A DNA stretch of 64,000 nt from Thelocarpon superellum (Eukaryota), in assembly GCA_026025795.1 (NCBI GenBank), contig JAPEUG010000049.1, positions 1-64,000 of the forward strand, in the 5' to 3' direction. Below, piece after piece: positions 1 through 64,000 of the stretch (positions are counted from its first letter, which is position 1; every line of letters begins with the position of its first letter). The notes under the pieces were generated by a model. It saw nothing but the letters and a program-made list of their open reading frames with translations. It made no database searches and was not told the origin of the DNA. The translations under genes were made by a program, and so were the position numbers.

Positions 1-120
1 ATCAGGCGTCGACGTGGGATGGGCGTCGGCAAAGTCCAGCAACGCTGTACATTGCTCGCGGGTCAAGTTGGAGCTTTCGAGTACGGACAACAGGAAGGGA
101 TCTTGCACGATGGCGGCCAT
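1..120 (-). CDS. 5' end of a probable THO complex subunit 5 (Fms-interacting protein-like); runs off the window
   Basis: Minus-strand ATG at 120 opens MAAIVQDPFLLSVLESSNLTREQCTALLDFADAHPTSTPD with no stop before base 1. It resembles the 'IVxDPxLLxVL' N-terminus of fungal THOC5 proteins as I recall it. Not in the ORF track. Confidence 0.5.
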   Translation of the reverse strand, partial: MAAIVQDPFLLSVLESSNLTREQCTALLDFADAHPTSTPD

Positions 121-1325
121 CTCGACCAAGTTCGTCGGAGATCGAGCGGAGGAATCGATGCACGACGGGTAACGCAACCAAAGCCTTTGCTAGATGGGAT
201 GGTGGACAACGTTCCTACGCCGAATACCGCCAAGCGAGCCGCTGTGGGCCAACCACCGAAGCGAGACGATGCTTAGATATCCGTCGGGGCCGCTCTGAGC
301 ATCCGCTTAACTGGACTTTGGCGGAATAGCAGTTGGCTACATGTACTGACTAGAAAGCAAGGAGGGAGAACCCTGCCCCAGAGCTTCCACTCATCTTTCT
401 GTCTCTATCGTGACGGAGAGGCCGGTGTGATTCCAGCGATGCTTTGGATAGAATGAAACAGTGCGCAAAGGCAGCGAGTCTCCGTCTCTTACTTGAACGA
501 AGTGATCAACGCTCAGCAGATTATGGGTCGCTCTGCCCTACAAGCACCTCCGGACCTTGTGGCCCAACGGCCAAGCGATCATCGGCATCCTCCGTAGTTA
601 CAATAACATTACTTAACGCTCCTAGACCAATCCACTCTGATGATACTGGGGCGAGGATATGGACGACGACGTGACGCGTACAGGGACTACAGACACTTGG
701 CGCAAGGTCCAAGCTACCTGCTGACGGGTAGTGCCTGTAGGCAGATAATGCAGGCGCTCGTCCCGGAAATTCCCGGGCGCTGGCATGACGCTGGACGCGT
801 AGTGGTAATATAGCACCTAACGGCGAAGATCTGCGCGACGGTCCATGACCCTACCTCGCTTGCCTTGCCAACCGTGCACAGCCGCTGGGGCTACCCGGTG
901 GTGGCAAAGTGAGACCTCCGCTGTTGCGGCAGTGTGTGTACGAGTAAGAGGTAGCAGATACCCTCAATGGCTAATGAGTTGTCGCTCGTCCTCGGTACCT
1001 GACATGCTAGCATGACTACATTCTCTCGGTCCGCCAACATTCGCAGCTTTTGCCAGCGAGTTGGCCTACCCAGTAGACCTGCAACATCTACCCACGTGGG
1101 GACCCTTGCGTTGTTCACGACTCCATTCGCAGTCTCTGCCATCTCTTCTATCCCGCCAAAGCTCTTCGACTTCCGCCTTTACGTTGACCCCGCCCGACGA
1201 GCATTGACCTCACCCTGAGAGGCCGTTGCCTCGGCTGTCGCTCCACATCCATGTTGGCCCCTTAACGCCACGCCGCCTTACCCCCTCGTCCTGCGAGACG
1301 CAGGGACGCAGTTCGAGTGTCCAAC

Positions 1326-2880
1326 ATGGCGTGCACGCAGACGTCCGTGACCATCGAGTCACACGGCGAGGCGGTGCGGCGGCCGACACCGGTCAATCGT
1401 CGGTCGTCGGAAAGCGTCAACAAACGGCGACGCCACTCCTTTCATTATATCCGGAAGCGGTCCGCCAGCCTGGTCGACGAGGATACCATCTCGCTCAAGG
1501 TACGCGCCGTGGCAAGTCCTCGGATACGAGTGCGGGCGTGACTGACGGCTCGAGCAGGTGGATCTCTTTCTCTCGGAGCTCGAACGCCGCCTTGACTTTC
1601 TCGAGGCTTACGGGAATCTCAACCTGGATGCCGGCATCTCGCGGGCATACGCCACCCTACAAGCCGTCCGCGATTCGTGCTCCCGGGTGTCGGGCGAGCT
1701 GTATGGCGCGGGTCAGCGCCGTGCCAAGGTCATGGTCGAGACCTTGGACAGCCAGTACCAAGGGGTGCTGGCGACGCGCGAGACGCTGGAGCAGAAGATC
1801 CACACGGGCATTCGACTGCTGGAGGACTTTCTCGCCGACTTCGAGGGCCGCGCCTACACGATGCGTGAGGCCGGCTTCGGCGGCATGGCCGGTGGCCTGA
1901 TGGATGAAGGCCGGCGACGGGTCGACGAGGGGTTAGAACGTGCGCGCGGCGTGGTCGATGACGGCATGGAGCGCGCGCGCCGGGCCAAGGAGCGGATGAA
2001 GGAGAGCATCGAACAGGCCATCGCCAGCGCGCGGAAGCACGGGCTGATCAAGTACGACGATCTCCCCGAGCCATGGCAAGTCAACCCGCACATCATCCGC
2101 GGCTATCGCTTCTCCGAGTCCAAGATCGACTGCGTGTGTTCGATGCTGCGCATGTCCAACGAATTCTTCAACATCTGGTCGCACGCCTTGGGTCTCGTGG
2201 CCGTGCTGTCCATCGCCTTCTACTTCTACCCGTCGAGCGTCAACTTCTCGCTCAGCAGCAAAACAGACATCTTCATCGCCGCCGTCTTCTTCTTCGCCGC
2301 GTGCAAATGCCTCGTGTGCAGCACCCTGTGGCACACGATGAACAGCATCGCAGAGCAGACGCTCATGGAGCGGTTTGCCTGCGTCGACTACACGGGCATC
2401 TCGCTCCTGATCGCCGCCTCGATCATGACGACGGAATACACAGCCTTCTACTGCGAGCCCGTCAGCCGCTGGACGTACATGCTGACGACGGCCACGCTGG
2501 GCATTGGCGGTGTGCTCATCCCCTGGCACCCGACCTTCAACCGGGCCGACATGCGCTGGGCGCGCGTGGCTTTCTACATCATCCTGGGCTTCACCGGGCT
2601 GCTGCCGGTGTTCCAGCTCAACCTCAGCCGCGGACCAGCATGGTCCTACTACTTCTACGCGCCCATCATGAAGAGCGCGGCCGTCTACATCATCGGCGCC
2701 CTTGTCTACGCCAGCCAGATCCCCGAGCGCTGGTTCCCTGGCGCTTTCGACTACGTCGGGGGCAGCCACAATCTCTGGCACCTTGCCGTGCTCGGCGGGA
2801 TCCTGTTCCATTACGTCGCCATGCAGGACTTCTTTAGTGGCGCCTTCAAACGGGCTCAGGAGGGCTGTTCTATTTCTTGA
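1326..2880 (+). CDS. IZH3: PAQR/hemolysin-III family membrane protein (IZH3-type)
   Basis: Exons 1326-1499 and 1558-2880; intron GTACGC..CTGAC..CAG. Motifs NPHIIRGYRF, SNEFFNIWSH, CSTLWH, DYTGIS, PERWFPGAFDYVGGSHNLWH. The long N-terminal extension is typical of IZH3. Confidence 0.9.
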
Positions 2881-3199
2881 TTGTATCAAACCCTCTTCCC
2901 CTTGACGCTGACTTGTGACTGACGATTCCGAGTCGGTTCATCTCCATCATTTGTTACATCTCTTATCCTCTTTTCACTTCTCCCCACATCAATTTCTCCA
3001 CGTGCCGAACAGGCCTAGCCAAGATGAGACCATGGATCTTCCCGGATCGATTGATTGATAGATCAGAATTTGGACGTATGCATGCTAGATGCAGATGCAG
3101 ATGCATTAGCTAGACGCCTATTGAGATGAAGATACAGAAAACGTCTGGAGAGGGCAATCGTTCATCATGTTTCATGGAGCATCCGTCGATTGTTTCCAT

Positions 3200-4462
3200 T
3201 TACCCCTGCCCAACAGTAGCCGGAGACGCAGCAGGGCGTACATCGACCTTTCGAAACCTTCCCTGCAGCCAACACCGGTACATTTTCAGTTTCCGCTGCC
3301 GGTTCACTAGTAATCGTCTGTCGACGCCTAGATTCAATGGTTCGAAGAGTTTCGCTCCTCCCTCTTTCTTCTCCTCGTCCTCTACCCCCTTTCCCTCCTT
3401 TTTCTCATCTCCGTCCACGCCTTGGGCGTTCGCGGTCCCATTTCTGGTGCCGATACCGGTGCCGGTGCCAGGCTCGGCCCGAGTGTCCGCTGGATCGTTG
3501 CCCTCCCAGATAGAAGCAAGTTCGTCCCGGTCAAAGAAATAGACTCTCGTTCCGTCCCCGCGCACGTAAAAGTTCTCTTCCAGGTACCTCCCCTTCCGGA
3601 AGCGGACTTGGGCGAGGTCGCCGCGGCCATAGTCACGAAGCAGCACCTCGCCGCCGGGTTTCAGCAGCGTGTGGATGTTCCGCACTGCCTGGCGCCACTG
3701 CGAGGGCTCGAGGGCGGAGAAGATGAAGATCATGAGGACAAGATCGACCGAGCCTGCGCCCAATCCTGGCGGGAGCTCGTGGCCCGCAACGTCCCATTCG
3801 GCCGCGTGGATGTGCTTCTCATCGTACAGCTCGTGCGCACGTAGCAAGTCTACCGCTTTCTTGGAAAAGTCGCACGCGTGCAGCTTCAGACGTGTGTTGA
3901 GATTGTGCGCAAGGATCGGAAAGGCCGTGTTGCCTGCGCCGGCCCCGACCTCGAGCATCGTGATTGGGCCGCCGTCGGCTTGCGTGGCGCGGGCCAGCGC
4001 GGGGAACTCCTGCCGTAGCCACTTCCGGTCCTTGAAAAAATTCACGCTGTTGTTCTTGTAGAATTGATTCCACCATTTTGCGGGCTCGGCGTTGAAGCGC
4101 TCTTATGGTTGTGTCGTCAGCGTATGATCTTCTCGTCAGGATTGAGGGGCAAACGTACTCTTGTCAAAATCCGAGACGGGTGACGCTCGCTGTGCGGCGT
4201 ATTGCGCCTCGGCGTAGTCGCGGTGCTCGGCATCCGTCTCCACGTGGTCCCAGGCATTGAACTCAAAGACGTCGTCGTCGGCGAGGAGATATCGTGAACC
4301 AAATTGAAAGGGATCGCTGCGTTTCAGGTTGTTGTTGGGATCGTGGGACCGGCTGGGGGGGAGAGCGGAGTGTGGTGGGGTATCTGCATTCGGAGAGGAA
4401 GAGGTTGTGGAGATCGACGGGTCTGGCGGGGAGTTTCTCAGTCCCGTGTTTTCATCGCCCAT
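3200..4462 (-). CDS. TRM140: tRNA m3C32 methyltransferase (Trm140/METTL2-like)
   Basis: Exons 4462-4159 and 4101-3200; intron 4158-4102 with an AAG acceptor. Motifs FNAWDHVE, NFFKDRKWLRQEF, LEVGAGAGNT, RDYGRGDLAQVRF, YVRGDGTRVYFF, MYRCWLQ. Confidence 0.9.
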
Positions 4463-4897
4463 TTCCACTTATCTGTCTCGAGAGACAGGAGCAAGACTGG
4501 CGGGCTTTACGGTAGGTTGTGGTGTGCAGTGTATGATCCATTATTGAATAATATCGAACTTGAACTGCCACTCGACCTGGCTGGCGTTAGGCGATCGCTC
4601 AGTTATACCCCGGTCGCTGCAGGGTTTAGCTGCCCGTAGCTCGTCCAGGCCCTTCGTACTCCGTACTTCGTCCGTACGAATACGCGATTCAGCGTAACTG
4701 TGGGTGACAGGGGAAGTTTGTCAATTCGCGAGACTCAGCATGATATCATCGTTTTCCTCGTCCGTGGAAGATTCACATTGTCCATACAGTCAGCGACCTA
4801 ATCAACAATGGAATTCAGATCTCACGCATAGCATGTATCTGTATGAGCTCTAGTTGATTGCATGCTCCTGGAATCCAAATGATTTGTGTCCCTTATC

Positions 4898-5737
4898 ATG
4901 TCTCTCATCACACCCTGTCTTAAGGCACGGTCCGTGACCACAGCCGTCCGGCCCCGATTGGCACTCGGAACAGCATTCGGCCATCAAGCAAAGGACCTCC
5001 CACTCCCACTCCCCAATTCTTCATGTCGACGATCATTCGTGGACCCACCGTGGCAGCCCGAAGTCCAACATCTCAAAGCCTCGCGCACGCTGCCCTACCC
5101 CTCGTCGGCCCTATACGCCATCATCGCCGACATAGAGTCCTACTCCCATTTCCTGCCCTACTGCCTCGAATCTCGCGTCTCGCGCTGGTCGAGCCCCGAC
5201 CACAACGGCGATAAGTGGCCCGCTGAGGCCAGCCTGCGGGTCGGTTGGGGCGGCTTCGAGGAACAGTTCGTCAGCGGGGTGTACTGTGTGCCGGGACGCG
5301 TCGTCGAGGCCGTCTCTGGACAAGCTAGGCCTACGATACGAGAGAAGGACCTGCCGCACTATGCTTCTGCCACCTCGTTCCCCTCCATCTCTGCCGCTAC
5401 CTCTACCTCCAATACGTTGTACAAACATCTCCTGACGACATGGACCTTACGGCCCTTCCCGTATAAGCCGCCGCCGTCAGACGGGACGACACCGCAAGAA
5501 GGCCGCGCCTTGACGCCCGCGACGGAGCAGACGGAGGTGGATCTGGCCATCGACTTCCAATTCGTCAATCCCGTCTACGCGGCGCTCAGCAAGGCCGTGG
5601 CGCCCCGTATCGCCGGCGTGATGATTGATGCATTTGAGACGAGGGCTGCTGCGTTACTCGGCGGAGGGCTCGACCCCGCGAAAGTGCCGAGTGCGCTCGA
5701 GGGCGTGGTCGAGCACGGAAAGACGCAGAAGTCGTGA
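4898..5737 (+). CDS. COQ10: Coenzyme Q-binding START-domain protein
   Basis: Basic presequence-like N-terminus, then RTLPYPSSALYAIIADIESYSHFLPYC, ASLRVGWGGFEEQFVS, IDFQFVNPVY and MIDAFETRA, which match the Coq10 START fold. Confidence 0.8.
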   Translation: MSLITPCLKARSVTTAVRPRLALGTAFGHQAKDLPLPLPNSSCRRSFVDPPWQPEVQHLKASRTLPYPSSALYAIIADIESYSHFLPYCLESRVSRWSSPDHNGDKWPAEASLRVGWGGFEEQFVSGVYCVPGRVVEAVSGQARPTIREKDLPHYASATSFPSISAATSTSNTLYKHLLTTWTLRPFPYKPPPSDGTTPQEGRALTPATEQTEVDLAIDFQFVNPVYAALSKAVAPRIAGVMIDAFETRAAALLGGGLDPAKVPSALEGVVEHGKTQKS

Positions 5738-5848
5738 TGGGACATTGGTGGGACAGAGGAACTCCTGGCCTCGTATGTATAGATCCGCTCTAGACTCCTC
5801 GCTATGTACAAAAGATGTCTTAAAGTCCCTCGCACCCCCCCCCCCCGG

Positions 5849-6814
5849 TCAAGCGTCTCTGCTCCGCCCATCCGCCGCAAGCAAGAATGGTTCGCCCCTC
5901 CGAAAGCCCGCCCCTTCCATTAGATCGGTGAAGTTGGTGTTGTGCGAGGCCCGCAAGGGCCCAGACGACAGCACAAATTCCATGGACGTGGATTCGGACC
6001 GGGCATCGGAGTAGGTTTCGGAGCGGAGGTCAGAGCGGAGGTCGGACCGGGCGTCAGATCGGACGTCGGAGGGCGCCTCAGACTTGCGGAAGATGGAGCG
6101 CGGCTTGATCGGCTCCTTGCGAAGGAAGTCGGACCGGCACACGTTCTGCGGCTGCAAGATGGGCGCGCTGATGGTCTTCTTGCGGTTCAAGAGCAGGATG
6201 CCTGCCGCGCTGAGCAGTCCACCCAGCAGCATGCCGGGAAAGAAGCCCACGGCCACGGCCTTGCCGGGGAATGTCGGGCATGACGCTGCTGCTGCCACGG
6301 CGGCGCCGGCGGCGGCGCTGCTCGCGGCCGACTGAGATGGAAGACTGGTCGACGATGGGTGGGACGGGGAGGACGTCGGGGTCGCGATCGTCGGGGCGCT
6401 GCTGGGCGCGCTGCTGGTGGGCACGCTGCTCGGCAGGCTCTGCATCGCGCATTGTCCGTCCTGGCAGCCATACCCCTGCGGGCAACAGCTGCTCCCGCAG
6501 CTTTCCAACGTCGCCGTCAGGTTCGTGGATTTGATCGGATTCTGCGGATGGGCCGTGGCGTTCTGCTGCGAGATGTCGCACGGGATGGGGGCGATGAACT
6601 GGCAATTCGACCCGGCCGGACAGCAGATGATGGACTTGTGGCCATTGAGCGGGATGCACTGCGTGTTGGAGGGGCAGCAGAAGTTGGACGGCACGTTGGC
6701 CCCGGCACACGTGGTGTAGGAAGGATCGCCACAGGCGCTGTCCCGCGGTAGCAGCCCTGCTGCCGTGGACTGTGCCATCAAGCCAAAGATCGTCGTGATG
6801 ATGGAGGATCGCAT
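5849..6814 (-). CDS. Type I membrane protein: signal peptide, Cys-rich ectodomain, Ser/Thr stalk, one TM
   Basis: Signal peptide MRSSIITTIFGLMAQSTAA; repeated CCP motifs; S/T/P-rich linker; TM AVAVGFFPGMLLGGLLSAAGILLL followed by RKK. Intronless 321-aa ORF. Confidence 0.8.
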   Translation of the reverse strand: MRSSIITTIFGLMAQSTAAGLLPRDSACGDPSYTTCAGANVPSNFCCPSNTQCIPLNGHKSIICCPAGSNCQFIAPIPCDISQQNATAHPQNPIKSTNLTATLESCGSSCCPQGYGCQDGQCAMQSLPSSVPTSSAPSSAPTIATPTSSPSHPSSTSLPSQSAASSAAAGAAVAAAASCPTFPGKAVAVGFFPGMLLGGLLSAAGILLLNRKKTISAPILQPQNVCRSDFLRKEPIKPRSIFRKSEAPSDVRSDARSDLRSDLRSETYSDARSESTSMEFVLSSGPLRASHNTNFTDLMEGAGFRRGEPFLLAADGRSRDA

Positions 6815-7316
6815 GTTGACGAGACTGACAGCCTGACACGGACAAGTGCTTTGAGCTTAAACTCGGGTGGCACTGGCTTGGATTAGATATACCTCGCGCG
6901 AACAAAGGAAACAAGGAGCCAAAGTCTTCCCCGGACGATTGAAACATTGGAACCGGATCAAGCAGGTGTTAAAGTATCAGCAGACTCTGATCCAGTCCGA
7001 CCAGACCGTGCCCGACCCCAGGGCGCAGGCACTGGACCTGCGACAAAGCGCATGGCACGATCATGGGATCACGGCCTCAGAATAGCTCTGGGCGCCATTC
7101 AGCGCTGGCCGAGCGGGTTCTGAAACCTGCTCCACACCCCGAGAATAGACGGTGAGTCTGCTGGGTCGTCTGATCGCGACGCTGCCACGCTCCATTCGAC
7201 TCCCGGCCTGTTCGCGTTGAAACAGTGAGCGCGGTTGCCGGGCGTCAGGTCGCGTCGACGGCGGGCGGAAGGGCAGCCGTGGTTGGTCGAGCAGATCGAG
7301 CGCTAGGGGATGCGTA

Positions 7317-7351
7317 GACGACTGGACGACTGGACGACTGGACGACTGGAC
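7317..7351. repeat. Octamer tandem repeat (GACGACTG)x4 in a divergent promoter
   Basis: gacgactggacgactggacgactggacgactggac read directly. Confidence 0.85.
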
Positions 7352-7537
7352 CACCGCTTATCCGTACCACCTCCTGCACCCTTGCTGCACTCGCCGCGCC
7401 GTATCGGCCACCCAGCTCCTACGGGACGTCGATCGAGCCGTAGCCGTCGGAAATCAAACGCCAGCCGAAATTGATATCCACATCTTCTTGAGCTGCCTGG
7501 CAGGTTTCAGGGCAGCTGTTGCTTCTGCATCTCGACC

Positions 7538-8610
7538 ATGGTCAAACATCCACTATTGCGGCCAAGCTCGGCCGCGCGTGCCACCTCCTCCATCTTGGTA
7601 CGTCATCCAACATGAACATCTGCAAAGCCACACTTGTCGCCTCGTTTACTAACATCGTTCTCGTAAAGTGCGCCAGACCTCTCGCCGGCACAGCTCAGAT
7701 TCGTCGAGCGCATCATGTGCCTCCATTGACCCATGAGACCCAATTCAAGTCACACGGCGTGCCCGACCTCCTGTCGGCCGAGGGCTACGAACTTGCGTGG
7801 ACCCAATATCAGTCGGTGATGATGGAGAAACTCAACCACATGACGGCTGGTACGAACGTGGCGCACCTCGTTGCCGATGGCTTAGCGATGAATGACTCGA
7901 TGTCCAGGCACCCCCGACGAAAACACTCCCACCAAAACCCTCCTCCTAAACTCAGCCCGGCAGCCGGACCAAGCCGCTCTCTTTAATCATGCTTCGATGG
8001 CACACAACAACCACTTTTTCTTCAATGGCCTTGTAAGTCGTCCTACGGCAGGTTGAAGAGGATGATGGTCCCTAAGAATGGCCAGTCTCCGCACACCACC
8101 GCCATTCCCTCGGCCTTGTCCAAGACGCTGGCACAAGACTTTTCCTCGATTGACACCCTGCGACAAGAGCTGGTCGCGACGGCCAGCGCCATGTTTGGAC
8201 CGGGATTCGTCTGGCTCGTCAAGGCGACGGACAAATCACAATTCAAATTACTCACCACCTATCTGGCTGGGTCACCCTATCCTGGCGCGCACTTCCGCCG
8301 GCAGCCGTTGGATATGTCGACGCAGTCGCAGGAGAGCCTGGGTGGGCTGAGCGGCGCCGACTACGCTCGGCAGACCATGACGCAAAACACAGTCGGTGCG
8401 TTCGGCCCCCGGAGCCAAGCCAAGCTTGCCCCGGGAGGCATCAGCCTGGTGCCCGTGCTGTGCGTCAACACGTGGGAGCACGTCTGGTTGAAAGACTGGG
8501 GCATCGGCGGCAAGCGCGCCTTCCTCGAGGCTTGGTGGGAGAGGATCGACTGGGGTGTGGTGGCCAACCACGCAGACTTGGGCGGGGCCCGGCGAGCATT
8601 TCGGGCGTGA
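7538..8610 (+). CDS. Fe/Mn-SOD-fold mitochondrial small ribosomal subunit protein (Rsm26/Mrp1-like)
   Basis: Exons 7538-7597, 7669-7849, 7908-8032 and 8086-8610. Motifs LFNHASMAHNNHFFF, FGPGFVWLV, YLAGSPY, LCVNTWEHVW. The SOD metal-ligand Asp of DxWEH is Asn here, as in the non-enzymatic ribosomal paralogues. Confidence 0.8.
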
Positions 8611-10611
8611 GTGCACTGGGAACTCTTCTCGGAGAGCATGTTGTGCCGCACCATTTCATGAAGATAGACCACAGACGTACTATTGTAGGATTGGTAAATT
8701 TTGGGGATGAGGTTGATCTGTGCGGGCCTTGATCTCCCTGCCTGTACGGCGCCGGGCGCTCAATGAACTGACCGAGAAATTTTGCGGCATGTTTAACCGA
8801 AACACACAGATCGTCGGCCACTGCGCCAGTCAGCTCCGGCGTCGCGGAAATTGCAAGCTGGCGGACGATGCCGCGATGGTCAGGAGCATCTCAGGTCCAA
8901 CAATGATGCAAAAGCGCGTGAGACATACCGCCAGCAATGCTCGATTCAAGAATCAGGCAGGGGGATGATGGACGTAATTCAATCAAGTGTGTCAACCTCC
9001 GGTAGATGACGCTGGGTATGCACAGATGGGGAACGGGGTCGACGTCTCCTCTTCGCACCCCTTATGGCCTGCGTCAACAGCACAACAGAGGCGTGGGGCG
9101 GACGCGCGGTGACGTGGCCCGATGCGGACACAGAGATGCGTAGCATGAGGCTGAAAGGTCTTGAGAAGAAGCCGAGTCATATTTTGGCCCCATGGCGACG
9201 ACGCTTCGCAGAGGCTGACCGAGGTTTGTAACCGCGCCACCTTGCCGCCGTGTCACACCTCGGGGCGAGCCGCAGGATGAAACACCGGGCATGCAGCGCA
9301 GATGGAGCTCATGGTCAAAATCCATTCCCACGCCGACGTTGGCTCATCGTACGACACCACCTTGGATTGTTCCACACCTCATCCTTTGGACCTTCGCTTT
9401 TACAAGTGGATCACTTTGGTGATATTCCCGTGGGAGAGGTCGATCTGATCAATGTGGTCGCAACCTCCTTGAGAACACTGCGAATACTGAATGCATGCAG
9501 CCAGGGTGGCCTTGCAGATGCGTGGAGAGGAGACGCTCGGAATTGCAGCGAACATAGGCGGGGATGGCACATCAGCGCAGCATCCAGGATGCGCCATCTG
9601 GAGACACAAAGTGGGTCTGATGAAGGTGCCGTGTCCGACGGTTTGGCTGCTCAGCCTCAACCAACATTAATCGCCTAATCTTACCGGAGATGGTGAGAAA
9701 GCTCCGCTTACGGGTCAATTTGTTCCGGATGTCGTGAGGCTCGCCCTGATCAATCGATGAGCCGACGGGAGAGCGACGGGAGAGCCACTGTACTGCGGAC
9801 TACTTATATTTAGTCGTGGCTGACGCGCACCCCAGGTCGCACCGCTAATTGGCGCGTGGTGGGCCTCGGTAACGCTGCCTTTCCCTTTTCTAGGAAATGT
9901 GCTCTCACGGTCCCGAGAATCCCCCAGCTTCGCTTAACTCTTCCACCGGGATGGTCCGGGAGTGCGCTGCGGGGCCGGGACGAGCATGACGATGACCGCC
10001 GACAATCATCAGAAGCTCCGATGCTGCGGCTCGCACGACCAACGTCATGCCACATCTGTACTAGTGATCTACTTCACTAATGCTTGTGTTAGTAGAATCA
10101 TGAGCAGTTGCACCGGAGGGCATCATTCCTCTCCCTGGACTCGGATCCACTTGTACTCCCACGGGCTCTGCACGCCGTCAGATCTTTGCCTAACTCATGA
10201 GCCATCGCCGATGCCCTTCCTGGTGGAATTCGACCCGAGCGGGGAGAGCGCAGCAGACATGGATCTGTTTTCACGGCAGCTGTGGTCTCCTTAACCATGC
10301 CTGCATTTGTTCTAACCTTGGATGTAGCCCCATCTCATGATGATCCAAGCCACTATCCCATTATCCACCATGGGCACCATCCGGTCCTCCGCGGCTCAAG
10401 CTTACTTTGGTCTACGTCCTTGCTAGTACCATGTCTATACCGAACAGACCCTGTTTGATCTCCTTCCTACATCTTACACGACTTTCCCTTATTGTCATTA
10501 ATTTCACATCCTCCCCCCGATGGCATGCTGGGAGTCACACCTCCTATTCAATTGCGACACAGTCTTTGTGGCCATGTTAACTGGCTTGTAGATGTTCTTC
10601 ACTCTTTATCA

Positions 10612-12505
10612 ATGTTACATCTCCTCCCCTCTTCCGTCCCTACCATCTCCTTCACACTCCCCTTCATTCTTGAATCACTACTCCTCTGGAGCCTGGTCAC
10701 GGGCCCGGTGGCAGCCAGCACAACCAACTGTAGCCGGCCATTCAACCTGGGTCTTAGGTCTTTGCTGATGGCGATTTCTAGACACTGGTACTATCTCTGC
10801 GACCGTGACACTTCCGGAGTTCAACAACGGCACGGAAAGCGCGAGAATCACTCGAACGATCAGTAGCGACGACGTGATCCTCAGCTACGGCGGATCGACG
10901 AACGCAGCGGTCAGCCTATCCATCTCATCCGCGAGCCTCTCCCTTGCCATCGTCTCAAGCAGCGGCACACAGTTCAGTGCCAGTGCCAGTGCCACGACTG
11001 GTACACCTTCCAACCTGACCGTCCTCGGGCAAGTTGGCGCGCCCCCTTCAGGTCTCGAGCATTCGCTCTGGGCCACCGACAGCTCCACCACGGTCCCCAC
11101 GACCATCTCGAGTAATTTCTCCGCGGGAGAATCGTCCCTGCAGGGATTCCTAGGCGGACAGACGGCCCAGCTCCAGATCAACGCCAATGCACCTACCACG
11201 TCCAATCCTACGACTCCAAACTCCAACGGGTCCCCGGTCAACGCTGAGCTCGTCACAGCGCAGTTCGAGATCATATTTCAGGGAACGTGGTGTCCGCATT
11301 CGGCTCCGCTGTCCGTGGCCACGACCAGCTCGCCATCCTCTACCTCTCCCTCTACCTCGTCTTCATCCTCGCCTTCACTTTCACCTTCGCCTTTGCCCTC
11401 GTCAGCCTCATTCCCGTCCTCTACCACGGCACCAGATATCCCCAGCAACGCCATGTCGAGCACGGCCTCCGCATCGAGCGCCACGCCCAGCGGCACGGCA
11501 TCGCTTGCACCGAGCGCGGTGGCCGGCATAGTTATTGGCACGCTAGCTGGCGCTGCGGTCATCGGGGGCGCCGCTCTAGTGGCGCTATGTCTCTTGCGTC
11601 GACAAGACGCGGAGCAGATTGCGGCGGGAGGGAAGAATGGAGGCGAAGGAGGGGAACAAGAAAGGGAGAAGGGAGGCGACAAGGAAAGGGAGAGGGAGAG
11701 GGAGAGGTCAAAGAGCTGGTACGGCGTCGCCAACAGGAAGAAAACGCTGAAGACCGAACGACCCATTACGTATCCGGAACTGGCCTATCTTTACGACGCG
11801 CGCCGGCCCTCTGCGGCTAATTCAGCCTCGGCTTCAGCTTTAGCACGGAGACCGAGAGGGATCTCGAATCTGTCTTTGAACGAGTCCACCTCTGCCTCCT
11901 CCTCTTCTCCTCCCTCTGGATCTCCTCCTCCTCCTCCTCCTCCCCCGGCACATTCGTTCCCGCATCACTCTTCTTCCTCCATGCCCCTTCTCTCTGCTTC
12001 AGCACCGCAAGCTTCATGCACGCTCTCCCGCGCCCTCTCACCTCGCTCCCCTCCTCGCTCCCCTCCTCATCCAGCGCAACTCCGCATGCCCACGAGCGTG
12101 CAGAACGCATTGCACATCGTCGAACCACTGCAGATTCATAAGCAGAGCGTGCGTGCCAGATCGATGACTGCCACGCTGACGGCAACAGGGCCAAGAATCA
12201 CGTCGACTCTGCAATCTGCTCCCCTTGATCCTCTCCCTCCCTTTCCCCATCCACGTGCGTCTCTATCCCCATCCCCATACCCACCTCCCCCTCCACCCTC
12301 ACCTTCCTCCTTGGCCTCCCCGTCACTATCATCACGGCCCGACGCCAGATGCGCAGACGACGTCGTCTCGCCTCTCACACCTGGTGAACTGGACGGGGGA
12401 AGAGGGGAGGCTGTGGTATCATTCGATCGCAAAGCCCTTGTCACTTTTGCGTATTCCCCCACTGAGCTGAGCCACGCTGCTGTTTTCCCGGGGAGTTTCT
12501 TTTGA
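10612..12505 (+). CDS. Type I membrane protein with Ser/Thr-rich ectodomain and Pro-rich cytoplasmic tail
   Basis: ATG 10612 gives a hydrophobic leader ending LLLWSLVTGPVAA. Intron 10730-10781 (GTAGCC..GCTGAT..TAG) joins it in frame to the 566-aa ORF. TM AVAGIVIGTLAGAAVIGGAALVALCLL-RR. Confidence 0.7.
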
Positions 12506-12625
12506 TTTAGCGTGGCGCGACATAGTGCGGCATGGCGTGGCTCGGTTTCTTGTCTTTGCATGGTGAGCGGGTACTGCTATAGGCGTTGAGATGTCTTCTG
12601 TGATCCATCCGATCCCTACACATTC

Positions 12626-14051
12626 TCATCCCGTGTCTTCATTCATGCGTAAGAGGTGGCCCATTTTCTCAATCTGCATCACGCCGTCATTTTCATTAGC
12701 GCCTCTCCCTCTCTCTCCCAGCTCTCTCCTCGGAAGGGTGAAGGGATTTGCACCCACCTTCGTGCGTAGATACCCCCCTACCTCCGGCCCATGGACGCCC
12801 ACACCGCCTGCGTTCCCCGCACGCCACGCAAGCGGCACCATGGCGACGCGCTGGCGGACGACCACCTCCCGATTCGGGCCCTCGACAGCACGAATCTTGT
12901 CCGGATTATTCGTCAGCAGGCGCACGCCACGAGGTCCGCCGAGGCCGAGATCGAGCAACATGGCTGTCGCGAGGCCGTAGCTGCGTGCGTCGGCCGGGTG
13001 GCGGAGGAGGAGGTTTGCTTCGACCGTGTCGGAGCCGAGGTCCTGGAGGTTATACGCCTTCAGTTTCTCGCCGAGGCCGATCCCGCGTCCTTCTTGTCTC
13101 AGGTAGATGATCACGCCTCCGTGGGAAGAAGGGAGGGACATCTGCCGCGCGGCTTCGTCGAGCTGCTCGCCGCAGTCGCATCGCGCTGACCACGCCGTTT
13201 CTCCCGTGTAGCATTCCGAGTGGATCCGTACCAACGGCGGTTCGTCGGCCGGGGGCGGAGAAGAGGCGGAGGGGTACGGGGAGGTGGATTGCCCACTCGT
13301 GGTTCGGCCGGGGTAGAGTCGACCCGTGTAGGCTCCCCGGATCATGCGGTCCATTTCTGTCTCGCCGGGTTGAGCGGCGTCCAGGCTCCGCGAGCGGATG
13401 TGTGGCCCGAAGACGATCGCAAGGTGCTCTTTGTTCTCGATGTTGTTCTGGTATAGATGCAGGAACATCTCCGTTCCGGTGGTGCTGTGGGTAGGTCAGT
13501 GGGGGACATGGAGCGGCGGAGTTGACGGGCGTGGAGGAGACGTACGTTGGGATGCGCGCTCGCACGACGCAATTCACCTCTGGCAACGTCTCGAGCAGCT
13601 TGGGCATGCGCAGGCCCAGGCCGCCATGGATCGCGTCGCTACTGTCGACGGGTACGCCCTTGGCGTCGGGATGCGAGCCGGGGGTGCTGCTCCCGGGCGT
13701 GGACGGGGGCGTATATGCGGGACTCAGATGACTGGGGGGTAGGGATAGATGGTTGGGAGTTGAAGATGGGCCGTCGCTGGATTCCGAAGAGGTCGGGGCA
13801 GGCTGAGGTTGGAGATGGGAGGGTAGCGCCCGAATATGCGGGACGGTCTCTGGTCGTGGGGTCACACAAGGGGGCAATTCCGGGGAGGCGTGTGCTGGTA
13901 ATTCGTGCTCGCGAGTTCGAGTCGGAGACCGAGACTCAGACGGAGTCTTGTGCGGCGACATGACGCTGGCCGTTGCGTTGGTGGCGGTGGTCGCTGCGGT
14001 GGTGCTTGTGGTGCCGATTGCACCTTCACCTGTAGACGCTGGCGCGGGCAT
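12626..14051 (-). CDS. RIB1: GTP cyclohydrolase II (riboflavin biosynthesis)
   Basis: Motifs [49 protein letters not shown]. Introns 13545-13485 and about 12757-12674 (in frame, stop-free). Confidence 0.92.
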
Positions 14052-14381
14052 GCTAACGGTTGAAGATGGGACCTGGCCCGTCCACCCTCATACCACCTTT
14101 CTTCTTGCATCGCCGTCGCATGAGGAGTCCGAGGGGCAAAACTGCGTGGATTACTTATGGGAATCTCGGGTGTGTGTGAGGTACTCCCCGGTTACGGCGT
14201 TCCGCTCGACCTGCTGGCTTAGCTACGCTCCGAGGTCCGCAGTCGCCCGGAGTCGGTACCCTTCGCTCACCGTCGGGCTCGGTGTCAGGCTGACATACCT
14301 CTCCCGGCACCACCGTAATTCATTATTCGACCGGCGACAACTACGTTTCCTTTTTCCGAGGACCACAGGATGACATGCACA

Positions 14382-15016
14382 ATGCGACAGCTGCGATTGA
14401 CCACTCGACCTGTGGCACGTTCTGTGTCACGTTCTGTTTCACAGCCTGTGATTCAGCCTCCGAGATCCCGCCCCTTCCACATCACAGCAACTCGATCTAT
14501 CCAAAATCGCGTGTTCAATTCGTACGTCATCATCTTCGTGCTTCGTACTTTTGGTATTTCACTCGTCAAAACGCCAAGACTGACTCGACTAGAATACGCG
14601 ATGAAGGTAACTTTGCGTCCCTGTTGCTCCTCTCCGCCACCAGCCGAACGCCCCTCATCTGCTTGTTCACCGCCAGCTGGTGTCCATCCTGTCGCACCGT
14701 GTCACCGGTTCTGAAAGAAATGATCGAGTGTGAGCACGTGGGTGAGAAAGATGGGGGCGTGGCCTATGCCGAGGTCGAGATCGATGCTCCGTCGAGTGGG
14801 GAGCTGGCCTTGCGCTACAACGTCTCGTCTATCCCCACCCTGCTCGCCTTCTCTCGCCAGGAAGCCCAGATGGAGACCCGTGTCACCTCCGTGGCCGACA
14901 TGAAGGACCGTCGCTTTCTGCAACAATGGGTCGAAGAGGAAGCCCGTCGAGCCGGGACGGGAGGTGCGGGAGGCCGCGGCTTCATTGGCTTGTTTGGCGA
15001 CATCTTTGGTCGATGA
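14382..15016 (+). CDS. Probably mitochondrial thioredoxin-like protein
   Basis: Arg/Ser-rich presequence exon; intron 14522-14592; FTASWCPSC CxxC motif and SIPTL cis-Pro loop. Confidence 0.8.
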
Positions 15017-15107
15017 GGCGAATGCCGCCCCCTGGCGCTCGACGTCGACAGCATCACGACCTCCCGGCACGTGTACGGACGTGAGCTCGCTCCCACCCGC
15101 GAGGTCC

Positions 15108-17043
15108 TCAAGTCCGCGGGGGAATCGCGTCATGGACGCGTGCCGCTTCCGCCAACCGGGGAAAGGCCGTGGCGAAGGCGGGCCCGACAGACCAATTCTT
15201 CAAGTCGCGAATGTGTCTCTCGAAGACGGGATTGATGATGACCTGCTCGGGCTCCGACGATGGCACAAATGTCTCCATCGGATCATGTGGCCAGTTCACC
15301 GAGATGGTCTTGGTAAAAGGGACGAAGAAGTCATCAAAGGGATATTGGTCATAATCTCGCACCAGGCGATCGCGCATGCGGGGCCTAGACATCACTCCGT
15401 CATTCATTGCCGTCATCGCACCACGCAAAACGAGGCAAGCCACGTACCATGGAAGATGGTCAATCCATGCCGGGTGTGGCGTGAACAGTTGACACGGTCG
15501 GGGCGTGATCCACTCCGGGAGCAGCTCGTAGTTTTCTTCCGTCGGCGAGATTTGCCACTACGCGAACACGGTGAGAAGGGGGTCGCCACGTCCCGGTGAG
15601 AGACTCACCCGTAACACCAAAGACATGCCATAGGCGACGCCAATCTGCTCGGGCAGACTGGAAATGTCGGGAAAGGTGGCGAGGATCTCGGCGAGAAAGC
15701 TGAAGATGGGATGGAAGAAGATGGTCTGGCCCCGGTAGATGAGCGGTGCCACGCTCGGCGAGGCCGGGCCCACGATGCTGTTGGGGGACACGCCCAGGGC
15801 CGCCTGGGACTGACGGTCGTGGATGAACTTCAGCAGGAGACTATCCAAGGGACACGTCGCCGGCACGTTCATCACCGGCGTTGCGTAAGCCACCATCGGT
15901 CTGCCGGGCATGATGCTACCCTCGCTCTCGCCGCGAGCCACCCGTCCGCCAGGGCTGAAGCGAGCCGGTGACAGTCCCGCCGGAGAATAATCTGGGCCAC
16001 GGAGAGGCAGAATCAGCCAGGGGCGCTGCTTCGGTCGGCTGCATGGACTCACCGTGCTCCATCTTGGTCCCCGCCGGACTGTCGCCCCCTGGCTCCTTGT
16101 GCACGCGCGGGCTCCCATCGAGGATGAAATCCAGGCCGTGCCGGTCGCCGGAGCCGGCGCCTGTCAGACCCAAGCCGTAGGCCCGGTCGACTTTGAGAGG
16201 CTCGTGAGGGATAGTCGGGCTCTCCGTCTTGATCTGGTGCGGATGCGACATGGCTGCGCCTGCCCACTGCGCCAAATGCTCCGCCGCATCCGCCGACAGC
16301 GGGTGCGACGACAAGGAGGAGCTGGGCGAGTCAACCCCGGATGAATGTGAAGGCGAGTACTTGGACACAAGGGGAAGGATGTGCAGACGGGCATCACCAG
16401 ACGGCGGAAGGTGGATCTGGTCGATGGAGTGGTGGGTGGCTTGGAATACGCCCGCAGAGTCTCTCGTCGTCGGCGAGGCTGAATATGATGGACGAGCGTG
16501 GATTCAGCAGACAGCGCCATACGAGGACCGCCAACACAGACGCGACCACGAACATAAACACGGGACAGAACGCCTACCATAACCCGCTCCATCTGGTCCT
16601 CCCCTCGCGCCGGGCGCTGCTGCCGGGGCGGGCGATGCGACCCCTCGAGCCAGCGCTCCCGCTTCCTCTTGGGACAACAGCGGCTGAATGACCTGGAGGA
16701 CATGCTGGAGACGTGATCGAATATCATGATTCTCCGCCTCCACGGCCTTCTTCTCACGCAGGGCCTGCTGCAGCTCCTGGTACGATTGACGAGAGGTCAG
16801 CTCGCGGATCTTGGCCTCGAAGCCGGCAATCTGGTTCTTGGTGCGCTCGCGGATCGCCCGCTGCGCCTCGCGATCATTCGCCCGTTTCTTGGCCAATTGC
16901 TCGGCGGTCAAGTGGGCAATGCCGCGGGGAGCAGTGGGGTTGGAGGATCGTGTTTTCTTGGGCGGCGCCGTGGTTGAGGCCGGCCCCGGCTCGTCGCTGC
17001 GCGTATGCCCACTGGAGGGGGGAGACGGATTGGGCGGCGGCAT
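15108..17043 (-). CDS. bZIP transcription factor with C-terminal DUF3425 domain
   Basis: Basic region AKKRANDREAQRAIRERTK plus a zipper. Four GT-AG introns give a continuous frame. The C-terminal PRPCQLFTPHPAWIDHLPWPRMRDRLV...NWSVGPAF matches DUF3425. Confidence 0.85.
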
Positions 17044-17952
17044 CGCGCCGAGCCAATCATTGGCCAGCGATGAATTTACTTACCGCCAAGGGCCAAGGGG
17101 GAAGGAGGGGTCCGAAGCTCGTCCTGCCGTGTACACGCACACTGGTCGGTGATCGGTCGTGGGCCGGCTGCTTCCGATATGGCCTAAATCGCGGGACATG
17201 CGATCGCCGCGCCGGAGGGGGGCCCCCCGAGTCATGTAGAGGGGCCCCCACAGCGCTGCGAGTCAGTATCGCCTCATTCGCTGTTCACTTCGGGTCTAGC
17301 GGCGGGGGATCTCCCCGTGGGGCAGGGTCGCGAGCAGAGAATCAGCAGGAGCGGGAGCAGCGGCGACGGGCACGGCAACAGTAAGCGAGAAATGGTAGAG
17401 TAGGCAGTAATAGACGACGAGCAAACAGCGTGGAGCAAACATTTACTTGCCCTTAACCACCCGCAAACGATAGACAGCAAACGATTCCCATAAAGCCTGC
17501 CAGCCTCACACTTCTCCTTATTCGGCCAGTCTATATCCCAACAGCAATGGACTCTTTTCAGGACGTCGCCATGCTATCTTCCTCGTTCGGCGATGCCAGA
17601 GATGCACGGCATGCCGCTGCTTACTCCTCCCTCACCAACATGAACAAGCTTCGGCCTCCCTGCTCCGGACAATGGCACCTTCAGCTCCCGCATGACTCTT
17701 CTCGACGTTACACATCTTTCCTATACCGTGAGGCTGTCGATGCCTTGACTACTGCCACTTCACCTCGGAAAAGTCTGTAAGCCATGGTGGGCAGCAGCTC
17801 TCCTACGCCGCCCTCTCAGCATAGATATATCCCAACGAGGTACGTGGTTTTCTTCACATCATCGCCCCTCCAGCACGCTCCACACACTCAACACACGAGC
17901 ATGGCAATCATCCACATCCGCAGAGAACCTCGCAAATTCGAGCATCTCCACA

Positions 17953-18381
17953 ATGTGCCACTATACGAAGACGCACCACCTCTGTGGCCACGTCCGGTCC
18001 AAGCAGGTGGAATACTGCTGGAAGCGAAAGACCAAGGCCCAGCGGGCCCTGAAGAAGAGGTGCACGATGACGGCCAAGCAGGAGCGCACCGCAGAGGACT
18101 GCTCCCACTGTGAGACGGTAAAATGGTGCCGGCACCAGAAGCACACCTCCATATGGGCCCACTTATACCCCGGCCGCATGATTCCGCCGCTCGACGAATG
18201 GCCGCAGGACCAGCGATACCTGAAGCACTGGGCTTGGAACTACTATGGCTCCCGCCCAGTGCCGCCGGACCCGGGAGACTACCCCATGCCGCCGCCGAAC
18301 CGCGCCTCGACGCAACGTCTGGCTCAAGCGACGGCCCGGATCGAGACCGCTATATCGGCGAGTACGACGCCAGCGATGTGA
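17953..18381 (+). CDS. Small basic Cys/His-rich hypothetical protein (possible zinc binder)
   Basis: ATG in good context (cacaATG). MCHYTKTHHLCGH..C..C..CSHC pattern of small fungal 'MC..CGH' proteins. Upstream intron-like segment 17840-17923. Confidence 0.65.
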   Translation: MCHYTKTHHLCGHVRSKQVEYCWKRKTKAQRALKKRCTMTAKQERTAEDCSHCETVKWCRHQKHTSIWAHLYPGRMIPPLDEWPQDQRYLKHWAWNYYGSRPVPPDPGDYPMPPPNRASTQRLAQATARIETAISASTTPAM

Positions 18382-18666
18382 TTGTTGCCATCTCTGCCCT
18401 GCTCGCCTTTGTCGCCCTCGTCTTCCTTCTTTCGCTTCTTTGCCCAAACCCGGAGCCCCGTCCCCCTCTCCCGGCGGAGGAGACGTAGGCAGCCGCCATC
18501 GCTGCCGGCCTCTACTTTTTCCGTGGACTCCTTGCCACATCTGTCTCGGACTGGTTTGTTTTTCGCTTGGCGTACTGCAAATGAATCACGGCATGGGTCT
18601 GTGTTTCCTCGCGTCACATCGGTTTTGATTGTCTCAAGTGGAGAGTCTCAGGTCGATATATCACAA

Positions 18667-20344
18667 TCAATATCCTAAACGCACCATTAGCACTCATCCA
18701 AATTCCGGCGTGTGCATGGAGACAAACCACTTTGCTCCTTCCGACCATCTCCGTCGCCCCCATCGCCGTCCCCCTTGGCCGCTGCACCGGCGGCCTTGAC
18801 GGCCTCGGCGTCACCGCGTAGCTTCTCAAAGTACTTCTTGATGTCCTCGGCTCCGACGGCCTGACCGGTCTCGGCGAATGGCTGCAGGAAAGATTTGACT
18901 TTGTCCTTGAGATGATTGTATACCATGACGCCCTCTGTCGGTGCCACACTCAGCCCAAGATCTTCCGCGGCAAGGGAGGGGGAAAACTCACCGATGGCTC
19001 GGACACGATCCACGTTACTTAATGCGCGCTCGCCACGATCCAGCAGACTTGCGGTACCCACGCTACTTCCCCCCGCGGCGTCGTCGCCACTCTCCGACAG
19101 CGGTGGCTCGTAGGAGTCTTCTTCCTCCAGCAGTTGTCGATGGTCGGAGAGCTTGGGGAAGCACTCGGCGCATCGACAAAGATGTTCCCGGAAGGAGTCG
19201 GCGAGAAACAGCGACATGATCTGGGTGGAAGGTGGCGGTAGGCGCGCATATCGACATCCGGTCGCATGACTGCTGCCGCTGGGATTGGCCCCTTCGGTCT
19301 TGGCTCGCTTCGACGTCGTCGACTCGCCATCGGAGTCGTCCAGCCTTCTCTTTTTCGACGATATGGGATCGGGAGCACTCTCGGATGAAATGGCCTTCGG
19401 TTCGGTCTGATTGGTAGACTCAAGGCCCAGGGCCGTGGTGTCGGGAGACGCTCGTTTCAGGATGGGTGGGAGGAAGCCATCGGTTCCGGCATATCGCTTG
19501 ATCCAGGGATAGGCTTCAACGCATTTGTAGCAGATAAAGGCCTCAAAGTCATCCTCGTGGGGAAAGCCAGGTGGTGGTGGTGGGTCGTCGTCGCCGGCCG
19601 CCATCGTCTCCGGTGCCTGGTGGTCCTCGGGACCGTCTGGGGTCACGCCCACGACACAGGCGGGATGCCACCAGTCTTCGCCACAGCCACCCGTCTCGGC
19701 CGTGCCCAGGCCGAGGCATTGGAACATAGTGCCCTTCTCGCTGTAGGCATCGTACTCCTTGGCGCATCCACAGAAGCGATTGCGAAAGTTCTGGTTGTAT
19801 TTGTTGCCGGGAGCCGGGGCTTCGGCACGCACCTCGCCCTTTCGGCCAGTGCTCTGATCGAGGCGCAGGGTGCACGGTGTGTCGACTGGCAGCCGAGTCG
19901 TGCCGCAGTCGCAGACGAAGTTCCGCTTGTTGAAGAGCTCGACCAAGGTATGGTCGCCATGGCAGGCAATCGAGCATGAGTAGCAGACCGCTGCCCCGCT
20001 GTATGGATCCGTAGGCAATGGAGGTGGTGGGTTGCAGGTCAGGCAGGCGAACAAGATCTGTCGCAGCGGTCCGAGGGGCTGGGTGCAGGTATCAAAGGCC
20101 TGGCGACTCATCAGCAACCAGCCTACCCGTGGTAGCGAGGGGCGAAACTGACATAAGGCAAGGCTTCGCGTGCATCAGCTTCCAACTGCAGTTGATCCTG
20201 GATGAAGCTATGTAGCAGTCATCAGTGATCTATCGGCACCGAGTGTCATGCTTGAGTGGGGACATACTCTGCTGCGGTCTGGGAGTCCTCGGACGCCCGG
20301 GAGAAGCTCTCTTGCCTCGCTTTGCTCTCGGATGACTCCGCCAT
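18667..20344 (-). CDS. UBR7/Mlo2-type UBR-box PHD E3 ligase
   Basis: Spliced start SQTAADFIQDQLQLEADAREALPY; motifs VCYSCSIACHGDHTLVELFNKRNFVCDCG, YNQNFRNRFCGC, CGEDWWH, ICYKC. The last micro-exon gives EQSGY*. Confidence 0.9.
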
Positions 20345-20566
20345 GGTGTAGTAGTCTGACCACTCTGTTTGACACGGTGAATGATGCACCTTGCTCTCTG
20401 CCTAATGTTGCTAGAAGATGCGGCGGGGGGATATGGATTGCGTGAATCGTTGGCAGTTGGTGATTGGAATGCGGGACAGGTGCTCAGGTACCTGAGTACC
20501 TCGACCGGAGCTGTGCACATTTCTTGGTCAGCACGCCTTACCGCATAGAGAAGGGAAAGTGGTTTC

Positions 20567-20606
20567 CGCGTCGCGTCGCGTCGTGCGTCGCGTACCGGCA
20601 ACGCGT
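20567..20606. promoter_or_regulatory. MCB (MluI cell-cycle box) cluster in the UBR7/MCM2 bidirectional promoter
   Basis: Tandem CGCGT units (cgcgtcgcgtcgcgtcgtgcgtcgcgt) plus an exact ACGCGT at 20601-20606, about 190 bp upstream of MCM2. Confidence 0.6.
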
Positions 20607-20795
20607 CGGGCAGACGAGAGGCGGCCAGATAGTCGCCGGTCATCGGTCGGCAAGACAGCGAGGCTTCCCCTCTCGTGCTTACGGAAGTCCACGTCGCTGC
20701 CCACGTCAACTCCGTTCATCACACATTGCGTGCCTCCCATCCGAAATCTCTCATCACCCGCGGCATTCCGGCCAACAACAGGACGATCGACGGCC

Positions 20796-23727
20796 ATGAG
20801 GTAAGGGTGGTCCTTTGACGGTGCTCGAGCATCCGCCTCTCGAACGACGTGCTTACTTGCGGCCAGTTCGCCCTTAAGATCCAACATGGCCTCCGCCAAC
20901 CGCGGCGCCAATCCGCCCAACAGCCGCAAACGATCACGAGTGCCGGATGACGATCTTCCCTCATCTTCTGCGCTGCCGCCGTCGAGTCGTGAGTCAATGG
21001 CTCCCGGAGAGCCAAGACGGAACGAGGGACTGACAACTTCAATGCAGCGCCGCCCTCATCCCCGCCGATGCTGCCGCAGGATGGCGAGGGAGAAGACGAC
21101 GTGGACGAGGAAAACGACTTCATCGCCGACATCGACGACGCCGATGAGATGGCGGAAGATGAAGACGGCATCGACCTGTTTGCCGACACCTTCGAGCGCG
21201 ACTACCAGCCCCGTGCGCCCGAGGCCTACGAGGGTCGTGACATTGACGACGAAGGCGACTACGAAGAGCTCGATCTGGCGGAGCGTCGGCAGCTCGAGGC
21301 GCGCCTCAACCGTCGCGACCGCGAGCTGGCGCGCCGTAGCACCATGCCGGCGGCCTTCCTGCAGGACGAGGATGACGACGGCAACCTCGACTTGACCCGG
21401 CAGCCGCGCCGACGGCGGTACCACTACGACGAGGACCAGGACGAGGAGATGGCCGACGACATCATGGAAGAAGAGCTCTCGCTCGAGGCGCTGCAGGACA
21501 TCAAGGCGGCCAGCCTGACGGATTGGGTGGCTGTGCCGGCCGTGCGCCGCACCATCGCCCGCGAGTTCAAATCCTTCCTGACCGAGTACACGGACGAGCA
21601 CGGCACGTCGGTCTACGGCACACGCGTGCGCACGCTGGGCGAGGTCAACGCCGAGTCGCTCGAGGTGTCGTACGACCACCTGTCCACGTCCAAGGCCATC
21701 GTCGCCTACTTCCTGGCCAACGCACCGGCCGAGGTGCTGAACATCTTCGACCAGGTGGCGATGGAGGTGACGCTGCTGCACTACCCTGACTACGAGCGCA
21801 TCCACTCGGAGATCCACGTGCGCATCTCCGACCTGCCCGTACACTACACCCTCCGCCAGCTGCGGCAGACGCACCTCAACGGCCTGGTGCGCGTCAGCGG
21901 CGTCGTCACCCGCCGCACCGGCGTCTTCCCCCAGCTCAAGTACGTCAAGTTCAACTGCGCCAAGTGCGGCACCACGCTTGGCCCCTTCCAGCAGGAGTCC
22001 AACGTCGAGCTGCGCATCTCCTACTGCCAGAACTGCCAGTCCAAGGGCCCCTTCAGCCTCAACTCGGAGAAGACGGTGTACCGCAACTACCAGAAGCTCA
22101 CGCTGCAGGAGTCGCCCGGCACCGTGCCGGCGGGCCGGCTGCCGCGCCACCGCGAGGTCGTGCTGCTCTGGGACCTGATCGACTCGGCCAAGCCGGGCGA
22201 GGAGATTGAGATCACGGGCATCTACCGCAACAACTACGACGCCCAGCTGAACAACCGCAACGGCTTCCCCGTCTTCGCCACCATCCTCGAGGCCAACCAC
22301 GTGGTCAAGGCGCACGACCAGCTGGCCGGCTTCCGCCTGACCGAAGACGACGAGCGGCAGATCCGCGCACTCTCGCGCGACCCGCAGATTGTCAAGAAGA
22401 TCATCGACTCCATCGCGCCGAGCATCTACGGGCACACAGACATCAAGACCGCCGTGGCGCTGTCGCTGTTCGGCGGCGTCAGCAAGGAGGCCCAGGGCCG
22501 TCACAGCATCCGCGGCGACATCAACATCCTGCTGCTCGGCGACCCCGGCACGGCCAAGTCGCAGGTGCTCAAGTACATCGAGAAGACGGCCCACCGCGCC
22601 GTCTTCGCCACGGGCCAGGGCGCCAGCGCCGTCGGCCTGACGGCGAGCGTGCGCAAGGACCCGCTGACCAGCGAATGGACCCTCGAGGGCGGGGCGCTGG
22701 TGCTCGCCGACCGCGGCACGTGTCTGATCGACGAGTTCGACAAGATGAATGACCAGGACCGCACGTCGATCCACGAGGCCATGGAACAGCAGACCATCTC
22801 CATCTCCAAGGCCGGCATCGTCACCACGCTGCAGGCGCGCTGCTCCATCGTCGCCGCGGCCAATCCCATCGGCGGGCGCTACAACTCCACCATCCCCTTT
22901 TCGCAGAACGTCGAGCTGACGGAGCCCATCCTCTCGCGCTTCGACATCCTCTGTGTCGTGCGCGACACCGTCGACCCGACCGAGGACGAGCGCCTGGCCA
23001 AATTCGTGGTCAACAGCCACGGCCGCGCCCATCCCTCGGCCACCGCGTCCGATGAGAACCAGCGCGGCATGGAGATCGCCCACGACCATGACGTGCGCGC
23101 CGAGCAGGAGAACGGCGGCGAGCCCAAGCAGGAGGGCGAGATCCCGCAGGAGCTTCTGAGGAAATATATCCTGTATGCCCGCGAGCACTGCCGGCCGAAG
23201 CTCTACCAGATCGACCAGGACAAGGTGGCGCGCCTGTTCGCCGACATGCGTCGTGAGAGTCTGGCGACGGGGGCCTATCCCATTACGGTAATACCTTCCC
23301 TCCCTTCCGGATCCTCCCCCTGATGTCTGTTTTTTCCCATCCTAATCCGTCGTGGTCCAGGTCCGCCATCTCGAAGCCATCATGCGCATCAGCGAAGCCT
23401 TCTGCAAGATGCGTCTGTCGGAATACTGCACCTCGCAGGACATTGACCGCGCCATCGCCGTCACCGTCGACAGTTTCGTCGGTAGCCAGAAAGTCAGCTG
23501 CAAGAAGGCACTCGCGCGGGCCTTTGCAAAGTAGGTTTTCACCAGATCCACCATGGGCTGATGCTGCCTCTCCAAACACGTGGATACTAACGCGGTCACT
23601 CAGATACACCTTGGCGCGCCCCGGCGGTCCAGCGAGGAAAGATGGCCGGAGCGCCGGCGGCGTCGGACGAGTCAGTGGCTATCGCGGCACGATGGGGGGT
23701 GGTAACACTGCGTCGGCGGCCGCTTAG
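20796..23727 (+). CDS. MCM2: DNA replication licensing factor MCM2
   Basis: Exons 20796-20800, 20867-20988, 21048-23288, 23361-23530 and 23604-23727. Acidic histone-binding N-terminus, Zn finger, Walker A GDPGTAKSQ, IDEFDKM, SRFD arginine finger. Confidence 0.97.
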
Positions 23728-24244
23728 AGTACTTCATGCAGTGGTGCGGCCGGGTAAAGGCCTGGGAGCGACGAGGGGAGACGAAGCGTGGAATGGCTTA
23801 ATATGGCGGCGTTGTCGGTCCTGTTATTATGCATTCATCTCGATAGATACGTATCTGTACTCTACCCCAAACCGGTTGCACGAATCACGTCATCTCATTC
23901 ACGTCACATGTGTTGAGTCATGTTCATTGAGTCGCACCATCACTGTCCACGATCCACGATCATCATCTGTCCATCATCGATTCTTCGCAGGAGAGGCAAA
24001 GAAGAGGAGAATAACACGGGGCAGAACAAGTTGCGATTCAGGAGATTCAGCGTCCGCAGGATTGAAGGTGAAGGTATGTGGATGTGAGTGTGACGAGGAA
24101 GTGAAGTGGAGGAAGTCCATCACCTCCAGGTGTGCCGTCCGCCGTCCGCCGTCCACCGTCCGCTGTCCGTCGTCCGCTGAAAAGGTCAGATGTGAGCTGA
24201 GACGAAGAGGTCAGACGAGGTGACGGACGTGAGGTGACGCCGCC

Positions 24245-25917
24245 CTAACGCGACAAGGAGGCCGAGGGCATCTTGAAGGGCAGATAGCGGGTCCACTTCT
24301 TCTCCCTCTCCTCCTCCTTCCTCTTGTGCTGGCCGTGGCCGTTGGCGTTGGCGTTGGCGTTGGCGTTGTTGGCCTCGGCGTTGGTCTGGTCCTGCTCCGC
24401 GGCCGAGAGGAGACGCGACATGATGGAGCCGCGGCCGCCGGGCCCACAGGGCGGCGCGCTCAGATAGCTGACGGCGGAGTAGCGGCGAACGGGGCCGGCG
24501 GCGGCGTTGGCGAGAGTGGCCTCGGTGACGGGCGGGTCGAAGAAGACGTCGGGGATGTGATCCATGCCGAGGATCCAGGAGGCCTTGTTGCGGCGGTGGC
24601 CGGGGCGCAGCGTGACCTCGGCGCCGGCCCCGTTGCCGCGGTGGTGGTGCAGGCCGGGCCCTGCGGTGCCACGGAGGCTGCCGTATTCCTCGGACGTCGA
24701 GGGGCTCGCCGCGTCCTGGGGCGCGGCAGCAGTGGCGATGCCGCTGGTCTCGACGTACACCTTGACGTAGTCGCGGGGCACGGTGCCGCGCAGCCCGCGC
24801 TCGTCCGTGCCCGTCACGTTCTCCTCGTCGATCTCGCACTTCCGCAGCGTGTCGCCGCGGTAGACGAGCAGCTCGCTGAAGCGCTCCGGGTGGAAGGAGC
24901 GGATGGCCACCGCGCACATCTGCTCGCCGGGTCCGACGGCCGGCGGGTCCTGCCGGGTCGAGGAGGGAATGAGGGGGGGGTACTCCCCCCCGGCGTCACC
25001 TTCGAGGAGCAGCGCCGCCGTCAGCTCGAACATGTCCGTGGCGAAGCCCGGGCGCAGATCGCGCATCAACTTGCGCCACTTGGCCGAGTTGAGCAGCGCG
25101 CGGAGGTTCTTCTCCACCACCTTCTGCAGGAAGCCACGCATCCGGTCGTCCTGCTCCTCCGGGTGCTCGTAGATGACGCGCGCCAGGTCGATGATCTCGC
25201 GCACCGTGACCTCGTCGTCGTGCATCGCGAGCCAGTCGTACGCAATCTCTTGCAGGTCGACCAGGCCCAGGCGCTTGCCGAGGAAGTACAGACGGATCTT
25301 GAGGTACACGAGATGCGCGAGGGGCAAGCCGGTCAGCGCGGGAGGCTCGAACCGCTCGCGGCCCAGGAGAAGGAACTCGAGCGCGATGCCGAAGACCGTG
25401 GCGTTGGTGTCGAGGAGCCACAGAGCGATGCGCGTGTGCGGAAGGTAGTGCGGCGACTCGAAAAAGTCCCGGAAGAAGGGCGCACGCGCGAGCACAGAGC
25501 GTTGCTCGACGAAGCCGGCAAAGGATTCGTCGTTGGGGGCGCGGATGGTGATGAGCTCGTCCGGGACAGGGCTGCACGGGATGATCAGCTCAGATCTCGA
25601 GATGAGCGGAAGCCGCGGGACGAAGGACAGGGTCCACTATAAGTAGCCGCCTTGTTTGTGGACGCTTACCATCGTCGTGACGTCTACCCACGTCACGACG
25701 GCTACCATCGCCGTGACGATGGAGAAAGGAACAGGGTGTGGACGACGAGACGAAAGACACAACAAACGTACCCGGTGTATTCCAGCGCATTGTACTCAGC
25801 TTGAGACAACATGGGACAGCTGGAATAGTTCATGATGCCATGATGCCAGTATGGGTCGGGGACGCGCGGGAGTTCCGACGTGAACTGGGACTCCGCCTTG
25901 GTCGGGAGCTCCGACAT
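24245..25917 (-). CDS. BTB/POZ-like + SH3-like domain protein
   Basis: Exons 25917-25772 and 25571-24245 (200-nt intron). BTB-like ELITIRAPND..FVEQRSVLARAPFFRDFF..LYFLGKRLGLVDLQEIA. SH3-like AVAIRSF..ELLVYRGD..GLRGTVPRDYV. The 5' structure is uncertain. Confidence 0.7.
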
Positions 25918-26429
25918 CGTGAGATGGTGGGGGAACGGGGTCGTGACGCGCGGAGTCGTCGATAAGAGGTATCACAATCACAGCGAGAGAGCGAGCGTGC
26001 AAGAGATGGGGAGGAAGGAGGGTAACTTTGCGCAGCAGAAATAGAAGATGGAGTAACATGGATGGATGGGAGGCGGCGTCGAGAGATGGGCCAGAGGTAG
26101 CGAATCGCGATGGCAGCTGTTGATGTGAACACTCTCCTCGATCGAGGGAGTGACTGCGGTCGTGACAGCGGTCGTGCGCGTCGGCTTCCATTACCCTTCA
26201 CGCGTTGTGGACGTGGCGTGGATCTGTATTCACTGGCGGCCTGACCACATCGTCCATGCGTCCAGGCGTCCAGGCATCCAGGCATCCACGAGACACGGGA
26301 ACGTCATCAAGACATGGCACATCATATGCATGGGGCACTGCGCAAGCGACTTCACTGCATTCATTGGAGGGACAAAAGTTATCATCAAGTCATCGTATCA
26401 TGGTAGCACCGGCTGGACTGTCCGACCGA

Positions 26430-27633
26430 TCAGATCCCAAGCAAGGCCTTTCTCGTGTCATAAGTGTACTTGACCTCCCCATGCCAGTAGTTGGGCGCAT
26501 TGGCCTTGGAGACCTGCCAGGCATCATCAAGTGCCTTGACCACGTCGTCCGGGAGGGGACCCTTCTCCACGTCGGCGAGGTTCTGTTTGAGCTGAGTCTC
26601 GTTGCTCACTCCCAAAATGATCCCATCGTGTCCACCTTTGATATTCAGGGCCGAGTGATGGACTATCCACCGCAGCGCCGTTTCGATGAGGGTGAGGTGG
26701 TGCTTGTTCGCAGCCTCTTCGATGATCCGCAAGGCTTCAAATGTCGTGTCCTTGAAGTAGCGCGACCGATACAATTCTCCCTGTTGCGAGTGCGTGTTGC
26801 TAAATCGGCCGTCCGTCGGCACTTCGCCGCTCGTGTACTTGCCCGTCAGCAAGCCTAGTCAAGGTCAGTATTGACGGATCGTGGTGCACGTAACCCCGCC
26901 CTCATACTAACCTCCGGCCGTGGGGCTGTACACCACAACGTCCAGGCCATACCGGCGGCAGGCGGGGATCAGCTCGGGCTCAATGCTCCGCTCTACGCCC
27001 GGTCAGACCTGCCTTCTCCCGGCGAAGAGTGGTCCACTCACGGACGGTGTTGTACATGGCCTGGTAGATGGTGGGGCGCACCCATCCATGGTGGATGCAG
27101 GTCAAAACGACCTCGGCCACCTCGTATGCGGTGAAGTTGCTCAGGCCTAGCTGCACAAACTTGCCCTCCTTGTGCAGCTGGTTGACCGCTTCCAACGTCT
27201 CGGCAAAGGGCACCGATCGGTCGGCCGCATGGAGGTAGTAAATGTCCACCTGGTCGGTCTTCAACTCGCTCAACGACTTCTCACAGTTCTCCCGCAGCGG
27301 TTGAGGCTTGTGCGTGCCGGGCGGCAATGGGTAGAGTTTGGTGGCCAAGGTCAGGCCGCGCTCCTTCCACCTGGCTTGGGTGGTGAAGGATTCCTGCTGG
27401 CCGCCAACATACGTGCGGGCTTCTCGGCGTCAACACAGTCACACGAAATGAGACAAGATGTGGTCATCACACGGACCGGTGTCGACTTCATTGTAGCCCT
27501 GCGACTGGAAATAGTCGAGGCATTGGTTATAGTCATCGAGCGACGTCACTCGAGCACCTGTTGATGAGTCAGGACCAAAGGTCATCAGACCCAAAATGAT
27601 GCGATCTTTGGGAGACTGGGCGATGAGAGGCAT
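26430..27633 (-). CDS. Aflatoxin B1 aldehyde reductase-like aldo-keto reductase (AKR7)
   Basis: Motifs ILGLMTFGP, DTARTYVGGQQE, LATKLYP, YYLHAADRSVPF, LGLSNF, RWIVHHSAL, APNYWH. Three introns. Confidence 0.9.
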
Positions 27634-28232
27634 CGTGAGGTGGGGACAGAGGTTGATTTGCAAGATCTGAGGTGCGCTCTCTGTGTGCGGTGCAATCCAA
27701 TAAGGACCCAGCTCTACCTGCGTTCAAATGGCCTCTAAAGCTTCAATTTCCTTTGGGGTGATCAAGTGTGTGGGCATCCAAGATACGAAGTCATATGCTC
27801 TACCGGGTCAAAGCGAGCGAAGACGTTCCGCTCGATCCGACGACATTTGGTCTGGGCTTCTGGTACCCGTGCGGAACCCGCCACACCGACGGTATGCTCC
27901 CCACATAGGACCTTTCGTTACTGACATCGCACAGTCCTATTATCGGTTGGAAGATGACATAATCAGTGGTGCGCGACGGTCAGCAGAAGTCTGTGTCAGC
28001 TGAGATGCCAACCCTACCAAAACTGTACGACATCTCAATCCCACAATGCTGTTGCCTCATAGTTTGGTGACCAAGTGCACAGCTCGGTAGGATCGTTAGA
28101 CGTTGCCGGTTGGCTAGGATATCGTGGCGCAAAAGATTCCCGAGACCTAATCCTGACTCTGTCGTAGGACTCAAGTTGAACACTGGAGCACTGTTAGCTG
28201 CCTGCGAGCCTCGCTGTTCAAGCTCTACGAGG

Positions 28233-28252
28233 TCACGTGTTGATGCACGTGA
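28233..28252. promoter_or_regulatory. Twin E-box (TCACGTG-6nt-CACGTGA)
   Basis: tcacgtgttgatgcacgtga read directly, about 600 bp upstream of the AKR start. Function is inferred. Confidence 0.4.
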
Positions 28253-28485
28253 TGGTCATGTAACTTCTCCTATTCCTACAGTGAGGCGTAGGCTCCCCGG
28301 CCTCGCAAAAAAGTGTAAGAATACTTCTTACAGGACTGTTCCTCTCTTCCCCTTACTCATGAACGTAATCCCCGTATTTCGCTCTTGACGCCGCCCTCAG
28401 TTTCGCTGTCGAAGAAGTGACTGTCGTGATAGTGATAGTAGCAGAGAAGGAAGGAGACAGAGGAAAAGAAGGGGAACCGTGCCGC

Positions 28486-31133
28486 TCAGAAAGATCGATC
28501 CCACGCTTCCTGTGTGACACCAACTCAATTCGTCAGTCAGCTTGCGTGTCCTCTTGCAATCATGCTGTTGCGGGTCTGTCCTCTGCAATCATGCTGTTGC
28601 GGGTCGTCGCTACCGGGAGTTTGCCAATGAGCGCGATATCAAGGAAAGGGACGCACCCAGTCGACTCCATCATTCCCAGGGAAATCCAACATGTCTTCGA
28701 TCGTCATGGACTCGTACGATGCCTCGTCGGGTGCGTCAGCCGTTTCGGTGGCGCACAAAGCCTCCCATCCTGGCTGTTCCCCTCTGGACAAGGCCGCTGG
28801 TGTGGTGTCCCTAAGGCGCGACAGGCTACCGTCCGGGCGGATCGACGGCGTCGACGACGCCGTCGATCCTCGCTCGCCGTCATTGACCTTGTACAGCATC
28901 ACCTTCAGCGCCTCATAGGCCTTGCGAGCCTCGCGAGAGTAGTCTTTGCTGGCCTGCCAGATCTCCCGAGACCTCTCGAGCGCTTTGATCAGAAGCTTGC
29001 GCCGACCCTCATCTTCTGTCGATCGTCCGCCCGCCTCATACGGTCGCCAAGATCCCTCGCCCTTCTCCGCGCCATCTCGCGATACTTCCAGGCACAGGAT
29101 CATGGCCGCGGTCAGGAAATCATGGCTGGTCAAGGACGAAACGAACCATTGATCCCGATACAACTGTCCACCTCGTTGGATCTCGTTGTGGATGGCCGAC
29201 TGATGCTCGAGCAGCTTCAACGCCGCTTCAATGCAGGTAGCCCTTGAATACGCGAAGCGGCTCTGACGCCGGCCCTCCAGCATATATCGTCGGTGTAAGA
29301 CGCATCTCGACTTCTGGAAAAGCAACTCCAGGTAGAAGCGTTGCATGATCAGGTAAGCGGGATCGGTAATGGATCGATCCATGGATCGGATTTGAAGGAA
29401 GGCCGGAATCGATTCTTGTGCTGCTTGAAGATCGTGATCCAACTTCAACACCGTCTCGTATGAGGTCCTGTCCATTGAAAAGGCATGCTCCGCAATGCGC
29501 CGGAAAGCCGCGGTCAAAGCGCTTTTGGTGATCAAGTACGAAACAGGAGTCATCTCCGTCCGAGGTCTCGACGGCGGAAGATCCTTGGAATCTTCGTCGA
29601 AATCTTCGTCGAAGAGATTGCTGGGCGGCTCTGTATCGCCTTGCTCTTGACGAATCGTGCTTGGGAAGCCACTTTGGAACGAAATGAGCAGGTCCGTTTG
29701 CGACACCATCGCCCATAACCTTCTTCGCATCTCTCCTTGAAACGGCGAGATCTTGGAATATTGCGCCGGATCTCGATGGAGGCCCATGCGTAAGGCTAGA
29801 CGTACGATGATGCCCATCATCACGTATATCCCGGACTCGGCATCGTTACTGCGCACGTATTCGCTGAATAGGTGTAGAAGGAGCGTCTCGAGGGTGTGCG
29901 GTCCTGGCTTGGTGTAGTTACCCAAAAAGAGGCAGTGCGCGGTACAGACGCGGAAAGCGTCCATTACCTCGTGCGCTCGCTCGAGGGGCTCGGGCAGTGG
30001 ATCTCCTGTACGTCGATAGAAGAATGTGGCCAAGCACATGATGGAAAATAGCAAGCCAATCCACGCGACTGAAGTCCCGTCGGGATCTTCCCAGAATGCC
30101 TCATACTATCCATGGTTAGATCTTGTTGCCTTAACCATTGCGTCTTCGCTGACCTGCTGCTGAAAGGTCGGAACGTGAAGCATGACTGGTCATCATCAGC
30201 TCCGCTGCAGGGCTGAATGCCGAAGAACGTACCGACGGCCAAATCCTTTGAATTGAAATATCGCGAGACAAGTCGATCAACGACAGTCTTCTCTGGCATG
30301 GAGGCGAGTATATCGGTCTTGCTGGGCGGTTCGGACGCGCCCAGTAAGAGTATCGGACTGGGGGGGCCAGATCTCACTTCAGACTCGTCCGGACCTTCGT
30401 TCAATGGAGTGGTGCTTTCGAAGAATCCTTTGACCTCTGTGATCTACAGAGGACTAGGTCAGCACTGCGAGGTGCGATGCTCGGAGAGAGCAACCTATTT
30501 GACGTACATGCTCAAGAATAGTGGCCCAATGTGCGCCGCTACGATAGCTGGTACTAGACTGGTCCATGTTGATGCGCCCAAAGTCGCGGCTCAACGCCTC
30601 TTCGTCCGGATCAAGCCTGGGCCTATCGAAGTCTGCGTCGTCCTCCGCTCCCCAGCCTTCGTGCCAATCATCCTCGAGCCCCTTGGGCAGGCCGGAGCGA
30701 TTCAGCAATGCTGTCTCGGCAGAACCTTCTTGATATGCTTCGGCGTGAGGAGGCGCCAATCCTTGCTGTTTCATCAGTGCCACCGCGAGGTGCTCCACTT
30801 GTTCGATGCGACTCTTCATGCTCTCTACCTTGGAGGCTTGCCGGCGCCGCTCTGTCCTCGGTCGAGGCTGGACGGCTGTATACTGACAGTCGAGCTGGCC
30901 ACGCTTCACACAATTGTTGCATGGTTTGGCACGATCACACTTCAGTCTGCCAGCGGGCTCCACTTAGCGTTGGAACCGGTCAAAAGATTCGTCAGACCTC
31001 ACTTTCGATTCCTACACCATACGCAGGAGACTGGGCCTCGATTTCGTCTCTTGACCGTCTCGTCACGAGAAGCTGAGCGAGAGCCGTCGAGGCCCAGTGC
31101 TGGTGTGGAGTTGGATGGAGAGGAGTGCGCCAT
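28486..31133 (-). CDS. Zn(II)2Cys6 fungal transcription factor with Fungal_trans middle domain
   Basis: Spliced cluster CVWCRNRKLKCDRAKPCNNCVKRGQLDC. Motifs GAHWATIL, VRLALRMGLHRDP, EMRRRLW, HDFLTAAMILC. Five introns; last exon EAWDRSF*. Confidence 0.9.
28547..28605. repeat. 29-30 nt tandem duplication within the last TF intron
   Basis: tgtcctcttgcaatcatgctgttgcgggtc followed by tgtcctctgcaatcatgctgttgcgggtc (1-nt indel). Confidence 0.9.
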
Positions 31134-31888
31134 TGCCTCTGACACTGGACGGGCGTCGTCATATGTTCAGGACCATAGAGGATAGGTATTGACAAGGAAC
31201 AAGAAGATGTTCTTGGACCTAAACGGTCGCTGATTGACTTCCAAGAACAGGTAAGACACGACAGCTTGGGTTGATCGAGCTGGGTCTGCTCGAGAGGTTG
31301 ATCTTTTGTCTCTGCTAATCGTGATTGAGAGGTCCGAGCAGAGCATGGCTCGTCCGTCCAGATTGCGGTCAGCCACGTCCGACCGAGTGCGAGGAGATGT
31401 CGCTGTCGAGGCCCACCATATCCCAGGACACCGGCGGAGTTACGGGCTGGGAATGTTGTCACTCCGCTCCGGCGCTAGCCCTTTGCGTCGTCTCTTGCTG
31501 CACACTCCCGTGCACGATGCTACCAATATCTCCTCATGATCGTTCATGACCACGTTGGTGGGATGTACACTGCTATCACCGAGTGTCATCTTCCGGCGCT
31601 ATTGATGTGGCTCTGATGTTCGAGGGAGCGGCGCCTACGCTCCGGGGCTCCTGCAGCAGCAAGTCGAGCTTCAGGTCCGAGCACTACAAGGATTGCTGTG
31701 CTCTTTGGGGCACCTCCTCGTCCTTTGCAAAAGCAAACCTTACGGTCGACGGACTTTATCGTAGACATGTTATCTCCGTGCTTCAGAGGGAGCGCGAGTC
31801 TTCGTATAAGTCTGCCTTCGGCCGTCGTCCATCCTGAGCGAACACAAGCAAATGGTCTGTTTGGCCTCCCTGCCACAATATCGCCATC

Positions 31889-33089
31889 ATGCGCCCACCT
31901 CTCGACTTGATCTTTCCACCCGCGCCCACCTTCACAGAGAGGTCCGTTGGAGATCTCTCGGGCAAGGTAGGACAGACAGCCGTGACCATGCGACGTGACA
32001 TCCTCTGATTTGCCTGACAGGTAGTTATGATTACGGGTGCTGCGTCAGGGGCTGGCCTAGAGCTTGCAAGACTGCTCTATGGCAAGAGTGCGACGGTCTA
32101 CGTCGTTGCCCGATCCCTGGATCGCGTCAATCAGGCGATCGAGCTCATTCACTCTTCGGCCCCTGATGCGGGTGGACGATTGATGCCGCTGGTCATGGAT
32201 CTAGCCGAGCTGCAAACTATCAAGCCCGCCGTGCAACAATTCCTCGACCAAGAGTCGAGATTGGACGTCTTGGTTCACAATGCAGGCGTAATGATGCCTC
32301 CAGCTGGTAGCAAGACAAAAACGGTGAGCGCTTGCCCGGTGGGTCGTGGCCGGTCGTGGCTAAGGAACGACCTGGTCAGGGCCATGATCTCGAACTGGCA
32401 ACCAACTGTCTTGGTCCGTTCGTGCTGAGCCGCTTGATGGAAAGCATCTTGAGACGAACGGCATCCTCTGGTGTTGCTCCACCTCACACCGTCCGCGTGG
32501 TCTGGGTCTCGTCCATGATTCACACATATGAAAAGGGAATCGAATTCGACGCTCGCGGCGATCCACGAGTGCAAGCGAAGGCAATGGACAACTACATGCA
32601 AACCAAGGTCGGACAGGTCTTCTTAGCCACCAAAGAAGCAGAACGACTGGGACCGGACGGCGTCACTTGCGTGGTATGCGGCGCCGAATTCTTGCGGCCT
32701 CTGGCCCCTCGGCCGCTGCGCTGACCACGTCAGAGCCTCCATCCCGGCTTGATGCGCACAGAGCTTCAGCGACATCTGCCCGGTCCCGCTCGTGTGCTCA
32801 TGGTCAGTCGGATGGGGATCGCTCGCGGGTGCACCGTCGGCTGACTAAGGTGGTACCATAGGGACTGCTCTTCAAGTCGCCTCGGTACGGCGCGTACACG
32901 GAGCTGTACGCAGCCTTCTCGCCCTCCATCACCGAGGGAGAGCAGAGGGGCTTCGTGGTGCCGTGGGGGCGGTCCGCTGAGCTGCCGAGACACATTGCCC
33001 ACGATGTGTCCGATCAGGCCGAAGGCGGCTCGGGATCGGCACAACGGTTCTGGGACTTCTGCGAGCGCACCACCAGCACGTACAGGTGA
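31889..33089 (+). CDS. Short-chain dehydrogenase/reductase (retinol dehydrogenase/WWOX-like)
   Basis: FPPAPTFTERSVGDLSGK|VVMITGAASGAG, HNAGVM, TNCLGPF, WVSS, catalytic YMQTK, LHPG. Four introns. Confidence 0.9.
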
Positions 33090-33893
33090 GCGCTACCAAC
33101 GCCCCAGCGTTGCGCTCTCGATCTCGAGGAAGCGGCACAGACGCCGCGTGACACAGTCTCTGCATGTCTTGCGCTGCTATCGAGATGAGGTCTTTCGAGC
33201 AAGCCGCAATTCTCACACAAGATAAAACGTGCGAGTTGTCCCTGCCCTTGTGGGTTGATGACATAATCGGTCGTTGGTCATGGGAGAGCGCGGTGGGAAA
33301 TGCTGCTTTTGGGGGTATTATGTAAGTAAGCAGTAAGTGTGGGGAGGCCCAAGTAGGGTTCTGTACTAGGTGGCCGTAATAATGTCTGCGCCGATTACTC
33401 CCTATGCAACAATGTCATCGTAGAGTCGAGGTCATGTGAGGTTGGCTAGATACGCCGGCTGGTCAGGGCTATTGTTCTTTGACGGGATGACCTGATCAGG
33501 GACAGTGGTTTCCGATCTAATCGGATCAGGATCGGTCCCCTGACTGTGGCCGCCACCCGTCCAGGGTTCTAGACGAAGGACCGCCAGTGAAACCCGTCTC
33601 TCTAGCGGCCTCCGGGTGCCTGATTGGCCTGTATCAGCCTTCCGCCTTCGTTGTCCAGAGGTGCAGAGGTGCAGATGTCCAGCGACAGGACTTCCGGATC
33701 CGAATGTCGCATGCGCCTGCAATCCCTCGACCCCAGATCTCGAGCACGCAAGGGCACCGGATGCCAGTAGTGATCGGCCAATCACGTGAGACTGTTTCCA
33801 CGTCCAAGTGCTTCCACGCCGCCGTGGTGGTGCTCTTGCGCGGACGCCTATCGGCACCGTAGCCCGTTGGCTTCGAGGTTTGGATCCGCATGC

Positions 33894-35756
33894 ATGACCA
33901 AAACCACCACCTATCGTCCCCCCAGACGCGCCAGCCAGACCTCCACCCTCCACCCGACCACCCCTCCCACTCCTGCGGCGGGGAGTACACCGTCGCTCCC
34001 GTCCTCCTCACGGCCCTTCGCCTCCCCTCCCACCCGCGCCTCGTCTGGAGACGAACGAAGGGCACGTGTGGTGAATGGGCACCGATATCCTCCCCACGAG
34101 GTGGACAGACCGGACGGTAGCGAGTCCGATCTCGACGAGGAAGATTCGATGGCGCGCCCCGGCCTCCTGCGGCTTACCGATGGACGGTCCCATCTTCCGC
34201 TCCTGCACGACGACGAGGACCGCGGTCGGCAGTCCTACGACGATCATGACGACGCCGAGGCGCGGGCGGTGAGGCGGGCGCAGCTGCGGAGCCGCAGCCC
34301 TACGACGGCGGCCAAGCTGGCCAGCACCAAGAAATACACCTATGCCGCGGGCTTCTTGGTCCTCAGCCTGATCAGCTTCGTCATCCAGACCGAGACGGCG
34401 GTGTACATTCAACATACCCTCGGATGGAACAAGGCCTATTGCATGCTGTGGGTGCCTACCGATCATCCAGCACAGTACTACGTGGGTATGTAGTGACTGA
34501 CGATGGCTCCGTAGGTACATGACCCACGGATCATGGGCGCTCCTGTGGCCCACACAACTCCTGATCCTGAAAGCGCAAAAACCCACGGTCCCGTGGCGGG
34601 TCTTCTGGCGGCAACACGTGCACCAGATCCGCAAGACGGCGCAGATGGTGCAGCTGCAGGAGCTCCATCCGTCGCCGCGCGCCGGGTCGCCCGTCCCCTA
34701 CATGCTGAAGATGACGGCCTTTGTCACGACGGCCTTGACGATCGCCGGCGGGTCGTGGTACGTGGCGGTGAACCTCACGACGGCGAGCGACCTGACGGCC
34801 ATCTACAACTGCTCGGCCTTCTTCGCCTACGCCTTTAGCATTCCGCTCCTCAAGGAGAAACTGCGGCTGGACAAGGCGTTTGCCGTGGCCGTGGCCATCA
34901 TCGGCGTGTTGGTAGTGGCCTATGGCGACACGGCGCCGACCAAGCACGGCGGCAAGTCGGGCGGCTCCGTCGGCGGCGGTCCGGACCCCGACAATGCCGA
35001 GGGCAAATTTCGCACGCTGGGCAACGTGGTGATTGGGGTCGGCAGCGTGCTTTACGGTCTGTACGAGGTCTTGTACAAGAAGCTCGCCTGCCCGCCCGAG
35101 GGCACCAGCCCCGGACGCGGGATGATCTTTGCCAATACGTTTGGCACGATGATTGGATCCTTCACCTTGCTCGTTCTCTGGATCCCCCTCCCTATTCTGC
35201 ATCTAACGGGGTTGGAGCGTTTTGAATTACCGCATGGCGAGGCGGCCTGGATGATGTTGATTTCCGTCCTGGCCAATGCGAGTGAGCTTTACCTATCCGT
35301 CCGAGGTTGCATGGTCATACGGTCACATGCTAACGGGCGATGACAGCATTCTCGGGCTCGTTTCTGGTCCTCATCTCTCTGACGTCACCTGTCCTTTCCT
35401 CCGTCGCCGCCCTGTACGTGCTCCGGCCTCATCTTGATTCGCTCAAGACCCTCACTAATTGACTCGTTCTCCAGGCTCACCATCTTCCTCGTGGCAATCG
35501 TCGACTGGTTCCTGACAGGAGAACCACTTTCCGCGGCCGCCATCGCGGGGGGTGTGCTCATCATTGCCGCCTTCCTCCTCTTGAGCTGGAGTACCTATCG
35601 TGAGATGGACGAGGAGAAGCGAAAGAAGTGAGTTGATCATCCGTTTCGTCCATCTCATCACGTCTTGTTCAAGGGAAGCGGGGAATATCGATCCTGACGA
35701 ACCGAATCATCAACAGGCTTGAGGCGGACATGGACGATATCGACAGCGAAGACTAG
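33894..35756 (+). CDS. EamA/DMT (SLC35F-like) transporter
   Basis: Motifs SFVIQTETAVYIQ..GWNKAYCMLYMTHGSW, SWYVAVNLTTASDLTAIYNCSAFFAYAFS, LYGLYEVLYK, LTSPVLSSVAALLTIF. Four introns. Confidence 0.88.
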
Positions 35757-36200
35757 ACCGATTTGTCTGGACCGCAGTTTTTCTCCATGTTGTATTGTGT
35801 CTTCTGGTGCGGTAGGCCCCTTGATAGGTGTGGGCGGTGGTGCACTTCCGTCGGACCTACACCGTAGGACCTCGACGGCGGTAAGAGGTAGGAGTGAAAT
35901 AGAGACGGGATGGCATGGAGGGGATACATGTGCATACTGGGCGTCAGGCAGTCGTGTCAGGGCAGGGCAGGGCAGGTCAGAATAAGTTGGGATAGGACGG
36001 GCCACATCGCACATAGACCAATTCTCTGATCTCGTTGCGTCGCATTGCGTCGCATTGCATTTCTTTCACTCATCTCGTCACTTCCTCTTCATCCTCTCCC
36101 CTTTCCCTGCCGCTGTCCCGTTGATGGGCGCACCGCCACGGCTACATGATTCATACTCCACCACTCACAAGTCATCACCCATCACCGCCCAGCAAACGAC

Positions 36201-37791
36201 TCACCGTGGTCCCAGCTTCTCCAGTGCTCTGGGCCCCTGCTCGGCCCATTCGGCGCGCGATATCCACATATTTTCCTTATCGGCCATCTAGTCGTCTTCA
36301 TCAGCTCTCTCTCTCTCTCTCTCTTTCCTCCCCTTCCTCCCCTCAGTGCCCATCTGAGCAGGAGAACGAAGAGGATAGAATAAAGGGACGAGGAGACAAA
36401 GGGGAACCCACAATATTCGCCAGTACTGCTCCGCCTAGGAAGACCATATGTCGTCGACGAGGAGGATCTTCAATGCGAACCTTGAATTTCTGTCACCATC
36501 ACATTTGTTAGCTCTCCCTTCTTACCCCTTTCCATCTCCCGCCTCCATTTCGTCGTGGAAAAGGGGAGGAAACAAACGTTTAGTCTTTCGGGGTCGCCTT
36601 TGAGGACCCGCGTCAACCACAACTGCTTCAGCTCCTTCTCCAACCGGCTCGGCAGACCAGGGTACATGCTGCTGCCGCCGCTGAGCACAATCGCCTTGAA
36701 CAGGCTACTACGCACGTCGACCTCGGCCGCCTGGATGGTGTTGAAGAGGAATTCGGCAATGCCGGGCTGTTCGACGTCGACCAGGTGCGGCTGGAACAGA
36801 CATTCCGGCGCCTCAAATCGCTCGCTGCCCACGCGGATGACCCGGCCGTCCGGGAGGGTGTAGCTCTCCACCAGCACCGTCGTGTCCTCGCTCAGACGCT
36901 GGTCTAGCTCCAGATCGTAGGAGACGTAGCATAGCTTCTCCTTGATCTGCCGCACCGTCTCAAAGTCTGCCGTCCGGTTCAGGGCATAGCCACGGCGTAG
37001 GAGTAGCGCAATCAGCTGGCGCGTCACGTCCCGCCCGGCAACGTCGAGCCGTCGCGTCAGATGGTTGAGCACGGTAGATTCGTAGACGGGGACGATGTGG
37101 GTGACCCCGTCGCCAGAGTCGACCACCACGCCGCTGCTAAGTCCTGCGATGGTCAGCGCGCGCCGTCACCTCGATGGATCCCTCATACCCTGCGCGTACA
37201 AGGCCAGCACCGCTTGGATGGCCACGTACACGCCACCAAACCCATACGTCTCAAACATAACCTCGCACATCTGCTCGCGGTTCTTGAGCGGATTCATCGG
37301 CGGTTCGGTCAGGAGAATCTTGCGGCCGGTCGGGTCAATCTTCATCTTGTCGTAGAAGGTGAAATTCCACAGATGTTGCATGTCGTCCCATTTCTTGACG
37401 ATGCCATTTTCCATCTACGCCACGATCAATTTCGCGCCATCATCACGGGCACGGTGCGGATCCTACCGGGTAGCTGATCTGGAGCATGGCCCGCGCGGCC
37501 GCTGCTTCGTCGCCGCACATGATATCCTTGATGACCAAATCCCCTGCCTTTTCTTCCGTGCGCAGGATGGGTCGGCCGACAATGGAGGGAAACTGATATT
37601 CGGGGAAGTTCTGTGACCACGGCATCAGCGGTGCCTTGGCAATGTGGTGGCATCGGGGGGTCAAAGCTCGATACCTGCGCGGCATACCCAACCTTGAGGA
37701 ACCCCGTCCCTCCATCGAGGACTATCCGACGACGTCAGTGTGAACTCCTCGCGGCACGTGCACCAGCCTCACCTATGGGTGCCTCCGACAT
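36201..37791 (-). CDS. ARP2: Actin-related protein 2
   Basis: Seven exons. Motifs [67 protein letters not shown]. Confidence 0.97.
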
Positions 37792-37944
37792 GGTGAGGAC
37801 TTGACGCACTACGAGAGGGGTGATGAAGGTGGAAGGATGTCTTGAGATCGCAGTGATGCCCCACCACGAGCGCGCGCCTGCGTACTCGCGCGGGTACCGG
37901 CCCTGGTACTCTGGTACGAAGTACGAATACTATGACTGGTAGTG

Positions 37945-37983
37945 TAGGAGCGCGCACGTGATCTGGTCACGTGCCCACTCCTA
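37945..37983. promoter_or_regulatory. Inverted repeat containing twin CACGTG E-boxes upstream of ARP2
   Basis: TAGGAG-cgc-GCACGTGA-tctgg-TCACGTGC-cca-CTCCTA read directly. Confidence 0.5.
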
Positions 37984-38014
37984 TTAGTATCCCGACTACG
38001 CGTAGATTAGCAAT

Positions 38015-38803
38015 TCAGCTCTGATTCCTACAATGTAAAATATTCCCATACAAATTGTATGAACAGATGAAGGTCAAAACGAATTCAACGAGACCGAAGA
38101 CAGCGTAGGCCAGGAAGATAACCTGGTATGCCCACCCACACAGCGTCCCAACCCTCCCCTGTCCCAAGGTGTTGCACAACCCAGCTTGCAGAGATCATGC
38201 CACTGGTGTGGCCGACCTTGCCAATGAGGTCATGCCAGGTGAAGATGTCGCTCCTCACCACATACAGCGTGAGCTGTGCCAGGGTAGAATCCTCAATGGC
38301 GCAAAACAGCCCAATCTCATTTCCTCTGCAGAGGCGATCAGTAGGCCTTGACAATCCACCTCAAGCGCACACTGAAGAAAACCGTTAGCAGGAAAGGGCA
38401 CTCACAAGGGGCTGATCACACCCAAGACAGCCACAGCCAGTAAGATCCAGTAATTGCCCACAGTCGCTAAAACAACCCCACTGCAACTCACCAGCACAGC
38501 GCCCAGCGCCAGCACATGCTGGTGACCCAGCTGGTTGGTGGTCAGGGTGAGGATGCAACTGATGAAGATGTCCCTGATCAGTGTCAGGGTCATGAAGAGG
38601 CTGATCTGTGTCTTGGACACACCCAACGCCACAAGGTAGAGGGCCAGGATCAACGTGGACACACTGTAGGCAAGCATGCGCACGAAGCGCTGCAGCATCA
38701 ACAACCGCACATTTTTGGGCGTGGTGTCGAGCGTCACCAGCCCGATCTCTTTGAAAACCCTCCACACGAGCGCCATGGTCATCTTCTTCATGCACGATGC
38801 CAA
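38015..38803 (-). pseudogene. Truncated, frameshifted MFS transporter pseudogene with CpG-transition hypermutation
   Basis: LQRFVRMLAY..TLILALYL..LFMTLTL..GNYWILL..GVISP|GNEIG..AIEDSTLAQLT..SDIF.W marks a fungal MFS family. Intron 38405-38326 is retained in the DNA. Frameshift at gtgtgggtgggca (~38135). The C-terminal half is absent and CpG is strongly depleted. Confidence 0.85.
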
Positions 38804-39519
38804 GCTCTCGCCCGATACCTAGAACCATGGAAGGGTAGACGCGCGTCTGGGAGAGGCGCCATAAATGTTAAACTTGTACTGCACACCCCACTATGGACTA
38901 TGTTACTGGAGGGGTGGAGGGGTGACGCTTGTGGCACAGCCGTACTTCTGTGTCGTGCTAACGGTCTCGAGGCACGCGTGCGCGCGGGTTCGCTGCTAAG
39001 TTACATGCAGCACCATGGCCGCGCCGAGCGGTTGGCAATTGCCATCGCACTCCAGAGCGGCGTGACAGGTGACGAGCCTTTCCAGCGCCCCAAGCTCGCG
39101 TCTATCTACGCTGAACTTCGGCATCGCCCTTCAAGAAGTCAGACCACGTGTGCTGTGGCCAAAAGCCGGAGTCACTTGACAGAAAGATGTGTGGGAGCGT
39201 GCGGACACGCCCTGCGAGGACGGCCGCTTGGGTGGAGGTGCTCATGGTCAGCAACCATATTGGTGGCCAGATGTGGAGTGCCGGCGCTATCATCTATCTT
39301 CATCCTCATCCGTCTCCAACCTAACCAGGCCCGACCAGGGATACATGAGCCAAGAAAAAGAATTCGTGTCATTACAAGATAAGGTGAAAGCGGCAACAAA
39401 CGGCCAGAAATCTATCCGCTTCCAAGTTCTGTGCCCATTGACACCGTGGGCACGATGAGAAGACATGCAAGTGCATAGCCTTCTCTTCCGGCATGAATCT
39501 CCTAGGCAAGCAGAGCATT

Positions 39520-41604
39520 TCAAGGAGTGATCTGTACCATTTGCGACACGCTGGGGACCCCGGCCGAGTTCAAGGCGAAGAGCATCCAGTACCCTGGGAT
39601 GGCGATGCCCGGGTCGTCTGGCACCTGGAAGGTGAGCGTGTTGGTGCCGACGGTCTGAAAGTCGAGGGGGATGCGCCGTTGATCGGTGTTCACCGTGTGA
39701 GTGGTCGCGGCATATCGAATCAGCGACAGCTCCGTCACCGGCGAGTCGGTGGTGATGGTGACGGAGCCACCCACGGGCACCGTCGCCGCCGACAGGGACT
39801 GGATCACCGGACGCGGCGCCGGTGACCCGTCAGACGCAATCAGGTATGGAGGCGTGAAGATCTGCGCGTCGAAGTGGTTGTAGGCGCATTCAGCGCCGCA
39901 GAGACCTCCACCGCCACTGAAAACGGTGGCATCGGGCATCAGGAGGGCAACGCTGTGGTAATCGCGTGCGATAGAGTTGGCTTGCATTGGGGTAAAGGTC
40001 TGGCTGGTCGGATCCCACAGCTCGGGCGTGAAGTCGACGTTACTGTCCACGAACGGGGCGCCGATGGTCTGGCCGCCGGTGATGAAGACTTGTCCGTTGG
40101 GCAGCGCGACGCCGTTGGCGAAGATGCGTGAGTAGGACATCGACTCGAGCGTCGTGACAGACACATCCCCGCCAGGCGTGTCGATCTGGATCAGGTGTGC
40201 GGCCGCCGTGGCCTCGCTGCCGCTGTAGCTGGGCGACCCGCCCGCGGCCAAGATCTTGCCCTGTACAGCATCGTACATGACCGCGACGCCGGCCATGGCG
40301 TCCCCATCTCCGGCCCGTGGCCCAGCCGCAGTGTAGCTGCCGGTGCCAGAGGTGTCATACCAATTCATCGCGGCACTGGGCCCGGCCTGGAAGACGGAGC
40401 CGCTCTTCCAGGCAAAGAGCCAGGCATGGTTGTCGGCCCGGTAGATCCCCGCCGAGTCGTTGGTGAGCATGGGTGTCACGTCGCAACCGGGCAAGACGGT
40501 CCATGTGTTGGTGGAAGGGTCGAAAATCTCGCCATTCTTCCCGCCCAGGGCGCCACTCCATGAGCCCCCGATGAGAAAGGTCCGTCCGTCGGAGCAAGTG
40601 GCAGACGACTGATAACCTCGGGGGATCTGCAGCTGGGGTCCAGACGTCCACGTGTTCGCGTTCTGGTCCAGGAGACTGGTCGCCGCGTCGTTGGAGCCGC
40701 CGGTGGCGATCACGATTCCGTTGAAGTCGACCGACAAGCCCTCACAGAACATGTCATGGTTGGTGTTGCTGACGACCATCTGCGTCACCGTGTCGGTGCT
40801 CGGATCGTAGGTCGCCGTGCAGGTAACGCCGTACGGGCTGGGTTCGGAGTCGGGCGCCGACGCCGACCACACCACCACCCTCGACGTCTCCGGCTCGATG
40901 GTGGCGGAGACGGGAATGACGGGAAAGTCGATGGTCGGGCCCCACATTCCGAGTCCGCTGGCTGGAGGCGTGTAGCTTGCTGCAGCAAAGACGTTGATCT
41001 CCGCGCCACTGCTCCATGGTCCGCGATTGCCCGCCTCGCTCAGAGCCACGAGACGGACACAGCGGGCCGGCTGGGTCTCGAAGGTGGTGTACTTGGTCAT
41101 GTTGTTGTCGATATAGGTTCCGAAGGCCACGGGCGACCCGAAGTCCGTGCAGTCGGTGCTCAGGAAGATCTGATGCTGCCCGATATTCCCATTCGAACCC
41201 CCCAGTGGATTGCTGGCACCATCCTGTCGAGGCAGATAGGCGATTCCATTCACATTTTCCGTCGTTTGCATGTCGATGGTCACGTTGTGGGGCAGCAGCG
41301 CCAAATCCGGAACCCACTCCGTGTGCCAGTACGTCGTCGGATCGCCGTCAATTAGATTATATGGGATCCACGGCCACTCGAAGCTGTCCGCCGCGATTGT
41401 CCAGCCTGTCTGATTCAAGGCCTGTCCAGAGACTGGCGGGGCCTGTCGCACACGAAGGATGTTGCTCTGAGGCAGGGCAACATCGCGTGCCTCCACCTTG
41501 ACGGCTTCAGGGTGCGGGGGATGGGCGGCAATAGCCCCGGCCACGCCCAGTCTTGCATGCACCGTAACCAGTACCAAGGCACTGATCTTCCATAGTGGGA
41601 GCAT
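39520..41604 (-). CDS. Secreted galactose oxidase-like copper radical oxidase (AA5_2: CBM32/F5_8 + kelch + C-terminal domain)
   Basis: Signal peptide from ATG 41604. F5/8 domain (IDGD..WHT..YLPRQDG..NGNIG). HDMFC (cofactor Cys), RGYQSS (cofactor Tyr), GGSWSG, YRADNH, RDYHS and THTVNTDQRR (Cu ligands). Intronless. Confidence 0.93.
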   Translation of the reverse strand: MLPLWKISALVLVTVHARLGVAGAIAAHPPHPEAVKVEARDVALPQSNILRVRQAPPVSGQALNQTGWTIAADSFEWPWIPYNLIDGDPTTYWHTEWVPDLALLPHNVTIDMQTTENVNGIAYLPRQDGASNPLGGSNGNIGQHQIFLSTDCTDFGSPVAFGTYIDNNMTKYTTFETQPARCVRLVALSEAGNRGPWSSGAEINVFAAASYTPPASGLGMWGPTIDFPVIPVSATIEPETSRVVVWSASAPDSEPSPYGVTCTATYDPSTDTVTQMVVSNTNHDMFCEGLSVDFNGIVIATGGSNDAATSLLDQNANTWTSGPQLQIPRGYQSSATCSDGRTFLIGGSWSGALGGKNGEIFDPSTNTWTVLPGCDVTPMLTNDSAGIYRADNHAWLFAWKSGSVFQAGPSAAMNWYDTSGTGSYTAAGPRAGDGDAMAGVAVMYDAVQGKILAAGGSPSYSGSEATAAAHLIQIDTPGGDVSVTTLESMSYSRIFANGVALPNGQVFITGGQTIGAPFVDSNVDFTPELWDPTSQTFTPMQANSIARDYHSVALLMPDATVFSGGGGLCGAECAYNHFDAQIFTPPYLIASDGSPAPRPVIQSLSAATVPVGGSVTITTDSPVTELSLIRYAATTHTVNTDQRRIPLDFQTVGTNTLTFQVPDDPGIAIPGYWMLFALNSAGVPSVSQMVQITP

Positions 41605-42031
41605 CTCCGATGCGCCGGCGGGGACGATGCAGAGGAGGAGGTAAGCAAATGGAGGGTTAGTCGAGCTTTGAATGGATACCTGGGAGACGAAAGACAGACT
41701 GCCGCGTCTTATGTATGGAAGGTATCGTCTGCCATGGTCGCACCGGAGTGGATTGGTGTTTGCGCATGCGGCAGCTTTCGACAGCGAAGCAGGGCTTCCG
41801 TGGCCATCTGCGCGACACACGGCCGGTGGTGAAGATCCTCAGGAGCCTGCTCCAATCAATGCCCATCAGCGTCGGGAGACCTTCGCCTCCAGTGCTTGCG
41901 CGAAGCTGGTAGACTGGCATGATGTGGGACCCATGCGAAGATCGGTGACCAAAGATCAACCGGACTAACGCAACGGCAGGGCGCGATGAAGGCCGAGTAG
42001 GTCATCCCGAGCGAAGAAGCACCATCTGTTC

Positions 42032-42148
42032 CATAATCGACCAAGCCAACGGGAAGAGAGCACCGTTAGTTTCATGATCGACCAAGCTAACGAGCAGAGT
42101 TGACCGAGACGAAGGCCAGAATGGCAAAGACTTGCATGATCGACCAGG
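42032..42148. repeat. Three dispersed direct repeats CATRATCGACCARG upstream of the galactose oxidase
   Basis: cataatcgaccaagccaacg (42032), catgatcgaccaagctaacg (42073), catgatcgaccagg (42135). Confidence 0.75.
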
Positions 42149-42900
42149 TCGAGGCAATTGTAGGCCGAGATGACAGCCGTGTGGGCCATCCTGACAGGAG
42201 GACAAGGCTGTCCGTGTCTTTCTCACAGTTTGCACTTCCCTAATCCACGCAGCCTCATTGCAGCCAGTGCCACATGTTCAGAACAGTGGCCCGGCACGAG
42301 CGGAGACCGTTTCCGAACATGCCGAAGCGACCGTGGGCCGTGAGCCCAGAGCGAAGACCCAAGTGATCTATTTTCGTACCGAGCGTACCCAGTTGACTTC
42401 AACTCAAGGAGCAATGCGATTCACGCGTCCTAGTTGGGGGATATTACGGGTTGTCGATCGACAAGACTCCGAAGATTACGGGACAGACCGCTAGGTAGGA
42501 GGATGATTTGCCGTAGAATGATGGCCGCTCGGAAAAAAACATGACTAATGGTAACAAAGCAGTAGTTGCCTCTCCTTGAGGCCTTGCTAGGCGCCCCATT
42601 CGCACTAACATAACATACCTGACCGACTGCAAGATCAGAACCCTATGGAATGGATATCTACGGACGCCGCGCCCACTGCCCGTCCCGATCTAGCGGGTGC
42701 GCCCCACCGCCCTACGCTCGCGCGACCCGGGTGGCCCTCGCGCGACCGGGGGTGTGCCGGGGTGCGGCGCAAGTGATCACTGCTGCCTAGCAGCAATTGG
42801 GGGAAGGTCCCGCTTCACCACACATTCCGGCCAATGATCGTGGCGCTCTCCAACTCGCATGTCCACCTGGCAGTGCTGCGCCTCTCTTAGTGCGGGAACC

Positions 42901-42968
42901 CCACGTGAGTCAGGGGCCCCGCGTTGCCACTGTACAGACAGGAGAGGTCACGTGGCGTCCACGTGACC
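42901..42968. promoter_or_regulatory. E-box cluster: CACGTG overlapping TGAGTCA, plus the perfect palindrome GGTCACGTGG-cgt-CCACGTGACC
   Basis: ccacgtgagtca at 42901-42912; 10-bp perfect inverted repeat at 42946-42968. Confidence 0.5.
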
Positions 42969-43393
42969 CTACGGGTCCTCACATCCCTCACACGGAGACG
43001 TGTCGGTCCGCGCCGTTCCATCAGCTACACGTCTAGGAACTCCGTAGGTGCCTTTTTTGCATTTTCTTCACAAGTCTATGGAGACTTCATGGAGCATCTA
43101 AGGTTTAGTCCCACACCTGGATTCCTTAACTGGGCCTTGAAGTTCTGGCGTGGCAAACATCGAGATGAACTATGACATTTTTGAACAGGCCCAACTCTGT
43201 CCGCAATTGCTTTACATGTCACGGCACTCGTCCGACTTGTAGTCTACATTGATACCCCCATGATGAATATCCTTCTGACCCATGGGCGCCGAACCTTTTT
43301 CGAGTGGAGAAGACCGCTGAGTCGTCTGGGTAACAAATGGACTGGTCCTTCGGAACCACGGTCGGCGTCAGCTCCAATATGACGATCGATCGC

Positions 43394-44347
43394 TCACAGC
43401 TCCTCCTCGATAGGTCCAAGATTTCGGCCGGGCAGCTCCCAGATAATGCCCGTGGGGGCGTCGCAGCATGCATATGACGTGTAGGTGGTGTTGCAGACAC
43501 AGGCAAACGGATTGCCCATCGAATCGAGGTAGACGGACTCCAGCTCGTCTTCCGACGCCCTGACCTGAGCGGCTTCCATGGAGAGCTCGCGCTTGCGCCT
43601 CACCTTGCTTCCGAGAGGACGACAACGCCCGAAGCCTCGACCGTTCTCGTGGAAGGCCTGGCACTCGCATCGAGCGACGCTGGAGCTCCTGGGCCGACAG
43701 GCTGGTCTCGATCCATCCGCGACCACGATACAGGTTCGTCCACATTGCCCCCGCGTGGGGTTGATCGACGGCAGTGCGGGTTGTGTGGAATCAGTACCCG
43801 CTGCGGGCATGGCGCAGGTGTATACACCGGCCTCGTCGTGATTCACCGGGCAATTCGCTTCGATGACCTGATACCACGTCGCGTCCGCCGAGTCTGTTCC
43901 CTGTGCGCTCGTCCCCTCACCTGTACCGGGGTCCACACCCCGCCCTCGGAAATTAATCCTCATTTCACCGGACGGCGACGCTTCACTGCTCATGATGAGC
44001 TCTCGGCGGCGGTCTCTTCTGGCAGGGTCTTCACATCCACACGCCGCCATACACAACTGGATCTGGCGAATAATTCTCCCATTGAACATGCTCTCCCCCA
44101 CTGGTTGGCATGCCACTGCGCCCGCTTCATCGCAGATGCATCCGACGTTCTCATCATGCAACGGGCCCGGCGCAGCTGCATCGCACAGCTCGGTTGGGGT
44201 GGCAAAGGGACTCAGCAAGGCCTGGGTCAATTCGTCGGTATTGATCGCGACGCCGGCACATTGCAAGTTCGGAGGAGAGCTAGGATTGTAAGATTTGGCA
44301 CGACACAGCAGCGGCGTCACGGCTACGACCCAGACGAGACACCACAT
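43394..44347 (-). CDS. Cys-rich secreted protein (effector-like)
   Basis: ATG 44347 gives the signal peptide MWCLVWVVAVTPLLCRA. About 20 Cys; basic clusters RRDRRR and RRKR; C-terminal ACVCNTTYTSYACCDAPTGIIWE. A GTACGT donor at 44431 suggests the ORF extension to 44524 is 5'UTR/intron. Confidence 0.75.
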   Translation of the reverse strand: MWCLVWVVAVTPLLCRAKSYNPSSPPNLQCAGVAINTDELTQALLSPFATPTELCDAAAPGPLHDENVGCICDEAGAVACQPVGESMFNGRIIRQIQLCMAACGCEDPARRDRRRELIMSSEASPSGEMRINFRGRGVDPGTGEGTSAQGTDSADATWYQVIEANCPVNHDEAGVYTCAMPAAGTDSTQPALPSINPTRGQCGRTCIVVADGSRPACRPRSSSVARCECQAFHENGRGFGRCRPLGSKVRRKRELSMEAAQVRASEDELESVYLDSMGNPFACVCNTTYTSYACCDAPTGIIWELPGRNLGPIEEEL

Positions 44348-45007
44348 GGCTGTCTGCCGGTGCTGGATCGGTGGGAGACGAGAGCGCTGTCGTGAGACAA
44401 GTATCCAACGGTGTTCCGAGAGTAGACGTACCTCAACCACTTCTAGATAGTGACCGGCGACGTCCTTGGATGGGTGGACGGCTGTGGAAGGACGTCGACT
44501 TGAAATTTCTTCCAGCGACTCCATCCCGAGTTGCCAGGGTCCACAGCGGCTCTTCCAAGCTGACGCGATGCACGCACCACGCTGCGTCTTACATACGATG
44601 ATGACCCGGCTACCGTTCTCCGCTGCGCGAATTTCGTCGGACGCGATGGAGCTGCGCGTCCTCGGACATCCACGTCTATGTCCGTGTCCTTGGCCGAATG
44701 GCTACAAAATGCGTCAGTGACGAGGAGGGAGAAACCTGAATTATAGCTCGGGCGGATCCTTCATGCTGTCAATTCCTAGCACCCTCTGACTACCGCGTCA
44801 TACCGGCGCCAATCTACCAAGGTACAAGGTTCAATAGTCATGCAGTACCATGGAGCCACTGTTGCTCTTTCGTTTTCACTTCTTCATGACTCGTCGTCTT
44901 CTCAACTGCAGCGGTCCGAATTACTCACACGTCGACTGGACCTCTTCATGAGCTCCTTGAGCCCTTGGGCTTCTATGCTCCGATAGATGACTGACTATCT
45001 CTACTCC

Positions 45008-46707
45008 CTACAACCGACCATTCGTACTGTTTCCGTTCACTTCATGCGTTCCGTTTGTTTCGCCCGCGGCACTCTCCTTACCGCCTAGCTCGCAAAAGGC
45101 CTTGTACGTGACGAAGGGCTGCTCGTCAAAGCTCTCAATCACCGCCTCAGCTGTGGCGCCGACAAAGAAGACGTAGCCCGGCTTGAAATCCTCGACCTTG
45201 GGGCCGACGCTGATCTTCCCCGACCCTTGGGTACAGATGAAGATGCTCGGTCCCGCGATCGGCTCGAAGGTCGCCTTGGCCCCCACCTTCTTCAGATCCG
45301 TCTGCACCACGCTAAACTCCTCGATTGGAGGATCATACAGCGTGGCCGATGAGTTGGACGAATACGCCGCGGCCGAGAGCGTGACGTAGGGGTAGTCGAC
45401 CGGCGTCATCTTCTGCTCCGAGATGGGCGCGTAATTGTACGTCAACATCGATGTGAGCGTCGACACGTCCTTGAATTTCGGCGTAAAGCCGGCGCGCACC
45501 ACGTTATCCGATGCCGCCATGCACTCGATGATGTCTGGCCATTCGCACATCAGCGCCAGCACACACCAGGGAAGGATGCAACCGACCGCCGCTGAGATAC
45601 GCGTGGATGTCGTCAGCCTTCAGGAACATCGCCTCACCGGGCTCCATCTTGATGTAATTCAGGAAGAAGAGCACAAAGAGACCAATGTCGCCCGGGAACT
45701 GTCCGTTCAAGCGAATCACCAGCTCAGCCAGTTCCCGACCGCCGTTCGACGGTCCGCCGGCGCCGGCGAATTCTTCTCCCTCTCGGTGCGCGGCCGCGAC
45801 GAGGTCCTCGCTAGCCTTAGTCGTCCCTTCACCCTCGGCCGTCATCAGGGCGGTAAAGACTTCTCTCAGCGCCTTCTTGTTGCTTGCCGTGTCACTCTTC
45901 GTCGTCGATGTCTCTCGCCCGTGGATGGCCGTGGTAAATGCGGTGGCGGCTGAGTCGCCCACGACCTGTCGCAACGAGGGCACCGTAGAGAGAAAGTGGG
46001 CGATCTCGGCCAGAGGACGGAAGCCGCAGAATCCATCAAATGGCGTGATGGCGATGGTCATCTCTGGCTTGTGGTTGTCATCTGTCCCAAAGACCCGCCG
46101 ATGAGCGATTGACGTCACACACCACGTCTGAAATGGACCGAGTACCTTTATAGTTGGTGGGGTCCTTGGCGTGGAGTTGTTCCGCCAGCGTCTTGTCCGG
46201 ATGAGCTTGGATGCTCAGTGCCTTCCGAATCGAGAGAACCTTGAAGAGAAATGGGAGCTTTTGGCCGTACCGCTGGCTGACCTCGGTCGACATCAAGGCT
46301 TGATTGTCTTGCACCAGGTCGAGAAGGGTCCGCTGGGTGACGACATCGCGTGACGGGAGCGAAGGGTGGGTTCCCATCCATAGCTGTAGGACAGCCCATC
46401 ATTCAGTGTCATCGGTGCGTGGATGTGAAAGGAGCTGTCTTCGAAAGGATCTTACCTCCGCGTAGGGCTTCTCTTCGTCGATGGCAAAGCCGTCCGAGGG
46501 AGTTGCCGAAGCATATTTGGCCGCCGCAGATTCCTTGCCCACCTTGCCTATAGACACATCAGCGATGCGAGAGGAATCGGGAGCATCCCGTTCGGCTAAC
46601 CCCAGTCGTAGCTATTGACGCCTACGAGGGGTTAGAGTTGCTTGGTCGAGCACCCGTCGTGATACATGCTCACCGCATTGCAATCGGATGAGGGGAACCT
46701 GCACCAT
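45008..46707 (-). CDS. PMI40: Mannose-6-phosphate isomerase
   Basis: [12 protein letters not shown] (assembled over micro-exons), [63 protein letters not shown]. Confidence 0.96.
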
Positions 46708-47328
46708 CACGGCGACCGGATGCCGAGCGGTTTGGAACAAGGGGAAGACACCCGTGGGGACAGCTTGTACTGCGAACGATGGATAGCAGCCCAGGAGGCG
46801 GTAGTGAATGGCGGCTTGGGCGAGACTACGGAGGCTGCGATCACGACAATGCCCATGTCCTTGCCATACAAGCGACCGCTGCCCCACCACCTGATTCGCG
46901 AACCCTAACAGTAACGTAACTAACTGGATAGGACTCGTTCGTCTTTCGTGGAGCCGTCCCAGCCCGGCCCTTGCTAGCGTCGGACAGTAGCGAGGAGTGG
47001 CGTCTTCATCGATCCTGTCCCTCGTGGTGCAAATAGCACCATGAGCGTGCAGCCCCGAGTGCGTTTGCGTGGGAGCCAGCAAATACGTCCGCCCGAACAT
47101 ACCACGGAATACCGCTACGAGTATTCATCCTGACAGCGCGGTCGAGGCCATTGACACAGCACGATGGTCACCGTTATTGATCGCCCCCCCTTCCTGTGAT
47201 ACCGGGCTTGATGATCCATGCCCCGCGTTTGCGAACGTTGGTCACCTCTACTTCTGACCCTGGCCCGGCGTCGAGGATGAGAGCCGGCGCGAGCTAGGAC
47301 CAGGCGGACGAAGTCATCCCCCACCATC

Positions 47329-48376
47329 ATGGCCGCGCGGTCTCGGCCTCGTGGAGCGCCGTCCAAAGACGACGACGCTCACGAGGAGGAGCGTAACATG
47401 TGGAAGCAGATTGTCACCGACATGAAGAAGCTCAAGACCATCAACGCCCGGGCGGCCGAGGTCTCGCGACTAATCGTCGAGAGCGAGGATAAGATGGGGG
47501 CCGATGCCGCCCCCAGCGTGCGCGAGATCGACCGGCTCCAGGAATATTATCGAGAGGGCTTGAAGCTCGCCGAGGAAGAGCAAAAGATCCTCAAGGAGGA
47601 TCCCAACGGCGCCATTCAAAACATCGGCATTCTCAATGCCCTCCGCACCGCCAGCGAGATCGATGTGCCCCGCGCCTCTACCGCACTCAAGCCCCGCAAT
47701 CCGAAACGGACCAAGATCGACACGGATGTGGCCATCGAGTCACCCGCACCCTCGCCCAGCATCGCCTCCACGGCGAGTCACCCCCGTCTCAAGGGCTCCG
47801 TCGGCCGCAGCGGGTCGGTATCGTCGATCGCCAAGGACGGCAAGGACACGGCGGTCAAGATCGAAGAGGGTCTAAACGCCAGCGGCGTCGAAGGCGTCAA
47901 AGGTACCTCGGCCGAGAAGGCCGGCTTGCTGGTCAAGAATGCCGAGGTGGCGTATAAGCAGAGCAAGGTGAAGGATTTCGAGGGCGAGTGGATCCAATGT
48001 ATCATCATTTCCGTGACCGGGGAAGGAAAACAGAAGCGGTAGGTCTCACTGCACGCACGCTTCCTCCTCCTCCGTGCTCATGCGTGGCAGGTACGAGGTC
48101 CAGGATCCTGAACCCGACGAGAATGGCGCGCCAGGGAGGATCTACAAGACCACGGCGTCCACGCTCATCCCCGTCCCGCCGGCGGGGGCGTCGCTGCCTG
48201 ACTTTCCCAAGGGCAAGCAGGTCCTGGCCAAGTACCCCGAGACCACCACCTTCTACCGCGCCGAGGTGATGGGCATGAAGCGCGAGAGCTATCGCCTACG
48301 CTTTGAGGGGGAAGACGAGATTGGAAAGGAACAAGATGTAGATAGACGATACGTCTTGGACTACGGCGCCAAATGA
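47329..48376 (+). CDS. SGF29: SAGA-associated factor 29 (tandem Tudor)
   Basis: Intron 48039-48090. Motifs EVAYK..GEWIQC, RYEVQDPEPD, VLAKYPETTTFYRAEV, YRLRFEGED. Confidence 0.92.
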
Positions 48377-48986
48377 AGCACCGGCCCCGCTCCACCAGTG
48401 ATCCTCATCCATGTCCTGCTGGCGGCGAGATGGTGATCTGGGCACGTCGTGGTAGGGACATCCGACATCGCACTGGCTCCCGTTCCCATCCCTCCATCCT
48501 TCCATTCATCCGGCTATCCGCCTACGAGCGCCAAGTGCCGAGTGCCAAGCGGGCCGGGAGTGAGTGGTGCACGGCGCTCGGTGCTCGGTGGCTCGCTTAC
48601 ATAAGCCCGCTTAAGGGGGTCCTGTGGTTTCGTTTCAGGCAAATTGCGGACTCGTGATCTCGTCCTATCGAGAATTCGGATACACAAATCCGTGGACCGG
48701 AGCTTCCTCGCATCTCGTCTCCACACGCCGCCTCCTCTCCCCGGCTTCGTCGCAACCGCACCCACCACGTCCTGATCACGCGCCAGTCACTCCTTAGATC
48801 CCCATACCTCCCGCGCATCAGAGTCCTTCCTCTTCTCCCGCTACTCTCCATCAATCGAGCTCCATTGCCCCCCGATCTGCGCCGCACCCGATCAATTCGG
48901 CCCCCATCCCACCTCGAGCGGCGTACACGCACGCCGCGATCTCGTCGCCGCAAAGCCTCTTTGAGCGAGTGCGCACGGCCGCCGCT

Positions 48987-49794
<808 letters not shown>

Positions 49795-50194
49795 AGCCTC
49801 TTCTCCTTCCTGGTTCTTCTTCATTTTCAGCGCCCAGGCTCCGGTGTTACCGCGCCGGACTGTCTTCCTCGGTCGCTTTCCGCACATAGATATATCGCCC
49901 TGTGATGTCTCCGCGCCCCACGCAACTTGTATTCTAGACCTCCTAATACCCTCTTGTCCTGTCCTCGCTCACTCCACCGTTCCTCTCGCGTCGGCTGGCA
50001 ACATCGCCGATATCCTCCGTCGACGATGCCGCTCTCTGAAGGATGTATGCTCGGATCTTGGCGTGTACGATATCTGTTCGAGCTAGATTCGGTTGCGTGG
50101 AGCCCGATGTGGCGCGGCGTGCGGCCCATGTGGCGAAAGGGCTGCCTGTGTTGGGCGTCCATACCGATCTGCCAGTAGTCTGACGCGATACTTC

Positions 50195-50864
50195 TCACAC
50201 CTTGCGGTACGCCTCACGCAGATCCCAACCGTCCAAGCCCCCGACGGGAACTTCCCCCACCACTCGCGCCGGCCGTCCTCCGACCACGGAGAAACTTGGC
50301 ACCACCATGCCCGGCGGTACGACACTGCCATCCAGCACCTTGACGTAATCCTTCAAGATGGCAAAGCGACCGATCACCGCCCCACGTCCCACGTGCACAT
50401 AGCTGCCGAGCACCGCGGCCTCGACCACGGCATCCGCGCCAATAAAAACATGCTCGCCGATCTTCAGCGGGTAATACGCGTAGGCTCCACGTTGCAGCTT
50501 GCTCGGGGGGCGCAACAAGGCCGACGTCGCCAGGTAGGAGTAGCGGCCGATGGAGAGCGCGATGTTGGAACTACTGCTGCTGCCGCCACCACCGCTGCCG
50601 GTAGCACCACCCGCCGCCCCGGACGTGGCGGTCGCGGGCGCGGCGGTACGATGCAAGTCGCCACGGATGGCGCACTCGGCTTGTATTACCGTCTTCCCGC
50701 CCAGGATGATGTTTTGCGTGCCCTGGAGCTGCGAACGACGCGAGATCTTGTTCCCCGTCTCCTGTTCGGGACATCAGCTGCATCTCTGTGACGTCGACGG
50801 CCATGTGACTCGGGAGGGCCCTCACCGTCTCTATATATTCGCCCTTGACATTCTTGGGCGGCAT
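50195..50864 (-). CDS. DCTN5: Dynactin subunit 5 (p25), left-handed beta-helix
   Basis: GEYIET|ETGNKISRRSQLQGTQNIILGGKT..IRGDL, IGRYS..LRPP, YPLKIGEHVFIG, VVPSFSVVGGRP. Confidence 0.9.
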
Positions 50865-51872
50865 GTTGGCGGGTCGATAGAATGGCCAGACTGCCCTGCG
50901 GCCGAGGCCTGGTGGGAAGAGTGCATTCGGCGAAGCCAGTCCATCGCCCATTTCTAGTGATCGCGCGGAGGTCAATCTACGGTTCCAAAGGCGGTGTGGA
51001 GGGGCAGAATCAACGGCGATCCGCCACACAGGAGACGCGTGAACCACCGAGTATGTCGAGTCGTTGACCGGTGGGGATGAATATTGATTGATAACAATGA
51101 AGATTAGTAATTGATCGCAGAGCCTGAGACAATATCTTCAACTATGGCCCAACTCTCAATAGATTCACTGCAGTTTTCAGAAAGCTCTGCTACGATCGCC
51201 AAGGACCACGCACAGGGTGGGTTAATCCCACTGCTCACGCATGCTCTCCGCAACATTGTTCTTCAAGGCGGTGACTCTCCCTCCACCCAGAGTCGTTCGC
51301 GGTATGACCAGCTGAGCCAGGCAGGCAGAAAGATATCAAGAATACGTCAAACTGCATCTCCGCCGCTCACTTTGAGCGGGGTCGAGTCCGGCATTGCCAT
51401 AGTTGTGCCCCTGCTCCAACGCGTAGAATAGAGGGGCGGCTTGGGGCCCGGAGAGCCAAGCGAGCGAGGTAGACTCCCACAGGCAGACTGCATGGTGCGC
51501 CCGCTAGCCCCAGGCAGCAGTCATGGTCCGCCCGGCCAGGCTCAGGATCGTGCACGCATCACCTCCTGTGACGGGCTCTTGCTCGGTGGGGACCGTGCTT
51601 GACGGTCGATGGGTGCGCTCTCGAGGAAGATGAGGTGACCTCCGTCGTTTATCATCTCATCTCGCCCCTCTCGTCTCCTCTCTCTCCATCACGGCCGTGT
51701 TCCACTTTCCCTTTGGATTCAGAGAGGGCCAGGTCTCACGCACCTTCTCCCACGATGATGATACGTAACATCTGAGCGTTATAGCCCAGACGGACAAGCA
51801 CCGTGAAGATACCGGTAGCTATCCATCCATCGTCCTCGTGTCCGAGGCTACGAGAGCCTGCGCGTTTCGACG

Positions 51873-53096
51873 ATGGAGATGGAAATCCAGCGACAGCGTC
51901 GGCATTCGGGGCGATGCTTCAATCTTGGAGACCTACCGTTGGATATCTTTCATATGGTTTGCGATCGGCTAGACGAGGACGATCCTCCGAGCGTGCGAAT
52001 CTTGCGTGAGGCGGAAGTTACATCGGATAAGATCCGATGTGAGTCCAATCCGCTCAAGAATCTCTCGTGCGTCTCCAAGATGTGGCGCGCGCTCGTCCTC
52101 CCCCATCTCTTCAAATACACGCGCCTGGAGGTGCGGTGGTCGACGCGCCAGTGCGCACAGTACTACGTCTACCACCGCGCCCAGTCTCTGCTTCGCTTCC
52201 TCGAGGCGAACGACTTGAAGGGTGAGGTCGGGAGCCTGGTCATCTACTGCTCGCATTCGCCGTCGTCGCCGCCGTATGAAAGCAAGGGGGTGTACAGCGG
52301 CTTGAGCTCGAGCCAATTCTTCGCCCGGTCGCTGTGGTGGCATCTCTTTCCCGCCCTCAATCCGCCGCGCATCACCCTGGTGGGACCACCGGTGCTACTG
52401 TCTGATCTCGCTGGCGTCGGGCCGGCAATGGACGTGAGACAGTATGTGATCGTCCCCCCGGCGATAGAGGGGAAGGTCTTCTTCGTCCTCTGTCTGGAGC
52501 AGTCGGATCGGGGTCCCCTAGAGAGCGACTCTTCCTTTGGTTTCGACACGGCCGTGGGTTTGCTCTACGCGGGTCGATGGACTAGGCTCTCTTTGAACGA
52601 GGGCACCACGTGGGGTCCACCGAAACACCGAATCTATTACCAATTCGCCAGCCCGACGTCGAGGTCCTTGCTCGAGCTACTGGAATTTCGCATGGCCATC
52701 TCCGAGCTCCGATCCGTGAGCTACACAAGCGTGTACCCCCTCAGCCGCGTCGCCATAGCCCTCGCCTCGTTCGCCAACCGCTGTATTCGCCTCGAGACGC
52801 TGGAGGTTCGATTCACAGCCAACGGCATGAAGCTGGATGTTGCACCAGAGGTCGCCAACGCTGGCATGTCCCTCGACCCGCTGAAATTTGCAAGGGAGGC
52901 GTTAAGCGCCGACGTATGTTCCACGCTCGCCACCAGGGTGCCTGGTCGATCGCCCCTGACCTTGATCTGCCACGATGTGCAAGAAGGTGGCCTACTAGAG
53001 AATCTGGACGAGGATCTCGAGAGTAGTCTCGTGGGCTGGACTCGAGAACGCCAGGGCGTGTGGGTGTCGGGTGACCCACCCGGCGCAGATGACTGA
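51873..53096 (+). CDS. F-box-like protein
   Basis: LGDLPLDIFHMVCDRL..PLKNLSCVSKMWRALVLPHLFK split F-box. Intronless 407-aa ORF. Confidence 0.7.
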   Translation: MEMEIQRQRRHSGRCFNLGDLPLDIFHMVCDRLDEDDPPSVRILREAEVTSDKIRCESNPLKNLSCVSKMWRALVLPHLFKYTRLEVRWSTRQCAQYYVYHRAQSLLRFLEANDLKGEVGSLVIYCSHSPSSPPYESKGVYSGLSSSQFFARSLWWHLFPALNPPRITLVGPPVLLSDLAGVGPAMDVRQYVIVPPAIEGKVFFVLCLEQSDRGPLESDSSFGFDTAVGLLYAGRWTRLSLNEGTTWGPPKHRIYYQFASPTSRSLLELLEFRMAISELRSVSYTSVYPLSRVAIALASFANRCIRLETLEVRFTANGMKLDVAPEVANAGMSLDPLKFAREALSADVCSTLATRVPGRSPLTLICHDVQEGGLLENLDEDLESSLVGWTRERQGVWVSGDPPGADD

Positions 53097-53265
53097 GCGC
53101 ACGACGAGGGAGCTTACGTGTTCACACGTCTACTCCACCACCCCTCCGCATCGAGCCTGTCAGTTGGGGCTGCATGACGGATCAAGGACGGTCTTGGAGC
53201 GTTGGAGAATTGGTGTTACAAAGGCCGTTGCCCAGCACGAGTCGCTAGTCGCTCGTGCCTCATCG

Positions 53266-54879
53266 CTAGTCCACTCTCCTTTCCCGACCCCAGACCTCAT
53301 CCGCATCCCGCTTGCCCTTGGTCTCGGGCACCAACCACCAGACAAAGGCGAAGAAGAAGGCGGCCAGGCCTGCAAACACATAGTAAACCCGTCCTCGACC
53401 GAGAGCCGTGTTGAGCACGGGGAAGAACTGGGCGACCAGGAAGGTGGCGGACCAGTTGGCCACCAGGGCCCAGCTCTGGGTCGCGCCAACAGCCTCCTGG
53501 CCTACCAGTTCACTCGCTAGGATGAACGGCACCGGACCCAGTCCGACGGCAAACGAGGCGACAAACAGCACGGTGGCGATGGCGGAGAGGATGGGAATGG
53601 CGAGGAAGATGGAGATGGCGAGGAGCAACGCGTTCAACCCCATGCCGGCGATGGACAGGAGGAGACAGACCTTCCGGCCGAGACGGTCCGCCAACGGCGC
53701 ACAGATGATCGTCGTCACCAGGTTCATGGCCGAGACGAAGACGGTTAGGAGGGCAGAGGTGGTGGGAAGGAGCTCGGACAGCAGATCGACCGAGTACATG
53801 ACGATGCTGTTGATCCCGCAGAGCTGCTGCGCCAGCATGACCCCGACCACGGCGATGATGGCCGGGCGGTAGAGGGGGATGCGGAGGACGTCGAGGACGC
53901 CCACGTGGCCGGTAGCGGCAGAGGCGCTGTCCATGTTCTCGCTCCCCCGACGCGACGTGCCCGGCTGCGGGGCTAAGAGGGCCTCTTCTTCGACTGCGGC
54001 GAATCAGCATGTGTTCCCCTAGCGCACAGGGTCAGTCCACTCACTTGGATCATCTCCAGTCGCTCCGATACCCCCTCCCCACGCTTGCACCTCCGCCTCA
54101 ATATTGCCTCGCTCCCCACGAATCCTCTTCAAGAGACGCCGGGCCGCGAGCGCCTTGCCATGTGCGCCGAGCCACTGCGGGCTCTCCGACGCCCCGAAGA
54201 GGCCGAGGAACTGCGCGAAACCGATGAAGCCACCCACGGCGAGCACGATCCGCCAGAGCTGGCCTCGGCTCAGAAAGTAGCCCAGCAGCTGGGCGATCAA
54301 GATGCCGACGTTGATCATGACCTGGGTCAGGGCGCCGAAGAGACCTTTTCCGTCGGGTGGGGCGATCTCGGACACGTAGACGGGGACGATGACCAGGGCT
54401 GCGCCGGAGCCGATGCCCGACAGCACGCGACCCAGAGCAAGAACGGGGATGTTGGGCGCGAAGGCCTCGAACACGGGACCGAGGGTGTGGAAGACGGTGG
54501 TCAGTCGCATCGTCTGGAGACGTCCGTAACGGGTGGAACATGGTCCGGCGGCCAAGGCGCCCAGCACGCCGCCCAAGGTATAGATGGACGACACTAAGCC
54601 GAATTCCGCCGGGGTCATGGAAATGCACTGCGGCAAGAAGGAGAGTCCATAGGTCACAATCTCCCTCTTCTTGCACGTAATGACGGCTTGGGGGGCGTTG
54701 AGCTCAGCCTGAGCATCGCGACGTCAGTGGACGAGCGTGAACTGGGCAGTCATGTGTGGGCCACCGACCAAATGGTAGCCAAACTGCAGTGGCCCGGTCG
54801 TGGCGACCAGGACGAGAAAGAGGAGATATGCCGTGATGCCCTTCGTCGTGGTGTCGCCGCTGTCCCTCCGAGTGACCAT
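53266..54879 (-). CDS. MFS sugar porter family transporter (Vps73/YBR241C-like)
   Basis: LQFGYHL|AELNAPQ, YGR, GRVLSGIGSG, YVSEIAP, ESPQWL, AQQLCGINSI, DRLGRK, GLGPVPFILASE, PETKG. Two introns. Confidence 0.9.
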
Positions 54880-55549
54880 TGTGGCCGCGGAGGGCGTGGC
54901 TAGGCCACGAGTTTCTGGACTTCAGCGTCCGTCTCTCGTCGCCGTGTCGCAATCGAGAATGATGCGGACGGAATCAGGTCATCATCGGCTTAGACTGCAG
55001 ATCATATCGTCTCGTGTGCGAGGGACGTTGTCTCAGGCACATCGGCAGGACGATGGGGCACCATGGTGTAGTTCCTCCGTACGTTGGTGGTTGGTCCGTG
55101 AGCGGCGGCGGTGCCTGCAGCAAGGAACCAGGCTGTTGTGCCATGGGTGGCCAAGCCACATTCCCGCCCACGCAGCTCCGTCGACGGCACCCCACAATCT
55201 ATCTCCTTTTCGTAGAGCGGGCGAGCGAGCGAGCGAGTGATCCATACAAGATCATTCGTTTTACACCGTGCCATTTACATCTCGACGAAGCCTCCCTGGG
55301 GCTCTTCCACTTCTTCCGTACTCCCGTCTCCCGCGCCGATGGCATGAGCGGCGGGCAAATCGCTCAGCTCAGCCCACGCGGCCTCTCCCTCTAGCCTCGG
55401 ACCCCTCCACGGCTTCAGACCGGACCGATCGTACTCGGATTCATGCGGCTTGCGACTTAGGGCATGGCTAGGATGCGTGTCGACGTCGACGATTGGTATC
55501 CCACTCTGACATAAGCTCGCACGACTGCCGCCTGCCGCCCGCCGCCGCC

Positions 55550-57073
55550 ATGAGCTTGACCAACCCGCCGTCGGCGGCGGCCAGCGGGCCTCCGTCCGCG
55601 GGCAACAACACCTCCAAGGTCGCCGCGGCTTCTTCGGCGTCTACTCGCGACCTGAAGCGTAGCGTGCAGGCTGCCTTTGATGGTAGGTGCTCCTCTCTTA
55701 CCTCGGCGTTTCGGCGTGCGCACCACCCTGCAATGTCGACGCCTGGCTGACCTCGGCGGCAGACCCTTACGACGGCAAGAAGATGCCGGGCAATGGCTAC
55801 ATGAGCAAGGTCCGGGTGAATGAGCGCTACAAGGTGATTGGATTCATCAGCAGTGGCACCTATGGACGCGTGTACAAGGCCGTGGGCCGTAATGGGCAGA
55901 CGGGGGAATTCGCGATCAAAAAGTGAGGCCCGTCCGCGGTGAGGGTGCACGTCGTGGCTTCGGTGCCGGCGTGGCTGTACCGGTGGCTGATGCTTGTCGC
56001 GACGCAGATTCAAGCCGGACAAAGAGGGCGAGGTGATTCAGTACACGGGCATCTCACAGTCGGCGTGTCGGGAGATGGCGCTCTGTTCGGAGCTGTCGCA
56101 TTGCAACATCATCCACCTGGTGGAAATCATCCTGGAAGACAAATGCATCTTCATGGTGTTTGAGTACGCCGAGTACGATCTCCTACAGATCATCCACCAC
56201 CACACGCAGCCGACGCGACACCCGATCCCGGCGCCGACGGTCAAGAGCATGCTCTATCAACTGCTCAATGGCCTGCTGTACCTGCACAGCAACTGGGTGC
56301 TCCACCGCGACTTGAAGCCGGCCAACATCATGGTGACGAGCAGCGGGGAGGTGAAGATTGGGGATCTGGGGTTGGCGCGTCTGTTCTGGAAGCCGCTGCA
56401 TTCGCTGTACAACGGCGACAAGGTGGTGGTGACGATCTGGTATCGGGCGCCGGAGCTGCTGCTGGGGAGCAAGCATTACACGCCGGCCGTGGATCTGTGG
56501 GCGGTGGGATGCATCTTTGCGGAGCTGCTGAGCCTTCGGCCCATCTTCAAGGGCGAGGAGGCGAAGATGGATAGCCACAAGAAGACGGTGCCCTTTCAGC
56601 GGCATCAGGTGCAAAAGATCGTGGATATTTTGGGCATGCCGACCAAGGACCGCTGGCCCAACCTGATCTCCCAGCCGGAGTACGGGCAACTGCAGGGGTT
56701 GAGTACGTCGGCCACGGCGCGGGCGTCGCTGGAGAGTTGGTACAAGTCCACACTGCAGAACAACCAGTACACCTCGTCCGACCCCGAGGCCTCGCCGGGT
56801 CCGGAGGGCTATCATCTGTTGGCCGGGCTGCTCGAGTACGATCCGGAGAAACGATTGACTGCGAGCCAGGCCCTGCAACACCCATACTTCACGGCCAACG
56901 GCGACAAGGTCAGTGGCAATTGTTTTGAGGGGATGAAGATGGAGTATCCCAAGCGACGAGTCAGTCAGGACGACAATGGCATTGGGACGGGAAGTCTGCC
57001 GGGGACCAAACGATCTGGGCTGCCTGATGATTCTATGGCTGGCCGGCCAACGAAGCGACTCAAGGAGGGGTAG
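55550..57073 (+). CDS. SSN3: Mediator kinase CDK8
   Basis: [19 protein letters not shown] cyclin-binding helix, [21 protein letters not shown]. Introns 55683-55762 and 55923-56008. Confidence 0.96.
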
Positions 57074-58033
57074 CACCGTGAGGGGGTCGGGAGACTGGTG
57101 ATGATACGAGGGACTCGAGACGCGCTCAGCATGTTGCAGACGGCGTTGCATGGCGGGAGGCATGAGATGAGAAAGGGACTTGTCAGAAGATCATATTTGT
57201 GCGTATGGAGTTCGGCAAGAAGTGGAAAGCGAGCGAAGACCTATGCTCCTGGCGCACCCCCGTTAGTCGAAGACCAACAATACCAAATGCTCCAGGAGTG
57301 AGATGCTCCCAAAATACGGATATCCTTAGCAAACTTCCATTTCTCAGATAGGTGTAGCCACCGCAAGGGCCTCTCTTGAGCCCTGATGCACCTCGTGAAG
57401 GCTGGACGAATTGCATATTCTTCGTTCTCTTGTGGCGTTGATCGCTGGTCCCCCAACTATACGGTCGCGAGCTATGTGCGGGCCAGGTGGATCAAGCGAG
57501 GGGTGAGCGAGCCGAGGCATCGCGCCCCACGGAGCCGCTTAGCAGTCCCGTCCACCAGGGAAGGGAGATTCAGTGCAGGGGGGTTCTAGTTCTAGTAGAA
57601 TCACGACAGACCCACTCTCAGTCGACGTCATTCGAGCGTGGGTAATCAATTGGCCCCAGGCTCTCTGCCGACTTTGTCCGTGATAACCACGGACGGCCGG
57701 AAAGGCTATTCACAGTATATAACAGGATGGTATCTCTGCTTCCATCGCGGAAGCTCGGTGACCCATACGTCATCGACCTCCAGATGCCGGAGTTGCACCA
57801 AGCCGGCTAGTGTCGTGATGCACGACCGAAAAATGCTTGATTGCCGTCGAGGACGCGGCGGATCTAGCAGCCTCGATGTCAGGCCGCTCGACTCTTTGCC
57901 CATATACGTAGGCGTCATTTCCTCCACGTCTCACCGTGTCTCGCTGTGTCTTTTGGGCCCGTGACCTCGTGCCAACAACCATCTCCATTTCCAACTCACC
58001 CCCGCATGTCAATCGCTTGCACACCCATCCACC

Positions 58034-59423
58034 ATGGCCAGCCCACGATATGAATCCGATGACGTCGACGTCTCGCCCTTGGGCCAGCCGTTGCCCTTTC
58101 CCTTCTCTGGACAAACGGCGAAGAACCGCTTCCTCAAGGCGGCCATGACGGAGCGTCTGTCGTCGTGGGACCCGCAGAAGCTCGAGGCGCGCGGAATCCC
58201 ATCCAAGGGCCTCATCAACGCCTTCAAGCGATGGGGCGAGGGCGGATTCGGCGTGATCCTGACCGGCAACACGATGATCGAGTACGACCAGCTGGAGGCC
58301 CCGGGCAACCCCATCATTCCACGAGGTGCCCCCTTTTCCGGCGAGCGATTCGAGGCCTTTGCCGAGCTGGCCCGCCAGTCCAAGAAGCATGGCTCCTTGA
58401 TCATCTCGCAGATCAGCCATCCCGGCCGACAGGTACAAGACGCCGTGCAGCCGGATCCCGTCAGCGCGTCGGATGTGCGGTTGGAAGGTACGCTGGTGAG
58501 GGACGGGCCTGGACTTTGACCCTGCTAACTAGACAGGCAACGTGATGGGCATGACCTTTGCCAAACCCCACGCGGCCACGTCGGAAGAGATCAAGAACAT
58601 CATCGAAGGATTTGCCCACGCGGCCGAGTATCTGCACCGGGCCGGATATGACGGCATCGAGCTGCACGGCGCGCACGGGTACCTCCTCTCGCAGTTCCTC
58701 TCGCCCACCACGAACCAGCGAACGGACCAATACGGCGGGTCGCTGGCGAACCGATCACGGCTCATCATGGAGATCGCGCAAGCAATCCGAGAACGCGTGC
58801 CGCAGAGCTTCATCCTCTCGATCAAGATCAACTCGGTCGAGTTCCAAGACAAGGGCTTCAACCCGGAGGAATGCCGCGAGCTGTGCCGCGAACTCGAAGC
58901 TAACCGGTTCGACTTCGTCGAACTCTCAGGCGGCACGTACGAATCGCTCGCCTTTGCGCACAAGCGCGAATCGACTAAAAAGCGCGAGGCTTTCTTCCTC
59001 GACTTTGCCGAGACCATCGCGCCCGCGCTCAAGGAGACCAAAATCTACATCACTGGCGGCTTCAAGACGGCCGGCGCGATGGTGCACGCGCTGCAGACCG
59101 TGCACGGTGTCGGGCTCGCGCGGCCGTCCACGCTCGAGCCAAGCTTCCCCAATGATATCTTGGCGGGGACCGTGACAGGCGCCATCAAGCAGCGCCTGGA
59201 CGAGAACAACTTTGGCTTGACCAACGTCGCGGCGGGCACGCAGATTCGCCAACTTGCACGAGACCAGCAGCCGGTCGATCTGTCGAACGAGGAGAATGTG
59301 AAGGGATTCATGGACGATATGGGTAAATGGGGTGAGGCAATGGGTAAGGACAAGGAGCATAAGATGTATGGATATGTGGATTTGTCCGCCCAGCCGGTGC
59401 CTTACCGAGTGGCTACGTCGTAG
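58034..59423 (+). CDS. NADH:flavin oxidoreductase / old yellow enzyme family
   Basis: KNRFLKAAMTE, QISHPGRQ, GYDGIELHGAHGYLLSQFLSP..NQRTDQYGGS, ELSGGTYE. Intron 58488-58536. Confidence 0.92.
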
Positions 59424-59522
59424 CTTGACGCTGCGTTAGACTTAATATAGAAGACGAAGAGAAGACGAGAAGATGGAAGAAGATGGGAAGATAATGGGAC
59501 GGACAGGTTGGATCTTAGCGGA

Positions 59523-60700
59523 TCAGCCCAAGGCAATCAACCCCCTCAGCAGGGCAACACCGGCCAGGACGGGATCCACGACACGAATCCGTTGTGCCCC
59601 TTCCAGCCCCAGCACGGCCACACACCCCTCTCGCACCGCTTCTTGCATCCCGCTCATGCCTGCACAGCCAAGATTGATGACCGTGAGGGTGTCGTCAACA
59701 TTGTCCCCTGTAGAGATGGTATCGGGGTCGGTGTCGGCGAAGGCTCCATCAGTGCTGCTGGCCTTGGTAGGTGTCCTCGTGAGGAGTCGAACCGTAGCAT
59801 CCCTCAACCTCCGTCGCACCTCAGCAGATGGTAAACTGTGCAACTCCGCTGCCGAGAGGCCCGTGGTCGACACACCCGCGAAGACGGCGCTCGGTCCCGT
59901 TCTTACAGTAGCCGCAGCAGGGTCAATGGTGGTGCTGGTGCTCGTGGGGGTAGCAGTGGACGCGGACGTGGACGTGGACGTGGACACGGTGGCGCTTAGC
60001 TCCGTCCCAAGCATCCCCCCCACGCCCTTCGTCAGCAACGCCTCCCACACCCTCCCCGTCGAGACGATTCCGAATCTCTCGCCGGGAAGGAGGCAGTGCA
60101 GACTCGTGGTCACGCTCGCTTCGAAGATGCCCATCACGACAGGGACGGGACTCGTCACCTTCACCTCTTCTCCTTCCCCCTCCCCTTCTCCCTTCCTCTT
60201 TTCCTCGATGGATCGATCCTTGTACTCTCTCAGGTAGCGCCGTAGCGACACAACAAGCGGGTGGACGGAATAACACGCGATCAAGACGCCCTGGTGAAAA
60301 CGGAGCAGCGGGAGTAAGAGCGGGTAGCACACTGCTGCGCTCCGTGCTGCGTCGGTGTCGTCGTCGATGCTGACGGGTGATGCGGGCGGTGCCGTGAAAT
60401 AGGTGTAGGCTGTCTAGTAATTTGAAGGGAGATGATTAATTCCAGTTGGTACGGGCTGCACTGACTACACGTGTGTGCCCAATTGCGACAGTATACCATG
60501 AGACTGGTTCGTACGAATAAAGGGTAGGAGATGGCGCAAGCACGGGAAGAAAGAACAGAGAAAGAACGAGAGAGAAGGAAACTCACGTCTGAATATCCAA
60601 GACCGGATATCAACGGTTTCAATGCTTCTGTCATTGACTGAGACGAGTTGGGATTCACAATGAGAATGTTATACCTGGGGGGATCTTTTGAAGGTGTCAT
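59523..60700 (-). CDS. Asp/Glu/hydantoin racemase family protein (Dcg1-like)
   Basis: ILIVNPNSSQSMT, IACYSVHPLV, GIFEAS, FGIVSTG, LGCAGM, VVDPV; both catalytic Cys present. Intron 60586-60414. Confidence 0.85.
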
Positions 60701-61048
60701 GTTTCTGACCGAGAGGGTCGATGTGTTGCGTCTAGATCCTCCTACTCGTTACCAAATGTATACCCTTTCAAATGTGGTGGGTAGCTCTTCGGTTACAGAT
60801 ATTTCCTGACTTTTGGCCTGGCGCCCTACCAATTGGCACAAACGCGAAAAATAAATAGGCAAGGTAAAGAGCTGTTCGAAATATCCATTCTCAGCTAAGA
60901 ACAGGGCACAAAAGAAAATCCCATACGTTGGATCAGCGTGTGCCATCATCATGCCCAGCGACCAACATCTCCTCCTATCGGTCCCTCGGTTCATGAGCTA
61001 AGGACAGAATGAGACACGGCCAGCACTCGGGCCTCTGATTGTCTCTCT

Positions 61049-61585
61049 TCACATCAACACCTTTGGCGCCAGTGGAACAAGCAGTGCCACGGCCACGGCC
61101 ACGGCCTCGAGCTGAGCTGCGATGATACGCGAGACAGCGGTTTTGTTGGTAGTGGCTGGCGTGGTTGTGCCTCCACTGGCGAAGGCAATACTCCATATGC
61201 TCGGGGCCGACGGAGCGGCGACTGAAGTCATGATAGGCGTCATCGAAGGTGAGATGGCGGAAGATGACGTCATGGACGTCATGGATGACGTGGTGGACGA
61301 CGTGGACGACTTGATAGAGGACAACGTTGTGGTCGGGGTCGTGAATATGGTGCTGAAAAGTGTGGGAAACACGGTGGGAATCGTAAGGAAGGTAATGGGG
61401 ATTGATAAGGATAGAGTTGGGAAGGCGTGGAAAGGATCTGTGGGAGGAGAAACGTAGGTAGAGTCTGTGACGGTGGTCTCTATTAGTTGGATGTGATGCT
61501 GTAGCCTCCTTCACCAGCGCATTCTTCTCCGTTGGGGCAGCACCCGAATCAACGCAATAGGATCCACGCGGACATCCTCCTGGCC
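61049..61585 (-). pseudogene. Degenerate GPI-anchored Cys-rich/Ser-Thr-rich cell-surface protein gene (3' part)
   Basis: After an acceptor at 61586: GGCPRGSYCVD / frameshift / GCCPNGEECAGEGG / stop and frameshift / ETTVTDST...S/T stalk...hydrophobic C-terminus AVAVAVALLVPL. No intact 5' exon recognised. Confidence 0.55.
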
Positions 61586-64000
61586 CTGCTCCATGATCAG
61601 AATGGCCGCGAAAGGTGTCATGGACGGAATCAAGAAGTGCGAAGGCCTTGGAAGAGCGCTGGACAGGATAAGAACAGTCAGAGGGGGTTGAGAGGCCGAA
61701 TGAAGTGCGAGGTGCCTTGGAGTTCAGGGAGAGTTCATAGCTGGAGGTCGCTGTATCTCATCACCCGTGCAGCCAGAGAGGGTTAAGGGTCAAGGGTCGT
61801 CCGTATGGAGGACCAGGACTTCTGAAGACATCGGGCACCACAGTGGGCGATCGACTTTTCCATAACGTAGGTGCCAAGGAAATATGCAAGAGCAGCTCCC
61901 ATCAAGACGGCTGCATTGGCTCGCCTTCCCTGCGGTGTCTGGCCCGAGAGCGAAAGAAGCAAGAGACCTGCCTCGATTACCTGCCTATCGGCAAGGTGGG
62001 TAGGTGGAGACGGCAGGGAAAAGCAAAGAATGCAGGGCCTACACGCTGGAAGGGATGTCTGATGCTTGCAGGAAAATATCTGTACGACCACATCACTGCT
62101 CTAGCTGGGAAACAGACGAGGCTGTACATTCAGCCGGCACTGGTCGACGTGCCCCGGTTGCGAGCAGGAGCAGGATGTCCAAATAGCTCCATGTGCCAAG
62201 AGACGCCTCTGGCAACCAAGGACGATCGCTCCTTGTTTCGTCAATCCACATGGCGCTCCAAGTTTGCGTGCAACATGGGAGCAAGAACAATGGTGGGGCT
62301 GTGCGCGCCTGGTCCGGTCGATGGGGCCAAGTCTCGTTGTGTCGCGCGTGTCTGGAGCCTGGAGTGGGAGGTACATGGTGCACACTGTATTCTAGTCGAT
62401 ACGCCACCTGCGGATCGACCATGCGGCCCATGGTTTGCGTCCTCGCTGCCGTCTTGGCACTCTCTCAACCGTTGGGGAAGGAGCGTTCCCTTGATGAGTG
62501 GCTGCAGAGAGCGAGAAGTTGTTATTAGCATGTTTCACAGAAGGCCTGCATCCTGGAGAAATACGATTGGTTTTCCGCCTTACTTTCACCCGTTGAAGGT
62601 TCAGGTAGGGTTCCCTCTTGGATTCAGCTAATTGGACCAATCACAATGGAGGGTGAAGATGGTGAATTGAGCTATCTGTTAGACGACCCTTTTTATAGTA
62701 GTTAGTAGTTAATTAGGTAAGAGAACACGTGATCGCCCATATCCTCCACAGCGTCTACGACCGCTGCCAGTCAGCGGGCCAGCCACTGTGGCGTTCAGCT
62801 GCACTGCAGCTTGCCTCATGGTGCCACTGGGTGGCATACCCCGCTGATGCATGATAGGCACGGATACAATGGACAGAGGGCATTGTTTGCAGAAGAGCAC
62901 CAACGTACGAGACGCGAGACCAAGCCCTGCAGACAGTCATGTTTGTGAGGCGGCCAGCAAAAATCTATGCCAGAGTTTTGGTATGTGAACGTAACAGAGT
63001 GCCAGCAGCTCCCGGCTGGCACAGACTTCTGCTGCCCGCCTCGCGCCTCGCGCCTCGCGCCTCGCTCCTCGCTCCACCTCGCCTAGTCATGAGCTCTGCT
63101 CGTGACCAGTCTCTCTTCTCTTCTCCAAGAATCAATGTTGCTAGTACAAGCGACCTCAGTTAATGAGCAATCCCATCAAGCATGTCATATGTCTAATCTC
63201 TAATCTCTACTTATACATCAGAAGGGTGAATACTTTCGCTACATGCTATGATCAAGTTTGACAAGCTTTGTGGGGACAGCACCATATCCCGCTCTAATTC
63301 GTCGTTCCACCAACACACCACAACCGCATTGCGTCCTATCTATTCACGCCTTGGAGCCCACACTCTTGGGCGACATGCTGGTCCTCGCTAGCGATGGCTT
63401 CGGCACGGATCAGGACCTCACGGGGGACATCGACGTCAGTCCGCTTGCCCCGCTACGATACCAGTTCGCTAGCTCCGGCTTGTCGTATCTTTGCTGAAAG
63501 CGATTGGGAGCGTTGGGGCATGTTGCGCTGCGCTGTGCTGCGATTACCCTTCGTTGGTAGTGCACCGCGGCTGGGCTGGATATATCGGCGCTTGCATTGC
63601 ATCCGAGCTTGTGACGGCGTTTTGGCGGCGGTGGGATACCAAGGCCCGCACACTGTCCACTGGTTTTAGGGGGACGATCGAAAAAAGCGTCTTAGATGTC
63701 AGATAGTTATAAGATATCAGATATCAGATATGGATGGATGAATGTATGAATGGACGGAGCAAGATGCTTGTTCTCAAATGAACTGCCTTGGTAGTCGTAC
63801 TAGCACTAGCACTGGCTACCTCACGTCGCACGAGTTGAATCGCCGACGGCGCGACACCACCCTCCTTCATCAGGGGCAGACCGGGTTAAAACTGGCCTCA
63901 TCCCCTTGCCACCTGCCCTCCTACACCTGTGCCTGCACCGCTTCATCTCACTCCGAAGCTTACTCCGAAGCTCACGGGAACAGCTTGTGCTCGAGCGTCA

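Follow-up and report, generated by a model that had tools for sequence, protein, structure and literature searches.

The genome of Thelocarpon superellum probably hosts a RIP-type, homology-triggered C>T mutator that acts on long repeats and strikes CpG far ahead of CpA. The case begins with a truncated, frameshifted MFS pseudogene at positions 38,070-39,025 (minus strand) of the window, the whole 64,000-nucleotide stretch of DNA analyzed, whose full-length paralogue lies on contig C690. A first-pass annotation of the window had proposed an MFS pseudogene damaged by repeat-directed CpG hypermutation of a duplicate, and both points are borne out: the segment is a truncated, frameshifted copy of the C690 gene, its family-conserved codons have changed at 12 of 28 CpG targets versus none of 16 CpA targets, and 15 of 20 RT loci from the same genome have a CpG o/e of 0.10 or less.

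The MFS pseudogene and its paralogue

Genome searching paired window positions 38,070-39,025 with a single long homologue, C690:3480-4409, and neither DNA nor protein search of the genome (G000) gave a third copy of the MFS gene, the protein search yielding only these two. The C690 gene, the intact paralogue that the first-pass annotation expected to exist, can be aligned with a fungal MFS homologue of 472 aa over residues 7-469, whereas the window copy ends near residue 215 of that homologue and, being truncated and frameshifted, holds no full-length intact frame. Exon 1 of the C690 gene retrieves 126 MFS-type homologues, and the MFS_1 match in the pseudogene scores under the Pfam cut-off; its group is a YJR124C-like fungal one, a name taken from the label of one match.

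By alignment, the homologous segment (956 nt, minus strand) runs from lightly mutated upstream non-coding DNA of about 250 nt (38,777-39,025) through exon 1 (38,406-38,776) and a retained GT-AG intron placed as in the paralogue (38,326-38,405) into a remnant of exon 2 (38,070-38,325), where homology stops at 38,070 and the 3' half of the gene is absent. The duplicated segment had been reported to end at 38,803 and continues to 39,025; positions 38,804-39,025 are 83% identical to the paralogue, with T in place of CpG cytosines at 5 of 38 sites. The DNA-level duplication deduced at first pass is confirmed by the intron at the paralogue's site and by the shared upstream DNA, which together rule out a retrocopy. 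Exon 1 keeps an open frame with missense changes at invariant G, D, R and A residues, and the exon 2 remnant carries a 4-nt frameshift near 38,136-38,139. Among the residues replaced are a G invariant in 119 of 119 homologues (three times), a D (119/119) and an R (118/119). Identity to the C690 gene is 79.6% over 917 aligned columns and 86.4% with CpG-type changes set aside.

An 827-aa database model, P0002 (window 38,405-41,604), splices exon 1 of the pseudogene onto the neighboring galactose-oxidase-like gene (39,535-41,604, minus strand; domain and homologue search). It matches the window at 100% by way of a 700-nt splice and terminates at a stop within the intron; judged from sequence, the galactose oxidase-MFS fusion is probably a gene-calling artefact. 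Apart from one 35-nt piece, RNA run X5 leaves the pseudogene fragment uncovered. The galactose-oxidase-like gene itself has normal CpG and served, with its 70% paralogue, as a control. An actin-related gene (36,470-37,790, minus strand), which we take to be Arp2-like, ends 150 nt from the solo LTR at 37,943-38,032 and shows no CpG loss.

CpG loss, mutation spectrum and strand order

Across 38,101-38,640, CpG counts per 60 nt are 2, 1, 2, 2, 2, 0, 3, 0 and 1, in agreement with the 0-3 first noted over 38,100-38,640. The composition scan places the depleted core at 38,108-38,647, which with 12 CpG and an o/e of 0.29 is the lowest 540-nt stretch in the window (median 1.03, sd 0.15). In a 400-kb background of regions lacking known RT matches, amounting to ~2% of the genome, an o/e of 0.29 was reached by none of 18,920 overlapping 540-nt windows (minimum 0.41), and none of 760 separate 500-nt windows on the four other contigs concerned fell below 0.45; further gene-derived CpG-poor islands were absent from these 400 kb, the sole island being a tandem-repeat stretch (o/e 0.37). 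Also as first described, CpA and TpG are abundant at the locus (o/e about 1.5) and TpA is not raised. The sharp 5' boundary of the original description gives way to a gradient: counting paralogue CpGs that are either kept or altered by transition, 10 of 33 are changed in 38,641-39,025 and 32 of 42 in 38,070-38,640. Four CpGs persist in 38,080-38,104, at the end closest to the break. The window's second-lowest CpG stretch, 10,250-10,800 (o/e 0.45), is single-copy in the genome and has no evident coding role; the paralogue search covered this stretch and, apart from it, the window beyond position 17,900.

Changes were polarized with 116-119 aligned homologues. Of 204 codons, 83 are family-conserved, and the window copy deviates at 16 of them: besides the CpG and CpA counts given above, CpC changed at 0 of 35 targets and CpT at 2 of 15, with 1 of 66 possible AT>GC changes and 1 of 396 transversions. 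The substitutions are thus neither evenly spread over contexts nor dominated by CpA (CpG versus other C>T, p = 4e-6), and the altered conserved residues are not family variants. The C690 paralogue has no derived change at conserved sites. Eight replacements singled out at first pass, namely G>S at 38,665 and 38,602, G>R at 38,575, A>T at 38,539, D>N at 38,536, R>H at 38,524, P>L at 38,309 and R>C at 38,303, are indeed CpG transitions at conserved codons, and S>L at the donor junction is a change from TC-g to TT-g relative to the paralogue. R>Q at 38,608, 38,533 and 38,521 is CpG-type at less conserved sites, E>K at 38,614 is a CpG change against the paralogue although the family mostly has D there, and the supposed V>I at 'gac-atc' has to be withdrawn, the paralogue having identical codons. 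That the copy is mutated "almost only at CpG" therefore holds at conserved codons (12 of 16) and not for nucleotide differences from the paralogue as a whole, of which CpG-type changes make up 62 of 187 and the remainder is mostly old third-position divergence.

Relative to the paralogue, C had become T in 47 of 191 CpG, 8 of 117 CpA, 14 of 164 CpC and 12 of 102 CpT contexts (p = 9e-7), and the change is directional (47/191 in the window copy vs 5/90 in reverse, p = 6e-5). The C690 copy has 6 CpG-type changes in 612 coding nt and an o/e of 1.07, with no CpG excess. The pseudogene follows no strict TpCpG rule, CCG being changed at 13 of 36 sites and TCG at 9 of 22. By codon position, transversions fall 12/3/33, attesting to long purifying selection, and the CpG changes of the window copy fall 13/13/18, attesting to none. 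The pair is no fresh duplicate, its two genes having diverged to about 86% identity, with purifying selection at work, by the time the CpGs were lost; spectrum and codon positions together identify an old working paralogue that lost its CpGs in a late episode.

The CpG-type changes are ordered by strand. All 62 form 20 strand runs where 31.1 are expected (p = 0.002), and a stricter set of 41 sites forms 12 where 21.4 are expected (p = 0.003). On the gene strand (minus), 11 successive changes at CpG in 38,517-38,614 are G>A, and 22 of 23 CpG changes in 38,260-38,498 are C>T. Six sites of the G>A run lie across codon boundaries and changed by missense although C>T would be silent, so the run was not made by selection. 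None of six control paralogue comparisons clustered. The test was chosen post hoc, after the pattern had been noticed, and a lightly mutated retroelement copy on C667 serves as an independent check, with 62 runs against 80.7 expected (p = 0.001). Clustering was absent from all eight main-family retroelement copies (p 0.058-0.90), including the lightly mutated L018 (p = 0.81), and from the heavy C190 copy of a second family (p = 0.59); in sum, it is seen in one of two lightly mutated and none of eight heavily mutated copies. RIP mutations arise in strand-coherent bursts, and the strand runs fit burst-like RIP better than passive decay, so that the test leans to RIP. Several mutation rounds would blur strand order in saturated copies, an account that L018 does not fit. 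One preprint, in its accessible part, scores RIP per mutated strand.

Strain differences at the pseudogene provide a hint. Low-depth contigs of one other study carry the same pseudogene (X2 and X3 belong to one study, have matching contigs and were counted once). Eight listed differences assigned to this locus, seven from the other study and one from an RNA run, each on one contig of depth <5, are all C:G/T:A transitions: four CpA, two CpG and two CpT. In the intron, positions 38,343 and 38,387 keep CA in the other strain, against TA in the window and CG in the paralogue; the other strain also retains the conserved Gly at 38,186, and the two strains have resolved the CpG at 38,632/38,633 on opposite strands (one low-depth contig). 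Rows 38,556-38,582 were dropped, as they read as the C690 paralogue where checked (38,573-38,576).

Retroelements, solo LTRs and spared duplicates

Among 20 fetched RT loci, CpG o/e was 0.00-0.10 in 15, 0.35-0.68 in three and normal in two, and transitions far exceed transversions between copies (e.g. 316:5). Aligning seven heavily mutated copies to the lightest copy of one family gave, in CG-type columns (n = 1015 cells), CG 22, CA 467, TG 455 and TA 71; CA-type columns had become TA in 209 of 1463 cells and TG-type columns in 110 of 749, and CpC and CpT were changed in 18 of 1141 and 62 of 2128. The family has lost 98% of its CpG and about 14% of its CpA, with CpC/CpT losses of 2-3% and transversions of <0.3% between copies, a CpG loss that we calculate to be 60 to 120 times that of other C>T. 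At the dose received by the pseudogene, our arithmetic predicts about one CpA change in 16 targets, and none was observed. CpA>TpA is a real second target, seen in ~14% of retroelement CA-type columns and at two intron sites of the pseudogene (low-depth contigs). The original verdict of "not classical CpA RIP" was right in placing CpG first and, given this second target and the strand runs, overstated in so far as it meant "not RIP"; a more apt label is "RIP with a CpG preference". By the composite RIP index, just one of the 20 RT loci scores positive and 19 count as not RIP'd, and the pseudogene core scores -1.22.

Partial CpG loss (o/e about 0.6-0.7) marks L034 (C667:88054-95000) and L036 (C776), and the C667 retroelement copy has an RT frame without stops. 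Normal CpG and long open frames set two RT-domain loci apart, L035 (C79:63071-66595) and L037 (C555:1754-5008), which may be host or single-copy RT genes. Blocks of 22-26 kb nearly free of CpG, each with several RT domains (C667:88063-113901, C190:57461-80000 and C1:41445-65053), are likely nested elements; a 90-bp unit bounds the C667 block on both sides and each of the other two on one side. In a count that omits edges running into unaligned depleted DNA and blocks of <210 nt, 10 of 14 block edges regain an o/e of at least 0.74 within 200 nt, two lie near 0.5, and at two the depletion persists for 400-600 nt. Two dispersed repeats also occur in the window, one of ~250 bp at 42,641-42,892 (at least 4 other matches, CpG kept) and one of ~165 bp at 62,589-62,753 (at least 13 other matches, CpG-poor, o/e 0.2-0.65).

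The 90-bp unit recurs beside the pseudogene, where a repeat search identified it at 37,943-38,032 (plus strand) as a solo LTR of an LTR retroelement that keeps its 7 CpG and has no TSD. Between it and the pseudogene lies a 37-nt AT-rich filler (38,033-38,069), absent from the paralogue, whose 26-nt core is single-copy in the genome. Genome-wide, the unit has at least 155 candidate copies. At C31:33302-39509, a 6.2-kb RT-bearing element has the unit as direct terminal repeats, with an outer 4-bp TSD, a PBS-like motif and a purine tract; these terminal repeats rule out a MITE or a Helitron capture, and Rfam gave no match over 37,700-39,500. Of the two LTRs of the C31 element, one retains its 7 CpG in full and the other is devoid of CpG, units at element ends hold 0 to 7, and 22 fetched copies keep 122 of 148 CpG. 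Perfect TSDs flank 11 of these 22; the window copy lacks one, so DNA was probably lost at the break. A contig of the other strain runs past 38,036 into different AT-rich DNA instead of the LTR, and a 30-mer from its loose end matches nothing at up to 3 mismatches. On its far side, the solo LTR is flanked by DNA with an o/e of 0.99.

Six paralogue pairs of 69-75% identity over 378-1843 nt have o/e values of 1.08-1.37 on both sides and are unmutated, and the pseudogene/C690 pair is the one pair available above the RIP identity/length threshold. The limits of RIP, given as 80% identity and 400 bp in the consulted parts of PMC3017866 and PMC4165359, are consistent with these data, the 956-nt, ~86% pair being mutated on one side and the 90-bp units and 69-75% paralogues being spared.

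Mechanism, competing explanations and known systems

The check for RID/Masc1, DIM-2 and DNMT5 suggested at first pass found all three types, assigned by domain layout: a RID-type gene on C99 (C-terminal PF00145, no BAH), a DIM-2-type gene on C514 (methylase with BAH) and a DNMT5-type gene on C97 (methylase, RING and SNF2). The RIP-type reading is built on observed features (the mutation spectrum, the thresholds, the methyltransferase genes and the runs by strand), whereas its timing, enzyme and partner are proposals. An old MFS duplicate diverged under selection, then lost most core CpGs, gained the frameshift and lost its 3' half; retroelements bear the same signature at saturation, and short solo LTRs and paralogues of at most 75% identity are spared. 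The damage may have come in a few bursts, acting on one strand at once over 100-250 nt, with RID and/or DIM-2 acting before meiosis and DNMT5 perhaps maintaining CG methylation. The ~86%-identical C690 gene would be the pairing partner, of which an undamaged allele would have survived because the copies, being unlinked, segregate and the functional one is retained by selection.

The main weakness of the RIP-type reading is that C690 shows no CpG excess. RIP normally mutates both copies of a duplication, which is not seen here, though segregation and selection could hide it. The 48 coding transversions, a mark of long coexistence, are hard to square with strong post-duplication RIP, and further points against this reading are that the longest perfect match remaining between the pair is 28 nt and that strand clustering is missing in nine retroelement copies. 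Gene duplicates of the CpG-depleted kind number one. We advance more tentatively, as a possibility, the stronger claim that RIP in this lineage has been retargeted to CpG, proceeds by single-strand bursts and can recognize an unlinked paralogue of ~86% identity long after duplication and kill one of the two.

A rather unlikely alternative is methylation followed by passive decay, in which homology triggers CG methylation of the MIP type, DNMT5 maintains it only where the copy is silent, slow deamination yields TpG, and DIM-2 adds the CpA changes. It would account for the untouched working paralogue, for the saturated copies without strand order, for the CpG at 38,632/38,633 and for the sharp end of depletion at most repeat edges, as described for MIP in the accessible text of PMC4165359; the genome has a DNMT5-type gene of methylase, RING and SNF2 layout. 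The parts consulted of PMC8016269 and PMC4352252 lend precedent: Dim2 makes mitotic CpA mutations in Zymoseptoria, and Amselem et al. ascribe CpG signatures to methylation and deamination, not RIP. Symmetric 5mCpG, however, should pick strands randomly, which is not what the pseudogene and one retroelement copy show. Mammalian CpG decay is roughly 10- to 15-fold, a rate exceeded by the retroelement CpG excess. The earlier suggestion that a duplicated fragment was "methylated or hypermutated at CpG" is upheld for hypermutation, the strand runs fitting a RIP burst over methylation and decay.

We regard as improbable that the same mutator had another trigger, either a near-identical twin since lost or spread from a large neighboring element since deleted, leaving the solo LTR. 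The puzzle of the asymmetric paralogues would vanish, and DNA was probably lost here, given the solo LTR without TSD; the other strain has differing AT-rich sequence past 38,036, CpG loss fades toward the 5' end, two of 14 repeat edges carry 400-600 nt of extra depletion, and in Neurospora DIM-2-dependent RIP mutates unique DNA flanked by closely spaced direct repeats (bioRxiv 10.1101/344036, in the part consulted). Spread is opposed by the ten edges with normal o/e within 200 nt and two more near 0.5, by the four CpGs surviving at the end nearest the break and by the far LTR flank; a twin is opposed by the two-copy result of the DNA and protein searches and by the flat contig depth of the best-matching run, which has no listed variant over the fragment, though contigs cannot prove a third copy's absence. 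Chance or the coding bias of a divergent working gene, to which the open exon 1 and its inclusion in P0002 might point, is refuted, short of spliced full-length transcripts, by the replaced invariant residues, the frameshift, the absent 3' half and the context and rarity statistics.

The RIP-type process proposed here fails the CpA test of Neurospora-type RIP and the no-mutation test of MIP, yet works like RIP. As in Neurospora crassa, changes are C>T only, C:G>T:A transitions dominate the repeats, long repeats are hit and short or diverged ones spared, gene duplicates are destroyed, and RID and DIM-2 types are present; unlike there, CpG is the main target and CpA the second (0/16 CpA vs 12/28 CpG in the pseudogene), and one copy of the pair is mutated. 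With MIP of Ascobolus immersus it shares the CpG preference, an effect coextensive with the repeat (10/14 edges) and similar size and identity limits (PMC4165359, accessible part); MIP, in contrast, is uncoupled from mutation and silences without it, whereas here mutation is massive, with a CpA component, and 98% of CpG was lost with few other changes, though later decay could still have followed. TpCpG hypermutation of basidiomycete transposons in Microbotryum is likewise CpG-centred C>T in repeats, but those fungi are without RID and DIM-2 according to the part of PMC4352252 consulted, and no strict TpCpG rule applies here.

The closest match is a CG-preferring, RIP-like signature, with CpG>TpG ahead of CpA>TpA in repeats and RID and DIM-2 types present. 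As cited in PMC4165359, and to the extent of the text available, CG-type RIP is predicted for Uncinocarpus reesii, also an ascomycete with DIM-2 and RID types whose repeats are short of CG rather than CA; Thelocarpon belongs to another class, the Lichinomycetes (PMC12238968, in part, and the database label of P0002), and the Uncinocarpus account, as far as accessible, mentions neither a test of strand order nor an old host-gene paralogue among the targets. Transposons of Tuber melanosporum, Aspergillus niger and A. fumigatus are described in the consulted part of PMC4352252 as carrying CpG and CpA signatures, with CpG ahead of CpA in Tuber and with RID and Dim2 present; the CpG part is there ascribed to methylation and deamination, whereas the runs by strand seen here speak for an active burst. 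Another paper reports no RIP signal in Tuber (PMC4165359, same proviso); in the present genome, CpG loss is nearly total. From the text available of PMC7862722, DNMT5 maintains CG methylation in Cryptococcus, and CG methylation is high in two ascomycetes with RID, Dim-2 and DNMT1 or DNMT5. Searching by title and abstract opening found no literature treating either RIP or methylation for Thelocarpon or the Lichinomycetes, and the accessible text of PMC12543289 has neither "CpG" at a word start nor "Lichinomycetes"; no literature tying DNMT5 to CpG depletion in fungal transposable elements was found, and subscription literature and supplements may cover CG-type signatures.

The CG-first signature itself is already known; the additions made here are the evidence from strand order, the finding that standard indices are blind to the signature and the case of a host-gene paralogue as victim. 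The field has yet to settle whether CpG loss in fungal repeats stems from RIP or from gradual decay of methylated DNA, and strand order in lightly mutated duplicates offers an inexpensive way to tell them apart. Surveys based on CpA would miss the defence of this genome, as the composite index does in 19 of 20 RT loci. If RIP is indeed retargeted to CpG in this lineage, the CpG signatures of ascomycete repeats, usually ascribed to passive decay, would include true RIP invisible to standard indices. The locus further shows that an old host-gene paralogue can fall victim, which bears on the retention of duplicate genes in such fungi.
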